Assembly: GCA_965208105.1 (NCBI GenBank)
Contig: OZ242318.1
Coordinates: forward strand, 3,168,001 to 3,232,000
Length of the DNA stretch: 64,000 nucleotides
Reading direction: 5' to 3'
Origin: Candidatus Latescibacterota bacterium
GTDB lineage: Bacteria > Latescibacterota > UBA2968 > UBA8231
The position numbers and the translations under genes are program-made. Each line of letters opens with the position of its first letter. Positions within the stretch are counted from its first letter, which is position 1. Below the pieces are notes generated by a model. That model did no database searches. It saw only the letters and a program-made list of their open reading frames with translations, and was not told where the DNA came from. Below are positions 1-64,000 of the stretch, in pieces.

Positions 1-249
1 GAATCTCCTCTCTTAAAACCCATATTTGAGATTCAGAGTAATCTTCCTCGCCTCCCATCCATTTCAACGACGGCTTCAGTGAAGGTAGTCATGGTTGCCG
101 GCTCTCACCTCTAACTGGACTTTTGCAAAATGAGGATTTCCTGCTGATGAGTCCAGGTTTTCGGTAGCAGATATGTCGCCCGCCTGAGTATATTGGCGAG
201 GCAAGGTCTCTCCCGCCTTGCACGTCCCCTGTCGCTGTGAGAGGGGTTC

Positions 250-1070
250 ATGCCAGGTATTATTGCTTTTCCTACGATCGTCGAGAAAGCCGTGGACGAA
301 TTCGGCTGGATATTCGCCAACACCCCGGAGCGCTGGCATTTTGCCGAGTATCTGACCGGGCTGATGGTCGCCGAGCGCAAGAACGTTTCGGCGATCAACG
401 CCGAGTTTACCCAAGCCACAGATCAATCCTGCCTGAACCGTTGGATCACTCAGGTGCCGTGGGACGTGGAACAACTCAACGAACATCGTTTGGCCTGGCT
501 GCAGGGCCATTCTTCGACCCGCTATTCAGCGCGGGGGGTGATCGCCATCGACAACACCCTGGTCGGCCATAGCGGGGAGATGATCTAGGACGCGGGTTGG
601 TTCCGGGACCATGCCGAGGGGCGCCATCTGATTGCGCACGACTACGTGATCGCCAACTACGTGTGTTCGTCGGGGAAACCTTATCCTTTGGAGTTTCGCC
701 GATTTCGCAAGCGGGAAGAGGGCGTCGAAGGCGAGTCGGCCGAGCCCTTCAAGAATCACACGGACCTGTTCAAGGAGTTGGTGGACTGGGTGGTGGAGCA
801 AGAGATTCCGGGTGATTTCGCCTTTGACTGCTACTTCACCAGTGCCAGGAGTCTCAACCATATCCAAGGCCATACGTGCGGCTTACGTGGGGGATTTGAA
901 GAGCAACCGCAAGGTCCGCTTCAAGGGCACTGAGATGAAGGCGGTCGAGTGGGCCGCCGAAGTAGCCCCCGAGGAGCGCAAGAGGGTCGACATCGGCGAT
1001 CGCAAGCAGTGGTATTACACCCGAACCGTGCGTCTTTCCCCAGGTCGATCACCCAGTTCGCCTGGTGATT
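250..1070 (+). pseudogene. IS701-family DDE transposase, decayed
   Basis: Motifs 'HFAEYLTGLM..RKNVSAIN', 'DQSCLNRWIT', 'VIAIDNTL', 'FDCYF', 'YVGDLKSNRKV' are spread over ORFs 250-588, 646-933 and 812-1090. In-frame TAG at 586-588, later frameshifts, C-terminus missing. Confidence 0.75.
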
Positions 1071-1144
1071 CTAGCGTAAATTTTTTGTAGGCGACGCAAA
1101 ATTATCGAGAACCCAAATGCAAAGCATCAACCTTCTGATCCTTC

Positions 1145-2323
1145 TCAATCGAGAATTAATGACTTGATTTCTGCCCAGCCTGTAATGTACCTGGTTTCAC
1201 CTGGTGGCGTTCCTTGAGGAGCGGGTGACCACATTGGTCGCCGTCCAGGGGTGAGGACCCTGCTACTGGTTCCGTCTGAGCTGATGACATGCAACATCGA
1301 CTTTTCTTCTCCAGCTTCTGGCTGTATGGCAACCACGATCCACTGACCGTCGGGGGACCATGAAAGTTCCTGTGGCTTCGATCGTACGTTCCCCTCTAGC
1401 AACTGGGATTCCTCATCGGTTGAAAGATCGATAATGAACAAGCCCGGCTGTTGGTATGATGCACCTGTAAAGCCACGCGTGTAAGCTAATCGCTGACCGT
1501 CAGGGGCCCAGGCGCCATAGGTTGCCCATGTACGAATGAATCTGGCCTGTCCTGTGGAAACATCGAGTACGTGCAGATCGTGCCAACCGTCGTCTCCTGT
1601 CCGGACAAGTACCTCAGTTTGGTTCGGAGCGAAAGGAGAACCAGACGAGTCCTCGACCCACCCATTTTTAAAAATCAATCTGTCCTCACTCCCATCGATC
1701 GACCGCACAAACAGGTTCGTCAAAAAAACCCCGACATCAAGGTGATACAATAGCCTTTCGCTGTTTGGAATCCACACCGGTTTATAGCCGCGACCCAACT
1801 CTCTCTCCTTCCCAGTTGCAACATCAATCAAGTACAGCATATCCTTATCCTTGTGCTCAATAACCAGTAGTTTGCCGTCACTTGAAAGGGAAGCACCTAG
1901 GCCGGCTCGGAAAGTTTTTGTAGCACCGAATCTTCCCAGGAGGATCGAAGTTCCGGCATCTCGAGCAAGTAAAATTCGAATCCCATCGGGAAGCCAGTGA
2001 TAGAATCGGCCCTCACCGATTTTGGCCTGGCCGGTACCGTCGGGATTGATGATGTGCAGGCCATCTCTTTCGTACAGAATCTGGCCCCCTGCGGGATCGC
2101 AGATCCCCAGGGAGGCCATGGTAATAAAAATGATTGCAAATCGTCTAATTAGTCTGGTTTGTGAAATACCTGAGCGGCGTGCCAAACCCCTAAGGAATCT
2201 CCATGACAGAATAGGGATGGATGTCGAATGACGATTCCGGTAGGTGGACCAAGCAAGGGGAATCCGAAGCTCCCGGTGGCGAGTGTCCCCCTGCGAAAAC
2301 CCGCTGTCAACTGACCTCGCCAT
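1145..2323 (-). CDS. TolB-like/PD40 beta-propeller protein (true start probably near 2120-2150)
   Basis: Repeated 'W.PDG..I/L' and 'WSPDGQWIV' blades, hydrophobic stretch 'FAIIFITMASLGI', C-terminal 'TGWAEIKS'. Confidence 0.75.
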   Translation of the reverse strand: MARSVDSGFSQGDTRHRELRIPLAWSTYRNRHSTSIPILSWRFLRGLARRSGISQTRLIRRFAIIFITMASLGICDPAGGQILYERDGLHIINPDGTGQAKIGEGRFYHWLPDGIRILLARDAGTSILLGRFGATKTFRAGLGASLSSDGKLLVIEHKDKDMLYLIDVATGKERELGRGYKPVWIPNSERLLYHLDVGVFLTNLFVRSIDGSEDRLIFKNGWVEDSSGSPFAPNQTEVLVRTGDDGWHDLHVLDVSTGQARFIRTWATYGAWAPDGQRLAYTRGFTGASYQQPGLFIIDLSTDEESQLLEGNVRSKPQELSWSPDGQWIVVAIQPEAGEEKSMLHVISSDGTSSRVLTPGRRPMWSPAPQGTPPGETRYITGWAEIKSLILD

Positions 2324-2455
2324 CTTGGCCCTTTCGTATCCCCTCGCTAACTCTTGCCCGTTCGTGGTTCACCTCCGAAACGGAGCAGGTTGCCGTCCGA
2401 ATCCAGGACGTGCAATTCGCAAGGGGCGCATTAGCCGATTGTGTAGACCCGCTGA

Positions 2456-2716
2456 TCACTGAGTCTGCCGGGCATGTGCGTGTCTCTCGAATACGGCCTC
2501 GAGGGTGCCATTGTACTTGGCACAACGCAATGCCAGCATGTGGTTGCTGGAGGCCTCGTACCACCAGGCGCCCGAGCGCTTCAGGCGCACTTGAGCAACG
2601 AAGCGATGGGCCGACTCGATGGCTCCCGAGCCAATGGGGTACCCGCCTTTGCGATGACTTTCATACTCCACTCGAGACAGATGCTCGGTCAGATTGCTTA
2701 CGGCGGCCGTGATCGC
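2456..2716 (-). pseudogene. ISKra4-family transposase C-terminal fragment
   Basis: 'GYPIGSGAIESAHRFVAQVRLKRSGAWW....MLALR' signature; N-terminal part absent. Confidence 0.75.
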
Positions 2717-2873
2717 CTTGAAGGTCGTGGAGATTAATGCCGAATTGGGCGGCCTGTTGCTCAAGGATATCCTGTTCGGCAGGGTGAAGCCCATCTGAAT
2801 GAGCTACCTTGGAGAGGGTCGCGAGGTACAATTTCGGCGAAAATCCATCAAGGGGGTCCGGCAGGAAATTCAT
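2661..2873 (-). pseudogene. TerB-like helical domain protein, truncated by the IS fragment
   Basis: 'LYLATLSKVAHSDGLHPAEQDILEQQAAQFGI' resembles the TerB 'vA.aDG....E' repeat; sequence switches to transposase DNA near 2716. Confidence 0.5.
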
Positions 2874-3180
2874 AGTTACTTCTCCATAAAGTCATCGAGA
2901 TCGTCGGTATTTCGAGCCCCATCTGCTTGAACCCTTGGACTGACCGTTCAAAACCAGAGAATCGCTGTATTTTATGTTCTTTGCCGCGGGAGTCCAGGCC
3001 TACCCATGTGGATCTATGGCTCCCCTTTCTTACCAATTTTCCATCTGCTACAAACCATTCGCCTGCACCGATTGATTCAAGCTCCTGGTAGTACCAATAG
3101 GCGCTGCGGTAGGTGCGGTCCTCATGAAGCGTGATGCCGGAGATCACGACGCTTTGTGAGTTGATTTCATCTTTACGCAC
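2848..3180 (-). CDS. hypothetical protein
   Basis: 110-aa ORF with plausible composition overlapping the TerB-like start; its upstream region is cut by the ISKra4 element. Confidence 0.4.
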   Translation of the reverse strand: MRKDEINSQSVVISGITLHEDRTYRSAYWYYQELESIGAGEWFVADGKLVRKGSHRSTWVGLDSRGKEHKIQRFSGFERSVQGFKQMGLEIPTISMTLWRSNYEFPAGPP

Positions 3181-3220
3181 CCATAGTCAAACCATTTGAT
3201 CTTCCAGGTTTCTTTCTTTT

Positions 3221-4744
3221 GGGTGTAAGTTCTGATTTACGCAGGTACCGACAAAAATGGGATCCCGATTTCGGGCACGAAAGTATATTGGGGTTAGCAC
3301 CTTAGGCCCCATCCCGGAAGGAGATCCCAGATGAAAGATACGAAAGATTTTTCGGTCTGTGTGGCGAATTTGGAAAAAAATGTCTGTCAGTGGGAAATGC
3401 AGTTGCAGGAGCGACCGGACCCGGCGTCGTTTCGAGAGGCGGTCGCCGGGTTGCGCACCGCGCTGGAGCAGGTCGGGCGGACGGGCTTTTTGAAGCTGGC
3501 TCAAGCGAGTGAAACGACGGCCGAGACCGTGGTGTGCGAGGGCACCGTGGTTCGCTTCAAGCAGTGGGCTGACAAGCAGTGGTTGACCCTTTGGGGCAAA
3601 GTCTCGGTGTCGCGGCGGCTGTTTCAACCCGATCGCGGGGGCTCCAGTTGGGTGGCGCTGGATGAGCACTGCGGTATGGTGGGCCGCTTCATGGTGCCGG
3701 AATTGGAGCGCGTGACGGCCGAGGTGGAGGACAGCCTCGCCGAGCTGCTGCCGAAAGGACCCTCGTGCACGGCGATTCAACACCTGTTGGCCGCCGTAGG
3801 GCAGCACGCCGAAGAGGCCGCCGACGCCTTGGAAGAGGCCATGGAAGCCCAGGCGCCGCTGGAGGTAGCCGCCGACACGCTGGTGGTCGGATGGGATGGC
3901 GTCCACGTGCCCCTGCGCCAGACCGCACCGAAACGAGGGCGCCCGCCGGAGCGGCCCCAAGCCTCGGACCCGCCCACGACCACCACCGCTTGGAGAGAAG
4001 CCAGCGTAGGTATGGTGGCCACCTACGCGACCCCGCTGGAGGCGGAAAACGAAGCGCCGTAGCGCGTCGATGTGCGCTACGTCAGCCGCAGGCCCGAGGC
4101 GAAGATGCAGCGGCTGATCGACGGCATGGTGGATTTGACCGAACGGACCCTGCAACGCGGCTCGTTTCGGTTTCGGGTTTTCCTGGCCGATGGGAAACGG
4201 GAGATCTGGCGGCGGGTGGACGAGCAGCCCGTGTTCGCCGATTTCATTCCCATTCTGGATTTCTATCACGCCGCCGACCATCTGTCCAAAGCGGCGGAGC
4301 ATCTGTTCGGCAAGGCCTCGAGCAAAGCCAACCACTGGTTTACATCGTGGCGCCACAAACTGTGTCATGAGGAGGGGGCGGCCGATCGTTTGCTGCGCTC
4401 GTTGGCCTATCACCGGGGCAAACTCAAGAAGGGCTCGCACCGCTATCGCCAGGTGACCGGCGAGATGGGCTACTTTCGTCACAACCGAGACAAGATGGAT
4501 TATGCCGCCTTCCAGGCGGCCGGTCTGATCATCTCCAGTGGGCCGGTGGAGGCGGCGGCCAAAACCATCGTCGGACACCGGCTCAAACGCAGTGGCATGC
4601 GTTGGACGAAAAGAGGAGGCCAGCACATTCTCAACCTCCGCGTTCACGTGCAGTCCAAGCGCTGGGATCCATTCTGGGAATGGCACCTGCGACATTCAGA
4701 CCAACGGGTGCCCGCCACAGCTGCGTAAATTCAAGGTTACACCC
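3221..4744 (+). mobile_element. ISKra4-family insertion sequence (transposase 3331-4728 inactivated)
   Basis: 24-bp imperfect TIRs: GGGTGTAAGTTCTGATTTACGCAG (3221-3244) vs reverse complement of 4721-4744, 19/24 identical. Motifs 'GWDGVHVP', 'FLADG', 'LDFYHA', 'SSGPVEAA..RLKRSGMRW'. In-frame TAG at 4060-4062. Confidence 0.85.
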
Positions 4745-4804
4745 CTATTATATAGGTCGGCCTTTATTTGTTTCGTAATTCCTGCTTTAAGGTCTTGCCG
4801 TCGG

Positions 4805-5197
4805 TCATCGCTTCTTTACTTCCTCTTCAGCAATCATGAGGGTGGTCGGCCCCGCGACGGAGCGCACGAACAGCCTCGATCCAGCGTCTAGCTTGAACAT
4901 CGAATGTGGTATCACATCCAGCTCGAACAGGTGTTCGGATTGGGGGTCCAGGATCAGTCCCGAGGTGGCATCGAGGTTCGCGGGAGCGGTCGCGCCAATG
5001 TAAAACCATACCGGGTCCTGGTCCTCATCGAGGAGGCTCAGGCCATACTCCACGTTGGCCTCTAGGTCGATGTATTTGCCCACATCGACGGTCTGGGCGG
5101 CAGGAACGAGCAATGTAAAGAAGAAAGAGAGTGCCCCCAGGTCAAAGGCAGTGACGACCGGTCGGGGGGATTGAACAGGTCTCATAAGGACTTCCAC
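4805..5197 (-). CDS. hypothetical protein, possibly secreted
   Basis: 130-aa ORF with an N-terminal hydrophobic segment 'LGALSFFFTLLVPAAQ' and a beta-rich remainder. Confidence 0.5.
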   Translation of the reverse strand: MEVLMRPVQSPRPVVTAFDLGALSFFFTLLVPAAQTVDVGKYIDLEANVEYGLSLLDEDQDPVWFYIGATAPANLDATSGLILDPQSEHLFELDVIPHSMFKLDAGSRLFVRSVAGPTTLMIAEEEVKKR

Positions 5198-5257
5198 CTG
5201 CGCGAAAGATTGTTATTTGATGGTCTGCGAGTGTTCGTCCGACAACAATAACTTCCC

Positions 5258-5286
5258 TTAAAGATAATTAAGGGAGAGGTTAAAAT
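5258..5286 (+). promoter_or_regulatory. putative sigma70 promoter facing the structured non-coding region
   Basis: TTAAAG-N17-TAAAAT, overlapped by the palindrome CCCTTAA-N6-TTAAGGG (5255-5274). Confidence 0.35.
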
Positions 5287-5558
5287 AGGGGCAAATGGAT
5301 GTATGCTCTTTATTTTCTGGGGGAAGGCTCAGTTTCCTGCCTGTTTTCGTCGATTTCTATCCGGATCTTACGATCCGGCCGGACCTCTCCCTACGTCGAC
5401 CTCAGTCCATGCAGAAAAGCCTTTCCCTGGTCTCAGACGAAACAAAACAGGCTTCCCGCTTTGCCTGGAGACGGAAGGTGCGTAGTACAAAGGAGGGAAA
5501 ACCGATGCACACCCCAAGAAACGACTGCCAGAGGGCTGCCAGATACAGTTTCGCAGCT

Positions 5559-5593
5559 AAAAAAGGATAGACGCAAATTTTACGTCTACCCTT
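5559..5593 (-). terminator. rho-independent terminator
   Basis: Minus strand reads AAGGGTAGACGTAAAATTTGCGTCTATCCTTTTTT: a long stem with G-U pairs followed by a U-tract, just downstream of the 27-aa ORF. Confidence 0.7.
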
Positions 5594-5615
5594 CCGGTCT
5601 GGCATCCTGCCGGAA

Positions 5616-5699
5616 TCACTTCGACTTCCAGTGATTCAGAATGATCCGAATCCCTTCCAGCGCGATCTCCAGCAGTGTGGCCAACCCTCGCGGCATCAT
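5616..5699 (-). CDS. 27-aa amphipathic peptide MMPRGLATLLEIALEGIRIILNHWKSK, type I toxin-like
   Basis: Strong SD (GGAGGGGGTGAT) ending 5 nt before the ATG, hydrophobic helix with a basic C-terminus, own terminator. Below the ORF-track size cutoff. Confidence 0.55.
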   Translation of the reverse strand: MMPRGLATLLEIALEGIRIILNHWKSK

Positions 5700-5789
5700 C
5701 AGGTATCACCCCCTCCCTGCCTCTGGATAAACCTTCGGTCTGTCCTCCATTTGATACTCCATTGCCCGGGTATGGGTCTTTCCAACCGG

Positions 5790-6450
5790 TCCACGGCTCG
5801 CCTGTGCGAGTGATCCTGAAATTCAGGTCTGAAACTCCCCGGCAAGCAAGATTCTGTCTGGGACCGGTACCAAAGGAGAGACCTTTGGTGCCCTTGAGGG
5901 TGGGCACATTGGCTACAGGTGAAGAATGTGCGAAAGCCCCAGCGCAAAGGGCCACCAGGGTCCTACCAACCTGGGAGCGATAGAGACCTCGAGCCTGAAT
6001 CGGATGCCTCGGGGAGGGGGTAGATCTCAGTACCCACCCTCGGCCGGTCATGCCCCTTGGACCTTGAAAGCCGACAGCAGTATCGCCTCCGGTGGACTTT
6101 GGACCACCACCCAAAGTACACCCGGCTGGGGATGACTTCTTGGGTCGAGAGGTGGGCCCTGCAGTGCCGGTCAATGGAGCCCACCCGATTTGGAGAAGGT
6201 CTCTACCGGCACTGCAGAGCACCACAGCGCAACCCCTGCGGGGGTGCATGAGACGGGTCTCCCGCGGAACCCTGCACTCTCCCACAGCCATTGCGCGAAG
6301 CAGACCAACGGCTTGGATCCTGTCAGGACCGGGAATTGTTTCCTTTCATCCATGGTGCCCTTTCTGGTAAGAAATGGGGGATCGGGTTTGAAGAATCTTT
6401 TTTCTGATCCGGCCCTTCCATGCCGTAGCGGGTGGACCACGGCTGTAGCG
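5790..6450. ncRNA. putative large structured RNA or ssDNA-folding element
   Basis: Dense nested inverted repeats (5866-5876/5882-5892; 5904-5910/5925-5931; 6033-6045/6143-6156; 6046-6056/6128-6137; 6089-6102/6111-6125; perfect 13-bp 6159-6171/6205-6217) and no convincing ORF. Confidence 0.4.
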
Positions 6451-6465
6451 GGGGTCTCCCTTCCC

Positions 6466-6903
6466 TTAGACCATCCCCGTTTCCTTCATGGACAGGTTTC
6501 GGTCGGGAGGAGCGACGATGATATGGTCGAGCACCTCAATCCCCACAAGGCGGCCGGCTTCGACCAGGCGGTGGGTGAGATCGATATCGTCCTTCGACGG
6601 TGACGGGTCTCCACTGGGGTGATTGTGGGAAAGTATGAGCGAACAGGCGCCCTTGAGGATAGCCGACTTGAACACTTCCCGGGGATGTACCTGCGCTGCC
6701 GTCTGGCTGCCTATCGAGGTGATTTCGTGGGCCACGACCCGGTTACGTACATCAAGGTGGAGGACGACAAACATCTCCCGGTCGGCCATTTTGATATCCA
6801 AGGTATCGAGATAGGTGGCTACGTCTCCGGGGTTCTCAACAGGTTCGGAAATTACCTCGTTCCAGACCTGTTTAACCTTGCGTTCGACTACTTCGATTTT
6901 CAT
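6466..6903 (-). CDS. radC: RadC/JAB-domain protein
   Basis: 'REMFVVLHLD', 'VHPREVF', 'HNHPSGDPSPSKDD', 'VLDHII'. ATG at 6903 with an AAGGA SD. Confidence 0.9.
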   Translation of the reverse strand: MKIEVVERKVKQVWNEVISEPVENPGDVATYLDTLDIKMADREMFVVLHLDVRNRVVAHEITSIGSQTAAQVHPREVFKSAILKGACSLILSHNHPSGDPSPSKDDIDLTHRLVEAGRLVGIEVLDHIIVAPPDRNLSMKETGMV

Positions 6904-7449
6904 GAAGAATCCTTCTTCTGAAGAAACTTCCTGGGTTTTTGATTCATTAAATTGGCCGAAATTACAGATCCACACTCCGATTCGATCAATGGCAGACGCG
7001 TCCAAACAGGTTGGGTGAGAGGTGATGAATTGCGGCACCATGGGGTGACTGGAAGTACGACTACTTTGATGTGATTTGAAGAATCAATCGGAGGAGTCCG
7101 ACAGGCAAGATGGAGAGCCTAGGTACAGCGCTTTGGGCAGCAGAGATCTCAACAGGGAGGATTGGAAAGAGCGGTTGACGGAAGGATCCTGGGTGGAGGG
7201 CTTTAGGCGGGCGCGGACCAAGTGCTATGGAGGGTGTTCAATCACCAGGTTTTGGGGGCTTACGGGACACTGGAATGCTTTCCAGGATGTTTCGGAGGGG
7301 ATCCTTGAGGAAAGTCCCGGGAAGCCTCAGATCAGTCTTCCCAATGAATCGGCTCCCATAATTATCCCGGTGGGAATTCTCAAGCCATCAGGGGGAGTTC
7401 GGGGGATATAGAGCACGTATATGGCAGCTATCAAAGCGGATAGACAAAA

Positions 7450-7659
7450 CTATTCCCCATCAGCCCTTACCCAGCCTTCTCCCCGGTGTGTGATGGTCTT
7501 GATCTTTGAGAGACGAAACTCAAGCTCTCTGACCTCTCCTCCATACTTCTTGCGGTGAGCGGTAGCACCAGGCAGGGTTTCAAACTTATCCACCTTCTTG
7601 TTTTTCACGACTACATATCGGCGGATAACCCAACTGGGCAGGTTTATTTCGTCGGACAT
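7450..7659 (-). CDS. small basic hypothetical protein
   Basis: 69 aa; AAGGAG SD 6 nt upstream of the ATG. Confidence 0.6.
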   Translation of the reverse strand: MSDEINLPSWVIRRYVVVKNKKVDKFETLPGATAHRKKYGGEVRELEFRLSKIKTITHRGEGWVRADGE

Positions 7660-8408
7660 GGTGTTCTCCTTTGTAGGCGCAAGGCAGGGAAAAATACTCT
7701 ACAAAGGGTTATACCACATTATTGAATAAATCGCCCCAGGAGCCTGGAGGGAGTGTCAGCAATCTGGATTTCAGGTAAGGGGTGAGAGGCAGGGATACGC
7801 TTTGCCCAAGAGAAGGCGGTGGGCAATAGTACGTGCAGATAAGGATAATGGAGTAGATCTGTCGCCCGTAGTGGCCAGCCAGGCGAGGCCTATTTGCACC
7901 TTTGGCCTTACGGGATCCAGAAGCCTGGAGCCCGTTTAGGGGCAGGACTCCTTCACGCTGAGATGCCAGCGCATCTCTGTCTTCGTAGTGCCCGCCAACT
8001 CAGGTTTCCGTTGCGGAGCCTCGTTCTTGGTAGGAAGAGGGAGCCTGGACGATTGAGGCCACCACAATGGATCCCTGGCTGAGCAGCAACCCGCGCCCGA
8101 ACAAAACCTGCCTCGAACGACGATCCATTGCCTCAGTCTAACGATGGTGAAAGAGAAAGTGGCGAAACTTGCAGATTGCCCTCTCCTCTGGAATGCCGTC
8201 TATACCCACCCCCGCAAAGCGACGCATGGATGCCACGTCATACAGGCTGTCTTCCATCGCCCTTCCGTATAGGTAGTTCCGCCACTTTGACCTTCCCCAC
8301 GAGTGGTACCTATTTCAAAGTTAGGTCTGGAAAATTGATGAGTCCAACCTATCAGTCCCTGGTGGACCTCCTCAGACCCCCTTCCGGGTCAACCTGTCCC
8401 ACCCCAGC

Positions 8409-8708
8409 TTGTTCGATCAGCTCAAGATCGTCGCCAATCCCGGCTCCGAGCGCCTTATCGAGCTGGGGCTCGTCAGGCCCAACTCCAATACTCGTTCCTA
8501 CTGTACAGCGGAGGGCAACGATACCGTCCGCCGCAAGCCTGGGCAGAACGTATACATCCAAGTCTGCGGATCCGGGGAGGCCTTCATCGTCATCAAGACC
8601 ATCGAGGACGTGGCCATCGACACGCTCTCCTTCGAGGTGGGGCAAACGGTTTTGGAGGAGCCGCTTACCGGTCGTTTGGAGCCCAGTCTGTCCCTGCTAC
8701 ATCTCTAG
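8409..8708 (+). pseudogene. fragment of a hypothetical, possibly extracellular, protein
   Basis: Coding-like codon pattern, but the upstream frame has stops and there is no good start. Confidence 0.3.
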
Positions 8709-8785
8709 AAGCTCCCACAAAATAATCGACTCGATGCCACCGTAGCTTGCAGGCAATATCGAGCCGAAAATTTCGAGCTTGGCGG

Positions 8786-9193
8786 CTATTCGGCATCCCA
8801 CCAAATTGAATTTGCAACAATTGCCTCGCGGATTGGACCTTTCTTGCGACCCTTTATCAGGGAATGGGCACAGTTGGGGCCATGAACAGGGTCCACAACC
8901 GGATCGTAAATGACATGCTGCTTCCACTCGGGAACTATCTGGCCCACTCGTTTGGGATTGCGAGGATTCTTGATATTGTCACAAACCGAGATTTCAATCA
9001 CTCGCGTCTTTCCTTCCGCAACGTGAAATGATTTCGAAGGATCAGGTCGGAACTTCTTCCAGTCACAAGAGAGCTCGATTTCCCAAAAAATTGAGGAGGG
9101 TATCTCCACTTGGCCTTTAGGAAAGGCATCCCTGCGACACCACTTGTATAGCACCTCTCCATTTGGAATTTCACTACCGGGAGAGGGTTTCAT
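8786..9193 (-). CDS. putative ADP-ribosyltransferase-fold (RES-like) toxin
   Basis: 'EVLYK', 'SSIF...LSCDW', 'V.YDP......N.AHSLI.G' pattern of small ART-like proteins; last gene of an overlapping three-gene operon. Confidence 0.5.
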   Translation of the reverse strand: MKPSPGSEIPNGEVLYKWCRRDAFPKGQVEIPSSIFWEIELSCDWKKFRPDPSKSFHVAEGKTRVIEISVCDNIKNPRNPKRVGQIVPEWKQHVIYDPVVDPVHGPNCAHSLIKGRKKGPIREAIVANSIWWDAE

Positions 9194-9773
9194 ATTGAGA
9201 AATTACCATGCCAAGCAACTCGTTTCCCTTTATGTTGTGTTCGAAATAGCGCCCGCCAAATAGAACTTCCAGATCAACGCGATTATCGTTTGTTATTACC
9301 ACGTTGATTGCATTTTCATCATCTGCATGAAGTTCGACAATTATTCCTCCGCTTGGAATAGGGCCCATAACTATCCTCGGAATGAGGGCGATTTCCTCAG
9401 TGATAACTTTCTGGTTAATGTAACCCAGCAATAATTGGGAAAGGAAAATCGCCGAGTTGGATGGCTTGTCCGCGCCTCCGGAAATCCAATCTGGTTCGAG
9501 ATTCTGCAATCCTTGGAGATATCTAAATCTGTCGGACACGAGAGAGGAGAAATTCCGAATCCCTGTTTCCTTCCAGTTGCCTGATCGACCACGACCAAGA
9601 TTGTTATCAGCGTAAAAATGGGAAATATCCGAGACGTCAAGGATGCAGGGCTTCTCACCGAATCCTGAAACAGGAGTTGCATCAAGTAGGTTAACTGCTC
9701 GCACGTCTCCACCCCAAATCACTGATGGCGACCACTCATTTAAGTAGGGGACTTGGACAGTGTCTATTCCCAT
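9174..9773 (-). CDS. hypothetical protein, putative antitoxin
   Basis: C-terminal 'L..L..L..DW..GGA..P...AI....LL....P.....P.GGI..E' domain of the kind I associate with TIGR04255 neighbours; overlaps both flanking genes. Confidence 0.6.
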   Translation of the reverse strand: MGIDTVQVPYLNEWSPSVIWGGDVRAVNLLDATPVSGFGEKPCILDVSDISHFYADNNLGRGRSGNWKETGIRNFSSLVSDRFRYLQGLQNLEPDWISGGADKPSNSAIFLSQLLLGYINQKVITEEIALIPRIVMGPIPSGGIIVELHADDENAINVVITNDNRVDLEVLFGGRYFEHNIKGNELLGMVISQYETLSR

Positions 9774-10519
9774 CTTTTTAGAATCTCCGGGGTGAAAATT
9801 CTGCTGAAATGATCGTACTGGACCCTGTGTGCCTCACTGAACCAGTCGTCACCCAACCGATCTGGGATGATACCACGAAGGTTGCTCTCAAGCTGAAGAA
9901 CCTGTTTCCCTGTAACTGCAGTGGCAGTGTTCAAAGAAAAAATGCCATATCCGCCCAAGGGATTACACCTGTAGGTATACCGTGAGAATAGATTGTTGAA
10001 CCCCTCTGGAGTCTCGATTTCAGGAGGCTTTAGCCTCATAATTTTATGGGCATCACTCAAGCTGTCGATATAATCCTGCCACTCGAAGCGATCATGATAA
10101 CTGAGGTCATAGTATTTGACTGAATCCGAAGTGATATCTGGCAAACCAAGGCTCAGAGCATCGAGTGTATCCAAAAATTTGCGATATACGGTGGTGTACC
10201 CAGGATAATTGCCAACAGGTTCAGGATCCAGACGAATCCAGTTGAGGTACACCTTATTCGCCTGAATTTGGCACAACCACTTGTTGTCCTCGCTTCGCAG
10301 TCGAATAAGAACAGTCCCCGACCTTTCTGGACTAATTTCCTGGTTGATCTGAAATTCAGACATTACCTCGTCGACAAGGGGAGGGCGGATCTCCACACGT
10401 GGATATTGGTCTGATAAGGCCTGCTGGGCATCAAACAGGCCCCTTAAGGATAGGCGTTCCTCGTTAAAGGTCACGCCAAAGATAACTTCGGAGACTGGTG
10501 CCTTGGTGTATTTCTTCAC
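9764..10519 (-). CDS. TIGR04255-family protein
   Basis: N-terminal 'YTKAPVSEVIFGVTF', 'LCQIQANKVYLNW', 'YPGY', 'LSYHDRF'; C-terminal 'WFSEAH......F..IFTPE....W'. Confidence 0.8.
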   Translation of the reverse strand: MKKYTKAPVSEVIFGVTFNEERLSLRGLFDAQQALSDQYPRVEIRPPLVDEVMSEFQINQEISPERSGTVLIRLRSEDNKWLCQIQANKVYLNWIRLDPEPVGNYPGYTTVYRKFLDTLDALSLGLPDITSDSVKYYDLSYHDRFEWQDYIDSLSDAHKIMRLKPPEIETPEGFNNLFSRYTYRCNPLGGYGIFSLNTATAVTGKQVLQLESNLRGIIPDRLGDDWFSEAHRVQYDHFSRIFTPEILKRWE

Positions 10520-11017
10520 TTTGTCAACAAGGAATTATTATTCGTGGGATGGTTGGAACTGCATGGACCCTGGACGATTCAGAGGGAGAACTCACTGAAT
10601 TGTTCCAAGCAAAGATTGCTGTTCGTACCAAAGAGTAGAACGATGAAGGTGGGACAGTCGCTCAATTTTGCTAGCAGTAGCAACGGGAGACCTTGAGCCC
10701 TTAGCCATTCTTCATCGAAAAAATGAAGGTCGCATTCTCGTGAACTCATGGGAGAATATGACGAGACCAATAGCCAATCTCTTCGAGTAAACCAGACCGT
10801 GGCAAATGCCAAGATGGGCCGTACGTCACAGAACTGCTCTCTTCTCGTGCAGGGAGGAAGAATTCTTCTGCTTCAACCGGACCGACGCTCACAGGAAAGT
10901 GGAAGTTCCCCAATTTCGTATAATAAAGCTCTTTCCCCGTGTAAAATAAAGCTTTTTTTGGTGTCCCTAGCAAGGCAATGATCGTCCCAAGGACAAAATA
11001 ACCTCCCTCAGGATGGT

Positions 11018-11233
11018 TTGCCAGGCCTTCGCCATGATCTCCCCCTGTGTGAGACGGCGACCAAGATAGGGATTTCTCCAACCTACCTTAGACGAATCGA
11101 GCGCGACCAGGAGCGTCGGCCGGGGCCAGGGGTGATCAAGGAGCTGCCCAAAATACTGGCGGCCGACCCTGACGTACTGTTCCGTTTGTCCTCGTCCACT
11201 GACCCGGAAGTTGACGAATTCCTTAAAAGTTAA
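11018..11233 (+). pseudogene. XRE-family HTH regulator, N-terminally decayed
   Basis: 'ETATKIGISPTYLRRIERDQERRPG..VIKEL..IL..DPDVLF'; no proper start. Confidence 0.6.
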
Positions 11234-11659
11234 TCCAGGACCGACAACGATACTTGGTGCGCCCGCTTGTGCTACTTGTTTCGCAATCCTCCACTATCCA
11301 GTTTCAAAGTTGATCTCTTTCCAGCGGGCTTGCCTATTCCCGCACGCTGTCGAGGTCTGTGCACATGTCTGGCAGCAGGCACTCAATTCCAGTCATTTTC
11401 AATGCGCTACCTGATCCGGAAGAGTGAGCGCGACAGGGAAGTGCAGATGCTCGCCCATCCGCCCACGAGCTATTCCAGAACCCAACAAACAGCTTGATCA
11501 GCGTCACATTTTGAGCTGATTCATGCAACAATAGGTAGATCGCTGAAATGGAAGTGGTGGATTTGCGAGGCTAGTGTCCGGTCAATTTGAAACAACCAGC
11601 ACAGGAATCAGTCAGGATACAATAATGGAAAAGATCAATATAAACAAGTAATTACCAAA

Positions 11660-12000
11660 GTGGTTTGGCGGAGGGTGAAACGCAGTTTGGACCCCAAGGC
11701 CGAGCCGAAAACCCGGCGACGAAGGCTGAATGAGACTGCTGCTCCACTTCGGGGAGGTGATAGCGAGGGCAGGTCCAAAACCTGTTAACACCGGCGGGAG
11801 GCTGAAGGTTTGAGGGTGGCGGCGGGGTGCCTAGCAGCGAGAAGGCAGGGTAACACCCGTTGAGCGAAGTGTTCAGCACTTGACCATTCTCCGACAACAA
11901 AGGGAGGCAAGGATAGAAGGATAAAGACGTCCATCAAGGTGCAGAACCTGAAGAGAAGAATATACATCAAGGCGAAGGCTGACAAGGCCTCGCGATTTCA
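11660..12000 (+). mobile_element. group II intron 5' remnant with the first codons of the RT/maturase
   Basis: RNA motifs 'GCGGAGGGTGAAA...GGCCGAGCCGAAA...CGGCGACGAAGGC' and 'GGCGGCGGGG...GGGTAACACCCG.TGAGCGAAG'. AGGGAGG SD followed by 'IKTSIKVQNLKRRIYIKAKADKASRF' (11921-11998), a typical intron-RT N-terminus. The rest is deleted. Confidence 0.65.
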
Positions 12001-12286
12001 GGCGCCAACTCTCGACCTTGTCGAGGGCAAAACCGAATGGCTGAGCTACTTGAATTTGGACCGTTCCACCACTTCCTCCTGAGTTGCGGATCTCGGTACG
12101 GGGTCCTAAAGTATAAAGCGCCGGAATCCTTGGGGGAAGCCGGCGATTCAAGAACTAGACAGAGAGGCGAGTTGGGCTATAGGTCTCTGGAGATTGTGGG
12201 TGTGGTCGCCGCCTCTATTGATTATAACGCCCATTGCTCCAGTTAAACAGAGCACTTGGTTGCACCTTAAAAAAAGGAGAATTGCT

Positions 12287-12478
12287 ATGAAGTCACAAAA
12301 AATCATCAGACTCCCGGCGCTCATAAAGCTTCTCGGCCTATCCCGCACGACCATATGGCGCCGTGTCAAGAGCGGAGACCTTCCTCCCCCCATTCGGCTT
12401 GGCGGTCCTGGTACCCGGGCTGTCGGATGGCGACGGACGGCCGTGGAGTCTTGGGTGAGAAGCCGATCTGAGGCGTGA
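12287..12478 (+). CDS. alpA: AlpA-family regulator/excisionase
   Basis: 'IIRLPAL...GLSRTTIWRRVKSGDLPPPIRLG....AVGW'; AAGGAG SD. Confidence 0.9.
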   Translation: MKSQKIIRLPALIKLLGLSRTTIWRRVKSGDLPPPIRLGGPGTRAVGWRRTAVESWVRSRSEA

Positions 12479-12693
12479 ATATCCTCTGGGTGCTTCAGAG
12501 ACTGACATATATTGTCTGCTGATCGGCTACAACCCGATATCTTCAGTCGTATTCGATGGCATCTGGGTGGGGGATGGGCGTATCCCGCGCTCATCCACCA
12601 CTGTCTTCGTCGAATACAATACCGAGGGAAGATGTCGTCGAAGCTCTCTTCCTCGCAACGTTCACGTAGTACTGCAGCGCCCGCTGTAATTAC

Positions 12694-13647
12694 ATGGCAG
12701 GAAGAGAAATGGTGTCGGAGCGATTTTCCAAACAACCAAAGCTCGCCGTAGTTGACCAAGACGGCCTTCCAGATCCTCTAATTTCCGAAGAAATCGAACT
12801 CAACTATCCGTACTTCAGCACATACGCTGTTGAAGAACTGGGTTCACCGCTTATGAACGCCACATCGGCGGAGGAATTCAGGGCAGCCCACAGGTTGAAG
12901 TTGTGGGCATGGAGTCGGAGGCCAATTGGTTCATTGCCAAATAACGATACCATACTGGCCAATCTGGCCGGATCAGCATACTTCGGTAGCACAGATTTAT
13001 GGACCGAGCATAAAGACAGCATCATGCAGGAGTTCATCTTATGCAAGGACAACCGGTGGTATCATCCGAGGCTGGTGGGTTGCGCCATGTTCTGCTGGAA
13101 ACAAAAGATTGGCAAGAGCCGCGGAGGCAAAAATTCGGCCAAACAAAGAGCGGAAAAAACGGCTCGGGAAGCCGCAGGACAGGGGAGGGATCAAGATACT
13201 TGCAACAAGGAAAGTAAAGGAAATAAAAAGAAAGCTCCAAATACTATTGTAACAACCAATGATGTTGTTACGGAAAAGAAGCTCAGCAAGCGGGGTGAGT
13301 TGGATTTCGAGTCTGAGGAGGAAAAATGGATCATCACCGAACTTCGTAATCCAGAAAATTATCCTCGAGGAAATAGAGCATGGAACTGGAGATCTGCCCT
13401 GAAAGCAGTAAGAGCAAGACTGAAAGAGGAAATCTACACGGCATCGGAACTGCTGCAGTTTGCGAAGAATTATACGGTTGCATGCAAGGCCGACAAAAAA
13501 GAGCCGGGATTTATCATGATGCCATCCACATTCTTCGGTCCTAACATGCGTTTTGAACAGTATATGGAGGCCGAGCCGGAACAAGAGGAAAATCAGGTCA
13601 CGGTGCGCCGGCAAATCAACCTGAGTGAGCTCAGGAGAAACCAATAA
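12694..13647 (+). CDS. DUF1376/YdaU-like phage replication initiator
   Basis: 'AEEFRAA..L..WAW...PIGSLPNND..LANLAG', 'DNRWYHPRL', C-terminal 'YP......SA.KA..ARL', 'FIMMPSTFFGP..RFEQY'; translationally coupled to dnaB. Confidence 0.75.
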   Translation: MAGREMVSERFSKQPKLAVVDQDGLPDPLISEEIELNYPYFSTYAVEELGSPLMNATSAEEFRAAHRLKLWAWSRRPIGSLPNNDTILANLAGSAYFGSTDLWTEHKDSIMQEFILCKDNRWYHPRLVGCAMFCWKQKIGKSRGGKNSAKQRAEKTAREAAGQGRDQDTCNKESKGNKKKAPNTIVTTNDVVTEKKLSKRGELDFESEEEKWIITELRNPENYPRGNRAWNWRSALKAVRARLKEEIYTASELLQFAKNYTVACKADKKEPGFIMMPSTFFGPNMRFEQYMEAEPEQEENQVTVRRQINLSELRRNQ

Positions 13648-15017
13648 TGGCTACCAAGGAATTCAAACTCATCGCTCCTCCTCATGATAAGGAAATCGAG
13701 GAGGCCATACTCGGCTGTTGCATAATCAGTGACGAGGCGCTGTCCATGGCGATTGACAGAGGGATTGAAGATGACCATTTCTACGAAATAAACAACGGCC
13801 ATATTTTCTCGGCTCTCCATGAATGCGCTCGTCAAGGCCTGGCCAAAGATGCCGCTGTTATCACTGGCATCCTGAGGCGGCGCGGAGTCTTCGATCAGGT
13901 GGGAGGAAATCAGAGGCTGGCGACTCTGGGTAATTCTGTTGATTCTGACGCCAACATGGAGTACTACCTAAACCGCCTTGAGGACTTGTCCATGCGGCGC
14001 AAGCTCCAGGTTTTGCTCTCCAACGCAGATACCAGGGCAGACGACCAAACCGTCCCCGCCATAGAGGTTGTTGAACAAACTACCGGTGAAATGCAGCGGT
14101 TATGTGAGGGCAAGGACTCCTGCGATGGCATGGAATCCATATCGGATATCATGCGGGACGTGCCGCAATTCATTGAAGAGCGCAGGTCGGGTGCCAAAAC
14201 AGGCATTAAAACCGGCCTTGGGTCCCTCGACTACATCCTGTCGGGCGGAGGATTCGAGCCGGGTTACCACATTATTGCCGCTGGCACCTCGCAGGGAAAG
14301 AGTTCTCTGGCCTTGTGCATTGCCAGGGAGGCGGCCAGGAATGAACATTGCGTGGCCTACTTTTCTCTTGAGATGTCGAAACTGAGCCTGGTGCTACGGC
14401 TCCTGTCCATTGGCAGCGAAGTGGAGGCTACAAAGATCAAATCTGGGCGCATGGACAGGCAGGAATGGGAGAGGGTGACAGGGGAAATGGCTACTCTGTC
14501 TGATTCCAATAACCTTCATATTGACGCCACTCCCGCAATCAGTGCCGTGCAAATGCTGGCCAGGGTACAGAGGCTCAACCAGCTCAAAAAGGTGGATCTG
14601 ATTGTGGTGGACTACCTTCAGCTTATGTCTTCCCGATCCTCGGATACTCGGGAGCAGGAGGTGGCTCAGATCTCCAGGTCCCTGAAAGGCGTAAGCCAGC
14701 GCCTGAATGTGCCGCTGTTGGCCCTGAGCCAGCTATCCAGAAGTCATGAGCACCGAACGGATAGGAAGCTCAGGCTCAGTGACTTGCGCGAGTCGGGGTC
14801 GTTGGAGCAGGACGCCGATACGGTTATTTTCCTGAGCCATCCCAACAAGAACGAGGTTGATGTGAATGGCGAGGCTCTCGATGGCGTGGCCGATTTAAAT
14901 GTGGCGAAGCAGCGCGAGGGGCCCACCGGAACCGCCGTGGTTCAATGGCAGGAGGGTTTTACCAAGTTCAGGAATTTTGCCGGCCAAGAAGTCCCTTGGG
15001 ATGAGTATTTTGGATAA
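13647..15017 (+). CDS. dnaB: replicative DNA helicase (DnaB family, element-encoded)
   Basis: 'PPHD.EIEEAILG', Walker A 'AAGTSQGKS', 'FSLEMS', 'VVDYLQLM', 'LSQLSR', 'SDLRESGSLEQDAD', 'AKQREGPTG'. Confidence 0.95.
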   Translation: MATKEFKLIAPPHDKEIEEAILGCCIISDEALSMAIDRGIEDDHFYEINNGHIFSALHECARQGLAKDAAVITGILRRRGVFDQVGGNQRLATLGNSVDSDANMEYYLNRLEDLSMRRKLQVLLSNADTRADDQTVPAIEVVEQTTGEMQRLCEGKDSCDGMESISDIMRDVPQFIEERRSGAKTGIKTGLGSLDYILSGGGFEPGYHIIAAGTSQGKSSLALCIAREAARNEHCVAYFSLEMSKLSLVLRLLSIGSEVEATKIKSGRMDRQEWERVTGEMATLSDSNNLHIDATPAISAVQMLARVQRLNQLKKVDLIVVDYLQLMSSRSSDTREQEVAQISRSLKGVSQRLNVPLLALSQLSRSHEHRTDRKLRLSDLRESGSLEQDADTVIFLSHPNKNEVDVNGEALDGVADLNVAKQREGPTGTAVVQWQEGFTKFRNFAGQEVPWDEYFG

Positions 15018-15113
15018 CTATGGCCATGGCAAAGACAGAGAAGATTGTGGGTCTGCTCGTGGATCCAAAAAAAGCAGGTCTACTGAAGCGGAGCCTGGAA
15101 TCCTGGGAAGTCT

Positions 15114-15398
15114 ATGCCCGGGCAAGGAAATCCTGGTCCACAAAACTCATTACCTGATGCACCAAGTTTTTCAAATAGAGAAAAGTTCTTCGGGCCGTCC
15201 CACACGGTGGTGGCATTCTATAATGGCGACATGGATGACCGCGACCTCGAAACCTATTGGATTATTGCCGAGGAATATGACCTGGAGCATGTGAAGACTG
15301 CGTTCTGGGCATACCACATAAGGACTGGCCGCCAGTCGAGAAATTTTCCAAGCCCGGTTGAATTCGTCAAGCACATCGCGGTGGGAACGCAAAAATGA
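15114..15398 (+). CDS. phage-like hypothetical protein (helicase loader/inhibitor-like helical domain)
   Basis: 'YW.....YDLEHVKTAF..H......FPSPVEF..HI' pattern found in phage replication modules. Confidence 0.5.
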   Translation: MPGQGNPGPQNSLPDAPSFSNREKFFGPSHTVVAFYNGDMDDRDLETYWIIAEEYDLEHVKTAFWAYHIRTGRQSRNFPSPVEFVKHIAVGTQK

Positions 15399-15682
15399 CC
15401 GTGCTCTGCCTCGACATCATCAAAATCCTCCAGAATATGGATTCAGAATCCGTGGACATGGCCGAGAAAATGCTGGATGAGTGTGATATCACCGTGGACT
15501 TGGTGATCCCACAGCTGGCGCTAGCGCTGCTTGACCTTGCCCCCTTAGAGGACTCCAGGTCAAGTGTTGTTGATATGGCTTCTGGAGGGTTGGTTTTGGC
15601 ATATTTCTCGGCCAGCCGCGTCTTACTTGATTCAATAGTTCCATTAAAGTCCAAAAGGGCAAAATACTCACAGGAATTTTAG
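15395..15682 (+). CDS. hypothetical protein
   Basis: ATGA overlap with the previous ORF; 95 aa. Confidence 0.4.
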   Translation: MTVLCLDIIKILQNMDSESVDMAEKMLDECDITVDLVIPQLALALLDLAPLEDSRSSVVDMASGGLVLAYFSASRVLLDSIVPLKSKRAKYSQEF

Positions 15683-16706
15683 ACATAGGATTTTCCCAGA
15701 CCGACTTTGCGAACGGCATGACCATGTCGGCCGGTCGTTTCCCCCAATTTGGATATCCCTGATGAGGCCGCTCGAAATTGTAGCGCTCGAGCCACGCATC
15801 CAGGTCCTCCTGCAGGGCGGCCAACTGGTTGCGGGACTTCGGACGATCTGCCGTGCTCAAGAACTCGTCCATCACCGTACGGTGAAACCGCTTCACAAAC
15901 CCATGGGTCTGTGAAGATCTCTCCTTCGGCCTTCTGTGGGAGATGTTGGTTAGGGCAAGGTAGAGTTCGTAAGGATGGGAGGGCGATCCACAGTAGGTCC
16001 CGCCGTTATGGGTCAGAACGGCCTCCACCTCAAGACCCCAGCCATTGTAATGAGGAATCACCTTTTTGTGTAGAATGGCCACGGCGTGCTTGGGGGATTT
16101 GCCTGTGTGCAGATAGCCGAAGGCAAGGCTGCCATGGGTATCCACGACGGCTTGCAGGTAGACTTTGCCCACCCCCTTGAAGGTGCCGATGTAGAGGGTG
16201 TCCTGACACAGCAGTGTTGCCGGCGCCGTGGTTTCCAGGTTCCCTTCCCGGAAGCAGGGATTGATCTTCTCAAGGGCCCCCCTCTGCTCTGAGGTCAGTT
16301 CGGTCTGGGCTCCAGCGACCTTCTCTTCCAGCTTGAGCATGCGTTTATACCGGGTGCGCATCCCATTTTTGGCCAATATCTTCTGGATCGTCACTCCCGA
16401 TACCGATACACCGGTCACTAGGAGGAGATCGGACAGACGATGGCAGCCGTGGTCCGGAAACGCCACCGCCAGATCCAGAATCTGCCGGACGATCTCTGGA
16501 GGGGTGGTTTGGGGGTGTGATTTGTGGATGGGAGGCCGATCCACCAACCCTTCCAGGCCGTGGTCCTGAAAACGCCGTTTATACTGGTAGTACTGGGAGC
16601 GGCTCACCCCCAGGCGGCGGCACGCTTCCGAAACGTTCCCCAATTTTTGAGCCAACTTCAGAATCCGGAGACGTTTCCGTGCCAGCTTTTTCTCCGAATC
16701 GGTCAT
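15489..16706 (-). mobile_element. IS481-family transposase with a degenerate DDE triad
   Basis: 'LGNVSEACRRLGVSR', 'QDTLYIG.FKGVGKVYLQ.VVD', 'YNFERPHQG'. 'LTHNG' and 'HGFVKRF' replace the usual 'LTDNG' and 'NGFVERF'. Confidence 0.85.
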
Positions 16707-17097
16707 CTTCTCGCCTTCTTGGGTCGATAGTCGGTAATTGTTTGAAAGGATGGTTAATTATACAAGGGGATCTTCAACGCCATGCACAGGAAGGGCATTG
16801 AATTTCCCCGAAGCACTATACATACTAAATATATAGTGAAAGCAGCCTCAGGGTGTAGTCGAAAAATATTTCATGGGAAACCTGGTCGATGCGGTTTGAT
16901 CGGAGAGGAGACATGTGTATTAGTCATAACTATATAGAAAACAAATAATTGAAATAAAAATAGAACTTGGCCTGAAGAGTGGGGAATCCTCCAAATTCTC
17001 GAATTTGAGCCATACAGACATCGAAAAATACCAGTATGGCATAATTCCCCCATGGGAAAACAAAAATCCAAGTTCCTAGTATGCGGTGTAATTTTTA

Positions 17098-17706
17098 TTG
17101 AAAATCTCCTTCCGAATGGATATCTTACCTATATCCAGCGTAAAATTCCACAGAATAAACCGGGAAGCCGTCGTTGTGAAATCCTTGAAAATCTTCGAGA
17201 AGTTTCCCTCCCGGAATGGCTGCATCGAGTACCTGGAAAAAATACGCTGGGAGGGCCATCCAAAGTGTCCATACTGTGGATCGGATCACAATGTCCGGAT
17301 GCAGGACCGACATCACTGCTATACCTGCCATACTTCATTCAGCGTTACGGTTGGCACCCTTTTTCACCGCACTCACCTTCCCCTGCAGACATGGTTTTTG
17401 GCCCTTAGGCTGATGCTGAAAGAAAAGAAAGGCATCTCCGCCCTACAGCTATCCAGGGATTTGGGGGTCAATAAGAATACAGCCTGGCGAATCCACGGGA
17501 AAATTCGGTATGCCATGACCCAGGTTGCCCAGCGAACCATGTTGACTCGCATTGTTGAAATGGACGAAACCAATTTGACGGACATCCAGGACGAAGAATC
17601 CGAGGACCCAATCCACCCTGCAGTAATCCCGGTGGTCGTGGAACCGACAAAGCCACTGAAACCGGGTGCAGCGGAGCATCAGGGGAACGCTTCTGTAAGG
17701 CGGTAG
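17098..17706 (+). pseudogene. IS1595-family transposase N-terminal half (Zn ribbon + HTH)
   Basis: 'CIEYLEKIRW....CPYCGS', 'C..C..SFSVTVGTLF..THLPLQTWF', 'GISALQL.RDLGV..NTAW', 'VEMDET', followed by an unrelated tail. Confidence 0.85.
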
Positions 17707-17817
17707 TGAGAGAAGGAGGACCGTCGGCTGTCGACCTTTGAAACGTTTCAATTGCTGCAAAATGTGCCCACCACCAGGGTTCTACCGAATCGTTGCGAAG
17801 GGACCAGGGGCAGGAAA

Positions 17818-18732
17818 ATGACAGATGACCGCAAGCTTCCCAAGGTTATTGCAGGTTCCCAGAATCGTCCTCTTGTAATTGGGAACATGGAGATTCCGTG
17901 TTTTGTATTGAGTGACGAGACCAGAGTATTATCCCAAAGGGAGTTCCTGAAGGCCATAGGCAGATCCCGAATCCCCAACGCCGGCAAAGGGGGCAGGGGG
18001 AAGGTCGGCGCCTTGCCGTTCTTTTTGAGCCCGAAACAACTTGAGCCTTTCATTACCAACAAGTTGAAATTGTCGGCAAGGCCTGTTTTTTTCCAACATG
18101 GATCCGGTCCTCCCAAGAAGGGATACCATGCTGAATTACTACCGCAAGTATGCTCGGTCTACCTCAAGGCCCGGTCTGCGGGAGCCCTTCTTGCCCAGCA
18201 AATTCGTTTCGCCGAAAGAGCGGAATACCTCATGGGAGGCATATCCCCGGTGGGAATTATCGCCCAAGTCGACGAGACTTCCGGATATCTGGAAATCAGA
18301 CGCCGCATGGCGCGGGAACAGATAATCGACAAGTACGTAGCTCCCGACCTTCAAATGTGGGCAAGGGCCATTCCGGATGAATTTTATGAAAAGATCTATG
18401 AACTCAGGAATTTGGATGGACCGGAAGGATTAAAGCGACCCTCTGTAATCGGCAGGTGCATATATAAATATGTCTTTGAATACCTTCCCCGGGAAGTCTT
18501 GGAAAAACTGAAAAGGTCAAGTCCCACTCCAGAAATAGACAGGCGAAGAAGCCAGCACTACCGTTGGCCGCAGAGAGAGACTGGATGGAGAGAGCTTACA
18601 AATCATGCTTGCAAGGTTATCCTGCTGATGCGGGCATCTTCCAATTGGAGAGAATTCGATCGATTATTCCATCGAGCGTTTAATAAGCCGGTAGGCCCAA
18701 TGATTTGGGATCAGGCCCCGGTCAAGTCCTGA
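17818..18732 (+). CDS. P63C-domain protein
   Basis: 'PLVIG..EIPCFVL.D.TRVLSQR', 'GY.AELLP.VC.VYL.AR', 'GIIAQVDETSGY', 'IPDEFY..IY.L', 'RPSVIG'. Confidence 0.85.
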   Translation: MTDDRKLPKVIAGSQNRPLVIGNMEIPCFVLSDETRVLSQREFLKAIGRSRIPNAGKGGRGKVGALPFFLSPKQLEPFITNKLKLSARPVFFQHGSGPPKKGYHAELLPQVCSVYLKARSAGALLAQQIRFAERAEYLMGGISPVGIIAQVDETSGYLEIRRRMAREQIIDKYVAPDLQMWARAIPDEFYEKIYELRNLDGPEGLKRPSVIGRCIYKYVFEYLPREVLEKLKRSSPTPEIDRRRSQHYRWPQRETGWRELTNHACKVILLMRASSNWREFDRLFHRAFNKPVGPMIWDQAPVKS

Positions 18733-18770
18733 GATTTCTGCAAAAGTGATGGCAGCACGAAGCCCCCTTC

Positions 18771-19463
18771 CTATCCGGCCACCGCCCTTCTTTCGGTAGC
18801 CGGTTCGATCTTCAACTTCTGGTATAAGAGATCCAACTGGGCCCTCTCCGTCGCCGTGGTCCCAATGCGCTGCCACGTGCCAGCCGCCCTGATCAAAGGT
18901 GCGTGGACGAGCTTGAGGCAGCTTTTTTCGTTGAAGAAGCGGGGAATGGTTTTGGTACGCCGTCGCTCTTCCACGAAACTCCGTTCAATCAGGTGGGTGG
19001 TGCGTACGTGTTTTCGATGGCGCCAGGGCACGCGCAGATGGTGGAGCAGGGCCTCCAGGTCCTCGCTGAGCGCTGTGCACAGGCTCGGACAGTCCTGGCC
19101 GAAGCGGATCAACACGTCGCTGGCGGCAGCCTCTCCCGCTTCGCGGGTGGGCGCATCTCGAATGGCCGTCAGATGCGCCTTGACCTCGGGCCAGAGATGA
19201 TCGGGCACCTTCGATTGGAAGTTGCGCATGCGATGTACCCAGCAGCGCAGGCGCCAACTGTGGTGCCACACCTGGTCGATGGCCCGCAAAAGTCCGGGGG
19301 CGCCGTCGCTGGTGATGGTCTACGGCACCGGCAGGCCCCGGCTGACCAGGTCGCGCAGGAAGGAAAGCCAGGCATCGAAGCTCTCCTTCTTGGCCAGGGT
19401 CAACGACAACAACACCTTGTCCCCCTCGGTGGTAATCGCCCAGGCACACAACACCGCTTCTTT
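18771..19463 (-). pseudogene. IS256 (Mutator) family transposase C-terminal half
   Basis: 'TSDGAPGL.RAI', 'RCWVHRMRN', 'RTTHLIERSF.E.RRRTK.I.RF.NEKSCLKLV'. In-frame TAG at 19320-19322; 5' half missing. Confidence 0.85.
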
Positions 19464-19469
19464 CTATAT

Positions 19470-19913
19470 GCCATGGTAGGTAAAACTCCAGTAGCTGGTA
19501 TCAAGGATCGGGCAACCAATGAAGTCCCAGCAAGGGTAATCGGGAAGGTCAATGCCGATACCATGCAAGGATTTGTTGGAGCAAATATCGGTGCCGAAGC
19601 TGAGCTTTTCACCGACGAAAGCTCATCCTATACTGGCATGCCAAACCATACATCCTTGAAGCATAGTACTGGGGAGTATGTCAAAGGATTGGCTCACACA
19701 AATGGAATCGGGTCATTCTGGAGTACTCTCAAGCGAGGTATAGGAGGTACATACCACCAAGTGTCGTTAAAGCACTTGGGGAGATATGTGGGAGAATTCG
19801 AGGGAAGGCACAATGCCAGAGAGGTGGCAAGCACAATTTGGTTTTCTGGAGACAATAAATACGAAAATCAAACCTTTTCTTTTGAGACTCAGGAAATAGT
19901 AAGAATACCTTAG
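19470..19913 (+). pseudogene. IS1595-family transposase C-terminal half
   Basis: 'GKTPVAGIKDRATNEV', 'LFTDESSSY', 'HSTGEYV.G.AHTNGIGSFWS.LKRGI.GTYH.VS.KHL.RYV.EF..RHN'. Confidence 0.85.
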
Positions 19914-19926
19914 TTGGAATTTCAAT

Positions 19927-20139
19927 TTACTGTTCGTCCTTTTCAGAGTATCGGTTTAAATCTCCAGTATAAAAATCCACTTCGTGCAGTACTCCCCTAC
20001 TGTCAAACCATTTACATGGCACCTTATCTTCTGTGTCATACTGAATTGGAAGATCGACATTTGGTTGCGAGACAGTCATAGTGGGTCCACCTGATTTTAA
20101 TACAACCATGTCTCCTGGAGAAAATTTAATGTTAGCCAT
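19927..20139 (-). CDS. YodC/DUF2158-family small protein
   Basis: 'FSPGDMVVLKSGGPTMTV....CKWFD....F....L'. Confidence 0.85.
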   Translation of the reverse strand: MANIKFSPGDMVVLKSGGPTMTVSQPNVDLPIQYDTEDKVPCKWFDSRGVLHEVDFYTGDLNRYSEKDEQ

Positions 20140-20216
20140 TTGACCACCCTTTCTTTGTGACCATTATCATAATACATATGCAATGGTATTTCAATCCTCT
20201 CTCCTAGCTAAAAAGA

Positions 20217-20243
20217 AAAGGCCGACTCAGAAAATCGGCCTTT
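20217..20243. terminator. putative terminator or operator hairpin
   Basis: AAAGGCCGA-N9-TCGGCCTTT with an A-tract on the left flank. Confidence 0.4.
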
Positions 20244-20405
20244 GTTACTATTCGATGTAAGTCCCTTTTTATAATTCCAAAGACACCACCGGTAGAATTT
20301 TTGATTTTTTTGTAGATTCTCTCAAATTTCCTTTAAATCAAACCACACGAAGTAGAAATGTGCCTGGCCTCCAAGCTATTTTAGTAGTAAGGAAAGGAGC
20401 AGGCA

Positions 20406-20600
20406 ATGGATGGGCAACTTGAAATTCTCAGGATTAAAGACGTCCTGGCCATGGTTGGCTTCTCCCGGTCTACCCTGTTGAGGAGGGAAAAATCGGGAGA
20501 TTTTCCGCACTCGGTTCGACTGGGACCTCCAGGATCTCGTGCCGTCGGATGGCACCGTAAGGACGTGGAGGATTGGCTTCGCAACCGGCCTGGGTCATAA
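20406..20600 (+). CDS. alpA: AlpA-family regulator/excisionase (second copy), convergent with the integrase
   Basis: 'ILRIKDVLAMVGFSRSTLLRREKSGDFPHSVRLG....AVGW....VEDWL'; AAGGAG SD. Confidence 0.9.
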   Translation: MDGQLEILRIKDVLAMVGFSRSTLLRREKSGDFPHSVRLGPPGSRAVGWHRKDVEDWLRNRPGS

Positions 20601-20684
20601 CCATTCTCCATTGGGTAGGCTCACTCAGGAAGGCAGCGCTCCGGGTTTCCAAAAGCTGGCAACGGCATTTGTACTGGGTCCTGA

Positions 20685-21845
20685 CTATCCGAAGGAGGAA
20701 GTCGCGTGGGCGCCCCATTTTGACAATAGCTCTCGGCGTTTGGCGAGCAGATCTGACCTCGCGTAGGCTTGCTCCACGGCCGATCCGACCGAGTGGGCGA
20801 GGGACAATTCCATGACGGCGTGATCGGCGTCGGTCTGCTCGCTCGCCCAAACCCTGAAGGTGCTGCGGAGACCGTGGACCGTAGTCCGTTCGGAGAGCCC
20901 GTTGTCCCTCAGGACCTTGGTCAGCGCCATGTCACTCAACTCCTTGCCTCGCCTCGATGGTGATGGGAAGATCAGCCCGCTTCCGTCGTCGAGTTTCCGA
21001 GCCAGATTGAGGACGACCAAAGCTGGAGAGGACAGCGGAACGCGGTGCTCGGCACCGTTCTTCATTCGCCTGGCAGGGATGCGCCATTCCTGGGCATCGG
21101 AGTCGATCTCGTCCCACTTGGCGCCCCGAGCCTCACCACTCCTCGCTGCCGTTAATACCAGGAATTTGAAACACAGTTTCACCGATGGAGATGCCTCGGA
21201 TCCTTCAACGATGCCTAACGCTTCGTTGACTTCATGGTAGGGTAAAGCCCGAAGGTGTTGACTGATAGGCCTCATCGAAGGCAGAGCACCATCAATGGCC
21301 TCCCCGGCCATGTTGTGCTCAATATACCCGTGCGCCTGACACCAGCGCAGGGTGGCCTTGATGCATCTCCGCACGCGTCGCGCCGTCTCTGGCTTGATCG
21401 TCCAAATCGGGGTCAAGACGGCCAGCACGTCATCGCGTCTTATCTGGTCCACCTGCAGACCACCGAGGCGCTTGAACGCATGACGCTCCAACTGCTGCAT
21501 CCAGTTCGAGGCGACCTTAGCATTGCGCCAGCGCGGCCTGTTGGCTTCGAAGGTCGCCTGGGCAGCTTGCCGGAAGGTCGGCGTTCGGGCTCTCCGCTTT
21601 TCGGCGAGCGGATCCCCTCCGGAGCGCGCAAGCCTGCGATTTCCGAAGGCCTTGTCCCGGGCTTCCCTCAGACTGACGAGGGGATAAGCTCCCAAACCCA
21701 TGTCCCGGCGACGCCCTTTGATGGTCAGGCGCTGAATCCAGGACTTCGATCCCCCCGGAGCGACGTACAGGAACAGAGTCCCGCCATCGCCGTAGCGACC
21801 TGGCTTCAGGAGCGATTTTACCTTTGCTGCTGTAAGCTTTCCCAT
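20685..21845 (-). CDS. int: P4-like tyrosine integrase
   Basis: Arm domain 'YGDGGTLFLYV.PGGSKSW..R....RR.MGLG.YP.VSL.EAR'; catalytic R (TAARSGE), K (RMK), HGLR, LAH and Y (QAY). Confidence 0.95.
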   Translation of the reverse strand: MGKLTAAKVKSLLKPGRYGDGGTLFLYVAPGGSKSWIQRLTIKGRRRDMGLGAYPLVSLREARDKAFGNRRLARSGGDPLAEKRRARTPTFRQAAQATFEANRPRWRNAKVASNWMQQLERHAFKRLGGLQVDQIRRDDVLAVLTPIWTIKPETARRVRRCIKATLRWCQAHGYIEHNMAGEAIDGALPSMRPISQHLRALPYHEVNEALGIVEGSEASPSVKLCFKFLVLTAARSGEARGAKWDEIDSDAQEWRIPARRMKNGAEHRVPLSSPALVVLNLARKLDDGSGLIFPSPSRRGKELSDMALTKVLRDNGLSERTTVHGLRSTFRVWASEQTDADHAVMELSLAHSVGSAVEQAYARSDLLAKRRELLSKWGAHATSSFG

Positions 21846-21997
21846 GAGAATTTCCCACGTTTATTCCCACTAATTATATGGAATATAGGGAAATCCTATG
21901 GAATGGTCAAGGACAAAGTGGAATGATGGAACTTATTCTCTTCCAATTTGTTATAGAATATTATGGAACAGAGAGGAACTAAGAGGAACAAGAAAAA

Positions 21998-22084
21998 TGG
22001 TGCCGAAGGTGGGACTCGAACCCACACGGAGTTGCCCCCACTGGATTTTGAATCCAGCGCGTCTACCAATTTCGCCACTTCGGC
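21998..22084 (-). tRNA. tRNA-Leu (anticodon CAA)
   Basis: GCCGAAGTGGCGAAATTGGTAGACGCGCTGGATTCAAAATCCAGTGGGGGCAACTCCGTGTGGGTTCGAGTCCCACCTTCGGCACCA: cloverleaf with a long variable arm and encoded CCA. Confidence 0.97.
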
Positions 22085-22138
22085 CCGAGGTTTGATCTGG
22101 GGAATCACAAAGTAGGACTGGCGACTCAGCCTGTAAAG

Positions 22139-22624
22139 TCAAACCCCTTCGCGGCGCTCGGATTTTGGCCGGCCCAGAATCTCCGCGTAAATCACCGCCA
22201 GCCGCGCGCTTTCTGGATCGAGCTTCAACGGAATCCCGGCTGTCGGCAGAGATGCTTCCTTGCGCTGCATGGCCTCCTGGACGGCTTCCCTTGCTCTGCG
22301 CCGGGGTTGCGCCTCCTCGGACAGTCGTTCCATCTCCCTTGCCCGCTTTTCCATCTCCTGCGCCCGCTGCTCGGCGGCGAGAGCCTGACGCTCCAGCTCC
22401 TCTTCGTCCACCATTGCAAGAGGAGACGGCCGGGGGACCTGTTCAAAGGGATCGTCCATGGGAAAGGAGGGCCAGTCTTCCTCCTCCTCTGGTTCAATCT
22501 CTGCAGACTCGCGCTCCCGCGCCCTCCTCTCGGCCTGCTCCCGGGCGAGCCTGCGCTTGCGTCGCTCCAGCAGGGCTGAAACGATACTGAAGAGCACGAA
22601 CAGGATAATTAGAAGATGTTCCAT
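22139..22624 (-). CDS. membrane-anchored hypothetical protein (YqfB-like position after floA)
   Basis: N-terminal TM helix, charged coiled region, C-terminal 'AVIYAEILGRPKS'. Confidence 0.75.
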   Translation of the reverse strand: MEHLLIILFVLFSIVSALLERRKRRLAREQAERRARERESAEIEPEEEEDWPSFPMDDPFEQVPRPSPLAMVDEEELERQALAAEQRAQEMEKRAREMERLSEEAQPRRRAREAVQEAMQRKEASLPTAGIPLKLDPESARLAVIYAEILGRPKSERREGV

Positions 22625-22646
22625 CTTGGTCAGCTTCCGAGAAAGG

Positions 22647-23633
22647 TTATGGTCCGGGGTGGTTGTCGCCTTTGCCCGATTCGGAGATGGATGTCCTCAT
22701 CTCGGTGTCCGCCTGAATATTGCGCAGCCGGTAGTAGTCCATGATTCCCAGATGGCCACTGCCGAAAGCCTCGGCGATGGCCCGCGGCACCTCGGCCTCG
22801 GCCTCTTTGACCCGGGCGCTCATCTCCTCCACCAGGGCCGTCATCTCCTGCTCCCGCGCCTGGGCCATCGCCCGGCGCTCCTCCGCCTTGGCCTGGGCGA
22901 TCTTCAGGTCCGCCTCCGCCTGGTCGGTCTGCAGCTTGGCCCCGATATTCTCCCCCACGTCCACGTCCGCTATGTCGATCGACAAAATCTCGAAGGCCGT
23001 GCCCGCGTCCAGGCCCTTCTCTAGCACCGTCTTCGAGATGCTGTCGGGGTTCTCCAGGACGGCCTTGTGGGTGCCGGCCGAGCCGATGGTGGTCACGATG
23101 CCTTCCCCGACGCGGGCGATGATGGTCTCCTCGCCGGCGCCTCCCACCAGGCGGTCGATGTTGGCGCGCACCGTCACCCGGCTGGTGGCCTTGACCTGGA
23201 TGCCGTCCTTGGCCACGGCGGCGATCAGGGGGGTGTTGATCACCTTGGGGTTGACGCTGACCTTGACGGCTTCGAGCACGTCGCGGCCGGCCAGGTCGAT
23301 GGCGGTAGCGCGCTCGAAGCTCAAATCGATGTTGGCCTTGTCGGCGGAGATGAGGGCGAGGATGACCGCCTCGACGTTGCCGCCGGCGAGGAAGTGGGCC
23401 TCCATGCGGTCGAGGTCGACGGTGAGGCCGGCCTTGGTGGCGCTGATCTTGGGCCGGACGATGGACGCCGGGGGCACTTTGCGCAGGCGCATGCCGACCA
23501 GGTCCTTGAAGATGTTCACGCGCACGCCGGCGAAGAAGGCGGTGATCCACAGGCCGATGGGGACGAAGTAGGTGAACAGGGCCAGAAAGAGGATGATCCC
23601 CAATAGGATCAGCAATAGAAAGGTGATGGACAT
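22647..23633 (-). CDS. floA: flotillin-like protein FloA (YqfA)
   Basis: '[11 protein letters not shown]', '[10 protein letters not shown]', 'AIDLAGRDV', '[19 protein letters not shown]', '[16 protein letters not shown]'. Confidence 0.95.
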
Positions 23634-23830
23634 GGTCCCCTCCTTATAGAATGACTGAATCTGTGCCGCGGCCAGAAAGAAACTGGTTGCGGGCGGCTAT
23701 TCACCAGTGGGTGTATCTGCCCTGGGGCCCGGCCTTGGAAATTGGCTGCACCAGGGTGTCCTGCGAACCAGGATCTCCGCCGCCGGAATGCCAATCCGCC
23801 CGGTTCAGGCAAGCGGATCCGGCAAAACCC

Positions 23831-24346
23831 TCATTGAGTATCTGCAGCCCCGATTTTTTGAACTACCACCCTGTTCCCTTCCACCGTCAACACTTCGACC
23901 GCATCGCCCGTGGAAACAAAATCGCCTTCGGTGACCACGTCGACAATGCGGTCGCCGAACTGTGCCCGGCCGCTCGGCCGCAGCGCCGTCAGCGTTTCCC
24001 CGCTCAGTCCCACCAGGGTGGACAGGTCGGGGCGCGAAGAGTCGTACCCCAGTTCGCGGCTGGTTTCGCTTTCCAGCACCATCCGCTGCCACGCCCGCGC
24101 CCGGATCAGCAACCGCACCAGGAAAACCGTGCCCAGCAGGGCCAGGGCGGCCACGGCAACTGCAGGTCCCAGGCCCAATTTGACATAGGCGTAGCCAACT
24201 CCGGCGCACATGGTCAGAAAGCCGAAGATGCCGAAGATGTTGAAGCCCGGTATGACGAAGATTTCCAGGAGAATCAGGCAGAAGCCCAGAACGAGCAGAG
24301 TGAAGGCGAAGATCCAGGGCAGGAATTCAAGATCTGCCAGGTTCAA
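23831..24346 (-). CDS. short NfeD-family protein
   Basis: TM helices with 'LEIFVIPGF', then OB-fold 'G.TLTALRPSGRA....VDVVTEGDFV'. Confidence 0.9.
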   Translation of the reverse strand: MNLADLEFLPWIFAFTLLVLGFCLILLEIFVIPGFNIFGIFGFLTMCAGVGYAYVKLGLGPAVAVAALALLGTVFLVRLLIRARAWQRMVLESETSRELGYDSSRPDLSTLVGLSGETLTALRPSGRAQFGDRIVDVVTEGDFVSTGDAVEVLTVEGNRVVVQKIGAADTQ

Positions 24347-25695
24347 AGCGGCCTCACAACCACCCGGTTTCCCCGGGCTTCGATAATCTTCACCGGGCGT
24401 TGTTGCTCAATGAACTCTCCTTCGGCAATGATGTTCAGGCGCCGGCCGTCGAACACCCCGACTCCAACCGGGCGCAAATCGGTAAGGGTCACTCCCTCCT
24501 GATCGATCAGAAATTCGTCGCTTTGGGTGGGGGCGGAGACATATCCCTCCGAAGCCCTGGTCTCGCTTTTCAGAATTAGACGGTTGAAGGCGGCGAATCT
24601 GGGTAGAGCGCGCAGAAGCGCCAGTGACAAAACCACCGCGCCGATTGCAGACAGGGCCAACCGCACTACTACCGAGGATATCTCCTCTATGCTCCAGAAC
24701 TCAAAGTCGCCCAATTGGGTCAGCACCAGGCTGGCGGCCATTATCACGATGCCGGCCAATCCCACCACCCCGAACCCGGGTATGGCGACGATCTCCACCA
24801 CGAGCAAACCGGCTCCAAGGGCAAAGAGCAGCAATTCCTCCCACTCTGCGAGCCGCACGATCAGGTGGCTGCCGAAGAACAGGGCAAGGGCCAGCAGGGC
24901 GAGGGTCCCTCCCAGGCCCCATCCCGGGGTGCGGACCTCGGCAATCAATCCGAACATGGCGACGGCGAGAAGCAGTGAGGTGATGATGGGGTGGGTCACC
25001 AGGCGCACCACCCGTTCGGCCCAGTTGAGTTCGATTTCTACGATTTCCGCATCGGTGAGGTCATATATACGCAGCACCTCGAAGAGGGTGTTGGCGGTCT
25101 CGTCCGCAACCTGGTAGTGAAGTGCCTGCTCCGTGGTCAATGTTGCCGGCCGCCCGGCCTCGGCGCTCAATCCCGGGATGTCGACGCGTTCGTCGACCAT
25201 GGCCTCGGCGATTTTGGGATCGCGGCCGGTGCGCTCGGCGGTGGAGCGCATCTCAGCGCGCATGACCGAAACTACCTTGTCGCTGGCCTTGTCACCGCTG
25301 CCGCCCTCCACGGGCGTGACGGCTCCGATGGTGGCGCCGCTGGTCATTACGATCTGGTCGCAGGCAAGTGAAATAAGCGCGCCCGCGGAGATGGCCCGCT
25401 TGTTGATGAAGGCGATTGTCAGAAGGTCGGTGTCGACGATGATATCCCGGATCAGGGTGGCCGCGTCCACCCGGCCCCCGAAGGTGTCTATGTCAAAGAC
25501 GATTGCGTCGGCTTCGGAGGTCTCGGCTTCCTGAATCACCCGTTCGAAGAAGGCGGAAATTCCCGGATCGATCATCCCGGCTTGAGTGTCGATGGTGTGC
25601 ACTTTCACGTGGTACACCGTCTTCGACTGCCCGATTGCAGGAGACAGTAACAAGGCGAATAGCCAGGCAGTATATCTCACTCGAAAAGACCTCAT
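24343..25695 (-). CDS. nfeD: long NfeD membrane-bound ClpP-class serine protease (YqeZ-like)
   Basis: 'DIDTFGGRVDAA', 'AISAGALISLAC', 'IAEAMVD', TM region, C-terminal OB-fold. Confidence 0.9.
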   Translation of the reverse strand: MRSFRVRYTAWLFALLLSPAIGQSKTVYHVKVHTIDTQAGMIDPGISAFFERVIQEAETSEADAIVFDIDTFGGRVDAATLIRDIIVDTDLLTIAFINKRAISAGALISLACDQIVMTSGATIGAVTPVEGGSGDKASDKVVSVMRAEMRSTAERTGRDPKIAEAMVDERVDIPGLSAEAGRPATLTTEQALHYQVADETANTLFEVLRIYDLTDAEIVEIELNWAERVVRLVTHPIITSLLLAVAMFGLIAEVRTPGWGLGGTLALLALALFFGSHLIVRLAEWEELLLFALGAGLLVVEIVAIPGFGVVGLAGIVIMAASLVLTQLGDFEFWSIEEISSVVVRLALSAIGAVVLSLALLRALPRFAAFNRLILKSETRASEGYVSAPTQSDEFLIDQEGVTLTDLRPVGVGVFDGRRLNIIAEGEFIEQQRPVKIIEARGNRVVVRPL

Positions 25696-25937
25696 GGCAT
25701 GGGACGGCTGCAGATGATTCTATTCACCCGGAGGGGTTGTCGCCAACTCGATAAAACCTACTTCAAACCGATGGTCGTTGTCAATGTCGATTTGACTCCT
25801 GAACCATTCGATGGAGGATATGGGTGAAGTGGCCGGCCGTATCGCCGGGATCGGGATGAATTTGCCAATCCGATGCAGGGATCCTTAGATTTTCATCTTC
25901 TCATCTGTCTATTGGGTCAATACATAAGTGCCTGTAA

Positions 25938-28900
25938 ATGTTAACCAAGGATTCTAAATCCACAGCCTCCGCAGCAGCCGTTGAGGCCCTCCTGCCGAAG
26001 TGCATGCTGGAAGATCGCGTCCGCTTCGAAAGGCGCCTGGAGACCCTGCGGCGCCGTCCCCGTCCCAGGGAACTGCGACGGCTACTCGATGGGGCCGCCC
26101 GTTCCGCGGAATTGCTCGGGAAGCGCCGCCGCAACCTTCCCGGCACAAACTACCCGGAGGAACTTCCCCTCACCGCCCGGAAGGACGATATCCTGCAGTC
26201 CATCAAGGACCACCCGGTGGTTATCGTCGCCGGCGAGACCGGCTCGGGCAAGACTACCCAGCTGCCCAAGATCTGTCTGGAGGCCGGATGTGGACTGGCG
26301 GCCAAGATCGCCTGCACCCAGCCGCGGCGGGTGGCGGCTCTTTCCATCTCCAGGCGCATCGCCGCCGAACTGAATGTCCACTGGGGGAAGGAGGTGGGAT
26401 GCAAGATCCGCTTCCAGGACGAAACCTCCCCCCAGACCTACATAAAAATGTTGACCGACGGCATGCTCCTGGCAGAAATCCAGAACGACCCCGAGCTTTG
26501 GGAGTACGACGCCGTCATTGTGGACGAGGCCCACGAGCGCAGCCTGAATATCGATTTTCTTCTGGGTTACCTGCGCCTGTTGAGACGGCGGCGCCCCGAC
26601 CTCAAAATCGTCATCACCTCGGCCACCATCGATACCGCCGGAATCTCCAGGGCCTTCGACGGCGCCCCGGTCATCGAGGTCACCGGACGCATGTTCCCGG
26701 TCGAGGTCCGCTACCAGCCCCTCGATCAACTGCTGGAAGAAAGCGGGGATTGCACCTACATCGACGCGGCAATCAGCGCCGTGGAGCAGATTCTGGAGGA
26801 ATCGCCCCGGGGCGATCTCCTGGTCTTCATGCCCAGCGAGCGCGATATCCGCGAAACCAGGGAGCGCCTGGAGGGGCGGCAAGGCCGCCAGGTCGAAGTC
26901 CTGCCTCTCTTCGGGAGGCTCACCGCCGCCGAGCAGCAGCGCATCTTCGCGCCCAGGGGAAGGCGCCGGATAGTGGTGGCCACGAATATCGCCGAAACTT
27001 CCCTTACTGTTCCCGGAATCCGCTACGTAATCGACGTGGGGCTGGCGCGGATCAGCCGCTACAATCCGCGCACGCAGACCCAGCGTTTGCCCATCGAGGC
27101 GATCTCGCAGAGCAGCGCGGAGCAACGCAAGGGGCGCTGCGGTCGTCTGTCCGGCGGGGTCTGCATACGCCTGTACGACGAGGCCGATTTTCTCGCCCGG
27201 CCACGGTTCACCCAGCCCGAGATCCAGCGCGCAAATCTGGCCGAGGTGATTTTGCGCATGACGGCCCTGAAGTTGGGCGAAATCGAGACCTTTCCCTTCA
27301 TTGATCCTCCCCAGCCTCGAGCCATCCGGGGTGGGCTTATTCTCCTCGAGGAACTGGGAGCTCTCGACGCTGACCGCCGGCTCACCCCCATGGGCCGCGA
27401 CATGGCCCGCCTTCCCATCTCTCCCACCGTGGCGCGCATGATTCTCCAGGCCCGCGGGGAAGGGGGGTTGCGCCAGGTCCTCGCCATTGCCGCTGCCATC
27501 AGCATTCGGGACCCCCGCGAGCGGCCCCAGGAAAAGCAGGCCCAGGCCGACCAGATGCACAGGCAATTCCTCCATCCTCAATCTGATTTCCTGACTCTTC
27601 TGAACATCTGGGAGGCATACCACGACAAGATGGAACGCTTTTCCCAGAACCAGCTGCGGCGGTTCTGCAAAAGCCACTTTCTCTCCTACGCGCGCATGCG
27701 CGAGTGGCGCGATATCCATGCCCAACTCGCCAATGCCATGGGAGAAACGGGTGGGCCCGGCAGGATGCGGGAAAGGGAGGACTACGACGCCATCCACCGA
27801 TCGGTCCTCAGCGGCCTCCTCAGCAATGTCGCCTGCAAGAAGGAGCACAATACCTATCGGGCGGCGCGCGGCCGCGAAGTGATGATCTTTCCCGGCTCGG
27901 GGCTCTTTCAAAAACGCCCCTCGAGGAAAAACGGCGCCCCAGTCCCCGGGAACCGGAAAGGCCAGGCGCCCGACTGGATCGTCGCGGCGGAGATGGTAGA
28001 GACTTCGCGCCTGTATGCGCGCACCGCCGCCAGCATCCGGCCTGATTGGCTGGCCGAGGTGGGCGGACATCTGTGCCGTTCCTCCTGCAAGGAACCATAC
28101 TGGAATGCGCGCTCAGGCCGGGTGCTGGTGCAGGAGACGCTGACTCTCTACGGTCTTCAGGTCCTCAGCCGCCCAATTCCCTACAAGCGCATCGATCCGC
28201 GGGAGGCCGCAGCGATCTTCATTCGCGAGGCACTTCTCACCGGAGACATCCGTGCGCAGTATCCTTTTTTGAGGCACAACTTGAAGCTGTGTCACAAAAT
28301 CGAGATTTGGCAGACCCGCAGGCGCCGGAGGGAAGATCTCGATGCCCGGGAGGCGGCTTTTCAATTCTACGCAAGAAGGCTCCAGGAGGTTTCATCGCTG
28401 CACGATCTGAACCGCCTGGTGCGCGCCAACCGCGGGGAGAATCCCCGCTTCCTGTTCATGGAAGAGGCCGATCTCCTCGGAGGCGATACTTCGTTCGACC
28501 GCGGTGCCTTTCCCGACAGCATGGACATCGACGGGCACGAGCTGGATATATCCTACGCCAACCGACCGGGGAGCGAAGAGGACGGCATCACCTTGAAGCT
28601 GCCCGGCAAGCTCGTCGACGCCGTCGACCCCCAGGTCCTGGAGTGGTTGATTCCGGGTATGGTCGAAGAGAAGGTCGCCTTCCTGTTGCGCTCCCTGCCC
28701 AAATCCATTCGCAGGAAGCTGCTGCCCATACCCCGGAAAGCTGCTGAAATAGCCGCCGGACTCAGGCCCACCCACCCTTCTTTCCTGGAGTCTCTCGAGG
28801 ATTTCATCTCGAAGCACTACCGCCTGGAGATCCGCCGTTCAGACTGGGATTCGGAGAGCATGCCGGACCATCTGCGCATGCGCATTCAGGTTCAGGGCGC

Positions 28901-29867
28901 CAGCGGCAAGCCGGTAGTAGCGGGCCGCGATTTGCCTCTGTTGGTCCAGCGTCTCAGGCGCCACGACACCCCGGTGGAACTGAAGGCCTGGGACCGTGCC
29001 CGGGCAGGGTGGGAACGAGATGGGCTGAAAACCTGGGATTTCGACGATTTGCCTGAACGGCTGGAAATCAGCCGGGTTTCCGGCATCCCGCTCTACGGCT
29101 ACCCGGGTCTCGAGGATGAAGCAGAGAGCGTGCGCCTGCGCCTGTTCAAAAGTAGAGAAGAAGCCGAAGCCGCCAGCAGGAAGGGTCTCTGCCGGCTGTA
29201 CAGATTGGAACTGGGCGAGGAAATGGAACTACTGCGGCGGCAACTCGGTGGATTGAGCCGCTTCAAGGAGCTGTACCGGTCCATGGGGACGGAGCAGGAG
29301 CTGCGCGGCCTTGCCATGCTGCACCTGCAGCGTCATCTCTTCGAGCGCGAGCAACCGCATCCCCTCACCAGGGCGGCCTTCGAGGCTGGTCTGCAAAGGG
29401 CCAGGGCAGAACTGAAAAAGGACCCTGCCGGGCGCTTGATGGCCATGTTGCATACTCTGCTGCAAACTCGACGGAAGATCCTTCGCTGTCCCTACCCCTA
29501 CCCGGAGATGGACGGGGATCTCGAGCGCCTGATGCCAGGAGATTTTCTGCTGAGGATCCCCCTGGTCCGCCTCGGCCACCTGTGCCGCTATCTCGAGGCC
29601 GTGCTGGTGCGTGCCGAGCGCGCCCACCTCGACCCCCGCAAGGATGCGCTGAGATGGGACCAGGTGCGGCCATACCAGTGGGCTCTCGACAAATTGCTGG
29701 GGGAAGATCCGCCGCCCCCGGCCCCTAGGCGCGGGCAGATTCAGCAATTGCGCTGGATGCTGGAGGAGTTCAGGGTCTCGGTTTTTGCCCAGGAGCTGGG
29801 GACCGACCACCCCGTTTCCTCCAAGCGCCTGGACAGGAAGCTCGATGAGATCGAAAGCAGGGAATGA
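25938..29867 (+). CDS. hrpA: ATP-dependent RNA helicase HrpA
   Basis: 'GETGSGKTTQLP', 'TQPRRVAA', 'DEAHER', 'SAT', 'TNIAETSLT', 'QRKGRCGR', C-terminal 'WMLEEFRVSVFAQELGT'. Confidence 0.95.
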   Translation: MLTKDSKSTASAAAVEALLPKCMLEDRVRFERRLETLRRRPRPRELRRLLDGAARSAELLGKRRRNLPGTNYPEELPLTARKDDILQSIKDHPVVIVAGETGSGKTTQLPKICLEAGCGLAAKIACTQPRRVAALSISRRIAAELNVHWGKEVGCKIRFQDETSPQTYIKMLTDGMLLAEIQNDPELWEYDAVIVDEAHERSLNIDFLLGYLRLLRRRRPDLKIVITSATIDTAGISRAFDGAPVIEVTGRMFPVEVRYQPLDQLLEESGDCTYIDAAISAVEQILEESPRGDLLVFMPSERDIRETRERLEGRQGRQVEVLPLFGRLTAAEQQRIFAPRGRRRIVVATNIAETSLTVPGIRYVIDVGLARISRYNPRTQTQRLPIEAISQSSAEQRKGRCGRLSGGVCIRLYDEADFLARPRFTQPEIQRANLAEVILRMTALKLGEIETFPFIDPPQPRAIRGGLILLEELGALDADRRLTPMGRDMARLPISPTVARMILQARGEGGLRQVLAIAAAISIRDPRERPQEKQAQADQMHRQFLHPQSDFLTLLNIWEAYHDKMERFSQNQLRRFCKSHFLSYARMREWRDIHAQLANAMGETGGPGRMREREDYDAIHRSVLSGLLSNVACKKEHNTYRAARGREVMIFPGSGLFQKRPSRKNGAPVPGNRKGQAPDWIVAAEMVETSRLYARTAASIRPDWLAEVGGHLCRSSCKEPYWNARSGRVLVQETLTLYGLQVLSRPIPYKRIDPREAAAIFIREALLTGDIRAQYPFLRHNLKLCHKIEIWQTRRRRREDLDAREAAFQFYARRLQEVSSLHDLNRLVRANRGENPRFLFMEEADLLGGDTSFDRGAFPDSMDIDGHELDISYANRPGSEEDGITLKLPGKLVDAVDPQVLEWLIPGMVEEKVAFLLRSLPKSIRRKLLPIPRKAAEIAAGLRPTHPSFLESLEDFISKHYRLEIRRSDWDSESMPDHLRMRIQVQGASGKPVVAGRDLPLLVQRLRRHDTPVELKAWDRARAGWERDGLKTWDFDDLPERLEISRVSGIPLYGYPGLEDEAESVRLRLFKSREEAEAASRKGLCRLYRLELGEEMELLRRQLGGLSRFKELYRSMGTEQELRGLAMLHLQRHLFEREQPHPLTRAAFEAGLQRARAELKKDPAGRLMAMLHTLLQTRRKILRCPYPYPEMDGDLERLMPGDFLLRIPLVRLGHLCRYLEAVLVRAERAHLDPRKDALRWDQVRPYQWALDKLLGEDPPPPAPRRGQIQQLRWMLEEFRVSVFAQELGTDHPVSSKRLDRKLDEIESRE

Positions 29868-29996
29868 TCAGGGATTCTGCATTCGAATCAGGAGACCCCG
29901 TGGTGCCCGTGGAGGAGTACGGGGTTGCCGCAGATCCCGGGACAGTCGCGTTGGTGGCCGCTTAGCGCCGGGATTACCCGGGGTGGTTCGCTGGAT

Positions 29997-30815
29997 TCAA
30001 AGGTGGGATTTCATCCACTGATAACACTTCTCGTAGCCGGTCCCCTCGGCGTTTTCCGCTCCTTCGTATTCCGCCGTCCACACCCCGTCGTATCCCTCAT
30101 CCCGCAAGCACCTGACCGCGCGGTCCAGGTGAATCTCACCTTCGCCGAGGGCGGCCCCGACGTAGTTTCCGCGGGCTCCGCGCCCATCCTTCAGGTGGGT
30201 ATGGAAGACGTGCGGGGCCAGGATTTCGAAAAAGTGGTCGATGCGATCCAGGTCGTGGCCGTACCAGCGGTAGTTCATGGTATCCAGGTTCACTCCCAGG
30301 CGCCGGGAGCCAACTCTTTCGATCAGGCTCAGTTGCCACTCCCCGTCATTGGTCGACAGCCCATGGTTGTCGAGGGCGATGCGCACCTCCAGCTTCTCCG
30401 AGATTTCGGCACAGCGCTTGAAGGCCTCCAGCAGCATGGCGTCCCAACGCTCCCGCGGCACGTCGTCGTTGCGGTTCCAGCCGCCGTCGGTGCGAACGAT
30501 ATCGGTGCCCGTGTGGGGGACGATCCGGCAAACATAGCGGTAGCGCTCGATCTGGGCTTGCAGGTCCTCCGGGTCGGCCTGCAGGAAATCGTTGCCTGCC
30601 GCCACCGCCGCCACCTGCACGCCGTATTTGTCAAGGAGAAGCCTGGTGTTCACGGCCCCCTCCTCTCCATTCCGGGACTCCCCGTCCCAGATGTCGCCGA
30701 TTTGCAGCTCGCAGTAGCGATAGCCTATCTCGCTGGCGCGGGCGGCAAAGCCCTCCAGGTCGTATCCGGGCCAGTTGTAGTGGGTGGCGCCGATCTTGGG
30801 ACCAGGCATGGCCAT
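29997..30815 (-). CDS. sugar phosphate isomerase/epimerase (xylose isomerase-like TIM barrel)
   Basis: 'ALDNHG', 'NLDTMN', 'HTHLKD', 'LGEGEI', 'GY.G....EYEG'. Confidence 0.85.
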   Translation of the reverse strand: MAMPGPKIGATHYNWPGYDLEGFAARASEIGYRYCELQIGDIWDGESRNGEEGAVNTRLLLDKYGVQVAAVAAGNDFLQADPEDLQAQIERYRYVCRIVPHTGTDIVRTDGGWNRNDDVPRERWDAMLLEAFKRCAEISEKLEVRIALDNHGLSTNDGEWQLSLIERVGSRRLGVNLDTMNYRWYGHDLDRIDHFFEILAPHVFHTHLKDGRGARGNYVGAALGEGEIHLDRAVRCLRDEGYDGVWTAEYEGAENAEGTGYEKCYQWMKSHL

Positions 30816-30832
30816 TTCTGGAGCCGCGCGCC

Positions 30833-31504
30833 CTATTCCTGGTCCGCCCACGGCATGCGCTCGGTGCTCAGGACTTCGATCTCGTAGACGAGTACCGAGT
30901 TCGGAGGGATCGATCCTGCTTTCTTTCTTCCATATCCCTGACCGGGCGGAATGACGATCCGTCCTTTTCCGCCCACCTTCATCTGCCTGACGCCCTTGGT
31001 GAATCCCGGCATCATCTGGCTCAGGGGAACCTTCTCGGGCTTGTCGCGCTCCAGGGTGCTGTCGAATACGGTGCCGTCGACGAGGGTTCCACGGTAGTGA
31101 ACGGTGACCCAGTCCCGGCGCTTGATCTCCTCGCCGGTGCCAGGGGTCAGCTCAATGTAGATCACCCCGGACGGCAGTACGACAGCCCCTTCTTCGGCAG
31201 CGGCTGCTGCCAGAAACTCCTGCTCTCCCCTGATCCTGAACTTGTCCGACAGGGCGCCGACCATTGGAAGGTACTCCGAGAGGTCCACTTCGGGATCGCG
31301 GTTGCGGGCGGCGTCCTCGACACCTCGCATGACGGGCTCGAGCTCCTCCTGGGTCAACTGGCCCTTGAAGGGTCCCAGTCCTTCGGCCACCAAAAGCCCC
31401 AGGGCGTAGTGGTTCTTCTCTTCCTCGGTCTCCAGTTTCACCTGACTGCCACATCCAACCAGAGCCAGGGCAGTTGCACCCGCTATCAGGTGTATCGCTT
31501 TCAT
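30833..31504 (-). CDS. FKBP-type PPIase, lipoprotein
   Basis: Lipobox 'LVGC', FKBP-N 'YALG', 'VHYRGTLVDGTVFDS', 'IPP..GYG....IPPNSVL'. Confidence 0.9.
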   Translation of the reverse strand: MKAIHLIAGATALALVGCGSQVKLETEEEKNHYALGLLVAEGLGPFKGQLTQEELEPVMRGVEDAARNRDPEVDLSEYLPMVGALSDKFRIRGEQEFLAAAAAEEGAVVLPSGVIYIELTPGTGEEIKRRDWVTVHYRGTLVDGTVFDSTLERDKPEKVPLSQMMPGFTKGVRQMKVGGKGRIVIPPGQGYGRKKAGSIPPNSVLVYEIEVLSTERMPWADQE

Positions 31505-31539
31505 CCTGGTTCAATCTCCTCGGTTATTGATGCGAATCC

Positions 31540-32229
31540 CTATTCGATACCCAGCAGCTCGACCTCGAAAATCAAGGTGGCTCCGCCCGGAATGGCGGGC
31601 GGGCGGCCTGCGTCGCCGTAGGCCAGGTCGGATGGGATGACCAGGAGCGCCTTGCCTCCCGCTTTCATCATCTGCAGCCCCTCGATCCAACCTGGAATGA
31701 CTTGATCAAGGGGAAAGGAGGTGGGCTCGCCGCGTTGAACCGAGCTGTCGAATACGGTGCCGTCGACCAGGGTTCCGTGGTAATGCACCTTGACCCTGTC
31801 CGTCGGTTCGGGTTGGGGTCCGGTGCCGGCGGCGAGCTCCTTGTAGACCAGCCCGGAAGCGGTCTTGACCGCACCGGCTTCGGCCGACGCCTTTTCCAGG
31901 TAGGCTCGATCCCGGTCCTTTTGAGGCATCGCCGCCACGGACATGCGCTCCTTTATCATGGCCTCGAGCAGGGGAATGCGCTCCTGCAGGCTCACCAGGG
32001 GATCCTTGCCCGCGGCTGCGTCGGAGAATCCGCGCAGTACCAGCTCGATTTCCTTCTCGGTCAACTGTCCCTTGAGCGATCCGATATTTTCGCCGACGGC
32101 AAGGCCGAGAGCGTAGAGGGTTTTTTCCTTTTCCGCGTCCTGGTCTGCCGTACTCTCGCCGTGTCCGGCCCCAGCCAGCCCAAGGACGATCCACCCTATG
32201 AGCAGCGGCCATGCGGTTGTGGTTTTCAT
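31540..32229 (-). CDS. FKBP-type PPIase (FkpA/Mip-like)
   Basis: 'KTASGLVY', 'VKVHYHGTLVDGTVFDSS..RGEP..FPL..VIPGW.EGL', 'LAYG....IPG.ATL.FEVELL'. Confidence 0.95.
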   Translation of the reverse strand: MKTTTAWPLLIGWIVLGLAGAGHGESTADQDAEKEKTLYALGLAVGENIGSLKGQLTEKEIELVLRGFSDAAAGKDPLVSLQERIPLLEAMIKERMSVAAMPQKDRDRAYLEKASAEAGAVKTASGLVYKELAAGTGPQPEPTDRVKVHYHGTLVDGTVFDSSVQRGEPTSFPLDQVIPGWIEGLQMMKAGGKALLVIPSDLAYGDAGRPPAIPGGATLIFEVELLGIE

Positions 32230-32347
32230 CCAGGTCCTCCTTGTATGTTCGCTAGTATTCCAGGTAATTTCTCAAGGATCCGGGTCGGAATTGATCGGAA
32301 TTGAAAGGTATCTACAAGTCGATTCGCCAGCAAGGCGGCCGGGTCCC

Positions 32348-33328
32348 CTAGTGGTTTTGCCGGTAATGGCGCCGCAGCAGGTCCTCGCCGAAATCGTTTC
32401 TTAGATCGCGCCAGACGGCGTGAATGTGGTTGGCGTCGTTCTGGGTGTTGTCGTATTCTGCCAGGAAGGTCGGGCCCTGGATGCGGTAGTAGTGAGCACC
32501 TCCTCGCTCTTCTGTTCCCGCCCAGGCGAAACAGCTCTCGCCAAGGTCGGTGCTCTCCAGTTTTCCCATCTCCACGGCGGCCACTTCCTCCGGCAACCGT
32601 CCGATATAGACCTCCACCAGGGCCTTGAGCAGCTGGCGCTGAGCGGTGCTCATATGCGCTCCCGGGAGTCCCTTGTCTTCAAACTCGTCGCGCACGTGCG
32701 GAAGGTTGCGGGTGATGACATCGGCAGGTGCATCGGCGCTGATGACGGCTACTCTCTTCTGCTCACCGTCGAGGGCATGCAGCAGTTCCCGTCCCAGGTC
32801 CTCCTCCTCCTTGAGCGCCCGCATCCCTTCCTTCTCTCCGTGGAGGACCCGGGCGGGATTTGCTCCGAAGAAAATGGGCATGGGTCCTATCATGCGGCCC
32901 TCCACCAGGGTGAAGTTCAGGGATATGTGGTGGCCCTCGAATCGCCAACCCCACAACTCGGCGCCGGGAGTGCCGAAAATGCTGAGGTAGTAGAGTTCCG
33001 GGTCGCGGGCGAAGCGGCGGTCCGGTCCTTCCATCTCCCCCAGGATTTCTTCCAGGGCAATAATGGATTCGACTTTGGCGCGGGCGGCCGGGCTCAATCC
33101 GGAGGCTACCAGGGCAAAGGCGTGTTCTCGATTACCCCGGTCCATGTCCCTGAGGGCAAGGCCGGCGCGCGGCCGGGGTATGTAGTGCCAGTTTTCCCGC
33201 TCCGCCGTATCCCCGAAGTCGAGTTGGGACCTGGCTCTCTGAGCGCTGTCGAGAGAGGCCAGGAATCCGGCTGCGGCCGCAGTCATGCGCTTTGCCGTCT
33301 CCTCCAGGTAGATTTCATTCAAGTCCAT
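32348..33328 (-). CDS. DUF3500-domain protein
   Basis: 'WHYIP..RAGL', 'YYLSIFGTPG...WGWRFEGHHISLN', 'YYRIQGPTFL.EYDNTQ..ANHIH.VWRD..NDFG'. Confidence 0.9.
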   Translation of the reverse strand: MDLNEIYLEETAKRMTAAAAGFLASLDSAQRARSQLDFGDTAERENWHYIPRPRAGLALRDMDRGNREHAFALVASGLSPAARAKVESIIALEEILGEMEGPDRRFARDPELYYLSIFGTPGAELWGWRFEGHHISLNFTLVEGRMIGPMPIFFGANPARVLHGEKEGMRALKEEEDLGRELLHALDGEQKRVAVISADAPADVITRNLPHVRDEFEDKGLPGAHMSTAQRQLLKALVEVYIGRLPEEVAAVEMGKLESTDLGESCFAWAGTEERGGAHYYRIQGPTFLAEYDNTQNDANHIHAVWRDLRNDFGEDLLRRHYRQNH

Positions 33329-33331
33329 GCT

Positions 33332-34105
33332 TCACCTTTGCGGACTGCGGCCGCTCAAGTCGTCGTGCAGGTCGATGGTCGTGAACTCCCGGTCTTCCTG
33401 CGCCACGGCGAGGCGCAGGAACTCCAGATTTTCCTCGGCGGGGTTGTAGATGCCGTGGCCGGTTCCGATGCCCTGCCAGGTCACCGAGTTCGGCCCCACG
33501 GCGAAGGTTTCATCGTCGATGGTCATGAATCCCCTGCCCTTCATCACGAGAAAGCATTCTTCGAGTGCGTCGTGGTAGTGGTAGCCTACCGAACTCCGCG
33601 ATTCCAGGACGGCGTGGTCCACGAAAGCCCAGCTGCTGTGGAAATCTTCCGGGCCCCAGAGGTGCCTGGTCGCGATGCGGCCAGCCCCCTGGTGGATGGC
33701 ATCGCTCCACCGGAGGCTCTCCAGGTCCACGGGTTCAACACGGAACGGGAGGTGGGCATCGACGCATTCACCGGTGCCCACACTCATGTGAACCAGGCGG
33801 GCAGATTCCCCGCCGCGGTTGTTGATGGCGTGCTCTCCGCCGATTTTCGCCAACAGTACGGCCGGACCTTGTACTTCCCGGCCCATTCCACCGCAGACCC
33901 ACTCCACCACTCCTTCCACTACTATATAGCCGTGCTCGCACAACTCGTCAGCAGCTATCCTGGCTTCCTTCCCCGGAGCCAGGTCCAGGCGGTTGAGCAA
34001 GCGCCAGGATGTCTGGAATCGTCTCCCGGGAAAAATCTCTACTTCTCCGGAAGTTATTCCTTTCCCCGGATCGTCGAGTTGCATATGACCGTTTCCTGAT
34101 CGCAT
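33332..34105 (-). CDS. cupin-domain (bicupin-like) protein
   Basis: 'VGYHYHDALEECFLV..GRG.M.ID', 'G.GHGIYN'. Confidence 0.8.
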   Translation of the reverse strand: MRSGNGHMQLDDPGKGITSGEVEIFPGRRFQTSWRLLNRLDLAPGKEARIAADELCEHGYIVVEGVVEWVCGGMGREVQGPAVLLAKIGGEHAINNRGGESARLVHMSVGTGECVDAHLPFRVEPVDLESLRWSDAIHQGAGRIATRHLWGPEDFHSSWAFVDHAVLESRSSVGYHYHDALEECFLVMKGRGFMTIDDETFAVGPNSVTWQGIGTGHGIYNPAEENLEFLRLAVAQEDREFTTIDLHDDLSGRSPQR

Positions 34106-34214
34106 TGCCAGATACCCTTATGCGGAGATCGAAGGGGTGTGAAAATCAGGCGGCGGGGGATGCGGCGACTCGCGCCGGGTCACCGATGAATACCCTGGAC
34201 CGGCAGAATGGCAC

Positions 34215-35285
34215 CTATGCCTCCACCTGCAATCGCTTCCACTTCTGCTGGAACCCAGGCCGCTCGAAGACCTCCTCGTTCACCACCCCCGGGGGCACTC
34301 GTCCCAAAGCCAGATCGACGACGCTGCCGCAAGCCATCCTGCCTATGTCGCGGAACAGTTCTTCCGTCCATCCGATGGAGTGAGGCGCCAGGACCACGTT
34401 GTCCAGAGCGCCGAAGCGGTGCGGCTCCACGATCGGTTCTCCCACGAAACAGTCGATTCCGGCTCCGGCAATCCGCCCCTGGTTCAAAAGCTCGAAGAGC
34501 GCGTCCTCGTCGACAATGCCTCCACGGGCGGTGTTTATCAGGTAGGCTTCGGGTTTCATCAGGTTCAGCTCTCTCTCCCCCACCAGTCCGAGAGTCTCGT
34601 CGGTCAGGGGACAGTGAATCGAGACGAAATCCGCCCGCTTCATCAACTCGTCGATGCCGACCAGGTCGACGCCCAGTTTCTCTGCCGCGGCGGCGTCGAC
34701 GTGCGGATCGAAGGCGATCGGTCTGTTCATACCGAAGGTGCTCAGCAGGCGGATGGTCTCGCGCGCAATCCCGCCGAATCCCACGGCCCCGAAGGTGCGG
34801 CCGCGCAGCTCGACCCCATGGTAGATGGTGCGGTCGTCCCAGGCCCCCGTGCGAACCAGCCGGTCTTTGGGGATAATTCGGTGGGTCAAGGCGATCATGA
34901 GGCCGATGGTAGCCTCCCCCATGGACCTGTTGACTCCGCCCGCGGCTATGAGGACCGCGACGTCGGCCTCGGTGCAAGCCGGCACGTCCACCGCGTCATA
35001 GCCCACCCCGACGCGGCTGAATACCAGCAGGTCCTCGGAAGCGGCAACTGTCTCGGTGCTCACCCTTTCGCCTCCCAGGATCACTCCCTGGATTCCGGCG
35101 AGCTGGTCGGAACCTAGTTCCGGGCGGTTTTCTCCGAGGACGCAGGATTCGACGCGGGGACAGTCGGCGAAGACTTCCAATCCCAGGTCCTTGAACTTCA
35201 GGTTGCCGTCGCTGTCGAAGAAATCGGCGGTCAGGGCCACGCGGAATAGGTTCCGTTGCTGGTTTGACATGGCAGCCTCTGTCAT
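34215..35285 (-). CDS. D-isomer-specific 2-hydroxyacid dehydrogenase
   Basis: 'GVGYDAVD', 'GFGGIA', 'ADFVSIHCPLT.ET', 'INTARGGIVDE', 'EP', 'LAPH'; ATGA overlap with the upstream gene. Confidence 0.92.
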   Translation of the reverse strand: MTEAAMSNQQRNLFRVALTADFFDSDGNLKFKDLGLEVFADCPRVESCVLGENRPELGSDQLAGIQGVILGGERVSTETVAASEDLLVFSRVGVGYDAVDVPACTEADVAVLIAAGGVNRSMGEATIGLMIALTHRIIPKDRLVRTGAWDDRTIYHGVELRGRTFGAVGFGGIARETIRLLSTFGMNRPIAFDPHVDAAAAEKLGVDLVGIDELMKRADFVSIHCPLTDETLGLVGERELNLMKPEAYLINTARGGIVDEDALFELLNQGRIAGAGIDCFVGEPIVEPHRFGALDNVVLAPHSIGWTEELFRDIGRMACGSVVDLALGRVPPGVVNEEVFERPGFQQKWKRLQVEA

Positions 35286-36940
35286 TTCCAGGGATTGCCT
35301 TCGACCGTGGCGCACGCCTCGTCGACCACCAGGCGCTCGGGTACCGGGCCGGCGTAGACCCAGACCATGGCCATGGGCTCGTGGGTCTCGTTGATGAAAT
35401 AGTGAACGCGGCCGCGCGGCTGCAGTGCCGTGGCGTTGTCACCCAGGGTGTAACGGCGGCCCTCCACGATGCAGGTGGCCGTGCCCTCGACGATGGAGAT
35501 CGACTCGTCGAAGTCGTGGATGTGGGCCGGCAGACGCCCCTGGTGCTGGAAGAGGCCGTAGCCTCCACTCATTTCGATCCCTGGCATCAGATCGCTGTTG
35601 AAGAAATCGATGAAGGATGTGTTGGGCCCGGCCTCGTAGCGCGGCGCGCTGCGGTGCCGCGTGACCCGCTCCCGTCCTGCCTGGCCGCCGGCGTCGGCCG
35701 CCATCCTGCGGCGCGGGAAGAAGGATTCCACCGTGGTGCGAGCCGGCTGGGTTGCAGGCACGGCCACGTGAAAGACGGCGGGCTCGCGCGCGCCTGGATT
35801 CATGGCGGAGTGCGGCAGGTTCGGGGGAATGGTCACGTTGTCGAACGGCTCGAGGGAGTACATCCGTCCTTCCACTTCCACGATGGCTTCGCCGCTCAGG
35901 AGAGTGACGGACTCGGTATAGGGGTGGGTGTGGTATGGCAGACGGACTCCGGGAGCAAAGGAGGAAAGGCCGGTGGTCAGGTTGCGCGCCTGGTTGTGGG
36001 ACCCCACCAGGGCTTCGAAGGTCAGGCCGGGGGCGATCTCGATCACCTCCCCCTCCCCTGCGGCGTTCATCACCTCGGGCCGGTCGGGGCGCATGGCCTC
36101 GGGTGGACGCTCCAATGGGCGGACGGCGTCGAGGGGAGTACTCTCGAGGGTGAAGCCCGGCGCTATCCTGCGGTCGCGGCCGATATGCGTCATGGCGCCG
36201 CGCAGACTGCGCAGCATCAGCCCGCCGTCGATGCCGATTGCCAGCATTCGGAAGCCCTGTTCGAGCCGCTCGTCGAGGTTGTCGTTGTCCGTGGCCACTA
36301 CGCCACAGTGCTTGCCTGCTTTGCGGATGGCTTCCTTGGTCTCGAGGATCATCTCGGCTACGCCGGGCCCTTCCCACTGGCCCGGAGACCCTGCGGTGGA
36401 AGAGTAGTCGGCCGGGCCGAAGAAGAAGATCTCCACTCCGTCCACCTCGAGCAGTTGGTGAATGTTGCGGCCCCCCTTCACCGACTCTATGATGGGCACC
36501 ACGAGCACGTTCTCCTCGGCTTCCTCGACGTGCTCCGCAAAGCACTGACCCCAGCAAGTGGCGCGCTCGGCGCCGATGCCGCGCAGCCCCTGGGGCGGAT
36601 AGTGGGCGAAGGAGACGGCCTCGCGCAACTGCTCGACCTCCTCCATCCAGGGCACCACCACCCCGTCCGCCCCGATGTCCAGGGCGCGTTTGACCAGCCC
36701 TATGCTGAGTTCGGCGATGCGAACCAGAACCACCGTGTCGCTGCGCACGGTGGCGCGGATGTGCTCGAGGATGTCGCGCCAGTCGAGGTGGCCGTGCTCG
36801 GCGTCGACCACGATCCAGTCAAGGCCCAGGGCCACCCCCATCTCGGAAATGCTGCCCGACTCGAGGGTGACCCAGAGCCCGTAGACCGGTTCGTCGCGGG
36901 CAAGTTTCTGGCGCATTTTGCCAATGGCGGGGCTTTTCAT
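35282..36940 (-). CDS. HpcH/HpaI aldolase fused to two cupin domains
   Basis: Aldolase motifs 'VDAEHG', 'LVRI', 'ALDIGA.GVVVP', 'IIES', 'GPADY'; cupins 'LPYHTHPYTES...PH' and 'LPAHIHDFDES...VH'. Confidence 0.88.
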   Translation of the reverse strand: MKSPAIGKMRQKLARDEPVYGLWVTLESGSISEMGVALGLDWIVVDAEHGHLDWRDILEHIRATVRSDTVVLVRIAELSIGLVKRALDIGADGVVVPWMEEVEQLREAVSFAHYPPQGLRGIGAERATCWGQCFAEHVEEAEENVLVVPIIESVKGGRNIHQLLEVDGVEIFFFGPADYSSTAGSPGQWEGPGVAEMILETKEAIRKAGKHCGVVATDNDNLDERLEQGFRMLAIGIDGGLMLRSLRGAMTHIGRDRRIAPGFTLESTPLDAVRPLERPPEAMRPDRPEVMNAAGEGEVIEIAPGLTFEALVGSHNQARNLTTGLSSFAPGVRLPYHTHPYTESVTLLSGEAIVEVEGRMYSLEPFDNVTIPPNLPHSAMNPGAREPAVFHVAVPATQPARTTVESFFPRRRMAADAGGQAGRERVTRHRSAPRYEAGPNTSFIDFFNSDLMPGIEMSGGYGLFQHQGRLPAHIHDFDESISIVEGTATCIVEGRRYTLGDNATALQPRGRVHYFINETHEPMAMVWVYAGPVPERLVVDEACATVEGNPWK

Positions 36941-37141
36941 TTCACCTCGAACAGGTTGCGGAGGTATCGGCGGACAGAAAAAAGTAGGGCAAACCAGGTC
37001 TTGTGTCCATTTCTCCCGGGGACAATGAAGCTGCGTTGGAGAAGCTGTTGAGCAGCCTTGGGTTCTCGAGCCAGGAGGGTTTGGGACAGCCGGGGGACCG
37101 GGGGATCTGGATGGCGACCGGGACGGTCGACTCGAAAGACC

Positions 37142-38050
37142 TCATCCCTCCGGGGCCCAGTCCCGGGGCTGCAAAAACACCTCGTAAAGCCGCGCCTCCT
37201 CCGATCCCGGCTCGGGGTGCCAGTCGTACTTCCAGCGCACCAGGGGCGGCAGGGACACCAGGAAGGACTCCGTGCGTCCACCGGACTGCAGCCCGAACAA
37301 GGTGCCGCGGTCGTAGACCAGGTTGAACTCCACGTAGCGCCCGCGCCGGTAGAGCTGGAAGTTGCGCTGGCGTTCGCCGTAGGGAGTGTTCTTGCGCCGC
37401 GAAAGGATGGGAAGGTAGGCCGGCAGGAAGTGATCTCCCACGCTGCGCGCGAGGCCGAAGCTGTGGTCGAACCCTCCTTCGTCGAAATCGTCGAAGAAAA
37501 GCCCCCCGATGCCGCGCGGCTCGTTGCGGTGCCTGATGAAGAAGTAGTCGTCGCACCACTTCTTGAAGCGCTGGTACAGATGCGGGCCGAAAGGATCGCA
37601 TGCCGCCCTGGCCGTTTTGTGCCAGTGCACCGCGTCTTCCTCGAATCCGTAGAATGGAGTCAGGTCGATCCCCCCGCCGAACCACCAGACCGGCTCGGCA
37701 TCCTTCCCCGCGGCCGCGAAGAAGCGCAGGTTGGCGTGAGCGGAGGGCACATGGGGATTGCGCGGATGCACGATCAAGGACATGCCCATGGCCTCGAAAC
37801 CGCGGCCGGTCAGCTCCGGCCTGCGCGCGGTCGCCGCGGCCGGCAGCTGTTTCCCCTTCACCCGGGAGAAATTGACCCCTGCCTTTTCGATGGCGCCCCC
37901 ATCCTCGATGACTCGCGACAGCCCGCCTCCTCCCTGCGCCCTCTCCCAGGAATCTTCGATGAAGCGCTTCTCCCCGTCTTCCCCTTCCAGCGCCGCGCAA
38001 ATCCGCGCCTGGAGACCGCGCAGGTACTTTTCAACAGCATCCGGATCCAC
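37142..38050 (-). CDS. hemF: oxygen-dependent coproporphyrinogen III oxidase
   Basis: 'EKAGVNFS', '[12 protein letters not shown]', 'WWFGGG.DLTP', 'CDDYF...[14 protein letters not shown]', '[19 protein letters not shown]'. Confidence 0.97.
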
Positions 38051-38219
38051 AGAATAAATGGGGCCTCCGAAACCCCGGCCGCTCGCGGGACCTGCCGCCA
38101 GGTGAAGCGCCCGCGCGCCTTGACGCAGACCGCCTGATCGAACACATTACCCGTTCGCCAAAAAAGCAGGCCTTCCAACCGCCTGTCAAGCACATGTGCG
38201 CACCAACCAGGAGAAGCAA

Positions 38220-39197
38220 ATGTCTCTAACCATGCGCGTAGGCCTGGGCCAGTTCAAACAGTTGACCGACGAAAAACTCGCCTTCATCAAGCAGATGGGG
38301 GCCGATGATTTCCTCATGAACACTCCGGAGCTTCCAGGAGACAGGCAGTGGGAATACGAAGACCTGGTCGCCCTCAGGGAACGGGCGGACGCCGCCGAGT
38401 TGCGCCTCATGGCCCTCGAGAACGTTCCCATTTCCTTCTATGACAAAGTCATGCTCGGTCTGCCCGGCCGCGACGAGCAGATCGAGCACATGCGCACCAC
38501 CATCCGCAACATGGGCAGGGCGGGGATTCCCATCTTCGGCTACCACTGGGTGCCCAACTTCGTATGGCGCACGCCCGAAATGGCTACCCTCAGGGGAGGG
38601 GCGCAGTCCACCCGTTTCAACCTGGAAGAGCACACATCGGCTCAACTTACCCACGGCCGCGTCTTCACCGACGAGGAAATGTGGGCGAACTACGAATACT
38701 TCCTCGAGCGCATCCTTCCCGTGGCCGAAGAAGCCCGGGTCAGACTCGCCCTGCATCCGGACGATCCGCCGGTTGAGTCCCTGGGCGGCGTCGCCCGCAT
38801 CTTCCGCAACTTTTCGGCCTTCAAGCGCGCCATGGACACCTTCGACAGCCCAATGCACGGCCTCGATTTCTGCATGGGCTGCTGGTCCGAGATGGGAGGG
38901 CACGACAACGTCATAAAGGGGATCCGCCACTTCGGCGGCCAGGGCAAAATCGTCTACGTCCACTTCCGCGATGTCGAGGGCCGGGCTTCCTGCTTCCACG
39001 AGTGCTTCATCGACGCCGGCCAGGTCGACACCTTCGAGGTCGTCAGAACCCTGAAGGAGGTCGGTTTCGACGGCTTCATGATTCCCGACCACGTGCCGGA
39101 GGTGGTGGACGATACCTCCTGGGGCCACCGCGGCCGCGCCCACGCCGTCGGCTATATGCAGGCCCTCATCCAGGTCGTCGGCAAGTTGGATTCCTGA
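38220..39197 (+). CDS. uxuA: mannonate dehydratase
   Basis: 'LGLPGRDEQIE', 'LALHPDDPP', 'VHFRDV', 'F.ECFID.G', 'IPDHVP', 'GRAHAVGY'. Confidence 0.88.
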   Translation: MSLTMRVGLGQFKQLTDEKLAFIKQMGADDFLMNTPELPGDRQWEYEDLVALRERADAAELRLMALENVPISFYDKVMLGLPGRDEQIEHMRTTIRNMGRAGIPIFGYHWVPNFVWRTPEMATLRGGAQSTRFNLEEHTSAQLTHGRVFTDEEMWANYEYFLERILPVAEEARVRLALHPDDPPVESLGGVARIFRNFSAFKRAMDTFDSPMHGLDFCMGCWSEMGGHDNVIKGIRHFGGQGKIVYVHFRDVEGRASCFHECFIDAGQVDTFEVVRTLKEVGFDGFMIPDHVPEVVDDTSWGHRGRAHAVGYMQALIQVVGKLDS

Positions 39198-39208
39198 AAA
39201 TTCCCGGG

Positions 39209-39237
39209 TTGACAGGATGTGGAATTGAATTTAGCTT
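39209..39237 (+). promoter_or_regulatory. sigma70 promoter of the trp operon
   Basis: TTGACA-N17-TAGCTT upstream of the leader ORF. Confidence 0.7.
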
Positions 39238-39273
39238 CTATCCCGTTTGAAATTTCGGGGAATGGGAATTTTG

Positions 39274-39360
39274 ATGAACTGCAGTCTACTCACTGTTTTC
39301 GATCGGCGCTGGTGGCGCTGCTGGTATCCCTGCGCTGGAGAAAGAGGTGCGTCCACCTGA
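39274..39360 (+). CDS. trpL: trp attenuator leader peptide MNCSLLTVFDRRWWRCWYPCAGERGAST
   Basis: 28 codons with tandem Trp codons plus a third Trp, lying between the promoter and a terminator in front of trpE(G). Confidence 0.85.
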   Translation: MNCSLLTVFDRRWWRCWYPCAGERGAST

Positions 39361-39390
39361 TTGACTGAAGACCGAAATCTGATCTGAACC

Positions 39391-39430
39391 AATACCGCGG
39401 GCGCAACCAATGCGCTCGCGGTATTTTTGT
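39391..39430 (+). terminator. trp attenuator terminator
   Basis: AATACCGCGGGCGCA-ACCAA-TGCGCTCGCGGTATT-TTTGT; GGTGCGTCC (39346-39354) can pair with its left arm as an antiterminator. Confidence 0.85.
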
Positions 39431-39445
39431 GAATGGAGAGCGAAG

Positions 39446-41605
39446 ATGAGTGCAACACCGGTTACCGGTTCAACGACCGAAACTTTCCGGAGCAGGGGCG
39501 GGGTCGATATCCGCCGCACGATAGAAGGGGTGCCGATGGAGGGAGCTCTGGAAGGCGTGCTGGAGAAAATCGATACGCATCGCGGGGCGGTCTTTGCAAG
39601 TGGGTACGAGTATCCCGGACGCTACAGCCGCTGGGACGTTGCCTTCGTCGATCCTCCCCTGGAGATTGCCGCACGCCAGCGCTCCTTTGCGCTTCGCGCA
39701 TTGAACGAGCGCGGCGAGCGGCTCCTGCAGATTTTTGCCGGAGCTCTGAAAGGCCACGATCACCTGGCCGAGCTCGACGCGGCCAAAGACGAAATCCGCG
39801 GCCAGGTGAAACCCATGCTGGAGTACTTCGCCGAGGAGGAGCGCAGCAAGCAGCCGACGATCTTCAGCGTTCTGCGCGCCCTGGTCCGCCTGATGTACGC
39901 CGAGGCGGACAACAACCTGGGATTCTACGGAGCCATGGGCTATGACCTGGTTTTTCAGTTCGAACCCATTGAACTGCGCCACTCGCGCCCGGCTGAACAC
40001 CTGGATCTGCACCTCTTCGTGCCCGACGAACTGATCGTCGTCGATCACCGCAAGGAGAGGGCCAGGCGAATTCGCTACGATTTCACTTCGGGAGACCACT
40101 CTACCCGTGGCCTGGAGCGCGGCGGTGACGTGCTGCCGTTGCTGCGGGGCGCGACGACGGAGGTGAACAGCGACCACGGTGCGGGCGAGTACGCCGGCAA
40201 GGTGGGCGAAATCATCGCGGGCACGGAACGGGGCGACTTCTTCGAGGTGGTGCTGGGCCAGGTGCTGTGCGCGGGCTATTCAGGAACCCCTCGCGACCTG
40301 TTCGAGAGTATTCGCAGGAGGAATCCGAGTCCCTACGAGTTTTTGATAAACCTCGGCGGGGAGCAACTGGTGGGCGCCTCCCCCGAGATGTTCGTGCGGA
40401 TGGAGGACCGCCTGGTGGAGACCTGCCCCATTGCCGGGACGATCCAGCGCGGGGAAACTCCCATGGAAGACGCCGATCGGATTCTGGAGCTGCTGAACTC
40501 CGAAAAGGACAATGCCGAGCTCACCATGTGCACGGACGTGGACCGCAACGACAAGTCGAGAGTCTGCAAGCCCGGTACGGTTCAGGTGCTCGGGCGACGG
40601 CTCGTGGAGATATACTCGAAGCTGATCCACACGGTGGACTACGTCGCCGGAGAGCTGCGCGACGACTGCGATGGTTTCGACGCTCTGCTCTCGCACATGT
40701 GGGCGTGCACCGTGACCGGCGCCCCCAAGCCGGCCGCTATGCAGAAGATCGAGGACCTTGAGAACTCGGCTCGTCGCTGGTACGGCGGCTGCGTTGGAAT
40801 GGTGTTGTTCAGCGGCGAAGTAAATACGGGCATTACCATACGAACGGTGCACCTGGAGAATGGCAAGGCCAGCGTTCGCGCCGGCGCCACCCTGCTATGC
40901 GACTCGGACCCGGTGGAAGAAGAGCTCGAGACGCGGACCAAGGCGGAAGCCTTCATCCAGGCCATTCTCGACCAGGCACCCCCATCGAAGGGTCCACATG
41001 GAGCGGTTGCCGACACCGGCAGGGGCAAGAGGGTTCTCTTTGTGGACAATCGCGATTCGTTCGTTCACACTCTGGCCAACTACGTGCGCCAGACCGGAGC
41101 CGAGGTGACGACGGTGCGCGCGGGTTTCCCCGACCAGGTCTTTGACCAGGTCCGCCCCGACCTGGTTTTCATTTCTCCAGGACCTGGCACGCCGGAGGAG
41201 TTCGGCGTGGGGGAGCTGGTGCACCGCTGTGTCGAGCGCAGGCTTCCAATCTTTGGAGTCTGCCTCGGCCTGCAGGGGATGGTCGAGGCCTTCGGCGGCA
41301 GATTGGGAGTATTGTCGTACCCCATGCATGGCAAAAGTTCGATGATAAAGTGCATTCCCCGAGGAATTCTCGAAGGGTTTCCGGAGGAATTTGTCGCCGG
41401 ACGCTATCACTCGCTCTTCGCCGAGCCCGAGGATCTGCCCGACTGCTTTACCGTGTCCGCCCGCAGCGAAGACGGCGTGATCATGGCCGTGCAGCACCGG
41501 GAGTATCCAGCCGCCGCCGTGCAGTTTCACCCCGAGTCGATTCTGACCTTGAAGGACGATCTGGGGCTGCGCCTCATCGCCCAGGTCATGGCCCAATTGA
41601 CCTAG
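39446..41605 (+). CDS. trpE: fused anthranilate synthase TrpE(G)
   Basis: 'SGYEYPGRYSRWD', 'NPSPY', 'GASPEMFVR', 'ELTMCTDVDRND', 'TGAPK', 'WYGG', then GATase 'DSFVHTL', 'SPGPG', 'GVCLG.Q', 'QFHPES'. Confidence 0.95.
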   Translation: MSATPVTGSTTETFRSRGGVDIRRTIEGVPMEGALEGVLEKIDTHRGAVFASGYEYPGRYSRWDVAFVDPPLEIAARQRSFALRALNERGERLLQIFAGALKGHDHLAELDAAKDEIRGQVKPMLEYFAEEERSKQPTIFSVLRALVRLMYAEADNNLGFYGAMGYDLVFQFEPIELRHSRPAEHLDLHLFVPDELIVVDHRKERARRIRYDFTSGDHSTRGLERGGDVLPLLRGATTEVNSDHGAGEYAGKVGEIIAGTERGDFFEVVLGQVLCAGYSGTPRDLFESIRRRNPSPYEFLINLGGEQLVGASPEMFVRMEDRLVETCPIAGTIQRGETPMEDADRILELLNSEKDNAELTMCTDVDRNDKSRVCKPGTVQVLGRRLVEIYSKLIHTVDYVAGELRDDCDGFDALLSHMWACTVTGAPKPAAMQKIEDLENSARRWYGGCVGMVLFSGEVNTGITIRTVHLENGKASVRAGATLLCDSDPVEEELETRTKAEAFIQAILDQAPPSKGPHGAVADTGRGKRVLFVDNRDSFVHTLANYVRQTGAEVTTVRAGFPDQVFDQVRPDLVFISPGPGTPEEFGVGELVHRCVERRLPIFGVCLGLQGMVEAFGGRLGVLSYPMHGKSSMIKCIPRGILEGFPEEFVAGRYHSLFAEPEDLPDCFTVSARSEDGVIMAVQHREYPAAAVQFHPESILTLKDDLGLRLIAQVMAQLT

Positions 41606-41718
41606 ACCTTATGTATTGACGGAGATATGAAAGACCTCCTCCGACTCGGTTGTCGGGGGTTATCTTTGGGAAAACGGAGTTCACCCAAAGACCTATCCCC
41701 AGCGAGAAGGAGGAGGCC

Positions 41719-42858
41719 ATGCGTAAATCTACGAAATTCGTCGCCTTGGACATACATAAAGATTCGATCACCGTCGCCCTGGCCGGTGAAGGCCGAAAAG
41801 GGCCAGACCTGTATGGAACGATACCGTCTACGGGCGCCGCGTTGTCCAAGCTGGCGGGCCAACTGGCCCGTGGTGGGACCTCGTTGCGGTTTTGCTACGA
41901 GGCCGGACCCTGCGGCTACGGCGTCTACCGTCAGCTCACAGCCCTGGGGCACGCCTGCACGGTGGTGGCGCCCTCGCTGATCCCGCGTCGGCCGGGCGAC
42001 CGCATCAAGACCGACCGCCGCGATGCTGTGTCTCTGGTGCGGCTTTTCCAACACGGCGAGTTGACCCCCGTGTGGGTGCCCGACGAAGCGCAGGAGGCGA
42101 TGCGCGATCTGGAGCGCTGCCGGGAAGACTTCAAGCACGCCGAGCGCCGCGTGCGCCAGCGGCTGAACAGCTTCTTGCAGCGCCACGGCCGGATCTACTC
42201 CGGGCGCAGTCGCTGGACCCAAGCCCACTTTCGCTGGCTGCAGACCCAGCGCTTCGATCATCCGGCCCAGCAGATCGTCTTTCAGGAATACGTGGACGCG
42301 GTACAGGAAGCCCAAGGTCGGATCCAGGGGTTGGACCAGGCCCTGCAGCAGGCGCTGGAGGGATGGTCTTTGGAAGGGGAGACGCGGGCTATGAGGGCGC
42401 TGCGCGGGGTAGACACGCTCACCGCGGTTACGACCCTGGCCGAGTTGGGGGACCTCACCCGCTTTGACTCGCCGCGCCAACTGATGGCCTTCGTCGGTCT
42501 GGTCCCCAGCGAGCATTCCAGCGGCTCCCGCCAAAAGCGAGGGGCGATCACCAAGGCGGGCAACGCCCACGTGCGGCGCGTGCTGGTGGAAGCCGCCTGG
42601 TGCTATCGCTTTCCCGCCCGCAAGACGGCCGCCTTGCAACGACGCGCCGAACAGACCGCACCCCCCATACAGGCCATCGCCTGGAAGGCACAGAAACGCC
42701 TGTGTGGGCGCTATCGACGGCTGAGTGGGCGAGGGATGCCGAAAAACAAAGTCTGCACCGCGATCGCGCGGGAGCTTTTGGGTTTCATCTGGGCCATCGC
42801 CTGGGAGCAGAAACGCCCCGGCCGCCTCGTGGCCAGGAGGCCTCGGATCGCCGCCTGA
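41719..42858 (+). CDS. IS110-family DEDD recombinase (intact)
   Basis: 'ALDIHK', 'CYEAG', 'KTDRRDA', 'GLVPSEHSSG', 'ITKAGN..VRRVLVEAA'; AGGAGG SD. Confidence 0.95.
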   Translation: MRKSTKFVALDIHKDSITVALAGEGRKGPDLYGTIPSTGAALSKLAGQLARGGTSLRFCYEAGPCGYGVYRQLTALGHACTVVAPSLIPRRPGDRIKTDRRDAVSLVRLFQHGELTPVWVPDEAQEAMRDLERCREDFKHAERRVRQRLNSFLQRHGRIYSGRSRWTQAHFRWLQTQRFDHPAQQIVFQEYVDAVQEAQGRIQGLDQALQQALEGWSLEGETRAMRALRGVDTLTAVTTLAELGDLTRFDSPRQLMAFVGLVPSEHSSGSRQKRGAITKAGNAHVRRVLVEAAWCYRFPARKTAALQRRAEQTAPPIQAIAWKAQKRLCGRYRRLSGRGMPKNKVCTAIARELLGFIWAIAWEQKRPGRLVARRPRIAA

Positions 42859-42911
42859 TAAGCTCATCGTCTCAGAAGCCGGCATAGGACCTTTGCTCAT
42901 GTAAATCGAAA

Positions 42912-43081
42912 CGGGACAGAAGGGACCGGTCAGGAGAATCCTCGAAGACACTATGAGGCGCCTATCAGGCTGACCCTCGACTCTAGATTGAGGCCGCTCC
43001 GCGACGCACCCAGGACAGGCGGTAACCAACCCGCGAATATCAGTCGGATCAACCGTCGCTACAGCGTCCCTTCTGTTCCCG
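42912..43081 (+). ncRNA. putative bridge/seek RNA of the IS1111-type element
   Basis: Closing stem CGGGACAGAAGGGAC / GTCCCTTCTGTTCCCG encloses two internal loops carrying target-matching (GACACTA, CTAG) and donor-matching (ATATCAG) segments. Confidence 0.65.
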
Positions 43082-43151
43082 AACAAACTCATGCAAAGAT
43101 AACACCCGAAACGACCACCCCGGAGGGGGTTGACAACCGTCAATACATATC

Positions 43152-43317
43152 AGTGTCCCGTAGCAGAGATATGTCGCCATTATTCCGCCGATCCATCCCG
43201 GCTCACGGCGTTGCCTTCACTCGCCGTACACCACTGGTACGACTCGCTCAGGCGCCTTGTGAGCCGGGCGCCTCGGCGGCCCAATTTCGTCAACCTATCT
43301 CTGCGACGGGACACTAG
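43152..43317. repeat. ~168-bp MITE-like repeat, copy 1
   Basis: TIR-like ends (CT)AGTGTCCCGTAGCAGAGATA ... TATCTCTGCGACGGGACACTAG; near-identical copy at 57946-58113. Confidence 0.9.
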
Positions 43318-43384
43318 CGGAACCATGGTGGGACCTGGGCGAGGCACATCAGGATCGGATCCTTCGTTCACCAGGGGCAGACAA

Positions 43385-43948
43385 GTGATCTTGGTACTTG
43401 ATAATTACGATTCGTTTACCTACAATTTGACCCAATATCTCCAAATCCTTGGCGCCCAGGTCCTCGTGTATCAGAACGATGAGCTTTCCATCGAGGAGAT
43501 CGAGGCCCTGGCCCCGGAGAAAATCGTCATATCTCCGGGGCCTTCCACGCCCGACCAGGCGGGCATCTCCCTGGAGGTTGTCCGCCGTTTCGCCCCGGGG
43601 ATTCCCCTGCTCGGGGTTTGCCTGGGCCACCAGGCAATCGGACAAGCTTTCGGCGGAGTGGTGGCGCGGGCTCCTCGTGTCGTGCACGGAAAGACCGCGG
43701 AGATCTACCACGATGGCCGCACCATCTATGAGGGACTGGACAATCCACTGGTCGCCACCTGCTATCACTCACTGATGGTGGAGCGCGAAACGGTTCCGGA
43801 TTGTCTCGAGATTTCCGCCGAGACCGAAGACGGAATCGTAATGGGGTTGCGCCACAGGAAGTACGCCGTCGAAGGGGTGCAATTTCACCCGGAATCGATT
43901 CTCACGACCCAGGGCAAAGACCTTTTGAGCAATTTCCTGCGGGAATAA
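43385..43948 (+). CDS. trpG: glutamine amidotransferase TrpG/PabA
   Basis: 'LDNYDSFTYNL', 'ISPGP', 'GVCLGHQ', 'YHSL', 'GVQFHPESI'; GTG start. Confidence 0.92.
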   Translation: MILVLDNYDSFTYNLTQYLQILGAQVLVYQNDELSIEEIEALAPEKIVISPGPSTPDQAGISLEVVRRFAPGIPLLGVCLGHQAIGQAFGGVVARAPRVVHGKTAEIYHDGRTIYEGLDNPLVATCYHSLMVERETVPDCLEISAETEDGIVMGLRHRKYAVEGVQFHPESILTTQGKDLLSNFLRE

Positions 43949-43976
43949 GGACACCTTCCAGAGCAAAGGGCAGAGG

Positions 43977-44987
43977 ATGATACAGGAAGCCATACAAAAA
44001 CTCGTCGGTGGACGCGGTCTGACCCGCGAAGAAGCTCGCGGGGTGATGGACCAGATCATGAGCGGCGGAGCTACCGATGCCCAGATCGGGGCCTTTCTGG
44101 TCGCCTTGCGCTGCAAGGGAGAGAGCGTGGACGAAATCGCCGGCTGCGCCCAGGCGATGCGGGAGAAGGCTACCCGCGTCCAGACAAGCAGGGACCCGGT
44201 GATCGACACTTGCGGCACGGGAGGTGACGGTTCCGGTACCTTCAACATTTCGACGACCGTCGCTTTCGTTGCAGCCGGAGCCGGGTTGTGCGTGGCCAAG
44301 CACGGCAACCGCGCCATGTCGAGCCAGTGCGGTTCGGCGGACGTGCTTCAGGCCCTGGGGGTCAATATAGAAATCAGCCCCGACAAGGTGGGGAAATGCC
44401 TCGACGAGGCGGGCATCGGCTTTCTGTTTGCACCGCTGCTCCATGGCGCAATGAAGCACGCAATCGGTCCCCGCCGCGAGATCGGTGCGCGCACGGTTTT
44501 CAATGCCCTCGGGCCGCTGACCAATCCCGCCGGTGCCAGGAGGCAGTTGATCGGTGTTTACGACGGCGATCTGACCGGGAAGCTGGCCGGGGTGCTGCAT
44601 GAACTGGGCTCGGAACGCGCCTTCGTAGTCCATGGCAGCGACGGTTTGGACGAGATTACCCTGACCGGCATGACCCGGGTCGCCGAGCTGAACGCTGGAA
44701 GCATCGAAACCTACGAGATCAGGCCCGGGGATTTGGGTTTCGATGAAGCCGGAGTGGAGGAGCTGAAGGGAGGCAATGCGGAGGAGAACGCGGGGATCCT
44801 GCTGGAGGTGCTCGATGGAGGGAAAGGACCCCGCAGTGATGTGGTGTTGATGAACGCAGCCGCAGCCATCGCGGCCGGTGGCCTGGCGTCCAGCCTGGAG
44901 GAAGGGGTCGACCGGGCGCGATCCGCGATTTCCTCGGGCAGGGCGCGGGAAGCCCTCGAGAAGCTGAAAGGGGTAAGCAATAGTTGA
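43977..44987 (+). CDS. trpD: anthranilate phosphoribosyltransferase
   Basis: 'DTCGTGGDG..TFNIST', 'KHGNR..SS..GSAD', 'RTVFN.LGPLTNP', 'GLDEI'. Confidence 0.97.
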   Translation: MIQEAIQKLVGGRGLTREEARGVMDQIMSGGATDAQIGAFLVALRCKGESVDEIAGCAQAMREKATRVQTSRDPVIDTCGTGGDGSGTFNISTTVAFVAAGAGLCVAKHGNRAMSSQCGSADVLQALGVNIEISPDKVGKCLDEAGIGFLFAPLLHGAMKHAIGPRREIGARTVFNALGPLTNPAGARRQLIGVYDGDLTGKLAGVLHELGSERAFVVHGSDGLDEITLTGMTRVAELNAGSIETYEIRPGDLGFDEAGVEELKGGNAEENAGILLEVLDGGKGPRSDVVLMNAAAAIAAGGLASSLEEGVDRARSAISSGRAREALEKLKGVSNS

Positions 44988-45769
44988 ACGCCGCCAATAT
45001 CCTCGAGGAGATTTCCGCCTGCAAGCTGGAGTTCCTGGAACATGCAAAGCGCCTGCGGACATTGGAAGAGGTGCGCAGCGCCGCCCGCGACACCCCCGAA
45101 CCGGCAGATTTTGCAGGAGCTCTCCAGGGTGATGGAATAGCCCTGATTGCCGAGCTCAAGAAGGCTTCTCCTTCCAGGGGGGTAATCCGTCCCGATTTCG
45201 AACCGGAGCGAATCGCCGGCATCTACGCCGAGAACGGGGCACGGGCGCTTTCGGTGTTGACCGACGAGGTGTATTTTCAGGGAAACATCGCCCACCTTCA
45301 AGCCGCTCGCCGGGTTTCCGGTCTTCCTGTCCTGCGCAAGGATTTCACCGTCGATCCCTACCAGATCTACGAGTCGCGGCTCATCGGCGCCGACGCCGTT
45401 CTGCTTATCGCCGCATTGATGGACGGGGGGCAGTTGGAGGATTTCGCCGGACTGGGAGGGGACCTGGGTTTGGCGGTGCTGGTGGAGGTGCACACGGCAG
45501 GAGAATTGAGATGTGCCCTTCAGGCGCAGTCCCGCCTGGTGGGGATCAACAACCGGGACTTGAGGACCTTCGAGACCAACCTGGAGACTACCTTCGAACT
45601 GCTTCCACGAATCCCCGGAGACATTACCACCGTAAGCGAGAGCGGAATCGGTCGGCGCGAGGACGTCGAGAGCCTGCAGGATGCAGGAGTCAACGCGATG
45701 CTGGTCGGCGAATCGTTGATGGCTGAGGAAGATATCGGGGCAAAGGTGAGGGAACTGCTGGCAAGTTAG
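44984..45769 (+). CDS. trpC: indole-3-glycerol phosphate synthase
   Basis: 'IAELKKASPSRG', 'SVLTD..YFQG', 'LRKDF', 'LVEVH', 'GINNRDL', 'SESGI', 'LVGESLM'. Confidence 0.97.
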   Translation: MNAANILEEISACKLEFLEHAKRLRTLEEVRSAARDTPEPADFAGALQGDGIALIAELKKASPSRGVIRPDFEPERIAGIYAENGARALSVLTDEVYFQGNIAHLQAARRVSGLPVLRKDFTVDPYQIYESRLIGADAVLLIAALMDGGQLEDFAGLGGDLGLAVLVEVHTAGELRCALQAQSRLVGINNRDLRTFETNLETTFELLPRIPGDITTVSESGIGRREDVESLQDAGVNAMLVGESLMAEEDIGAKVRELLAS

Positions 45770-45834
45770 ATACGCTGCCGGCAGTGCTCTGCCCCTCGTC
45801 ACTTGCCGCACTGGCCGCCAAAGAAGAAGAGGAG

Positions 45835-46821
45835 ATGGGAAAAAAGCGCGTATTCTCCGGAATTCAACCTTCCGGTTCTCTGCACCTGGGCAACTACCTC
45901 GGAGCCATCCGCAACTGGGTGCATGATCAGGACAAGTTCGAGAACATCTTCTGCGTGGTGGACCAGCATGCAATCACGGTTCCTTACGACCCGGGCGATT
46001 TGAAGAGAGGTGTTCGCGAAGCCGTGGGCATATATCTGGCGGCAGGGCTCGATCCGCAGCGCTGCTTCATCTTTGTGCAGTCTCATGTCCACGAGCACAC
46101 CGAGTTGGCATGGCTGCTGACCTGCCTGACTCCCATGGGCTGGTTACAGCGCATGACCCAGTTCAAGGAAAGGTCGGAAGGTCGGCGAGGAAATGTCGGC
46201 GCCGGGCTCTTCACCTATCCGACCCTGATGGCGGCGGACATACTTCTCTATCAGGCCCATGGCGTGCCCGTGGGAGACGACCAGAAGCAGCACGTGGAGC
46301 TGGCGCGCGATATCGCACAGCGTTTCAACCATCTCTTCGGGGATGTCTTCACCATTCCGGAGCCCGTGATTCCGCCGGTTGGAGCACGGGTCATGGGACT
46401 GGACGATCCGACCAGAAAAATGTCCAAATCGGAAGGCAACCAGTACCACCGGATAGGGCTTCTGGACGGACCGGACCTCATCCGCAAGAAGCTTTCGCGG
46501 GCGGTGACGGACTCGCAGCGGGACATCGAATTCGACCCCGGTCGGCCTGGCGTCTTCAACCTTCTGACCATCTACCGGGTACTCGCAGAAAAAAGCGCGG
46601 AGGAAATCGAAGCGCACTTCGAGGGCAAGGGCTACGGTGACTTGAAGGGCGAACTTGCGGATCTGGTCATTGCGGACCTCGAACCTCTGCAGGCGCGCTA
46701 CAGGGAGGTGACGGAAGACCCCTCGTACATCGATGGCTTGCTGCAGCAGAACGTGGAAAAGTTGCGGCCGATCGTGGATCAGACCATGGACCGGGTGCGT
46801 CGAGCCATGGGCCTTAGGTAG
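45835..46821 (+). CDS. trpS: tryptophanyl-tRNA synthetase
   Basis: 'SGIQPSG.LHLGNY', 'YPTLMAADIL', 'VPVGDDQKQH', 'KMSKS'. Confidence 0.97.
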   Translation: MGKKRVFSGIQPSGSLHLGNYLGAIRNWVHDQDKFENIFCVVDQHAITVPYDPGDLKRGVREAVGIYLAAGLDPQRCFIFVQSHVHEHTELAWLLTCLTPMGWLQRMTQFKERSEGRRGNVGAGLFTYPTLMAADILLYQAHGVPVGDDQKQHVELARDIAQRFNHLFGDVFTIPEPVIPPVGARVMGLDDPTRKMSKSEGNQYHRIGLLDGPDLIRKKLSRAVTDSQRDIEFDPGRPGVFNLLTIYRVLAEKSAEEIEAHFEGKGYGDLKGELADLVIADLEPLQARYREVTEDPSYIDGLLQQNVEKLRPIVDQTMDRVRRAMGLR

Positions 46822-46832
46822 AGGAGCGAAAG

Positions 46833-47111
46833 ATGGATCTGAGCGACTGGCGGGCGCGCATTGACATGGTGGATCAAATTGTTGTGGACCTCCTCAACAA
46901 GCGCCTGAGCTATGCCGAGGAAATTGGCAAAATCAAACGCGGCCGCGGTCAGCAGATACTCGATCCCGATCGGGAAAAGGCTGTGCTGCACGGGGTAGTC
47001 GATTACAACCAGGGGCCAATCAGAAGCCAAACTCTGATTGCAATTTTCAAGCACATCATCCAGGAGGCCCGAGAGCTGGAGGAAAAGCAGGAGGAGGCAA
47101 ACCTTCTTTAA
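46833..47111 (+). CDS. chorismate mutase (AroQ class, CM_2)
   Basis: 'L...R.RID.VD..VVDLLNKR....EIG.IK....I.DP.RE..VL'. Confidence 0.9.
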   Translation: MDLSDWRARIDMVDQIVVDLLNKRLSYAEEIGKIKRGRGQQILDPDREKAVLHGVVDYNQGPIRSQTLIAIFKHIIQEARELEEKQEEANLL

Positions 47112-48198
47112 GCGCATCGCGATCATAGGCGTGGGGCTGATTGGCGGCTCCATGGGGCTCGGCCTGAAGCGCGCGGGATACTCCGGGGACGTGGTGGGCG
47201 TCAGCCGACCGGAGACCATAGAGCAGGCCCTCGAACTCGGCGTCATCGACGCGGGATGGAGCTATGATGAAATGGAGCTCGCTCTTTCGGGCGCCGACCT
47301 GATCTTCATCTGCACGCCGATTCAGCGCATTCTCCGACTGTTCGAGGAGGTAGGGCGCTGCGCAGATCCGGGGACCCTGGTCACGGATGTGGGCAGCACG
47401 AAGCGCAGCATAATGGCCAAGGCCGCGTCCAGCCTGCGGAGAGATCTCTACTTCATTGGCGGACATCCGATGGCCGGATCTGAAAAGGCCGGAGTGAGCG
47501 CCGCAGACCCCTTCTTGTTCCAGAACGCCATCTACATCCTCACCGCCGCCTCGAACGTGCCCCGCGGGCACTTCACTGCCTTTGTCGAGCTGCTGGAGCA
47601 GGTGGGAGCCCGGGTGCTCGAACTGTCTGCAGATACCCACGATCAGGTAGTGGCCGCCATCAGTCACCTTCCCCAGATAATGGCTACCTCCCTTGTTGAG
47701 ATGGTGGGCGAAATGAACGAGGAGGATGGGTTTTTCCTGCCCCTGGCCGCAGGGGGATTCCGCGATCTGACGCGCATTGCTTCGAGTTCCTACGCGCCCA
47801 TGTGGAGGGACATCTGCCGCACCAACGCGGACCAGATCCGGGCGATGATCGACCGCTACATAGCAGTGCTCGAGGACGTCCGCGACCGCATCGAAGAGGA
47901 GAGCCTGCAGCGGGACTTTTCCTATGCCAGGGAAATCCGGGCGAAAATCCCGAGGGACGCCAAGGGGTTTATTCACACCCTGTTCGAAATTCTCGTAGTT
48001 GCCGAGGACAAGCAGGGAGTCATCGCCGAAATAGCCGCGGCCCTGGCTGGAGAGCGGATCAATATCAACGACATCGAGGTCATGAAGGTGCGCGAGGGCG
48101 AGGGCGGGACGATACGTCTGGGATTCGATTCGGAAGATGCCTGCGAGCGGGCAATGGAGATTCTGTCGGGCCTGGGGTATCAGGCGCGAAGGCCTTGA
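47038..48198 (+). CDS. tyrA: prephenate dehydrogenase with C-terminal ACT domain (start uncertain)
   Basis: 'IAIIGVGLIGGS', 'TDVGSTK', 'GGHPMAGSE', 'HD..VA.ISHLPQ', 'GFRDLTRIA', ACT 'DKQGVIA'. No clean start codon at the domain boundary. Confidence 0.92.
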   Translation: MQFSSTSSRRPESWRKSRRRQTFFKRIAIIGVGLIGGSMGLGLKRAGYSGDVVGVSRPETIEQALELGVIDAGWSYDEMELALSGADLIFICTPIQRILRLFEEVGRCADPGTLVTDVGSTKRSIMAKAASSLRRDLYFIGGHPMAGSEKAGVSAADPFLFQNAIYILTAASNVPRGHFTAFVELLEQVGARVLELSADTHDQVVAAISHLPQIMATSLVEMVGEMNEEDGFFLPLAAGGFRDLTRIASSSYAPMWRDICRTNADQIRAMIDRYIAVLEDVRDRIEEESLQRDFSYAREIRAKIPRDAKGFIHTLFEILVVAEDKQGVIAEIAAALAGERININDIEVMKVREGEGGTIRLGFDSEDACERAMEILSGLGYQARRP

Positions 48199-48233
48199 GT
48201 GAAGGAGTGATTCTTTCGGACGAGGGGTAGAAT

Positions 48234-49514
48234 ATGGCGCGGACTATACGGCCAGCGCGCAGAATCGCCGGCGAGGTGGTGGTGCCGGGGGAGGTGGAGC
48301 CGGCGGCGCAGGCGCTGGTGCTGGCGGCGGCAGCCGAGGGCAAGAGCCAGGTCCGCAATGCTCCGCCGGGCGTCGCTCCAGTCGTGAGAGTTCTGCGCCA
48401 GCTTGGCGTCGGGATAGAACAGCGCGGGGACGTGCTGGAAATTCATGGAGAAGGGCTGCAGGGATTCGGCTTCTCCGATCAGTTGCTGGAGCTGGATGAT
48501 TGGGGAGATGCGGCCCTGTTGCTCGTGGCTCTGCTGGCAGTTCAGGGTTCTTCATCCCGGGTCAGGCTGAAGCACAGGTGGGAGAGCTGCCGCGAGTTGC
48601 TCGAACTGCTGCGCCCCATGGGTGCAATGGGCGCCTCTGAAGGTGGGGGAGTCTTTGTCGTGGGCGGCGCCGGGGAACTGGTGGGGATCAGGTGCGGGGC
48701 TGTGGATCCGGATCCTGCCCTCAAGCTTGGGGTCCTGGTCGCCGGTCTTCGCGCCCGGGGGGTTACGACTCTGCCGGAGTCCCGGAAGAATCGCGATCCG
48801 GCCCTTCCCCTGCTGAGCGCACGCAAGGTCGCAGTAGGCCGGCAAAGGGAGAGCGGGACGGGGATGTACCTGCTGTCCGTCGAGGGGGACCAGGCTATCC
48901 AGCCCCTTTCGGTGCAGTTTGGCGGCGATCTGGATCTGACATATCCACTGCTTGCTGCAGCCCTGGTGCTGAAAGATTCGCAGTTGAAGGTCCGGCGGGT
49001 GGCTCTGCGTGCCCACAAGCGGGCCTTTCTGGACCTTCTGCGCCAGCTCGGGGGGCAACTGGAGCTGCAGGAGAATGGAGACGGCACGGCGAACCTGCTC
49101 GCACGCTACGGGGAATTGAAATCGACCCGGGTGGCTGCCGGGCGCATGGAAAAAGTTTCGGATCAGGTGGCGCTTCTGGCCGTTCTGGCGACCCAGTCCA
49201 GGGGAGAATTCGTCATCCGGGATATCGAAGCCCTACGCAAGGGAGACTACGACCAAGTGGCTTACCTGGCGGACCTGTTGCGGCAGATCAATGCCAGGGT
49301 CGGAGAGTTCTCCGAAGGTCTCGTAATCAAGGGAGGGGCTCCGCTGCGGGGGGTCAAGGTCGACTGCCGGGAAGACCCGGGGTTGGCACAGGCTTTCACA
49401 GTGGCGGGTTTACTCGCCGAAAACGAGATGGTCCTCGAAGGAACGAATTGCATGGAAGAAATCCATCCCGGGTTCTTCGACGTGATCGACTCGCTGAAGG
49501 AGGAGCGACGGTGA
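48234..49514 (+). CDS. aroA: EPSP synthase (AroA) homologue with a degenerate active site
   Basis: Full length and fold-level similarity ('GEVVVPG', 'LRQLGV.I', 'I.GEGL', 'DGTANL', 'F.VAGL.A', 'HPGFF..I'), but the catalytic motifs are replaced. Confidence 0.75.
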   Translation: MARTIRPARRIAGEVVVPGEVEPAAQALVLAAAAEGKSQVRNAPPGVAPVVRVLRQLGVGIEQRGDVLEIHGEGLQGFGFSDQLLELDDWGDAALLLVALLAVQGSSSRVRLKHRWESCRELLELLRPMGAMGASEGGGVFVVGGAGELVGIRCGAVDPDPALKLGVLVAGLRARGVTTLPESRKNRDPALPLLSARKVAVGRQRESGTGMYLLSVEGDQAIQPLSVQFGGDLDLTYPLLAAALVLKDSQLKVRRVALRAHKRAFLDLLRQLGGQLELQENGDGTANLLARYGELKSTRVAAGRMEKVSDQVALLAVLATQSRGEFVIRDIEALRKGDYDQVAYLADLLRQINARVGEFSEGLVIKGGAPLRGVKVDCREDPGLAQAFTVAGLLAENEMVLEGTNCMEEIHPGFFDVIDSLKEERR

Positions 49515-49651
49515 GAGGGTTTTTCAGACTGCTGCTCATCCTCGTCGGGCTGTTCTGCGCGGTCCTGGTGCTGGTCCGCCAACTCTACGACCTTTCCTGG
49601 CGCGAGAGCCTGGAGGTTGTCGACCAGTTCATCGAGGATTTGCTCAGTTGA
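49511..49651 (+). CDS. small membrane protein (46 aa)
   Basis: GTG start overlapping the aroA stop with an AGGAG SD; single TM helix; stop overlaps the aroE start. Confidence 0.65.
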   Translation: MRGFFRLLLILVGLFCAVLVLVRQLYDLSWRESLEVVDQFIEDLLS

Positions 49652-50514
49652 TTTCAGGCAGGACCCAGGTTCTCGGTGTCATTGGACACCCGGTGGAGCA
49701 TACTTTCTCCCCTGCCATGCACAATGCGGCGCTCAAGGCCCTGGCAGTGGATTCCGTGTATCTGGCTTTCCACGTGCTTCCCGAATTCCTCGGGGAAGCC
49801 ATGGCCGGGATGCGCGCCCTGCAAGTCAGGGGCCTGAATGTGACCGTGCCGCACAAGCAGGGCGCGATGGAGTGGCTCGACGAAATCTCGCCGGAGGCGC
49901 GCGCCATCGGCGCGGTAAACACGATCGACAACCGCGATGGCCGCCTCAAGGGCTACAATACCGACGCCTTCGGGGTCATGGAAAGTCTGAGGCGGCAGGC
50001 GGGCCTGGAAGAGCTGCCTCCGCTGGTCGTGCTGCTGGGAGCGGGGGGAGCGGCGCGGGCAATTTTATACGGCCTGCTGCGGCAGAAGGAGGTGGAGGAG
50101 GTCCTGGTGCTCAACCGCACGGTTGAAAAGGCGGAAGGATTGGCCTGCGATCTGGACCCGGGAGGCCGGAGAGTCCGGATAGGGTCGCTGGAGCGAGGCC
50201 GGCAGGCGCGCGTTCGGGATGCGGGACTGCTGATCAACTCGACATCGGTGGGAATGCATCCGCACGAAGGTGTCCCGCCTCTGGTGGGTCGTGGATCTAT
50301 GCACCCCGGGATGGTGGTGCTGGATATCGTCTACAATCCATTGCGCACCCGGTTGATGGAAGAGGCGGAGGCAGCGCGGGGGAGGGCGCTGAACGGCCTG
50401 GGGATGCTGGTGTATCAAGGGGCTCGCTCATTCGAGATCTGGACGGGAAAGAAGCCGCCCGTCGAGGTGATGATGGAGGTGGCTCAACAGGTCTTTGGAC
50501 GGCCGCCAGTGTAG
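49648..50514 (+). CDS. aroE: shikimate dehydrogenase
   Basis: 'GHPVEHTFSPAMHN', 'NVTVPHK', 'IGAVNT', 'GYNTD', 'GAGGAARA', 'DIVYNP', 'GLGMLVYQG'. Confidence 0.96.
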   Translation: MISGRTQVLGVIGHPVEHTFSPAMHNAALKALAVDSVYLAFHVLPEFLGEAMAGMRALQVRGLNVTVPHKQGAMEWLDEISPEARAIGAVNTIDNRDGRLKGYNTDAFGVMESLRRQAGLEELPPLVVLLGAGGAARAILYGLLRQKEVEEVLVLNRTVEKAEGLACDLDPGGRRVRIGSLERGRQARVRDAGLLINSTSVGMHPHEGVPPLVGRGSMHPGMVVLDIVYNPLRTRLMEEAEAARGRALNGLGMLVYQGARSFEIWTGKKPPVEVMMEVAQQVFGRPPV

Positions 50515-50591
50515 AAATTGAAGAAGGAATTGGATGAGGGCCCGGCCACTCTGCCGATCGCGCGGCAGGCTGCGTCGGGTTTCCGGATGAG

Positions 50592-52292
50592 ATGAATCTG
50601 TTTGTGGATGAAATCGTAGGCAGAATCGTTAAAGCCTCTGGACTGGGCGATGAGCAGGTGCGCAGCTCCCTGAGCGTTCCTCCGAGGGAGGATATGGGAG
50701 ACTATGCCCTGGTTTGTTTTGCGCTGGCCAAGCAGTTGCGGGCGAATCCGGCGAAAATTGCCTCGGACCTGGCAGCCAAGGTTGAGCCCGGGGATGGAAT
50801 TGAGAGGGTCGAGGCGGTCGGCCCCTATCTGAACTTCATCCTGGAACGGGGCCCTTTCATTTCCCATACCTTGAGGAAGGTCCTCGAACATGGGGAAGCT
50901 TATGGGAGCAGCGGGCAGGGGAGGGGAAAAACCCTGGTCATTGACTTTTCCTCCCCCAATCTGGCCAAGCAGTTCAGCATCGCCCATCTGCGTTCCACGG
51001 CCATTGGCCATTCCATTTACAAGCTACATGCTTTTCTGGGTTGGAATTGCGTGGGGATCAATCACCTGGGTGACTGGGGAGGAAACTTCGGCCAGTTGTT
51101 GGCCGCTTACCGGAGATGGGCGGATCCGGAGGAGGTGAAGGCCAATCCGCTTGCCCAGTTTCTGGCCCTCTACACCCGCTTCAACGAGGAGTTGGAGAAG
51201 AAACCGGGACTGCAGGAAGAGGCCAGGCAGTGCGTGCGCGAGCTCGAAGCGGGCAACGCGGAGGTGCAGGCCACTTGGCGCTTCTTCGTGGAGGAAAGCC
51301 TCAGAGAAGCGGAGCGCATCTATGAAATTCTCGGAGTGCGCTTCGATGCAACCCTGGGAGAAAGCTTCTTTGCCGAGAGGATCGACGATGTCATCGGCCA
51401 GTTCGAGGCTGCGGGACTGGCCAGGGAGAGCGAGGGGGCGCTTATCGTCGACCTGCAGGAATGGGACATGCCGCCGTGCATCTTGCGCACCAGCAGAGGG
51501 ACGAGTACCTACCACAGCCGCGACCTGGCTGCCTTGTTCTACAGGCAGGAAAGGTACAGCTTCGACAAGATGGTCTACGTGACCGATGTCAGGCAGAATC
51601 TTCATTTCCGCCAGCTGTTCAAGGCAGTCGAGTTGCTGGGCAAGGATTGGATCGACCGCTGCGAGCACGCCCCTTTCGGGATGATGAGTTTCAAGGGGGA
51701 GAAAATGTCCACCCGCAAGGGCAACATGGTTTTTCTGGAGGATGTCCTCAACGAGGCGGTTGAGCTTGTGGGAAGGACGATCGAGGAGAAAAACCCGGGT
51801 CTGAGCGAAAGGGCCGGAGTAGCTCAACAGGTGGGCGTCGGCGCGTTGGTTTTCGCTGATTTGGATTCGCGCAGGACCCGGGACGTGGTCTTCGACTGGA
51901 ATGACGTGCTCAATTTCGATGGAGAGACCGGCCCCTATCTCCAGTACACCCATGCGCGCTTCTGCAGTATTCTGCGCAAATTCGGCAGAGACCCGGACCC
52001 GGCGGCCGACCTCGGGGTTTTGGGAGAGGAAGCAGAGATGCGGGTGGCGCGGAAGCTGGCGCAGTTTCCCGGCTGCCTGGAATTGGCATGCGGGGGAAAC
52101 GAGCCTTCGCTGCTATCGACCTATCTGCTCGAATTGGCAGCGATCGCCAACAAGTTCTACAATGAGTTGCCCGTTTTGAGCGGGGAAGACTCCGCCCTGG
52201 TCGAGGCGCGCGTCTTGCTGGTCGGATGCGTGAGCCAGGTGTTGCGAACCGGGCTTTCCCTGCTGGGCATGCAGGCGCCGGTTGAAATGTAA
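50592..52292 (+). CDS. argS: arginyl-tRNA synthetase
   Basis: 'IDFSSPNLAK', 'HLRST.IG', 'NHLGDWG', 'KMSTRKG', 'GETGPYLQYTHAR'. Confidence 0.96.
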   Translation: MNLFVDEIVGRIVKASGLGDEQVRSSLSVPPREDMGDYALVCFALAKQLRANPAKIASDLAAKVEPGDGIERVEAVGPYLNFILERGPFISHTLRKVLEHGEAYGSSGQGRGKTLVIDFSSPNLAKQFSIAHLRSTAIGHSIYKLHAFLGWNCVGINHLGDWGGNFGQLLAAYRRWADPEEVKANPLAQFLALYTRFNEELEKKPGLQEEARQCVRELEAGNAEVQATWRFFVEESLREAERIYEILGVRFDATLGESFFAERIDDVIGQFEAAGLARESEGALIVDLQEWDMPPCILRTSRGTSTYHSRDLAALFYRQERYSFDKMVYVTDVRQNLHFRQLFKAVELLGKDWIDRCEHAPFGMMSFKGEKMSTRKGNMVFLEDVLNEAVELVGRTIEEKNPGLSERAGVAQQVGVGALVFADLDSRRTRDVVFDWNDVLNFDGETGPYLQYTHARFCSILRKFGRDPDPAADLGVLGEEAEMRVARKLAQFPGCLELACGGNEPSLLSTYLLELAAIANKFYNELPVLSGEDSALVEARVLLVGCVSQVLRTGLSLLGMQAPVEM

Positions 52293-52311
52293 CATGGGGG
52301 TGAAGGGCGGC

Positions 52312-52863
52312 ATGGTGGTAAAAGGGCCCATCTTTTTGACTGGATTCATGGGGACGGGGAAGAGCCGCGTCGGGAGGACGCTGGCGGCACATCTGGGGTG
52401 GGATTTCATAGACACTGATCGAATGATAGAAGCGCGCACGGGCAGAACCATAGCGGAAATCTTCGACGCCTCGGGAGAGGCGGAGTTCCGCCAGGTGGAA
52501 CACGAGTGCGTGGCATTGGCGGCAGGGCGCAGCGACGCCGTGATCGCCCTGGGTGGAGGAGCCTTGACCGAGGAACGCAACTGGCATCTCATCCGCAAGG
52601 CGGGAGTGGTGGTGGCCTTGAAGGCGGATGTCGAGACCATTCTCGAACGGGTCGGCCGGCGCGATGACCGGCCTCTCCTCGCCGGATTGAATCAGGAGGA
52701 GAAGCGCGCCAGGGTCCGGGACATGCTGGCGGACCGGGCGCGGTTCTATGACCGCGCCGACCTCGAGGTCTGGACCGACAACGAGCAGGCCCCCGAGGCG
52801 ACTGCGGAGGAAATTATCGAACTGGCGGAGCAGTGGTGTGCATTGCATAGACGTAGGACTTGA
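52312..52863 (+). CDS. aroK: shikimate kinase
   Basis: 'GFMGTGKS', 'FIDTD', 'GEAEFR..E', 'GGG', 'RPLL'. Confidence 0.96.
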   Translation: MVVKGPIFLTGFMGTGKSRVGRTLAAHLGWDFIDTDRMIEARTGRTIAEIFDASGEAEFRQVEHECVALAAGRSDAVIALGGGALTEERNWHLIRKAGVVVALKADVETILERVGRRDDRPLLAGLNQEEKRARVRDMLADRARFYDRADLEVWTDNEQAPEATAEEIIELAEQWCALHRRRT

Positions 52864-53941
52864 GGAACGAGGGTATTCCGTCCGCGTCGGGTCCGGGATC
52901 CTGCCACGGCTGGGCAGGCATTGCAGGGAGCTCGACCTGGGATCTCGCGTGGCCGTGATCAGCGACGAAGCGGTAGCCGAATGCTATTTGCGACCGGTCG
53001 TCTCAAGCCTCGAGGAGACCGGCTACAAGGTGCTGGATGTGGTGTTTTCGGGAGGGGAGACGGCAAAGAGCCTGGAGGCCGCCGATTCACAGGTATTCGC
53101 TCCAATGATTGACGCCGAACTCGACCGCGGTGCATGGGTATTGGCTCTGGGCGGCGGAGTGGTGGGGGACCTGGCGGGGTTCGTGGCGGCGACCTTTCTG
53201 CGCGGCATTGAATATGTCCAGGTCCCGACATCGATCGTGGCACAGGTGGATGCCAGCATCGGGGGCAAGACCGCGGTGAATCATCGCCTGGGAAAGAACC
53301 TCATCGGCGCTTTTCACCAGCCGCGATTGGTTTACATTGACACCCAGGTACTTAAAACCCTGCCGCAGCGCGAAGTGGTTGCCGGCCTGGCAGAGGTTGT
53401 CAAGCACGGAATGATTCGCGACGAGGAACTCTTTGCATTCATGGAGGAGCATCTGGACGAAGCCCTGGCCATGGAGCTCCGGCCGGAAATGCTGGACTGG
53501 TTGATTGCCCGGAATGTGGAGATCAAGGTGGGAGTCGTCGAGGCGGATGAGAAGGAGGGCGGATTGCGGGCGATTCTCAACTATGGCCACACAATCGGCC
53601 AGGCCATCGAAGCAGCCACGGAATATAAGCGCTACCGGCACGGGGAAGCGGTGATCCTCGGCATGATCGGGGCAGGCGAGATCGCGCTGAGGAAGGGGTT
53701 GTGGCCGGGGGCTGAGCGGCGTCGGCAGGATGCTTTGCTGGAACGCATGGGAGTGCCAGGGGGATTGGCCGGTGTGTCCACCGACCGAATTCTGGCGCGT
53801 ACGAGGGCGGATAAAAAGCGCCTGGATGGCAGGTCGAGGTTTGTGCTTGCCCGTCGGATAGGCGAGGTGGAGATCGTGGATGGGGTGGAAGAGGAGGTGG
53901 TGAGAGCAGGGGTAGAGTACGTAAAGCGCAACTACGGGTAA
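52838..53941 (+). CDS. aroB: 3-dehydroquinate synthase
   Basis: 'GE.AKS', 'GGGVVGDLAGF', 'VDASIGGKTAVN', 'GKNLIGAF.QP', 'LNYGHT', 'HGEAV'. Confidence 0.96.
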   Translation: MHCIDVGLEERGYSVRVGSGILPRLGRHCRELDLGSRVAVISDEAVAECYLRPVVSSLEETGYKVLDVVFSGGETAKSLEAADSQVFAPMIDAELDRGAWVLALGGGVVGDLAGFVAATFLRGIEYVQVPTSIVAQVDASIGGKTAVNHRLGKNLIGAFHQPRLVYIDTQVLKTLPQREVVAGLAEVVKHGMIRDEELFAFMEEHLDEALAMELRPEMLDWLIARNVEIKVGVVEADEKEGGLRAILNYGHTIGQAIEAATEYKRYRHGEAVILGMIGAGEIALRKGLWPGAERRRQDALLERMGVPGGLAGVSTDRILARTRADKKRLDGRSRFVLARRIGEVEIVDGVEEEVVRAGVEYVKRNYG

Positions 53942-54025
53942 GCAGCTGGAGACTGGAAGGGAATCTTCGGCCGAGCAGAAGGGGACTGGCCGGCCTTTCG
54001 GCGCTTGGGCGCAGGAACTTGGAAG

Positions 54026-55351
54026 ATGTCAAGAATGGATTCCAAAAAGGTACATTTGATCAGCCTCGGTTGTCCGAAAAACATGGTGGATTCCGAGAGG
54101 ATGCTGGGGCTTTTGCGGGGCAATGCGTACGAGATCGTTGCCGATCCAGGAGAGGCGGAGGTGGTGGTGGTGAATACCTGTGGCTTCATCGGACCGGCCA
54201 AGGAGGAGTCGATCGAGGCGGTCATGGCGGCGCATCAGCTCAAGGAAGAAGGACGGTGCGAAGGCGTAATCGTGACCGGCTGCCTGGCCGAGCGCTACGA
54301 AAAGGAACTGAAGAGCGAACTGGTTGAAGCCGACCAGATTCTCACTATCGAGGAGGAAAGCGGAATTGTCGGCCATGTGGACCGCCTTCTGGGCAATTCC
54401 CGCCAGCGCTATATCGAGAGTGCTCCAAGGGTCCCACTGACTCCGCGCCACTGGGCCTATTTGCGCATTTCCGACGGCTGCGATCACCAGTGCGCCTTTT
54501 GCGCAATCCCCTTGATCAAAGGTCCACACCGCAGCGAGCCCGTGGAAAAGCTCGTAGAAGAGGCGCGAAACCTGGCAGGGTCCGGCGTGCGCGAGCTGGT
54601 GCTGGTGTCGCAGGATTCGGTGCGCTATGGGGCGGACCTCTATGGCCGTTCCAGGCTGGTAGCGCTGATGCAGGAACTTTCCGAAATCGATGGAATCGAG
54701 TGGATCCGCCTGATGTATACCTATCCCGCTTTCTGGACCGAGGAGATGATCGACATCTATGCCTCGAACGAAAAGATATGCGCCTACGTGGACATGCCTC
54801 TACAGCACATCTCCGACCCGGTGCTGCGGCGAATGAAGCGGGCGACCACAAAGAGGAAGACCCTGCATCTCCTCGAACGCCTGCGTTCGCGCCTCCCCGC
54901 GGTCGGGCTGCGTTCATCCTTCATCATGGGGTTCCCGGGCGAGACCGAGGAGCAGTTCGAGGAGTTGCTGGAGTTTGTCGAGGCAACCCGCTTTGATTAC
55001 GTCACCGGCTTCCTCTACTCACCCGAGGAAGGAACCTCCGCTTCGGAGTTGGATGGGGAAGTCCCCGAGGAGGTCAAAGAGGAGCGCTACCGCCGGCTCA
55101 CACAACTGCACGAGGAGATTTCAGCACAGATTAACGCCGAGTTGATCGGTACGAGGCAGGTTGTCCTGGTGGACGAGAACGACGAAGACGAGGGAGTCAG
55201 CTACGGCCGGATGGAACGGGACGCTCCCGAAATCGACGGACAGGTCGTGATTGCAGGTGGAAAGGCCGAGGCTGGAAAGTTCGTGGAAGTTGAGATTACC
55301 GAGGCCCATCCCTACGAGGTCAGCGCCCGCGCCGTGGGCATGCCCCATTGA
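54026..55351 (+). CDS. rimO: ribosomal protein S12 methylthiotransferase
   Basis: 'SLGCPKN.VDSE', 'NTCGFI..AKEESI', CxxxCxxC (CDHQCAFC), 'RLMYTYP', TRAM 'DAPEIDG'. Confidence 0.95.
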   Translation: MSRMDSKKVHLISLGCPKNMVDSERMLGLLRGNAYEIVADPGEAEVVVVNTCGFIGPAKEESIEAVMAAHQLKEEGRCEGVIVTGCLAERYEKELKSELVEADQILTIEEESGIVGHVDRLLGNSRQRYIESAPRVPLTPRHWAYLRISDGCDHQCAFCAIPLIKGPHRSEPVEKLVEEARNLAGSGVRELVLVSQDSVRYGADLYGRSRLVALMQELSEIDGIEWIRLMYTYPAFWTEEMIDIYASNEKICAYVDMPLQHISDPVLRRMKRATTKRKTLHLLERLRSRLPAVGLRSSFIMGFPGETEEQFEELLEFVEATRFDYVTGFLYSPEEGTSASELDGEVPEEVKEERYRRLTQLHEEISAQINAELIGTRQVVLVDENDEDEGVSYGRMERDAPEIDGQVVIAGGKAEAGKFVEVEITEAHPYEVSARAVGMPH

Positions 55352-55360
55352 GATTCCGGC

Positions 55361-55720
55361 ATGGAGCGGAAAAGGAAACGAGTCGCCAGTGTTGAGTTGA
55401 GGGAGAAAGAAGGACGGCTGGTCATCCATTGGCAGGACGGCCACGAGAGCCGGTTTGCCCTCGAGCAACTGCGCAGGGACTGTCCTTGCGCCGTGTGCAG
55501 GGAGGCGCGATCGGAAATCGGGTTGCAGCAATCCCGGGATGAGGGCCTGAACCTGATCGACGGAGTCGCCTCTACAGCTACCGCCACGGCGCGGAAGTAC
55601 GACTATGTGGGGCGCTATGGCCTGCGCATCACCTGGGCGGATGGCCACGATACGGGGATCTACACTTTCGAAGCACTGCGGAAGCTGGACGAGCTTCAGG
55701 GGTCATGCCAGGACGAGTGA
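55361..55720 (+). CDS. DUF971 (gamma-butyrobetaine hydroxylase N-terminal-like) protein
   Basis: 'IHWQDGH.S......LRRDCPCAVC', 'VGRYGL.I.W.DGHDTGIY.F..LR'. Confidence 0.9.
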   Translation: MERKRKRVASVELREKEGRLVIHWQDGHESRFALEQLRRDCPCAVCREARSEIGLQQSRDEGLNLIDGVASTATATARKYDYVGRYGLRITWADGHDTGIYTFEALRKLDELQGSCQDE

Positions 55721-55803
55721 GCAACCAGGTGGACCGACCTGTCATCCGGCGCCGGAGGCGAGCCGGCCGCTTCTACGGCCTCGTTCGTAGGCTTGAATAC
55801 GCA

Positions 55804-57900
55804 CTAGGAAGTTGCGGCATCCTCCGCCGCAGAAATGTCGCGAGGGGCGCGGGCAATCCACAGTTCCATCAGGAGCACGGCCAGTGCAAGTGCGAGGAAC
55901 TCGCGCCAGAGCTCTCGGCCGTAACGGTTGCCGAGGACCTTGGCGGCCAGCTCTTCCCGGGTATGGATGAACCGGGTTCGGTGCGGTCCGAAGATCTCGT
56001 CCAGACGCGGTTGGCCGACCGGCGCAAGCGCTGATTCCCGGATATCGACGTTTACCGGGAAGCTGTCGACCTGCTTTCCCCCCGCCCAAAGGCGCCACAA
56101 GCCCGACTCACCAACCTGCGGAATCTTCCAGTGGTAGCGTCCTTTGACTAGTTCAGGCTCGATAAATACGCGCCTGCCCGAGGGGGTTTCTGCCTGCACG
56201 GCAGATTCGAACGCGATGCCCTCCAGCTGGCGGTAAACGGATTGGCCCACTGTATAGGAATTGCGGTGATCCGGAGAGAGGCTGAGGTAGCGGACGAGGC
56301 GGTGGAGGAGGGGGACGAAGATTCCCTTCAATGGAAGATCGTTCCATTGAAGGGAGAGTGGTGCGGCGAACAGGATCGTGCGCCCGAGTTCCTTCCAGCC
56401 CTGGGCAAGTGCCAGGTGGCCATCCTCGAAGTATGCAAAGGGCTGCAGACTGCTGGTCGGGGCCAAATCGAAGGATTCGTAGAAGCGCGGTTGATCCTGG
56501 GCCACGTCCGTCAACAGGTCATGAAAGACGGAGTGATGCGGTCTGTCCCTGTCGATAAGCTGGAAGCTCGTCTCGTCTTCACTGTCGCCTGTGATCCCCT
56601 TGAAATAGGCCGGCAGCAGACCGGGCAACAGGTCCCTGTTGAAGAAATTCAGATCGGCCTGGGTGGAGGGGAACACTACAAGGCCGCCTCCCGCGGCCAC
56701 AAAGTTGTGGAGGGACCGGGTCTGGTCGGCGTTGAGTCGCTCCAGATTGCACAGCAGGAGGACGTGGACGCCTTCCAGCGATTTTTCGTTCAGATCAGCG
56801 AAGAGAGCGCTTTCTATCTCGAGAACGGGATCCACGAGGGCAACCGAATTGAGGGCCTGGCGTGGATAGTAGGTGTCGGCAGGTTTGCCGCCGAGTAGGA
56901 GAACCCGGATCACGGACGGTATTTCCAGGGCGAAGAAGCGCCTGTTGTCCAGCCTGAGCTCGTCATCCTCGGCTTCGACGTGGGCGGTCAGGCGGCCTTC
57001 TCGCGGAGGCGTAATGATGAACTCGACCTCCGCCTCTTCTCCGGAGTCCAAATTCACTTCACCGTGGCGCACCCGCTCGTCGGCAAGGTAGAGGTCGAGA
57101 GCAACGCCGGCGGCCGGCCGCTTTGCCCCGTTGGTCAGGCCGACCTGAACGGCGAGCTTTTTACCCGGTGCCGGCATCCAGCTGAGGACGCGGACGGCGT
57201 CGACGTGGATGTTGTCTCGTGCTTCCTCCTCCGGGGCAATGAAGTAAATGGGAACCTCGGGAAGCCATTGCCCCCGATCTTCCACTTCTGACCAGGCGTA
57301 CGCTGCCAGGTCGGTGAAGAGAAAGACTTCGCGGTTCATGGCCTCCCTGCCTGCGAGCTGTTGCTCGGCGGCGTGAAGGGCAGCGGCTATATTGGTGGAT
57401 CCCTCCCCCGGGACCAATCCACGCACCCGCTCCTTGAGGTGCTGAAGATCGACGATATCCTCAAGGGGAGTTGCCTCGATGGCAAAAGGGATGAACACAA
57501 TTTCGTCTCGAGGATCGAACAGGTCCAACAAGGCAAGCGCCTGGTGTTGCAGTTGGTCGAATATGCGTCCCCCGGGCAGGTTGTAGCGGGTGCTGTAGGA
57601 ATGGTCCAGGAGCACCACGGCCGCAGTGGGCGGCGAACTGCCCAACCAGCCGTCGTTTCCGCTTTGGTAGACGGGTCGCGCAAAGGCACACACGATCAGA
57701 AGGATGGCGAGTGTGCGCAGAAAGAGGACCAGCCATTGACGCATGCGCATGCGGCGCATGCGGCTCTGATGCAGCCGCCTGAGAAAAGCGAGGTTGCTGA
57801 ATGGCCGAGGAGGAGTGCGGCCGCGATTGAGGAGGTGAATGGCGAGGGGAATGGCCGCGGCTACCAAGCCCACAAGGAGGGCGGGATTGAGAAATTGCAA
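55804..57900 (-). CDS. BatA + vWA domain membrane protein
   Basis: 'FLNP..L.GL....IPLAIHL', 'FS.L.FL', 'AFARP', MIDAS 'DHSYS', 'FTD', C-terminal TM 'ELWR..L...L..LL.E'. Confidence 0.88.
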   Translation of the reverse strand: MQFLNPALLVGLVAAAIPLAIHLLNRGRTPPRPFSNLAFLRRLHQSRMRRMRMRQWLVLFLRTLAILLIVCAFARPVYQSGNDGWLGSSPPTAAVVLLDHSYSTRYNLPGGRIFDQLQHQALALLDLFDPRDEIVFIPFAIEATPLEDIVDLQHLKERVRGLVPGEGSTNIAAALHAAEQQLAGREAMNREVFLFTDLAAYAWSEVEDRGQWLPEVPIYFIAPEEEARDNIHVDAVRVLSWMPAPGKKLAVQVGLTNGAKRPAAGVALDLYLADERVRHGEVNLDSGEEAEVEFIITPPREGRLTAHVEAEDDELRLDNRRFFALEIPSVIRVLLLGGKPADTYYPRQALNSVALVDPVLEIESALFADLNEKSLEGVHVLLLCNLERLNADQTRSLHNFVAAGGGLVVFPSTQADLNFFNRDLLPGLLPAYFKGITGDSEDETSFQLIDRDRPHHSVFHDLLTDVAQDQPRFYESFDLAPTSSLQPFAYFEDGHLALAQGWKELGRTILFAAPLSLQWNDLPLKGIFVPLLHRLVRYLSLSPDHRNSYTVGQSVYRQLEGIAFESAVQAETPSGRRVFIEPELVKGRYHWKIPQVGESGLWRLWAGGKQVDSFPVNVDIRESALAPVGQPRLDEIFGPHRTRFIHTREELAAKVLGNRYGRELWREFLALALAVLLMELWIARAPRDISAAEDAATS

Positions 57901-57945
57901 GGTCCAGACGAGGCTTTTTGGGGTTCGTACGAGGATCCCGGGGCA

Positions 57946-58113
57946 CTAGTTTACCCCCGCAGAAATATGTCGCCATTTTTCCGCCGATCCATCCCGGCTC
58001 ACGGCGTTGCCTTCACTCGCCGTACACCACTGGTACGACTCGCTCAGGCGCCTTGTGAGCCGGGCGCCTCGGCGGCCCAATTGCGTCAACCTATCTCTGC
58101 GACGGGGCACTAG
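57946..58113. repeat. ~168-bp MITE-like repeat, copy 2
   Basis: Near-identical to 43152-43317; CTAG at both ends. Confidence 0.9.
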
Positions 58114-58580
58114 GAAGAAGGGTGTTTCTTTTCTTCCATTTCGATGGCACTGATCACCTCTTCGGCAGTGGAAGAAGCGATCAGTCTCTTTTTGAAATCG
58201 TCGTTTTTAAGTAGACGCGAGATCCGTGCGAGGGCTTTGATGTGAGGTCCCGAAATATTGGCAGGGGAAACGAGAAGGAAGAAGACGTAGGCGGCCTCCC
58301 CGTCCAGGGCTTCGAATTCAACCCCTCTCCTCTGGGTTCCCAGAGCAGCGGCTAAACGGATCACTGCATCGGACTTGCCGTGAGGTATTGCGATGCCGTC
58401 GCCGATGCCTGTGCTCATGACCTTTTCGCGCTCGAGAACCGCTTTCAGCACCTTGCCTTTGTCGGTGATGACTTTGCCGACTTCCAGGGCGTCGACCAGT
58501 TCCTCGATAATGGCTTCCTTGGTCTCGCCTTTCAGGTCGACGATGGTGGAATTGGGCGAAAGGATTTCCATTAACTTCAT
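58110..58580 (-). CDS. ptsN: PTS IIA (Ntr/fructose-type) protein
   Basis: 'ERE...STGIG.GIAIPHG', 'F.ALDG', 'HIKALARISRLL'. Confidence 0.85.
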   Translation of the reverse strand: MKLMEILSPNSTIVDLKGETKEAIIEELVDALEVGKVITDKGKVLKAVLEREKVMSTGIGDGIAIPHGKSDAVIRLAAALGTQRRGVEFEALDGEAAYVFFLLVSPANISGPHIKALARISRLLKNDDFKKRLIASSTAEEVISAIEMEEKKHPSS

Positions 58581-58809
58581 TGACGATTCTCCGATATGCC
58601 GCGTTTCTCAGAATAATCAGAATAATATGGATATGGCAAGTATTAGTCAACCGTTTCCCCGGGGAGAAAATAAATCGAGACATGAGTGGGTACCTGGCGA
58701 GGAAAGAAAAGGAAAGGCTGGAGGCGGATCAGCCCCAATCGCCATCCTCGGTGCCTTGATTTTGCCGGGGCCAGGCACAGAATATCCGGAGTGCATCTGT
58801 TTGATGAAA

Positions 58810-58839
58810 TTGACGCCCCTCGCCACCAGGGGATATAAT
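58810..58839 (+). promoter_or_regulatory. sigma70 promoter of the glycosyltransferase operon
   Basis: TTGACG-N18-TATAAT about 30 nt before the ATG at 58868. Confidence 0.65.
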
Positions 58840-58867
58840 TAAAGTGACTCCGGATTCTGGATTCACA

Positions 58868-60175
58868 ATGAGGACGCAACCAACAGTCTTGTTCATTGCC
58901 TATCACTATCCGCCGGTCCGTTCGGCGGGGATTGAACGCACTGCCAAATTTCTGCACTACCTGCCCCGGTTTGGCTACAGGACCCGGGTTTTGACGACCT
59001 CTGCCTTTGGAGGAGCGCAGGACGACCAGGTGCTGCGCGCGTGGGAGCCCTTGAAGCTGTACCGCCGACTCTTCAACAATTTTGAAAAGTCGGGAGAGGT
59101 TCCATCTTATGTGCGCACCGACCCGGGTGTATTCAGAGGACTGATCAATGGTCTGCGGCACTGGGTGCTGATTCCCGATGTACAGGCCACATGGCTGCCA
59201 TTTGCCCTGACGCGCGCCTTGCATGCCTTGCGGAGCCGCCCACACCACCTCCTGTACTCTACCTTTCCACCGGCAAGTGCCCACCTTTTGGGTTTGCTGC
59301 TCAAAAGGCTCACCGGTCTTCCCTGGGTAGCGGATTTTCGGGATTCCTGGATCTACGATCCGCTTGATCCAGGGTTGTATGCCATGCCCTTCCGCCGGGC
59401 ATTGGAGCAGCGTTTGGAAGGGGCCGTGGTGCGGGGAGCGAATGCCGTGGTGGCGGCTACGGAGGTGAGTGCGGCTTATTTGCGCCAGACCTATCCCGAA
59501 GCCGCCGGCGCCATGGAAGTCATACCCAATGGCTTTGAGCCCGAGATAGTTGGTCCGGCCAGCTCCGTATCCGGGCAGGACCCGCTGTACATCGTTCATA
59601 CAGGTTCCTTTTCATCCAGCCATCCACGGCGCACGCCGCAGCCGATGCTGACAGCCCTGCAGGGCCTGCTCGACGAAGACCCGGCCTGGGCTCGACGCCT
59701 GCGGCTGGTACTGGTGGGCAACCTCAGCCGCGCCGAGCGCCGGGCTGCAACTCCCCTGGAACAGGCCGGGATCGTGCAGGTCGAAGGACCACAAGGGCCC
59801 GTTGTCGTTTCTGCCTGGCAGAAGCGGGCACATGTTCTGCTGCTGGTGGATCACGTCCGGGACTGGCCCTCTTCCAACGTGCCGACCAAGTTCTACGAGT
59901 ACCTCGGAGCTCGACGTCCAATTCTGGCCCTGTGCGGCCCTGGAATGGTCGAGAGGATGGTCAGGGAATTGAAGGCTGGATTCCACGTGGCAGGAGACGA
60001 TTCCCGGGCCATCCGTCGGGTACTGGTAAAGATCTATGAACTCTTTCGGAGGGATGCACTGAAGGTGGACGTGGACGGGAGAAGGCTGCGCCGGTTTCAC
60101 CGGCGCGATTTGACCCGGGCCCTGGCCCTGTGCTTCGACCGCGTTCTCGAATCTTCGGGTGCGGAGAAGGTATGA
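58868..60175 (+). CDS. glycosyltransferase family 4
   Basis: 'IAYHYPP...AG..R', 'PWVADFRDSW', 'IPNGF', 'HTGS', 'P.KFYEYL'. Confidence 0.9.
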   Translation: MRTQPTVLFIAYHYPPVRSAGIERTAKFLHYLPRFGYRTRVLTTSAFGGAQDDQVLRAWEPLKLYRRLFNNFEKSGEVPSYVRTDPGVFRGLINGLRHWVLIPDVQATWLPFALTRALHALRSRPHHLLYSTFPPASAHLLGLLLKRLTGLPWVADFRDSWIYDPLDPGLYAMPFRRALEQRLEGAVVRGANAVVAATEVSAAYLRQTYPEAAGAMEVIPNGFEPEIVGPASSVSGQDPLYIVHTGSFSSSHPRRTPQPMLTALQGLLDEDPAWARRLRLVLVGNLSRAERRAATPLEQAGIVQVEGPQGPVVVSAWQKRAHVLLLVDHVRDWPSSNVPTKFYEYLGARRPILALCGPGMVERMVRELKAGFHVAGDDSRAIRRVLVKIYELFRRDALKVDVDGRRLRRFHRRDLTRALALCFDRVLESSGAEKV

Positions 60176-61470
60176 TTTCCAGGGCGATGATCCTGGCGAG
60201 GGCAAGGTGGCCGCAGGGATGTCCATGGCCCTGGATTCTTTTTTTCACGGCGCTCAGCGCACGCCTCATATATATCCTCCAGGGGCATGAAGTCCCTCCT
60301 CAGGACACTCCCGACTACGACGAGATTGCATTGAACCTGCTTCGAGGAGAGGGTTTTGTGGCGCGCCAGAACTGGTTCGGATACGAGATGCGTTCATGGC
60401 GCCCGCCTTTCTATCCCTTTTTTCTGGCTTCAATTTACCAGCTGGCAGGCTATAGCCACTTGGCCGTGAAGGTTGCTCAGGCCCTGGTGGGCGCGGGCTC
60501 GGTGGTGCTTGTTTACGAGCTGGCTGGAAAGTTGCGGCCGCAAATCGCACCGACAGCCGGACTTTGCGCCGCCTTCTACGGTCCGCTGGTAGCCAGCGCA
60601 AACGAGGTCATGAGCGAGGTCTGGTTCACCTTCTGGATATTGCTTGCAGCCTGGCGGCTGGTGGGAGCCATGGAAGGCGGCAGGGGAACCAGAGTCAATT
60701 ATCTGGCCGGTGGAGCGGCCATTGGAATGGCAGCCCTGACCCGACCGGTGGGCTTGATTTTTTTCCCGGCGTTTGTCATGACAGCCGTCCTGCGGTTCCG
60801 CCATAGGGCACTGTGCCGAAGTTTCTGGGTGGCGCTTGCGCTCGTGATCGTGGTAATTCCCTGGACATGGCGCAACTATCAGGTTCACGGGGAGTGGGTT
60901 CCCATTTCCACTCACGGGGGATTCATCGTTGGCGGAAGCAACGCGTCGGACCCCGACTGGCGGCAGGACCGGGGCTGGGGCATCGAAAGGACATTTTTTG
61001 AAGAAATCCCCGGAGAAGTGGAGCGCGACCGCCACTGGTACCGACAGGGGGTGGATTTCGCAACCTCCAATCCCGGGGCTTATCTGCGCCTGGCAGGTGA
61101 GCGCTTTTTGCGCTTCTGGTACTTTCTGACCCCGGATTACAATTTCTGGTTCATGTCGGTATTGCCCTTCTTCCTTGCCGGTGTCTACCGCTATTGGAGC
61201 AAGGGGGGGTTCCTGCTGCTGAGCAGTTTTTCAGCTCTGTCTATCTTCGTTTTCACCTTCGTCCTCTACGGGTCGACCCGGTTCCGGCTTCCGCTGGAGC
61301 CCCTGTTTATAATTTTTGCCGCCGCATTTTTGCATCGATACCTGGCCGGCGGTTCCCGGGCAAGGATTGTCGCCTCTTTCATCGTTTGCGCCAACGTTTT
61401 GCTTTTTTCCTTCGATGAAACCTTGCGCACAGTCGTTCTGCATTTTCTACGCGGGTGGGACCTGAAATGA
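60172..61470 (+). CDS. GT-C (family 39/ArnT-like) membrane glycosyltransferase
   Basis: 'DTPDYD.IA.NLL.G.GF', 'RPPFYP.FLA', 'MSE', 'LTRP', 'PWTWRNY', 'RFRLP'. Confidence 0.85.
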   Translation: MISRAMILARARWPQGCPWPWILFFTALSARLIYILQGHEVPPQDTPDYDEIALNLLRGEGFVARQNWFGYEMRSWRPPFYPFFLASIYQLAGYSHLAVKVAQALVGAGSVVLVYELAGKLRPQIAPTAGLCAAFYGPLVASANEVMSEVWFTFWILLAAWRLVGAMEGGRGTRVNYLAGGAAIGMAALTRPVGLIFFPAFVMTAVLRFRHRALCRSFWVALALVIVVIPWTWRNYQVHGEWVPISTHGGFIVGGSNASDPDWRQDRGWGIERTFFEEIPGEVERDRHWYRQGVDFATSNPGAYLRLAGERFLRFWYFLTPDYNFWFMSVLPFFLAGVYRYWSKGGFLLLSSFSALSIFVFTFVLYGSTRFRLPLEPLFIIFAAAFLHRYLAGGSRARIVASFIVCANVLLFSFDETLRTVVLHFLRGWDLK

Positions 61471-62435
61471 GCTCCTTCGAGTCCGAATGCCCCTTGCTGT
61501 CGATCTGCATCCTCAACTGGAATACGGAAGAACTTTTAAAGGACTGTTTAAATTCGGTTTACAACGATTATAGCAAAGGAGAATGGGAGGTTCTGGTCGT
61601 CGACAATGCCTCTGAAGACCACAGTGTCGCAATGGTCGAGGCAGAGTTCCCGCTGGTCCGCCTCATTGTCACCAGGGAGAATGTGGGCTTTGCCAGAGGC
61701 AACAATCTCGCCCTGGAAAAAGCCAGGGGCAAGTATCTGCTGCTGCTCAATCCGGACACCCGGTTGGAGACAGGTTCTGTGGCGAAACTGGTCGCCTTTC
61801 TGGAAAGTCATCCGGAGGTCGGGGTTGCAGGTCCCAAACTCCTGAACGAGGACGGATCGCTGCAGTTATCATGCGGCGTAGCTCCAAGTTTGAGGACCGA
61901 AATCGTCAATAAATTATTGTTGCACAACTTATTCCCCTTCTTTAAATTGGGCCGTTGGAACCACAGCGAAATCCGGGCTGTAGGATGGGTGGCGGGGGCC
62001 TGTTTCATGGTGCGCAGGAGGGTGGTCGAAGAGGTCGGGCCTCTGGATCCGAAAATCTTCATGTGCTACGAGGACCTCGAGTGGTGCATGCGGATCGGCC
62101 AGGCGGGCTGGAAGATTTTCTACTATCCCCGCAGCCGGATTCTCCACTTGGAAGGCCGGAGTATTCAGAAGGATTTCAGGCGAATACTCGTCGTCAGCCA
62201 GCAGAGCCTTTTCTATCTATTTCAGAAGCATTTCAGCCTCTCTCACTTGTACATATTGCGCCTGCTGACGGTGGTGGAAATGGTGTTGCGCATTATGATA
62301 TGGGCTCACTTTTTTCTCCTGTTGCCAGGACGCCGGGAAGAAGGAAGGAAGCGTCTCCATGCCTATGGGGAGATTTTGTTCAGAAGTATTGCGGAAAAAG
62401 CGTATTGGGCGCCTCTAGGAGGTCCCAGGAACTGA
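61467..62435 (+). CDS. glycosyltransferase family 2
   Basis: 'VVDNASED', 'N.GFARGNN', 'LLLNPD', 'GAC.MVR', 'FMCYED.EWC.R'. Confidence 0.92.
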   Translation: MSSFESECPLLSICILNWNTEELLKDCLNSVYNDYSKGEWEVLVVDNASEDHSVAMVEAEFPLVRLIVTRENVGFARGNNLALEKARGKYLLLLNPDTRLETGSVAKLVAFLESHPEVGVAGPKLLNEDGSLQLSCGVAPSLRTEIVNKLLLHNLFPFFKLGRWNHSEIRAVGWVAGACFMVRRRVVEEVGPLDPKIFMCYEDLEWCMRIGQAGWKIFYYPRSRILHLEGRSIQKDFRRILVVSQQSLFYLFQKHFSLSHLYILRLLTVVEMVLRIMIWAHFFLLLPGRREEGRKRLHAYGEILFRSIAEKAYWAPLGGPRN

Positions 62436-62450
62436 ACTTGGAGATATTCC

Positions 62451-63602
62451 TTGGAAGAGCGCATTCAGATATTTAAACCCTGGTTTGAGCAGGATGAATA
62501 CGAGGCTTTGCGCGAGCCGCTTCGAACGGGCTGGTTGGGAACGGGCCCCAAGGTGCATGAATTTGAAATACGCTTTGCTGAATATGTCGGCGTGAAACAC
62601 GCCGTCGCCCTCAATTCGGCTACTGCAGCTCTGCATTTGGCGATGCTGGTTACCGGTGTAGAAGGCAGGGAAGTACTGACTACCTCCATGACCTTTGTGT
62701 CCAGCAATCATGCCATCCGTTACGCCGACGGTTATCCTGTTTTTTGCGATATCGAGGAAGACACCTTGAATTTGGACGCCGGCAAAATAGAGGCGAAGAT
62801 CTCAGAACAGGCGAGGGCGATTCTGGTGGTTCACTACGGAGGCCATGCCTGTGACATGGATCCCATCATCGAAATCGCCCGCAAATTCGACCTGGCTGTA
62901 ATCGAAGACGTCGCCCAGGCTTGTGGAGGCAGCTATCGTGGCCGCAAATTGGGCGGTATAGGGGATATAGGCTGCTTCAGCTTCGAGTCCAAGAAGAATT
63001 TGTCCACAGGCGATGGCGGCATGTTGACGACCAACGACGACATAGTGGCCGAAAGGGTGAGACGCCTGAAGTGGATGGGCATATCACGCGGTACCTGGGA
63101 GCGATTCCACGGCCTGAAGCCCGGTCGGTCCTGGGAATACGACGTGACCGAATTCGGATTCAAATACCAGATGAACGACATCGCCGGTTCACTGGGATTG
63201 GTGCAATTGGGAAAGTTGGACCAGGGCAACGCCATGCGCCGAAAGTTGCTGGACCGCTACCGCGAGGCGTTCGCTCAGTTGGACGGCGTAGAGCTGCTGG
63301 CGCAGAGAGATTACGCAGGAAACGCCTGCTACTCCGCCGTGATTCAGCTGAACGAACGCGATGCTCTGTGTGATTTTCTTGCCGCACGGGGCATCGAATC
63401 CGGAGTGCACTTCTACCCAAGTCACCTGTATTCAATTTACCAACCTTACAATTCGGCTCCACTGCCAGTCACAGAGGCGGTGTGGGAGCGCATCCTGACA
63501 TTGCCACTCTATCCCCAACTGACAGAAGAACAGCAGAATAGAGTCATCGCCGCCGTGAAGAGTTTCTCTGCCGACCGCCGAGAAGTAGCGCAACGGGCGT
63601 AA
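62451..63602 (+). CDS. DegT/DnrJ/EryC1/StrS sugar aminotransferase
   Basis: 'GPKV.EFE', 'NSATAALHLA', 'VHYGG', 'IEDVAQA', 'FSF...KN..TGDGG', 'LTLPLYP'. Confidence 0.93.
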   Translation: MEERIQIFKPWFEQDEYEALREPLRTGWLGTGPKVHEFEIRFAEYVGVKHAVALNSATAALHLAMLVTGVEGREVLTTSMTFVSSNHAIRYADGYPVFCDIEEDTLNLDAGKIEAKISEQARAILVVHYGGHACDMDPIIEIARKFDLAVIEDVAQACGGSYRGRKLGGIGDIGCFSFESKKNLSTGDGGMLTTNDDIVAERVRRLKWMGISRGTWERFHGLKPGRSWEYDVTEFGFKYQMNDIAGSLGLVQLGKLDQGNAMRRKLLDRYREAFAQLDGVELLAQRDYAGNACYSAVIQLNERDALCDFLAARGIESGVHFYPSHLYSIYQPYNSAPLPVTEAVWERILTLPLYPQLTEEQQNRVIAAVKSFSADRREVAQRA

Positions 63603-63640
63603 CCGCTGGATTCCTCCCTGGTCAATCAACTGATTGAAGC

Positions 63641-64000
63641 ATGAAAGTGCTCTTCGTGACGCAATACGGCATGTTGGCGGCGAGCAGTCGAACCCGGGTG
63701 TTTCAGTACCTTCCCTACCTGCAGCGCAAAGGCATTCACACCCGGCAGATTACCGTTTTGCCCGACAGCGGGATCGCCGGGTCGCAGATCCTGGTCACCA
63801 GCAACCGCTGGAGCAAGCTGGCCTATTACCTCTGGGCATCGTACCGCACCTTGATCTGCGGGTTGCAGGCCTGGTGGAATGCCAGATCCTCCGATCTGAT
63901 CTTCGTCCAGAAGGTCATCTTTCCCCTGCCGGTTCGGTGGCTGTTGTGGTGGCGCAGGCCTCCCATGGCCTTTGATTTTGACGACGCGATCTTTTCTTCC
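63641..64000 (+). CDS. glycosyltransferase family 4-like, runs off the window end
   Basis: 'MKVLFVTQYGMLAASSRTRVFQYLPYL...QKV.FP...FDFDDAIF'; no stop before the window end. Confidence 0.8.
   Translation, partial: MKVLFVTQYGMLAASSRTRVFQYLPYLQRKGIHTRQITVLPDSGIAGSQILVTSNRWSKLAYYLWASYRTLICGLQAWWNARSSDLIFVQKVIFPLPVRWLLWWRRPPMAFDFDDAIFSS

Follow-up and report, generated by a model that had tools for sequence, protein, structure and literature searches.

Results

Organization of the radC-peptide cassette

The window analysed here is a stretch of 64,000 nucleotides of a Candidatus Latescibacterota genome (assembly GCA_965208105.1, contig OZ242318.1, positions 3,168,001 to 3,232,000 of the forward strand). 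On its minus strand, a radC gene (6903-6466) is followed by the element under study, the gene of a 27-aa peptide (5699-5616) and a terminator hairpin. An earlier note, made from the letters alone, had described a densely paired non-coding element downstream of radC; this position is borne out by the Pfam match to RadC on the minus strand. The features are as follows.

6466-6903, minus strand: radC, first gene of the cassette, 145 aa with a RadC-like JAB domain (Pfam PF04002, E 2.7e-39; PHROG 'DNA repair protein', 1.1e-35)
5720-6465, minus strand: the element, a non-coding spacer or leader from the radC stop codon to the Shine-Dalgarno (SD) region of the peptide gene, with conserved flanks and a fast-evolving centre
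6422-6443, minus strand: 7-bp hairpin just past the end of radC; the block around it is the best conserved of the element (94-98%)
6350-6407, no strand assigned: 58-nt segment missing from copy 2, containing a 19-nt near-copy of sequence just upstream of the radC start
6227-6296, minus strand: hairpin domain of ~70 nt with high predicted probability (five helices with p of at least 0.9), in a block conserved to 90-92%
6156-6220, no strand assigned: palindromic hairpin with a 33-nt loop; its 16-nt arms (6156-6171/6205-6220) are complementary to 94%
5866-5892, no strand assigned: 11-bp hairpin with a 5-nt loop (arms 5866-5876/5882-5892; z as DNA -4.30 and -3.69)
5708-5717, minus strand: SD region GGGAGGGGGU of the peptide gene, with a perfect 10-nt complement at 6012-6021
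5616-5699, minus strand: gene of the 27-aa peptide (MMPRGLATLLEIALEGIRIILNHWKSK), a conserved gene downstream of the element
5559-5597, minus strand: terminator hairpin (~16 bp) followed by a T-run, which in the predicted fold ends the peptide transcript

The cassette of ~1.5 kb is present three times in the genome (the window copy, copy 2 and copy 3), and the RadC paralogues of copies 2 and 3 are 90% and 97% identical to that of the window copy at the protein level. Only two of the three cassettes contain the element. In copy 3 an unrelated spacer of ~190 nt is found where the element would be, and in a metagenome contig (X5) 153 other letters replace it in front of the same peptide gene. The element is not needed by the cassette.

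The cassette is set in a mobile island. Among the ORFs scanned (window 1-22000) are a replication-initiator-like protein, a DnaB helicase, an integrase, transposases and RadC; the island is integrated and its integrase is tRNA-linked, with a tRNA at 22001-22084. Relaxase or type IV secretion genes were not seen among the nameable ORFs of this region, in which several ORFs are without a family. As no reverse transcriptase, TnpB/IscB or IntI-type gene was present among the scanned ORFs, a retron, a DGR, an IscB/TnpB guide RNA and an integron attC site were dropped as candidates. The same holds for a MITE or other non-autonomous transposable element: there are no inverted repeats at the two boundaries of the element and no dispersed copies, the only two copies both lying between radC and the peptide gene.

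The element and the genes on either side of it are oriented alike, and a search for terminator-like sites on the minus strand found none from radC to the peptide gene. We infer that radC, the element and the peptide gene are co-transcribed.

The element is non-coding and evolves fast in its centre

The window copy of the element and copy 2 share ~85% identity overall. Their substitutions are spread flatly over the codon phases of the frame of a 244-aa ORF (22/29/31), whereas those of radC are not (10/3/44). All of the 11 indels are out of frame save one of 3 nt, and the reading frames are not the same in the two copies. A phmmer search of 1.84 billion proteins with the 244-aa ORF returned the ORF itself and two short spurious matches, and no real homologue. 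The element is non-coding, in keeping with the earlier note, to which the overlapping ORFs had looked like noise.

Divergence is distributed unevenly. Identity to copy 2 is 91% at 5720-5860, falls to 81% at 5900-6030, 76% at 6030-6160 and 72% at 6150-6235, and rises again to 93% at 6235-6345 and 98% at 6410-6470. The centre (68-86%) thus nears the divergence at third codon positions of radC (30%), whereas the flanks (90-98%) are above the adjoining radC coding sequence (76-92%). The latter suggests either constraint or recent gene conversion. The segment missing from copy 2 carries one half of a direct near-repeat (6389-6407 versus 6903-6921, 89%).

Searches for known RNA families and for relatives

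At the gathering threshold, Rfam matched only the tRNA at 22001-22084 in the whole window, which agrees with the earlier note, where no tRNA, tmRNA, RNase P, group II domain V or hammerhead core had been recognised in the element. With E up to 10, the region 5200-7100 gave six chance matches of 11-20 bits, against thresholds of 40-110, and with E up to 1 there were no matches on copy 2, copy 3 or a locus from a second genome, G032. The library used in the scan presumably includes the radC RNA motif.

The element was found in one of 76 family genomes and one of 168 phylum genomes, in both cases the source genome alone; the 75 other family genomes and 167 other phylum genomes contained no homologue. 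Partial matches were seen on contigs of four other metagenome studies; the metagenomes with parts of the element are from sponges and marine samples, and one run alone accounted for 73 contigs. Stretches that contigs of X5-X8 leave uncovered were not counted as absent, and the sequencing runs listed with matches included no RNA run. A blastn search with the element and its flanks gave no match among phage and plasmid records, the exact 22-nt pattern from the element had 0 matches in genome contigs and viral contigs, and a degenerate pattern of the peptide gene had 0 matches in viral contigs. Inspection of 159 loci with related RadCs (80 metagenome, 79 genome) revealed neither the element (blastn, E<=0.01) nor the peptide gene (best tblastn E 0.57), with the RadCs of the metagenome loci being only 43-59% identical and from unrelated organisms.

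One palindromic hairpin accounts for the excess folding energy

The stems named by the earlier note exist, and the element is made of several short hairpins and not of one long hairpin. The perfect 13-bp stem 6159-6171/6205-6217 is part of the arms of the 6156-6220 hairpin, the hairpin at 5866-5892 is present, and the nested plus-strand domain at ~6033-6156 is seen in predicted folds. No part of the element has diverged more than this domain, whose outer helix is disrupted in copy 2. The arms of the 6156-6220 hairpin are preserved at 31 of 32 positions in copy 2, in surroundings of 72-76% identity, and an insertion of 17 nt in the loop of copy 2 creates a new 8-bp distal stem. Folded as DNA, this hairpin reaches z -5.25 on one strand and -5.55 on the other. 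The 4.85-Mb genome has 69 perfect inverted repeats of at least 13 bp, this hairpin included. A metagenome contig (X6) that is 99% identical, with two other differences over 193 nt, is missing 6157-6233, and six letters are shared at the joint. The hairpin is, therefore, dispensable.

On the minus strand the intact element (5720-6465) folds better than all 100 shuffles (z -3.64); its plus-strand z is -1.82, with four shuffles out of 100 as good. Twelve random windows of 746 nt served as genome background (mean z -0.16, sd 1.39, minimum -2.56). The minus-strand value exceeds all of them, whereas the plus-strand value falls inside the background. Once 6157-6233 is removed, the minus strand has a z of -0.9, with 17 of 80 dinucleotide shuffles as good, and the plus strand one of -0.13, with 31 of 80 as good. 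Sliding windows of 120 nt had z below -3 only where the 6156-6220 hairpin was included, and most others ranged from -2 to +2.6. The excess folding energy of the element is thus due to this one palindromic hairpin, which makes the element a clean case of a single hairpin driving the folding z-score of a whole region. Folding no better than that of shuffled sequence, the outcome which the earlier note had set beforehand as speaking against its structured element, is what is seen without the hairpin, and the dense pairing that it had described is not confirmed to go beyond chance.

No covariation found between the two copies

All pair comparisons rest on two full copies, with low power to see covariation. 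Among the pairs of the global MFE folds that were touched by a substitution, 33 of 50 on the minus strand and 33 of 55 on the plus strand were broken in copy 2, close to the null values of 32.3 and 33.5. For confident pairs (p>=0.9), the minus strand had 14 touched and 0 compensatory, and the plus strand 19 touched, of which one was compensatory and 12 were broken; both counts come from two sequences and have low power. Confident minus pairs were touched and broken less often than expected under block-stratified permutation (6 broken versus 11.9 +/- 2.6), a value reached in 38 of 2000 permutations, and in 118 of 2000 once the 6156-6220 hairpin was left out. Confident plus pairs were no better than the null (1482 and 785 of 2000). 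RNAalifold on the two copies gave two compensatory pairs on the minus strand and five on the plus strand, which were discounted, since the program selects pairs that both sequences can form.

The substitutions in single stems do not agree on a strand; G.U pairs arising from transitions fall on opposite strands in different stems. In the 6156-6220 hairpin one transition (6163/6213) gives a G.U on the plus strand. The 5866-5892 hairpin gives mixed signs, with one G.U/C.A position in favour of the plus strand and the copy-2 change in favour of the minus strand. All three pairs of the 6227-6296 domain that changed in copy 2 remain G-U or G-C on the minus strand, a number that is not significant. 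The hairpin at 6422-6443 has one change from G.U to G-C in copy 2, and its folding in isolation does not surpass that of shuffles (z -1.12). Contrary to the plus-strand lean of the earlier note, the minus strand is favoured by folding energy as well as by the conservation of pairs.

The 27-aa peptide gene and its mRNA

The gene downstream of the element has three copies in the source genome, seven in G032 and three in a further genome, G026, that is 13 across three genomes. No Pfam or NCBIfam family corresponds to the peptide. Between genera a serine codon changes from TCG to AGC and a lysine to an arginine; the changes are synonymous and conservative. Reading off the sequence, a polar stripe (E11/E15/R18/N22) gives the peptide an amphipathic pattern. 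In other genera the gene is the last of an orfA-orfB-peptide module on IS1595 elements: in G032 (seven copies) and G026, orfA (69 aa) and orfB (about 100-150 aa) precede it over a similar length (~700 nt), and it is translationally coupled to the upstream protein gene and has no leader. A faint match of orfB (E 0.061, 18 sequences) was seen on the spacer of copy 3 only.

The peptide mRNA is compact, well folded (z -5.16) and conserved, and IS1595 copies of another genus share it. In the consensus fold of 10 copies, SD and AUG are paired with the coding region, and the stem of the terminator is retained with two-sided changes across the 10 copies from two genera (alignment columns 147-162 and 151-158). 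Copies 2 and 3 do not preserve the convergent plus-strand ORF of 21 codons (5505-5570), and a plus-strand promoter-like site overlapping the peptide gene was not found.

Copy 2 retains 9 of the 10 positions of the SD complement at 6012-6021. Base-pair probabilities, however, give the SD no partner that is conserved between copies: in the window copy no partner has p>0.39, in copy 2 a different C-rich site pairs with p=0.99, and in copy 3 the SD is largely unpaired. The idea of an anti-SD formed by 6012-6021 with 5708-5717 is a speculation that we rejected.

Discussion

A new structured RNA of 650-750 nt on an island of an uncultured phylum would, if true, join the few large bacterial ncRNAs of unknown function. 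The earlier note had considered an unclassified large ncRNA of this kind, for which the present data give no ground: there is no Rfam family, no homologue in the 167 other phylum genomes and no compensation among the confident minus-strand pairs. The apparent dense pairing is the chance expectation at ~60% G+C plus one dispensable palindrome, and for this reason the element should not be carried forward as an ncRNA candidate. We hold with moderate confidence that it is a fast-evolving non-coding leader or spacer with a few local hairpins and not a large structured RNA.

Most likely, the element would act only as a transcribed spacer in the radC-peptide cassette. The local signals at its conserved ends are probably ordinary ones: past radC a 3' hairpin, and ahead of the peptide gene a leader or ribosome-entry region. 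The central ~300 nt may drift almost neutrally, and hairpins may be gained and lost there by slippage and by fold-back (template-switch) mutation. Several observations were counted against the spacer: its indels remove or extend whole hairpins, as in real structured RNAs; the intact minus strand outperforms every shuffle and every background window; confident minus pairs are broken less often than expected; the flanks are conserved above the adjoining radC; and the hairpin arms are well kept.

It is tempting to speculate that the element is a lineage-specific regulatory leader on the minus strand, in which the G-rich SD of the peptide gene is masked by C-rich tracts. We regard this as unlikely, but it is the likeliest of the alternatives, and several observations speak for it: the strong folding of the intact minus strand, the confident minus pairs that are broken less often than expected (a weak signal), the perfect complement of the SD and its retention in copy 2, and the conserved flanks of the element. 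The compact peptide mRNA with its paired SD and AUG and the polar stripe of the peptide would also fit. In this reading the peptide would be amphipathic, TisB-like and possibly toxic, and held back from translation until leader processing, as with type I toxin mRNAs. The SD partner, however, differs between the two copies, the peptide gene stands behind short unrelated spacers in copy 3 and contig X5, and in G032 and G026 it is leaderless. An antisense RNA gene or promoter was not found, folding is not in excess once the 6156-6220 hairpin is removed, and by simple arithmetic chance alone should give about one perfect 10-mer inverted repeat in 1.6 kb. The long structured 5' leader of the peptide mRNA considered in the earlier note is upheld in position only: the element is on the same strand, directly upstream of the SD and with no intervening terminator-like site, and there is the weak pair signal, but the leader is dispensable. 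Taken to its full extent, the reading would be that of a lineage-restricted leader of ~750 nt, with hairpin-bearing conserved ends and a hypervariable centre, that gates a TisB-like 27-aa peptide belonging to an undescribed module on IS1595 copies and radC cassettes of sponge-associated Latescibacterota; we think this quite unlikely.

The 6156-6220 palindrome could also be a site at the level of DNA, bound by a protein or acting as a cruciform or ssDNA site in recombination, replication priming or as an operator, with the rest of the element as filler. The near-complete retention of its arms amid diverged surroundings is conservation of primary sequence and not covariation, it folds equally strongly on both strands with DNA parameters, perfect repeats of this length are rare in the genome, and the island encodes a replication-initiator-like protein, a DnaB helicase and an integrase of its own. 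Nevertheless, we judge such a site very unlikely: the palindrome is deleted in a near-identical strain, the whole element is absent from the third cassette, the replication genes are 6.5 kb away, and iterons, an AT-rich stretch or promoter-like hexamers were not found nearby. The suggestion of the earlier note of an ssDNA-folding origin or promoter (ssi/Frpo-like) is not supported. Within 5720-6465 there are no promoter-like hexamer pairs on either strand and no iterons, conjugation genes were not seen among the scanned ORFs of the island, and the sole strong hairpin is absent from the 99%-identical variant.

Could the element be the decayed relic of protein-coding passengers, for example of the orfA-orfB pair? 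Before the peptide gene of G032 and G026 this pair takes up a similar length, frameshifting indels occur in the centre of the element, whose rate of evolution is near neutral, and an open frame of ~88 codons ends at the peptide start in both copies, with nine amino-acid changes in its best-conserved part. However, we consider a relic highly improbable. In a search set of 18 sequences, HMMs of orfA and orfB found no match in either copy, whichever of the six frames was taken (best E 0.68 to 1.2), and a tblastn search with orfB left the element without a hit. The protein search gave no real homologue for the 244-aa ORF, and the flanks are better conserved than a dead gene would be. A plus-strand ncRNA antisense to the radC-peptide transcript is the least credible reading and can hardly be entertained. 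It would fit the G-U count of the earlier note, the 6163/6213 transition and the imperfect position of 5866-5892 are G.U on the plus strand, on which the nested domain 6033-6156 is predicted, but the plus-strand z lies within the genome background, the touched confident pairs are kept no better than under the null, and a plus-strand promoter-like site was not found inside or just upstream of the element.

The better target for follow-up is not the spacer but the 27-aa peptide gene with its compact mRNA.

How does the element compare with known systems? The radC RNA motif is reportedly a short 5'-UTR element upstream of radC. In contrast, the element described here lies downstream of radC, has ~750 nt and matches no Rfam model. 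Common to that motif (Weinberg et al. 2010, PMC2864571) and the element is the association with radC genes of mobile elements. With GOLLD, ROOL, OLE and HEARO, large ncRNAs of prophages or islands, the element shares the size class of 600-800 nt and the location on an integrated element with a tRNA-linked integrase. Unlike these RNAs, all of which are in Rfam, it matches no model at E up to 10, shows no covariation, is confined to one genome and has no excess folding beyond one hairpin.

Long structured leaders are known from the mRNAs of type I toxins such as tisB/istR-1, zorO and hok. The likeness to these lies in a small amphipathic peptide of less than 30 aa, a compact mRNA with paired SD and AUG, the multicopy occurrence on mobile elements and, here, a C-rich complement of the SD within the leader. 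In contrast to those mRNAs, an antitoxin RNA was not found, most copies of the peptide gene have no such leader, the two copies of the element differ in the predicted SD partner, and the other genomes couple translation of the peptide gene to that of the gene before it; toxicity of the peptide is putative.

Intergenic hairpins of the REP/BIME type stabilise upstream mRNA in bacterial operons. The element is not a dispersed family as these are, having two copies in the same cassette context, and at ~750 nt it is far longer than REP units. As in REP/BIME regions, however, it is non-coding, lies between co-oriented genes and carries a few strong local hairpins; and as in these regions, it varies in presence and length between copies, with hairpins lost and gained as units.

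Cassette layout and the surrounding island

The element (5720-6465) is the minus-strand spacer of a cassette of about 1.5 kb that consists of radC, the spacer, a gene for a 27-aa peptide and a terminator hairpin. Positions 1-22000 of the window resemble an integrated element. Phage structural genes were not recognised in 1-22084, many ORFs there have no family, and pieces of the integrated element are found again at several places in the genome with 73-95% identity.

Features of the cassette and of the integrated element
6903-6466, minus strand: radC, 145 aa (Pfam RadC, 2.7e-39)
6465-5720, minus strand: gene-free stretch (the element), about 750 nt
5557-6291, minus strand: 244-aa ORF overlapping the element
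5717-5708, minus strand: strong Shine-Dalgarno sequence (SD) GGGAGGGGGU of the peptide gene
5699-5616, minus strand: 27-codon peptide gene, product MMPRGLATLLEIALEGIRIILNHWKSK
5597-5559, minus strand: hairpin of about 16 bp, then a T-run
12694-13647: DUF1376-like replication initiator
13647-15017: DnaB helicase
15489-16706: IS481-like transposase
18903-19913: IS1595 transposase
20685-21845, minus strand: tyrosine integrase, P4-type, adjoining the tRNA gene
22001-22084: tRNA gene beside the integrase
within 1-22084: P63C protein

The sequence upstream of radC (6904-7354) lies within a repeat common to copy 3 of the cassette (85% over 6473-7354), and a predicted 111-aa plus-strand ORF at 7076-7411 is without family. 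A 19-nt direct repeat (89% identical) links 6389-6407, within a 58-nt segment missing from copy 2, to 6903-6921 just upstream of the radC start. On the plus strand a convergent 21-codon ORF (5505-5570), preceded by the strong Shine-Dalgarno sequence AAGGAGG, runs up to the shared hairpin. Copy 2 has a frameshift in this ORF and copy 3 lacks its SD, so that a gene is unlikely here. Nevertheless, 5445-5560 is 92-98% identical to copy 2.

The element is non-coding

The earlier note had taken the overlapping ORFs for noise, and this is borne out. Substitutions relative to copy 2 fall on the three codon phases as 22/29/31 in the 244-aa ORF and as 10/3/44 in radC. The element differs from copy 2 by 11 indels (1, 1, 2, 1, 1, 2, 3, 17, 2, 1 and 58 nt), and no reading frame common to both copies is kept. 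Against 1.84 billion representative proteins, phmmer returned for the 244-aa ORF only itself and two short matches, one a 31-residue low-complexity stretch, the other 42 residues in an alternative frame over the peptide gene. This ORF is noise. HMMs of orfA and orfB, the genes that accompany the peptide gene in other genomes, did not match the element in any frame.

Excess folding rests on a single hairpin

The stems described earlier exist: the perfect 13-bp stem lies inside the arms 6156-6171/6205-6220 (94% complementary), the 5866-5892 hairpin is formed by 5866-5876/5882-5892, and the nested plus-strand domain 6033-6156 is seen in computed folds. When the element was folded against 100 dinucleotide shuffles of each strand, z was -3.64 on the minus strand (0/100 shuffles folding as well) and -1.82 on the plus strand (4/100); twelve random 746-nt windows of the genome gave a mean z of -0.16 (sd 1.39, minimum -2.56). 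Sliding 120-nt windows fell below -3 only where the 6156-6220 hairpin was included; the 5866-5892 hairpin reached about -2.4, and most others in the element ranged from -2 to +2.6. Without 6157-6233, the remaining 669 nt fold like shuffled sequence (z -0.9 on the minus and -0.13 on the plus strand, with 17/80 and 31/80 shuffles as good). Therefore, the whole excess-folding signal rests on the one hairpin, and the dense pairing proposed for about 650 nt does not exceed chance once it is removed.

Comparison with copy 2

Identity of the element to copy 2, by block
5720-5860: 91%
5900-6030: 81%
6030-6160: 76%
6150-6235: 72%
6235-6345: 93%
6410-6470: 98%

Judged by these block identities, the nested domain is the fastest-evolving part of the element; in radC, 30% of third codon positions differ from copy 2. 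In the window's own minimum free energy fold, computed blind to copy 2, the 92 substitutions disrupt pairing at the rate given by random placement: 33/50 touched pairs on the minus strand (null 32.3 +/- 3.5) and 33/55 on the plus strand (null 33.5). Among confident pairs (p>=0.9), 12/19 touched plus-strand pairs were broken, no better than the null (1482/2000 permutations), and 6/14 on the minus strand, against a null of 12.2 (31/2000). With substitutions permuted within 100-nt blocks the latter became 38/2000, and 118/2000 without the big hairpin. Transitions in confident minus-strand pairs kept pairing on the minus strand in 8 cases and would keep it only on the plus strand in 3; the 5866-5892 hairpin is divided, with one position for either strand. 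Overall, the minus strand is preferred weakly, at nominal significance, and there is no such signal for the plus strand, towards which the earlier note had leaned.

Covariation was not found: between the two full copies compared, no confident minus-strand pair changed on both sides, and the outer helix of the nested domain (6033-6039/6150-6156) carries uncompensated changes in one arm. The few 'compensatory' pairs reported by RNAalifold on either strand were discounted, because the method selects for such pairs.

The hairpin at 6156-6220

This hairpin is uncommon but not unique, the 4.85-Mb genome containing 69 perfect inverted repeats of at least 13 bp with loops up to 60 nt. Although the surrounding sequence is 72-76% identical to copy 2, the arms differ at 1/32 positions; our binomial arithmetic puts the probability of this at about 0.001. 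Copy 2 also has a 17-nt insertion, which together with two substitutions makes a new distal stem of 8 perfect pairs. Such stems arise without any selection when replication switches template by fold-back within a quasi-palindrome, and this would be the origin of the one seen here. The hairpin folds equally well on both strands and as DNA; it is followed by no U-run on either strand and contains no promoter-like hexamers. In a contig of the metagenome dataset X6 (2 differences in 193 nt), 6156 is joined directly to 6234. Six letters at the joint fit either side, CCCTGC being present in the window at 6157-6162 and 6234-6239: short direct repeats between which the hairpin has been deleted.

Distribution and probable nature of the element

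The genome carries three cassettes. Copy 2 (85% identity over 5431-6349, 88% over 6408-6926) has the element. Copy 3 has a radC protein that is 97% identical and the peptide MRTRGLDILLEIALEVIRIILNRWKSK, separated by a gap of only about 190 nt that is unrelated to the element. One minus-strand frame of this spacer (L003, about 1650-1740) faintly matches the C-terminal part of orfB from G032, another genome of the phylum (E 0.061 among 18 sequences); copy 3 may thus keep an orfB relic. The element was absent from the other genomes of the family (0/75) and phylum (0/167), from phage and plasmid records, from pattern scans and from 159 loci with related RadC. Parts of it occur in contigs from four other metagenome studies; the sequencing-run labels read sponge metagenome. 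In a contig of one of these datasets, X5, 153 other letters instead of 786 bridge peptide gene and radC. At 80% likeness X5 covers the centre (5971-6214) far less than the flanks, which, contig depth being a poor measure, fits a hypervariable centre.

The element is genuinely non-coding, and its local hairpins do exist. On balance, we regard it as a fast-evolving, putatively transcribed spacer or leader. The main rival, a leader that regulates the peptide gene, we consider unlikely. It could act by occlusion of the SD, which has a perfect 10-nt complement at 6012-6021, with 9/10 pairs surviving in copy 2. Base-pair probabilities over the full transcript, from radC stop to terminator, disagree between the three copies: the SD of the window has several predicted partners, none above 0.39, that of copy 2 is predicted to pair with another C-rich site (p=0.99), and that of copy 3 is predicted to be mostly free. 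By our arithmetic, one perfect 10-mer inverted repeat is expected by chance per 1.6 kb. Occlusion by 6012-6021 was therefore rejected as a standalone reading and kept only as part of the regulatory leader. Neither the unclassified large structured RNA nor the ssDNA element proposed before is supported, because the excess folding lies in one dispensable palindrome (6156-6220), the paralogue shows no covariation (two full copies) and the cassette exists without the element.

The conserved peptide module

The peptide module next to the element is conserved. Its mRNA is compact, the stretch 5555-5725 having a z of -5.16 on the minus strand (200 shuffles). In a consensus fold of 10 copies, SD and AUG are paired with the coding region, and 5/42 consensus pairs, including some in the terminal hairpin, show two-sided changes. 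The peptide gene is present three times in this genome, seven times in G032 and three times in G026, which belongs to another genus of the family; the other 165 genomes of the phylum searched have none. Between genera a Ser codon switches from TCG to AGC and K is replaced by R, so selection acts on the peptide ORF at the protein level. On IS1595-family elements G032 has an array of tnp(IS1595), orfA (69 aa), orfB (about 130 aa, with a single hydrophobic helix) and peptide gene, repeated at 82-97% identity, in which the peptide start overlaps the orfB stop (ATGA). Of the three G026 loci, one has the same orfA-orfB-peptide order, the second orfB and peptide, and at the third the peptide gene stands by itself next to a different transposase. 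No Pfam or NCBIfam family was found for orfA, orfB or the peptide. The 27-aa peptide is amphipathic, and the module may encode a micropeptide system that is toxin-like or acts on membranes.

Follow-up and report, generated by a model that had tools for sequence, protein, structure and literature searches.

An insertion sequence with a DEDD transposase most probably also encodes a guide RNA of about 164 nt whose target loop programs insertion at the end of a MITE. We put the probability of this reading at roughly 90%. The evidence comes from the anatomy of the element, the sites of its copies, the conservation of an RNA structure and the covariation of guide letters with targets and with element ends. 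Coordinates are positions in the window, the 64,000-nt stretch of DNA that was analysed (GCA_965208105.1, OZ242318.1, 3,168,001 to 3,232,000, forward strand).

In the mechanism that we propose, the element would excise as a circle joined RE-AG-LE, by analogy with tested members of its family. The target loop of the RNA would pair with both target strands around an AG core: GACACUA with T-AG-TGTC on the top strand, and CUAG with the left flank and core on the bottom strand. The donor loop would pair with the joined element ends, AUAUCAG with the right end and core and AGGAC, probably, with the core G and ACCT. By the same analogy, a complex of RNA and transposase would then recombine the RE-AG-LE junction with CTAG/TGTC (a slash marks the point of insertion), without duplicating the target. 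Most occurrences of the insertion-site 8-mer in this genome are at ends of a 168-bp MITE, so copies of the element would accumulate at those ends; both MITE ends are used, and in each case the right end of the element adjoins the MITE. We infer that the RNA is made and bound by the transposase, that the circle forms and that the element is currently active.

Anatomy of the element

The features of the element and its surroundings are as follows.

41602-41605, + strand: left target half CTAG; the left copy of the 2-nt core AG is 41604-41605
41606-43153, + strand: insertion sequence, 1548 bp, IS110-family with IS1111-type anatomy; the right copy of the AG core is 43152-43153
41610-41622, + strand: left subterminal inverted repeat TATGTATTGACGG, preceded by a 4-nt extension, ACCT
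41638-41659, + strand: left-end hairpin, rich in GC and with a T-run after it, 5' of the transposase start
41719-42858, + strand: transposase gene, 379 aa, with AGGAGG ahead of the ATG; DEDD_Tnp_IS110 and Transposase_20 domains
42914-43077, + strand: predicted seekRNA/bridge RNA, about 164 nt; a basal stem (42914-42925 / 43067-43077) encloses the target and donor stem-loops; its true ends may differ
42933-43000, + strand: predicted target-binding stem-loop; invariant GGAG (42933-36) pairs with CUCC (42997-43000)
42947-42953, + strand: target loop, 5' strand, reading GACACUA; it complements T-AG-TGTC of the top strand, in which 4 nt of the MITE end follow the core
42983-42987, + strand: 3' strand of the target loop, CUAG(A), the same as the top strand of the left flank and core
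43001-43059, + strand: predicted donor-binding stem-loop; outer stem GCGACG / CGUCGC, inner hairpin 43019-22 / 43031-34
43012-43016, + strand: candidate donor guide for the left end, AGGAC, able to pair with the core G and ACCT at four of five positions
43037-43043, + strand: right-end donor guide AUAUCAG; the element ends in the same 7 nt, core included
43137-43149, + strand: right subterminal inverted repeat CCGTCAATACATA, followed by TC and the AG core
43154-43317 (with 41602-41605), + strand: body of the 168-bp MITE, with terminal inverted repeats (TIRs) TGTCCCGTAGCAGAGATA and TATCTCTGCGACGGGACA; CTAG at 43314-43317

At the left junction the letters are ...GACCTAG/ACCTTATG, at the right one ...ACATATCAG/TGTCCCGTAGCAGAGATA; AG is thus present at both. 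When 41606-43153 is excised in silico, what remains is CTAG+TGTCCCGT..., the intact left end of the 168-bp repeat. Both points had been claimed from the letters and agree with them. All 12 genomic copies have AG at both junctions and CTAG/TG flanks, which agrees with the IS110-family trait of inserting at specific sites, with no target duplication and with a short core common to the two junctions. Anthranilate-synthase genes lie on both sides of the element and MITE in the window, and the TAG of the left CTAG doubles as the stop codon of the upstream one.

The subterminal inverted repeats form a perfect 13-bp pair, in keeping with the roughly 11-13 bp of the IS1111 subgroup. If AG is counted with the left end, the terminal extensions outside them are 6 and 2 nt in the window and 7 and 3 nt in relatives (AGACATC / ATC), figures that depend on how the core is assigned; the window extensions are shorter because its repeat is 1 bp longer. 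PMC11187229 puts the left extension of the IS1111 subgroup at 7 (or 6) bp and the right one at 3 bp. There are 295 nt of non-coding sequence 3' of the transposase gene (42859-43153) and 113 nt 5' of it (41606-41718); a long 3' non-coding region is a trait of the IS1111 subgroup. The hairpin in the left end is possibly a barrier against read-through from outside.

The transposase matches both Pfam domains of the family (PF01548, E 5.6e-13; PF02371, E 1.7e-22) and scores 263 bits, against a cut-off of 140, with NCBIfam model NF033542, 'IS110 family RNA-guided transposase'. Residues 260-269 read GLVPSEHSSG, the G..P....SG motif of the C-terminal domain. These features support an intact IS110-family insertion sequence with the layout of IS1111. 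The sequence-only reading had proposed an intact recombinase of IS1111 type. Intactness stood, since the ORF is whole in ten of the 12 genomic copies (it is broken in two), and the label holds for the anatomy. For the protein it is less certain: at 379 aa the transposase is longer than the 330-350 aa reported in PMC11187229 for IS1111-type transposases, and it is only distantly related to that of IS5075 (27% identity, residues 65-296 only, E 9e-16).

Copies in the genome and the MITE

The repeat beside the element is a MITE by its properties: it is short and non-coding, ends in TIRs, occurs in many copies and has no transposase of its own. The genome contains 89 near-full copies among 142 matching loci, and 84 TIR pairs are spaced 165-167 bp apart. 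A search of the whole genome for an autonomous parent found no TIR pair at IS-like spacing. The single informative case of target duplication by the MITE fits TA.

Mapping the other copies of the element had been set beforehand as a test, and the outcome agreed with the prediction. In all 12 copies the left flank is CTAG and the right flank begins with TG. Ten are inserted at CTAG/TGTCCCGT, a MITE end (seven at one end, three at the other), and thus in CTAGTGTC; the remaining two are at CTAG/TGG and CTAG/TGTT, which are CTAGTG sites outside the MITE.

Does the element single out the MITE, or does it merely meet it often? The link could be incidental, with the guide reading an 8-mer, CTAGTGTC, that the MITE happens to carry, and with neither tuning nor any safe-harbour benefit. 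The genome has 87 such sites, of which 73 fall within MITE loci, so plain recognition of the 8-mer accounts for the MITE bias. With about 84% of perfect sites at MITE ends, it is unsurprising that ten of ten perfect-site insertions are in MITEs (0.84^10 ~0.17). The two copies at non-MITE sites point the same way, and the position of element and MITE between anthranilate-synthase genes is not obviously harmless. Relatives tell a different story. L021, which belongs to another genus and has 81% nt identity, occupies an end of the same type, TGTCCTGTCGCAGAAATA, and relatives with other guides are found at the ends of other CTAG-flanked inverted-repeat elements of 63-442 bp, a recurring pairing that is hard to obtain by accident. 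We think an incidental link rather unlikely. In the search for a parent of the MITE, one relative, in genus g16, proved to adjoin only an 18-bp repeat-like end before a 491-aa ORF, and its flank showed no further TIR or transposase-sized mobile element. As for the proposal that the MITE is a safe harbour, the insertion at MITE ends is borne out by the ten copies; the benefit is presumed, given that most perfect sites lie in MITE loci anyway.

Seven of the 12 copies are listed at 100% identity (rounded) over 1548 bp and differ at only a few variable columns, which suggests that the element is active. Might the family nevertheless have lost its mobility in this genome, leaving a record of past activity only? 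The contigs of four public runs contain neither the circle joint (43153 back to 41606) nor the empty-site joint (41605 to 43154), but contigs lose rare variants, so the missing joints say little. A promoter scan of 41500-43400 found no sigma-70-like promoter in the linear element. TTGACA at 43130-43135 might serve as the -35 of a promoter formed at the junction; judged by eye, the RE-LE junction promoter is good in relatives (TTGACA, 17 nt, CATAAT), and in the window lineage TTGACA is accompanied by a poor -10. Together with the two broken copies, these points speak for an element at rest. The seven near-identical copies and the ten whole ORFs speak against it, and we judge loss of mobility improbable. 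Contigs from two metatranscriptome RNA libraries span most of the element, including 42571-43277, with 90-99% likeness; as such contigs may contain DNA, they show neither transcription nor its absence, nor the ends or binding of the RNA.

The predicted guide RNA and its covariation

The 3' non-coding end is predicted to fold into a structured RNA, and the structure is conserved. The loop strings quoted in the sequence-only reading are all in place: CCTCGA at 42940-42945, TTGAGG at 42988-42993, GACACTA at 42947-42953, CTAG at 42983-42986 and ATATCAG at 43037-43043, along with the inner stem GAGG (42955-42958) / CCTC (42975-42978). The assignment of target and donor loops to this end is upheld by the conserved fold and by covariation in relatives. 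In the target stem-loop, the outer stem is CCUC (42940-43) / GAGG (42990-93) and the inner stem runs 42955-63 / 42967-78. Minimum-free-energy folding of the 295-nt end also returns the internal loop, although the end as a whole folds only slightly better than its shuffles (z = -1.52).

An alignment of 37 relatives gives 37 base pairs, 20 of them with compensatory changes. In it 92.6% of cells are paired, compared with 37-48% when the partners are slid, and none of 500 shuffles reached the observed values. Of the 45 rows listed, this alignment left out the Bryobacterales rows with a duplicated target loop (L104, L106, L111, L120) and the near-duplicates L052, L074, L078 and L108. An Rfam scan of 41000-44000 with E up to 1 returned two chance-level matches, both outside the element, so no curated family covers the predicted RNA.

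The strands of the target loop correspond to the DNA on either side of the insertion. CUAG(A) has the letters of the top strand and would therefore pair with the bottom one. The genomic copies differ from one another at 42982, 42983 and 42988. The match to the top strand lies 5' of the match to the bottom strand, and the same order is described for seekRNAs of the IS1111 family in PMC11187229. As a measure of chance, 20000 mononucleotide shuffles of the non-coding end produced GACACTA in 449 cases, ATATCAG in 268 and the two together in three.

We regard the comparative evidence as decisive: the CTAG/TG junction common to the 12 copies and the loop letters that covary with the flanks of relatives. 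We examined 83 loci (the window, L021, L027 and 80 others). Ends were left uncalled for 24, including four false calls removed by hand (L044, L087, L100, L119), and four more were dropped for short flanks (L068, L080, L091, L096); both groups are outside the guide/target counts. Among 49 distinct guide/target combinations from 55 elements, the right flank matches its own guide over at least 4 contiguous nt from the core in 32. When guides are compared with the targets of others, a right-flank match of at least 4 nt occurs in 11 of 2282 cases. The strand for the left flank shows the same trend, with a mean of 2.65 nt for own flanks and 0.98 nt otherwise. Counted by distinct guide, 22 of 31 match their own flank, rising to 26 of 31 without the core letters; under the strict rule, nine of the 31 match by fewer than 4 nt. 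Relatives with other targets thus carry correspondingly different loop letters, as expected if target choice is naturally programmed. We give almost no credence to the view that the transposase alone picks the target and that the matching segments are by-products, such as target fragments captured at the ends: the window's 5' strand matches over no more than 7 nt, but the segments belong to a conserved, covarying structure 170-210 nt in from the end of the element, their letters follow the target in relatives with transposases 56-64% identical to that of the window, and family members tested by experiment in PMC11187229 require a non-coding RNA that can be reprogrammed.

The donor loop follows the element ends in a similar way. 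In 35 of 37 relatives its 7-mer for the right end repeats the element's final 7 nt. It changes when the end changes, in all three elements that end in ATACCAG and in one that ends in ATCAA. An exception is L088, which has AUACCAG in the loop and yet ends in ATATCAG. For the left end, at least four of five guide positions pair in 34 of 37 relatives, with a mismatch in most of them and only three compensatory events. AGGAC (43012-43016) is the probable, though less secure, partner of the core G and the left end ACCT.

Known relatives and the wider meaning of the element

The element is a well-supported new example of a mechanism that is not itself new, for both guide-RNA recombination (2024) and insertion of IS1111 into MITEs (2018) are already in print. 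According to Wachter et al. 2018 (PMC5896051), 20 of 21 IS1111 copies in Coxiella burnetii lie inside QMITE2, and the MITE loci are called insertion hot-spots. There, as here, an element of the IS110/IS1111 family is found mostly in copies of a multicopy MITE. In Coxiella the insertion is at a GTAG palindrome that lies 10-20 bp in from the end of the MITE (PMC5896051), whereas the window site is the junction of the flanking CTAG with the TIR. The hosts, MITEs and transposases are unrelated or distant, and that study (PMC5896051) predates guide RNAs.

In Siddiquee et al. 2024 (PMC11187229), seekRNAs were shown for the IS1111-family elements ISEc11, ISKpn4, ISPa11 and ISPst6; the window RNA is predicted from sequence. 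The bridge RNA of IS621, as Durrant et al. 2024 (PMC11208160) present it, has a target loop and a donor loop, each with two strands that read opposite DNA strands, around a CT core. Shared with the window RNA are two internal loops around a 2-nt core, with CT of IS621 being AG on the other strand here. The IS621 RNA, however, lies in the left end with its segments in reverse order (PMC11208160), while the window RNA lies in the 3' end and has a basal stem enclosing both loops. The IS621 protein matches the window transposase in the C-terminal domain only (E 2.2e-05). Work by Hiraizumi et al. in 2024 reportedly also concerns the IS621 bridge RNA.

The closest named element is ISEc45 (a PGAP name; E. 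coli plasmid, L123), whose 377-aa protein is 48% identical to the window's 379 aa over 357 aligned residues. Its 3' non-coding end contains, by eye, a similar CCUCG...UAGA...GAGG motif, but its ends and target differ. Other IS110/IS1111 elements that home into mobile elements target large transposons or IS genes, in contrast to the MITE end used here.

What is new is that, in other phyla, several relatives are likewise placed at the ends of different CTAG-flanked MITEs. Could a widespread IS1111-like clade (Latescibacterota, Gammaproteobacteria, Desulfobulbaceae, Bryobacterales and others) be a specialised hyperparasite of MITE ends? Its guide would keep CUA / UAG fixed on the TAG beside CTAG-inserting MITEs, and the variable part would have changed again and again to fit the opening 4-7 bases of the MITE that abounds in each host. 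We offer this tentatively, at somewhat less than even odds. If it is true, the clade amounts to a series of guides reprogrammed in nature. Should the MITE duplicate TA, the cut would lie one base within the TIR, and every insertion would put that MITE end out of action as well.

With about 30 guides that share an RNA scaffold but differ in programming, and with the cognate target and donor ends of each, the relatives form a clean data set from nature. It may help to set the pairing rules of IS1111-type seekRNAs, which are known in less detail than those of IS621: which positions are read, how far G·U is tolerated at the core and how long the guide strands are. The element and its relatives also add cases, from uncultured phyla, of one selfish element landing on another, the MITE.

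The insertion sequence and its site

The insertion sequence lies at window positions 41606-43153 (1548 bp) and has the features of the IS110 family. Its single gene is preceded by 113 nt of non-coding DNA and followed by 295 nt. The predicted transposase contains both IS110-family transposase domains (PF01548, E 5.6e-13; PF02371, E 1.7e-22) and the motif GLVPSEHSSG at residues 260-269; it scores 263 bits against the NCBIfam model NF033542, 'IS110 family RNA-guided transposase' (cut-off 140).

Features of the insertion sequence
41719-42858, + strand: transposase gene, the sole gene; 379 aa, AGGAGG upstream
41610-41622: left subterminal inverted repeat TATGTATTGACGG, 13 bp, perfect pair with the right repeat
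43137-43149: right subterminal inverted repeat CCGTCAATACATA, 13 bp, perfect pair with the left repeat

A promoter scan found no promoter-like site in the linear element. The + strand of its left end, 5' of the transposase start, has a single strong terminator-like site, a GC-rich hairpin with a T-run after it (41638-41659).

The junctions read CTAG/ACCT on the left and ATCAG/TGTC on the right, with the AG core at each, as the sequence-only reading had stated; AG also stands at the ends of relatives. Its claim that removing the element restores a repeat end is likewise borne out: CTAG at 41602-41605 joined to 43154-43317, the rest of the 168-bp inverted-repeat element to the right, gives an uninterrupted repeat copy, one type with 89 near-full-length copies in the genome. 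No pair of repeat ends at IS-like spacing was found in this genome, so the repeat is a MITE that lacks a parent element here. Another repeat family has its interior in common with the MITE and has different ends: at 14 loci in the same genome (for example G000:C1:852-948 and 142615-142711) only MITE positions 36-132 match, at ~87% identity.

The whole insert has a fused anthranilate-synthase gene on one side and GATase and TrpD-type genes on the other, and the target's TAG doubles as the stop codon of the anthranilate-synthase gene. Within 39410-44987, the insertion sequence and MITE (1.7 kb) stand between the fused TrpE-GATase gene and two others, a second GATase gene and trpD.

How faithful is the element to the MITE end? 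Twelve copies occur in the genome, a single contig of 4.85 Mb, and seven have a rounded identity of 100%. Every copy has CTAG as its left flank and TG at the start of its right flank. In ten the right flank continues as TGTCCCGT, the MITE end (seven at one end, three at the other), and the right end of the element always lies against the MITE. The other two lie outside MITEs, at CTAG/TGGTCGC and CTAG/TGTTGTG. Mapping the copies, the check proposed in the sequence-only reading, thus gave the predicted outcome in ten of 12. The recombinase had also been called intact; the window's gene is whole, as is the reading frame in 10/12 copies; one copy has a frameshift and another a 120-bp deletion. Of the genome's 87 occurrences of the word CTAGTGTC, 73 fall within MITE loci. 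The bias toward MITEs thus follows from recognition of the word, and no additional recognition of the MITE is needed.

A conserved predicted RNA with two guide loops

The internal target loop proposed for the 3' end is recovered in the minimum-free-energy fold and agrees with an alignment of relatives. We collected 80 related loci, drawn from many phyla, whose transposases share 56-85% identity with that of the window, and three additional loci from genomes of the same family. Their conserved termini are AG/ACAT.ATG.ATTGACC ... GGTCAAT.CATATCAG/. The structure alignment comprises 37 non-redundant RNA regions; it omits four Bryobacterales loci (L104, L106, L111, L120) in which part of the target stem-loop is tandemly duplicated and the region is ~30 nt longer.

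Consensus structure of the 37 RNA regions
42914-42925 / 43067-43077: basal stem
42933-36 / 42997-43000: invariant GGAG/CUCC clamp
target stem-loop: outer and inner stems
43001-43059: second stem-loop with a small hairpin

Compensatory changes occur at 20 of the 37 consensus pairs. Paired cells amount to 92.6%, compared with 37-48% after partners are shifted by 1-3 columns, and 0/500 shuffles reach any of the five observed structure measures. The element's RNA has no match in Rfam.

The window's target loop has a 5' strand, A-GACA-CU-A, complementary to the top strand T-AG-TGTC, and a 3' strand, CU-AG-A, with the same sequence as the left flank and core. We scored the bases, contiguous from the core, that the 5' strand matches in the right flank. 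Both flanks were available for 55 elements, or 49 distinct guide/target combinations; outside these counts are 24 of 83 loci with uncalled ends (among the window, L021, L027 and the 80 relatives; the 24 include four whose calls were false and were struck out manually) and another four with flanks that were too short. Guides match their own right flank by 4-7 nt in 32 of 49 combinations, against matches of at least 4 nt in 11 of 2282 pairings with another element's unrelated target; the relatives share ancestry and are not independent, so these counts are higher than the number of separate evolutionary events. The loop letters fit the target as first read. Counted by distinct guide sequence, 22/31 match by at least 4 nt. 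The left-flank match averages 2.65 nt for own targets and 0.98 for others'.

Four extra distinct guides match once the two core letters are disregarded. Three of these (the L069 group, L076 and L121) have U or A, not C-U, opposite the core; in the fourth, L081, the right end was probably mis-called. The guides that fall short under either rule (L027, L043, L065, L088 and L099) may represent off-target insertions or drifted copies.

The 3' strand varies across the 12 genomic copies (window 42982, 42983 and 42988; UCUAG, CCUAG, CAUAG) and fits the base left of CTAG in some copies only. RNA-library contigs of other samples add variants at 42981-42982. The left-flank guide beyond UAG seems loosely constrained.

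Outside the window, at G000:C1:3999480-4001600, an older related guide-RNA remnant, roughly 85% identical, flanks one IS-plus-MITE pair on both sides in the opposite orientation. The break falls precisely on UAG in the 3' strand of the remnant's own target loop, which would mean that the MITE once inserted where the guide imitates its target. At this locus the flanks fit a TA duplication with the MITE beginning at G; if so, the IS cut lies one base inside the MITE repeat. This single case may be chance, as the genome has 1649 CTAG sites.

The second loop carries AUAUCAG (43037-43043), the element's last 7 nt. This identity, noted in the sequence-only reading with no partner strand named, recurs in 35 of 37 relatives. 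L061, L067 and L102 end in ATACCAG and have the guide AUACCAG; L121 ends in ATCAA and its guide is changed likewise. L088 breaks this pattern, and L081 is irregular. What pairs with the left end? The aligned 5-mer AGGAC (43012-43016) can pair with the core G and the left end's first four bases, and at least four of five positions are paired in 34/37 relatives. Compensatory changes occur in the window clade (ACCT with AGG), in L107 (AGAA with UACUC) and in L121. Judged by these pairings, 43012-43016 is the probable donor partner strand for the left end.

Contigs from four public runs show no circle joint or empty-site joint. RNA-library contigs cover the element, though such contigs cannot prove transcription.

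Classification and homing into MITEs

The first reading called the element IS1111-type. Among the IS1111 features given by Siddiquee et al., it shows the repeats, a non-coding region downstream and the guide-segment order. With the top-strand match first, this order agrees with published IS1111-family seekRNAs and is opposite to that of the IS110-type ISEc21 (PMC11187229). Terminal extensions are 7/3 in relatives, with AG counted on the left, and 6/2 in the window. The protein is not clearly of IS1111 type, at 379 aa against the 330-350 aa that Siddiquee et al. report. It shares 27% identity with IS5075 over residues 65-296 only, and matches the solved IS621 and ISCro4 proteins in the C-terminal domain only; the closest named element is ISEc45 (48% identity, 357 aligned residues). 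Because repeats, layout and order fit and the protein is unclear, we label the element 'IS110 family, IS1111-type architecture'.

IS4321/IS5075 reportedly home into Tn21 ends. ISEc21 is reported to home into IS3-family genes (PMC11187229), and in Coxiella burnetii 20 of 21 IS1111 copies are reported in the MITE QMITE2 (PMC5896051), the only case pairing IS110 or IS1111 with a MITE that we found in the literature. Experimental proof of the family's guide RNAs was reported in 2024 (PMC11187229, PMC11208160). Guide RNAs, homing into other mobile DNA and IS1111 in a MITE are thus already known.

Several relatives adjoin the end of a short inverted-repeat element that again has CTAG or CTAC just beyond its far end.

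Inverted-repeat elements adjoining relatives
L046, L054, L061, L062, L063, L066: ~160-bp elements starting GAG(G/C/T)CTGTCGG
L064: 63-bp version of the GAG(G/C/T)CTGTCGG element
L106, L108, L111, L117: 92-bp element starting CGCAGGGCTCG
L073: 442-bp inverted-repeat element

Nearly all guides keep CUA and UAG beside the variable letters. Most other target types showed no partner repeat within ~800 bp, so the MITE-end pattern accounts for a minority of targets. The occurrence of relatives at the ends of different CTAG-flanked MITEs may be the point that is new: it suggests, from sequence comparison, that the clade has switched its target, time and again, to the ends of whichever CTAG-flanked MITEs are present locally.
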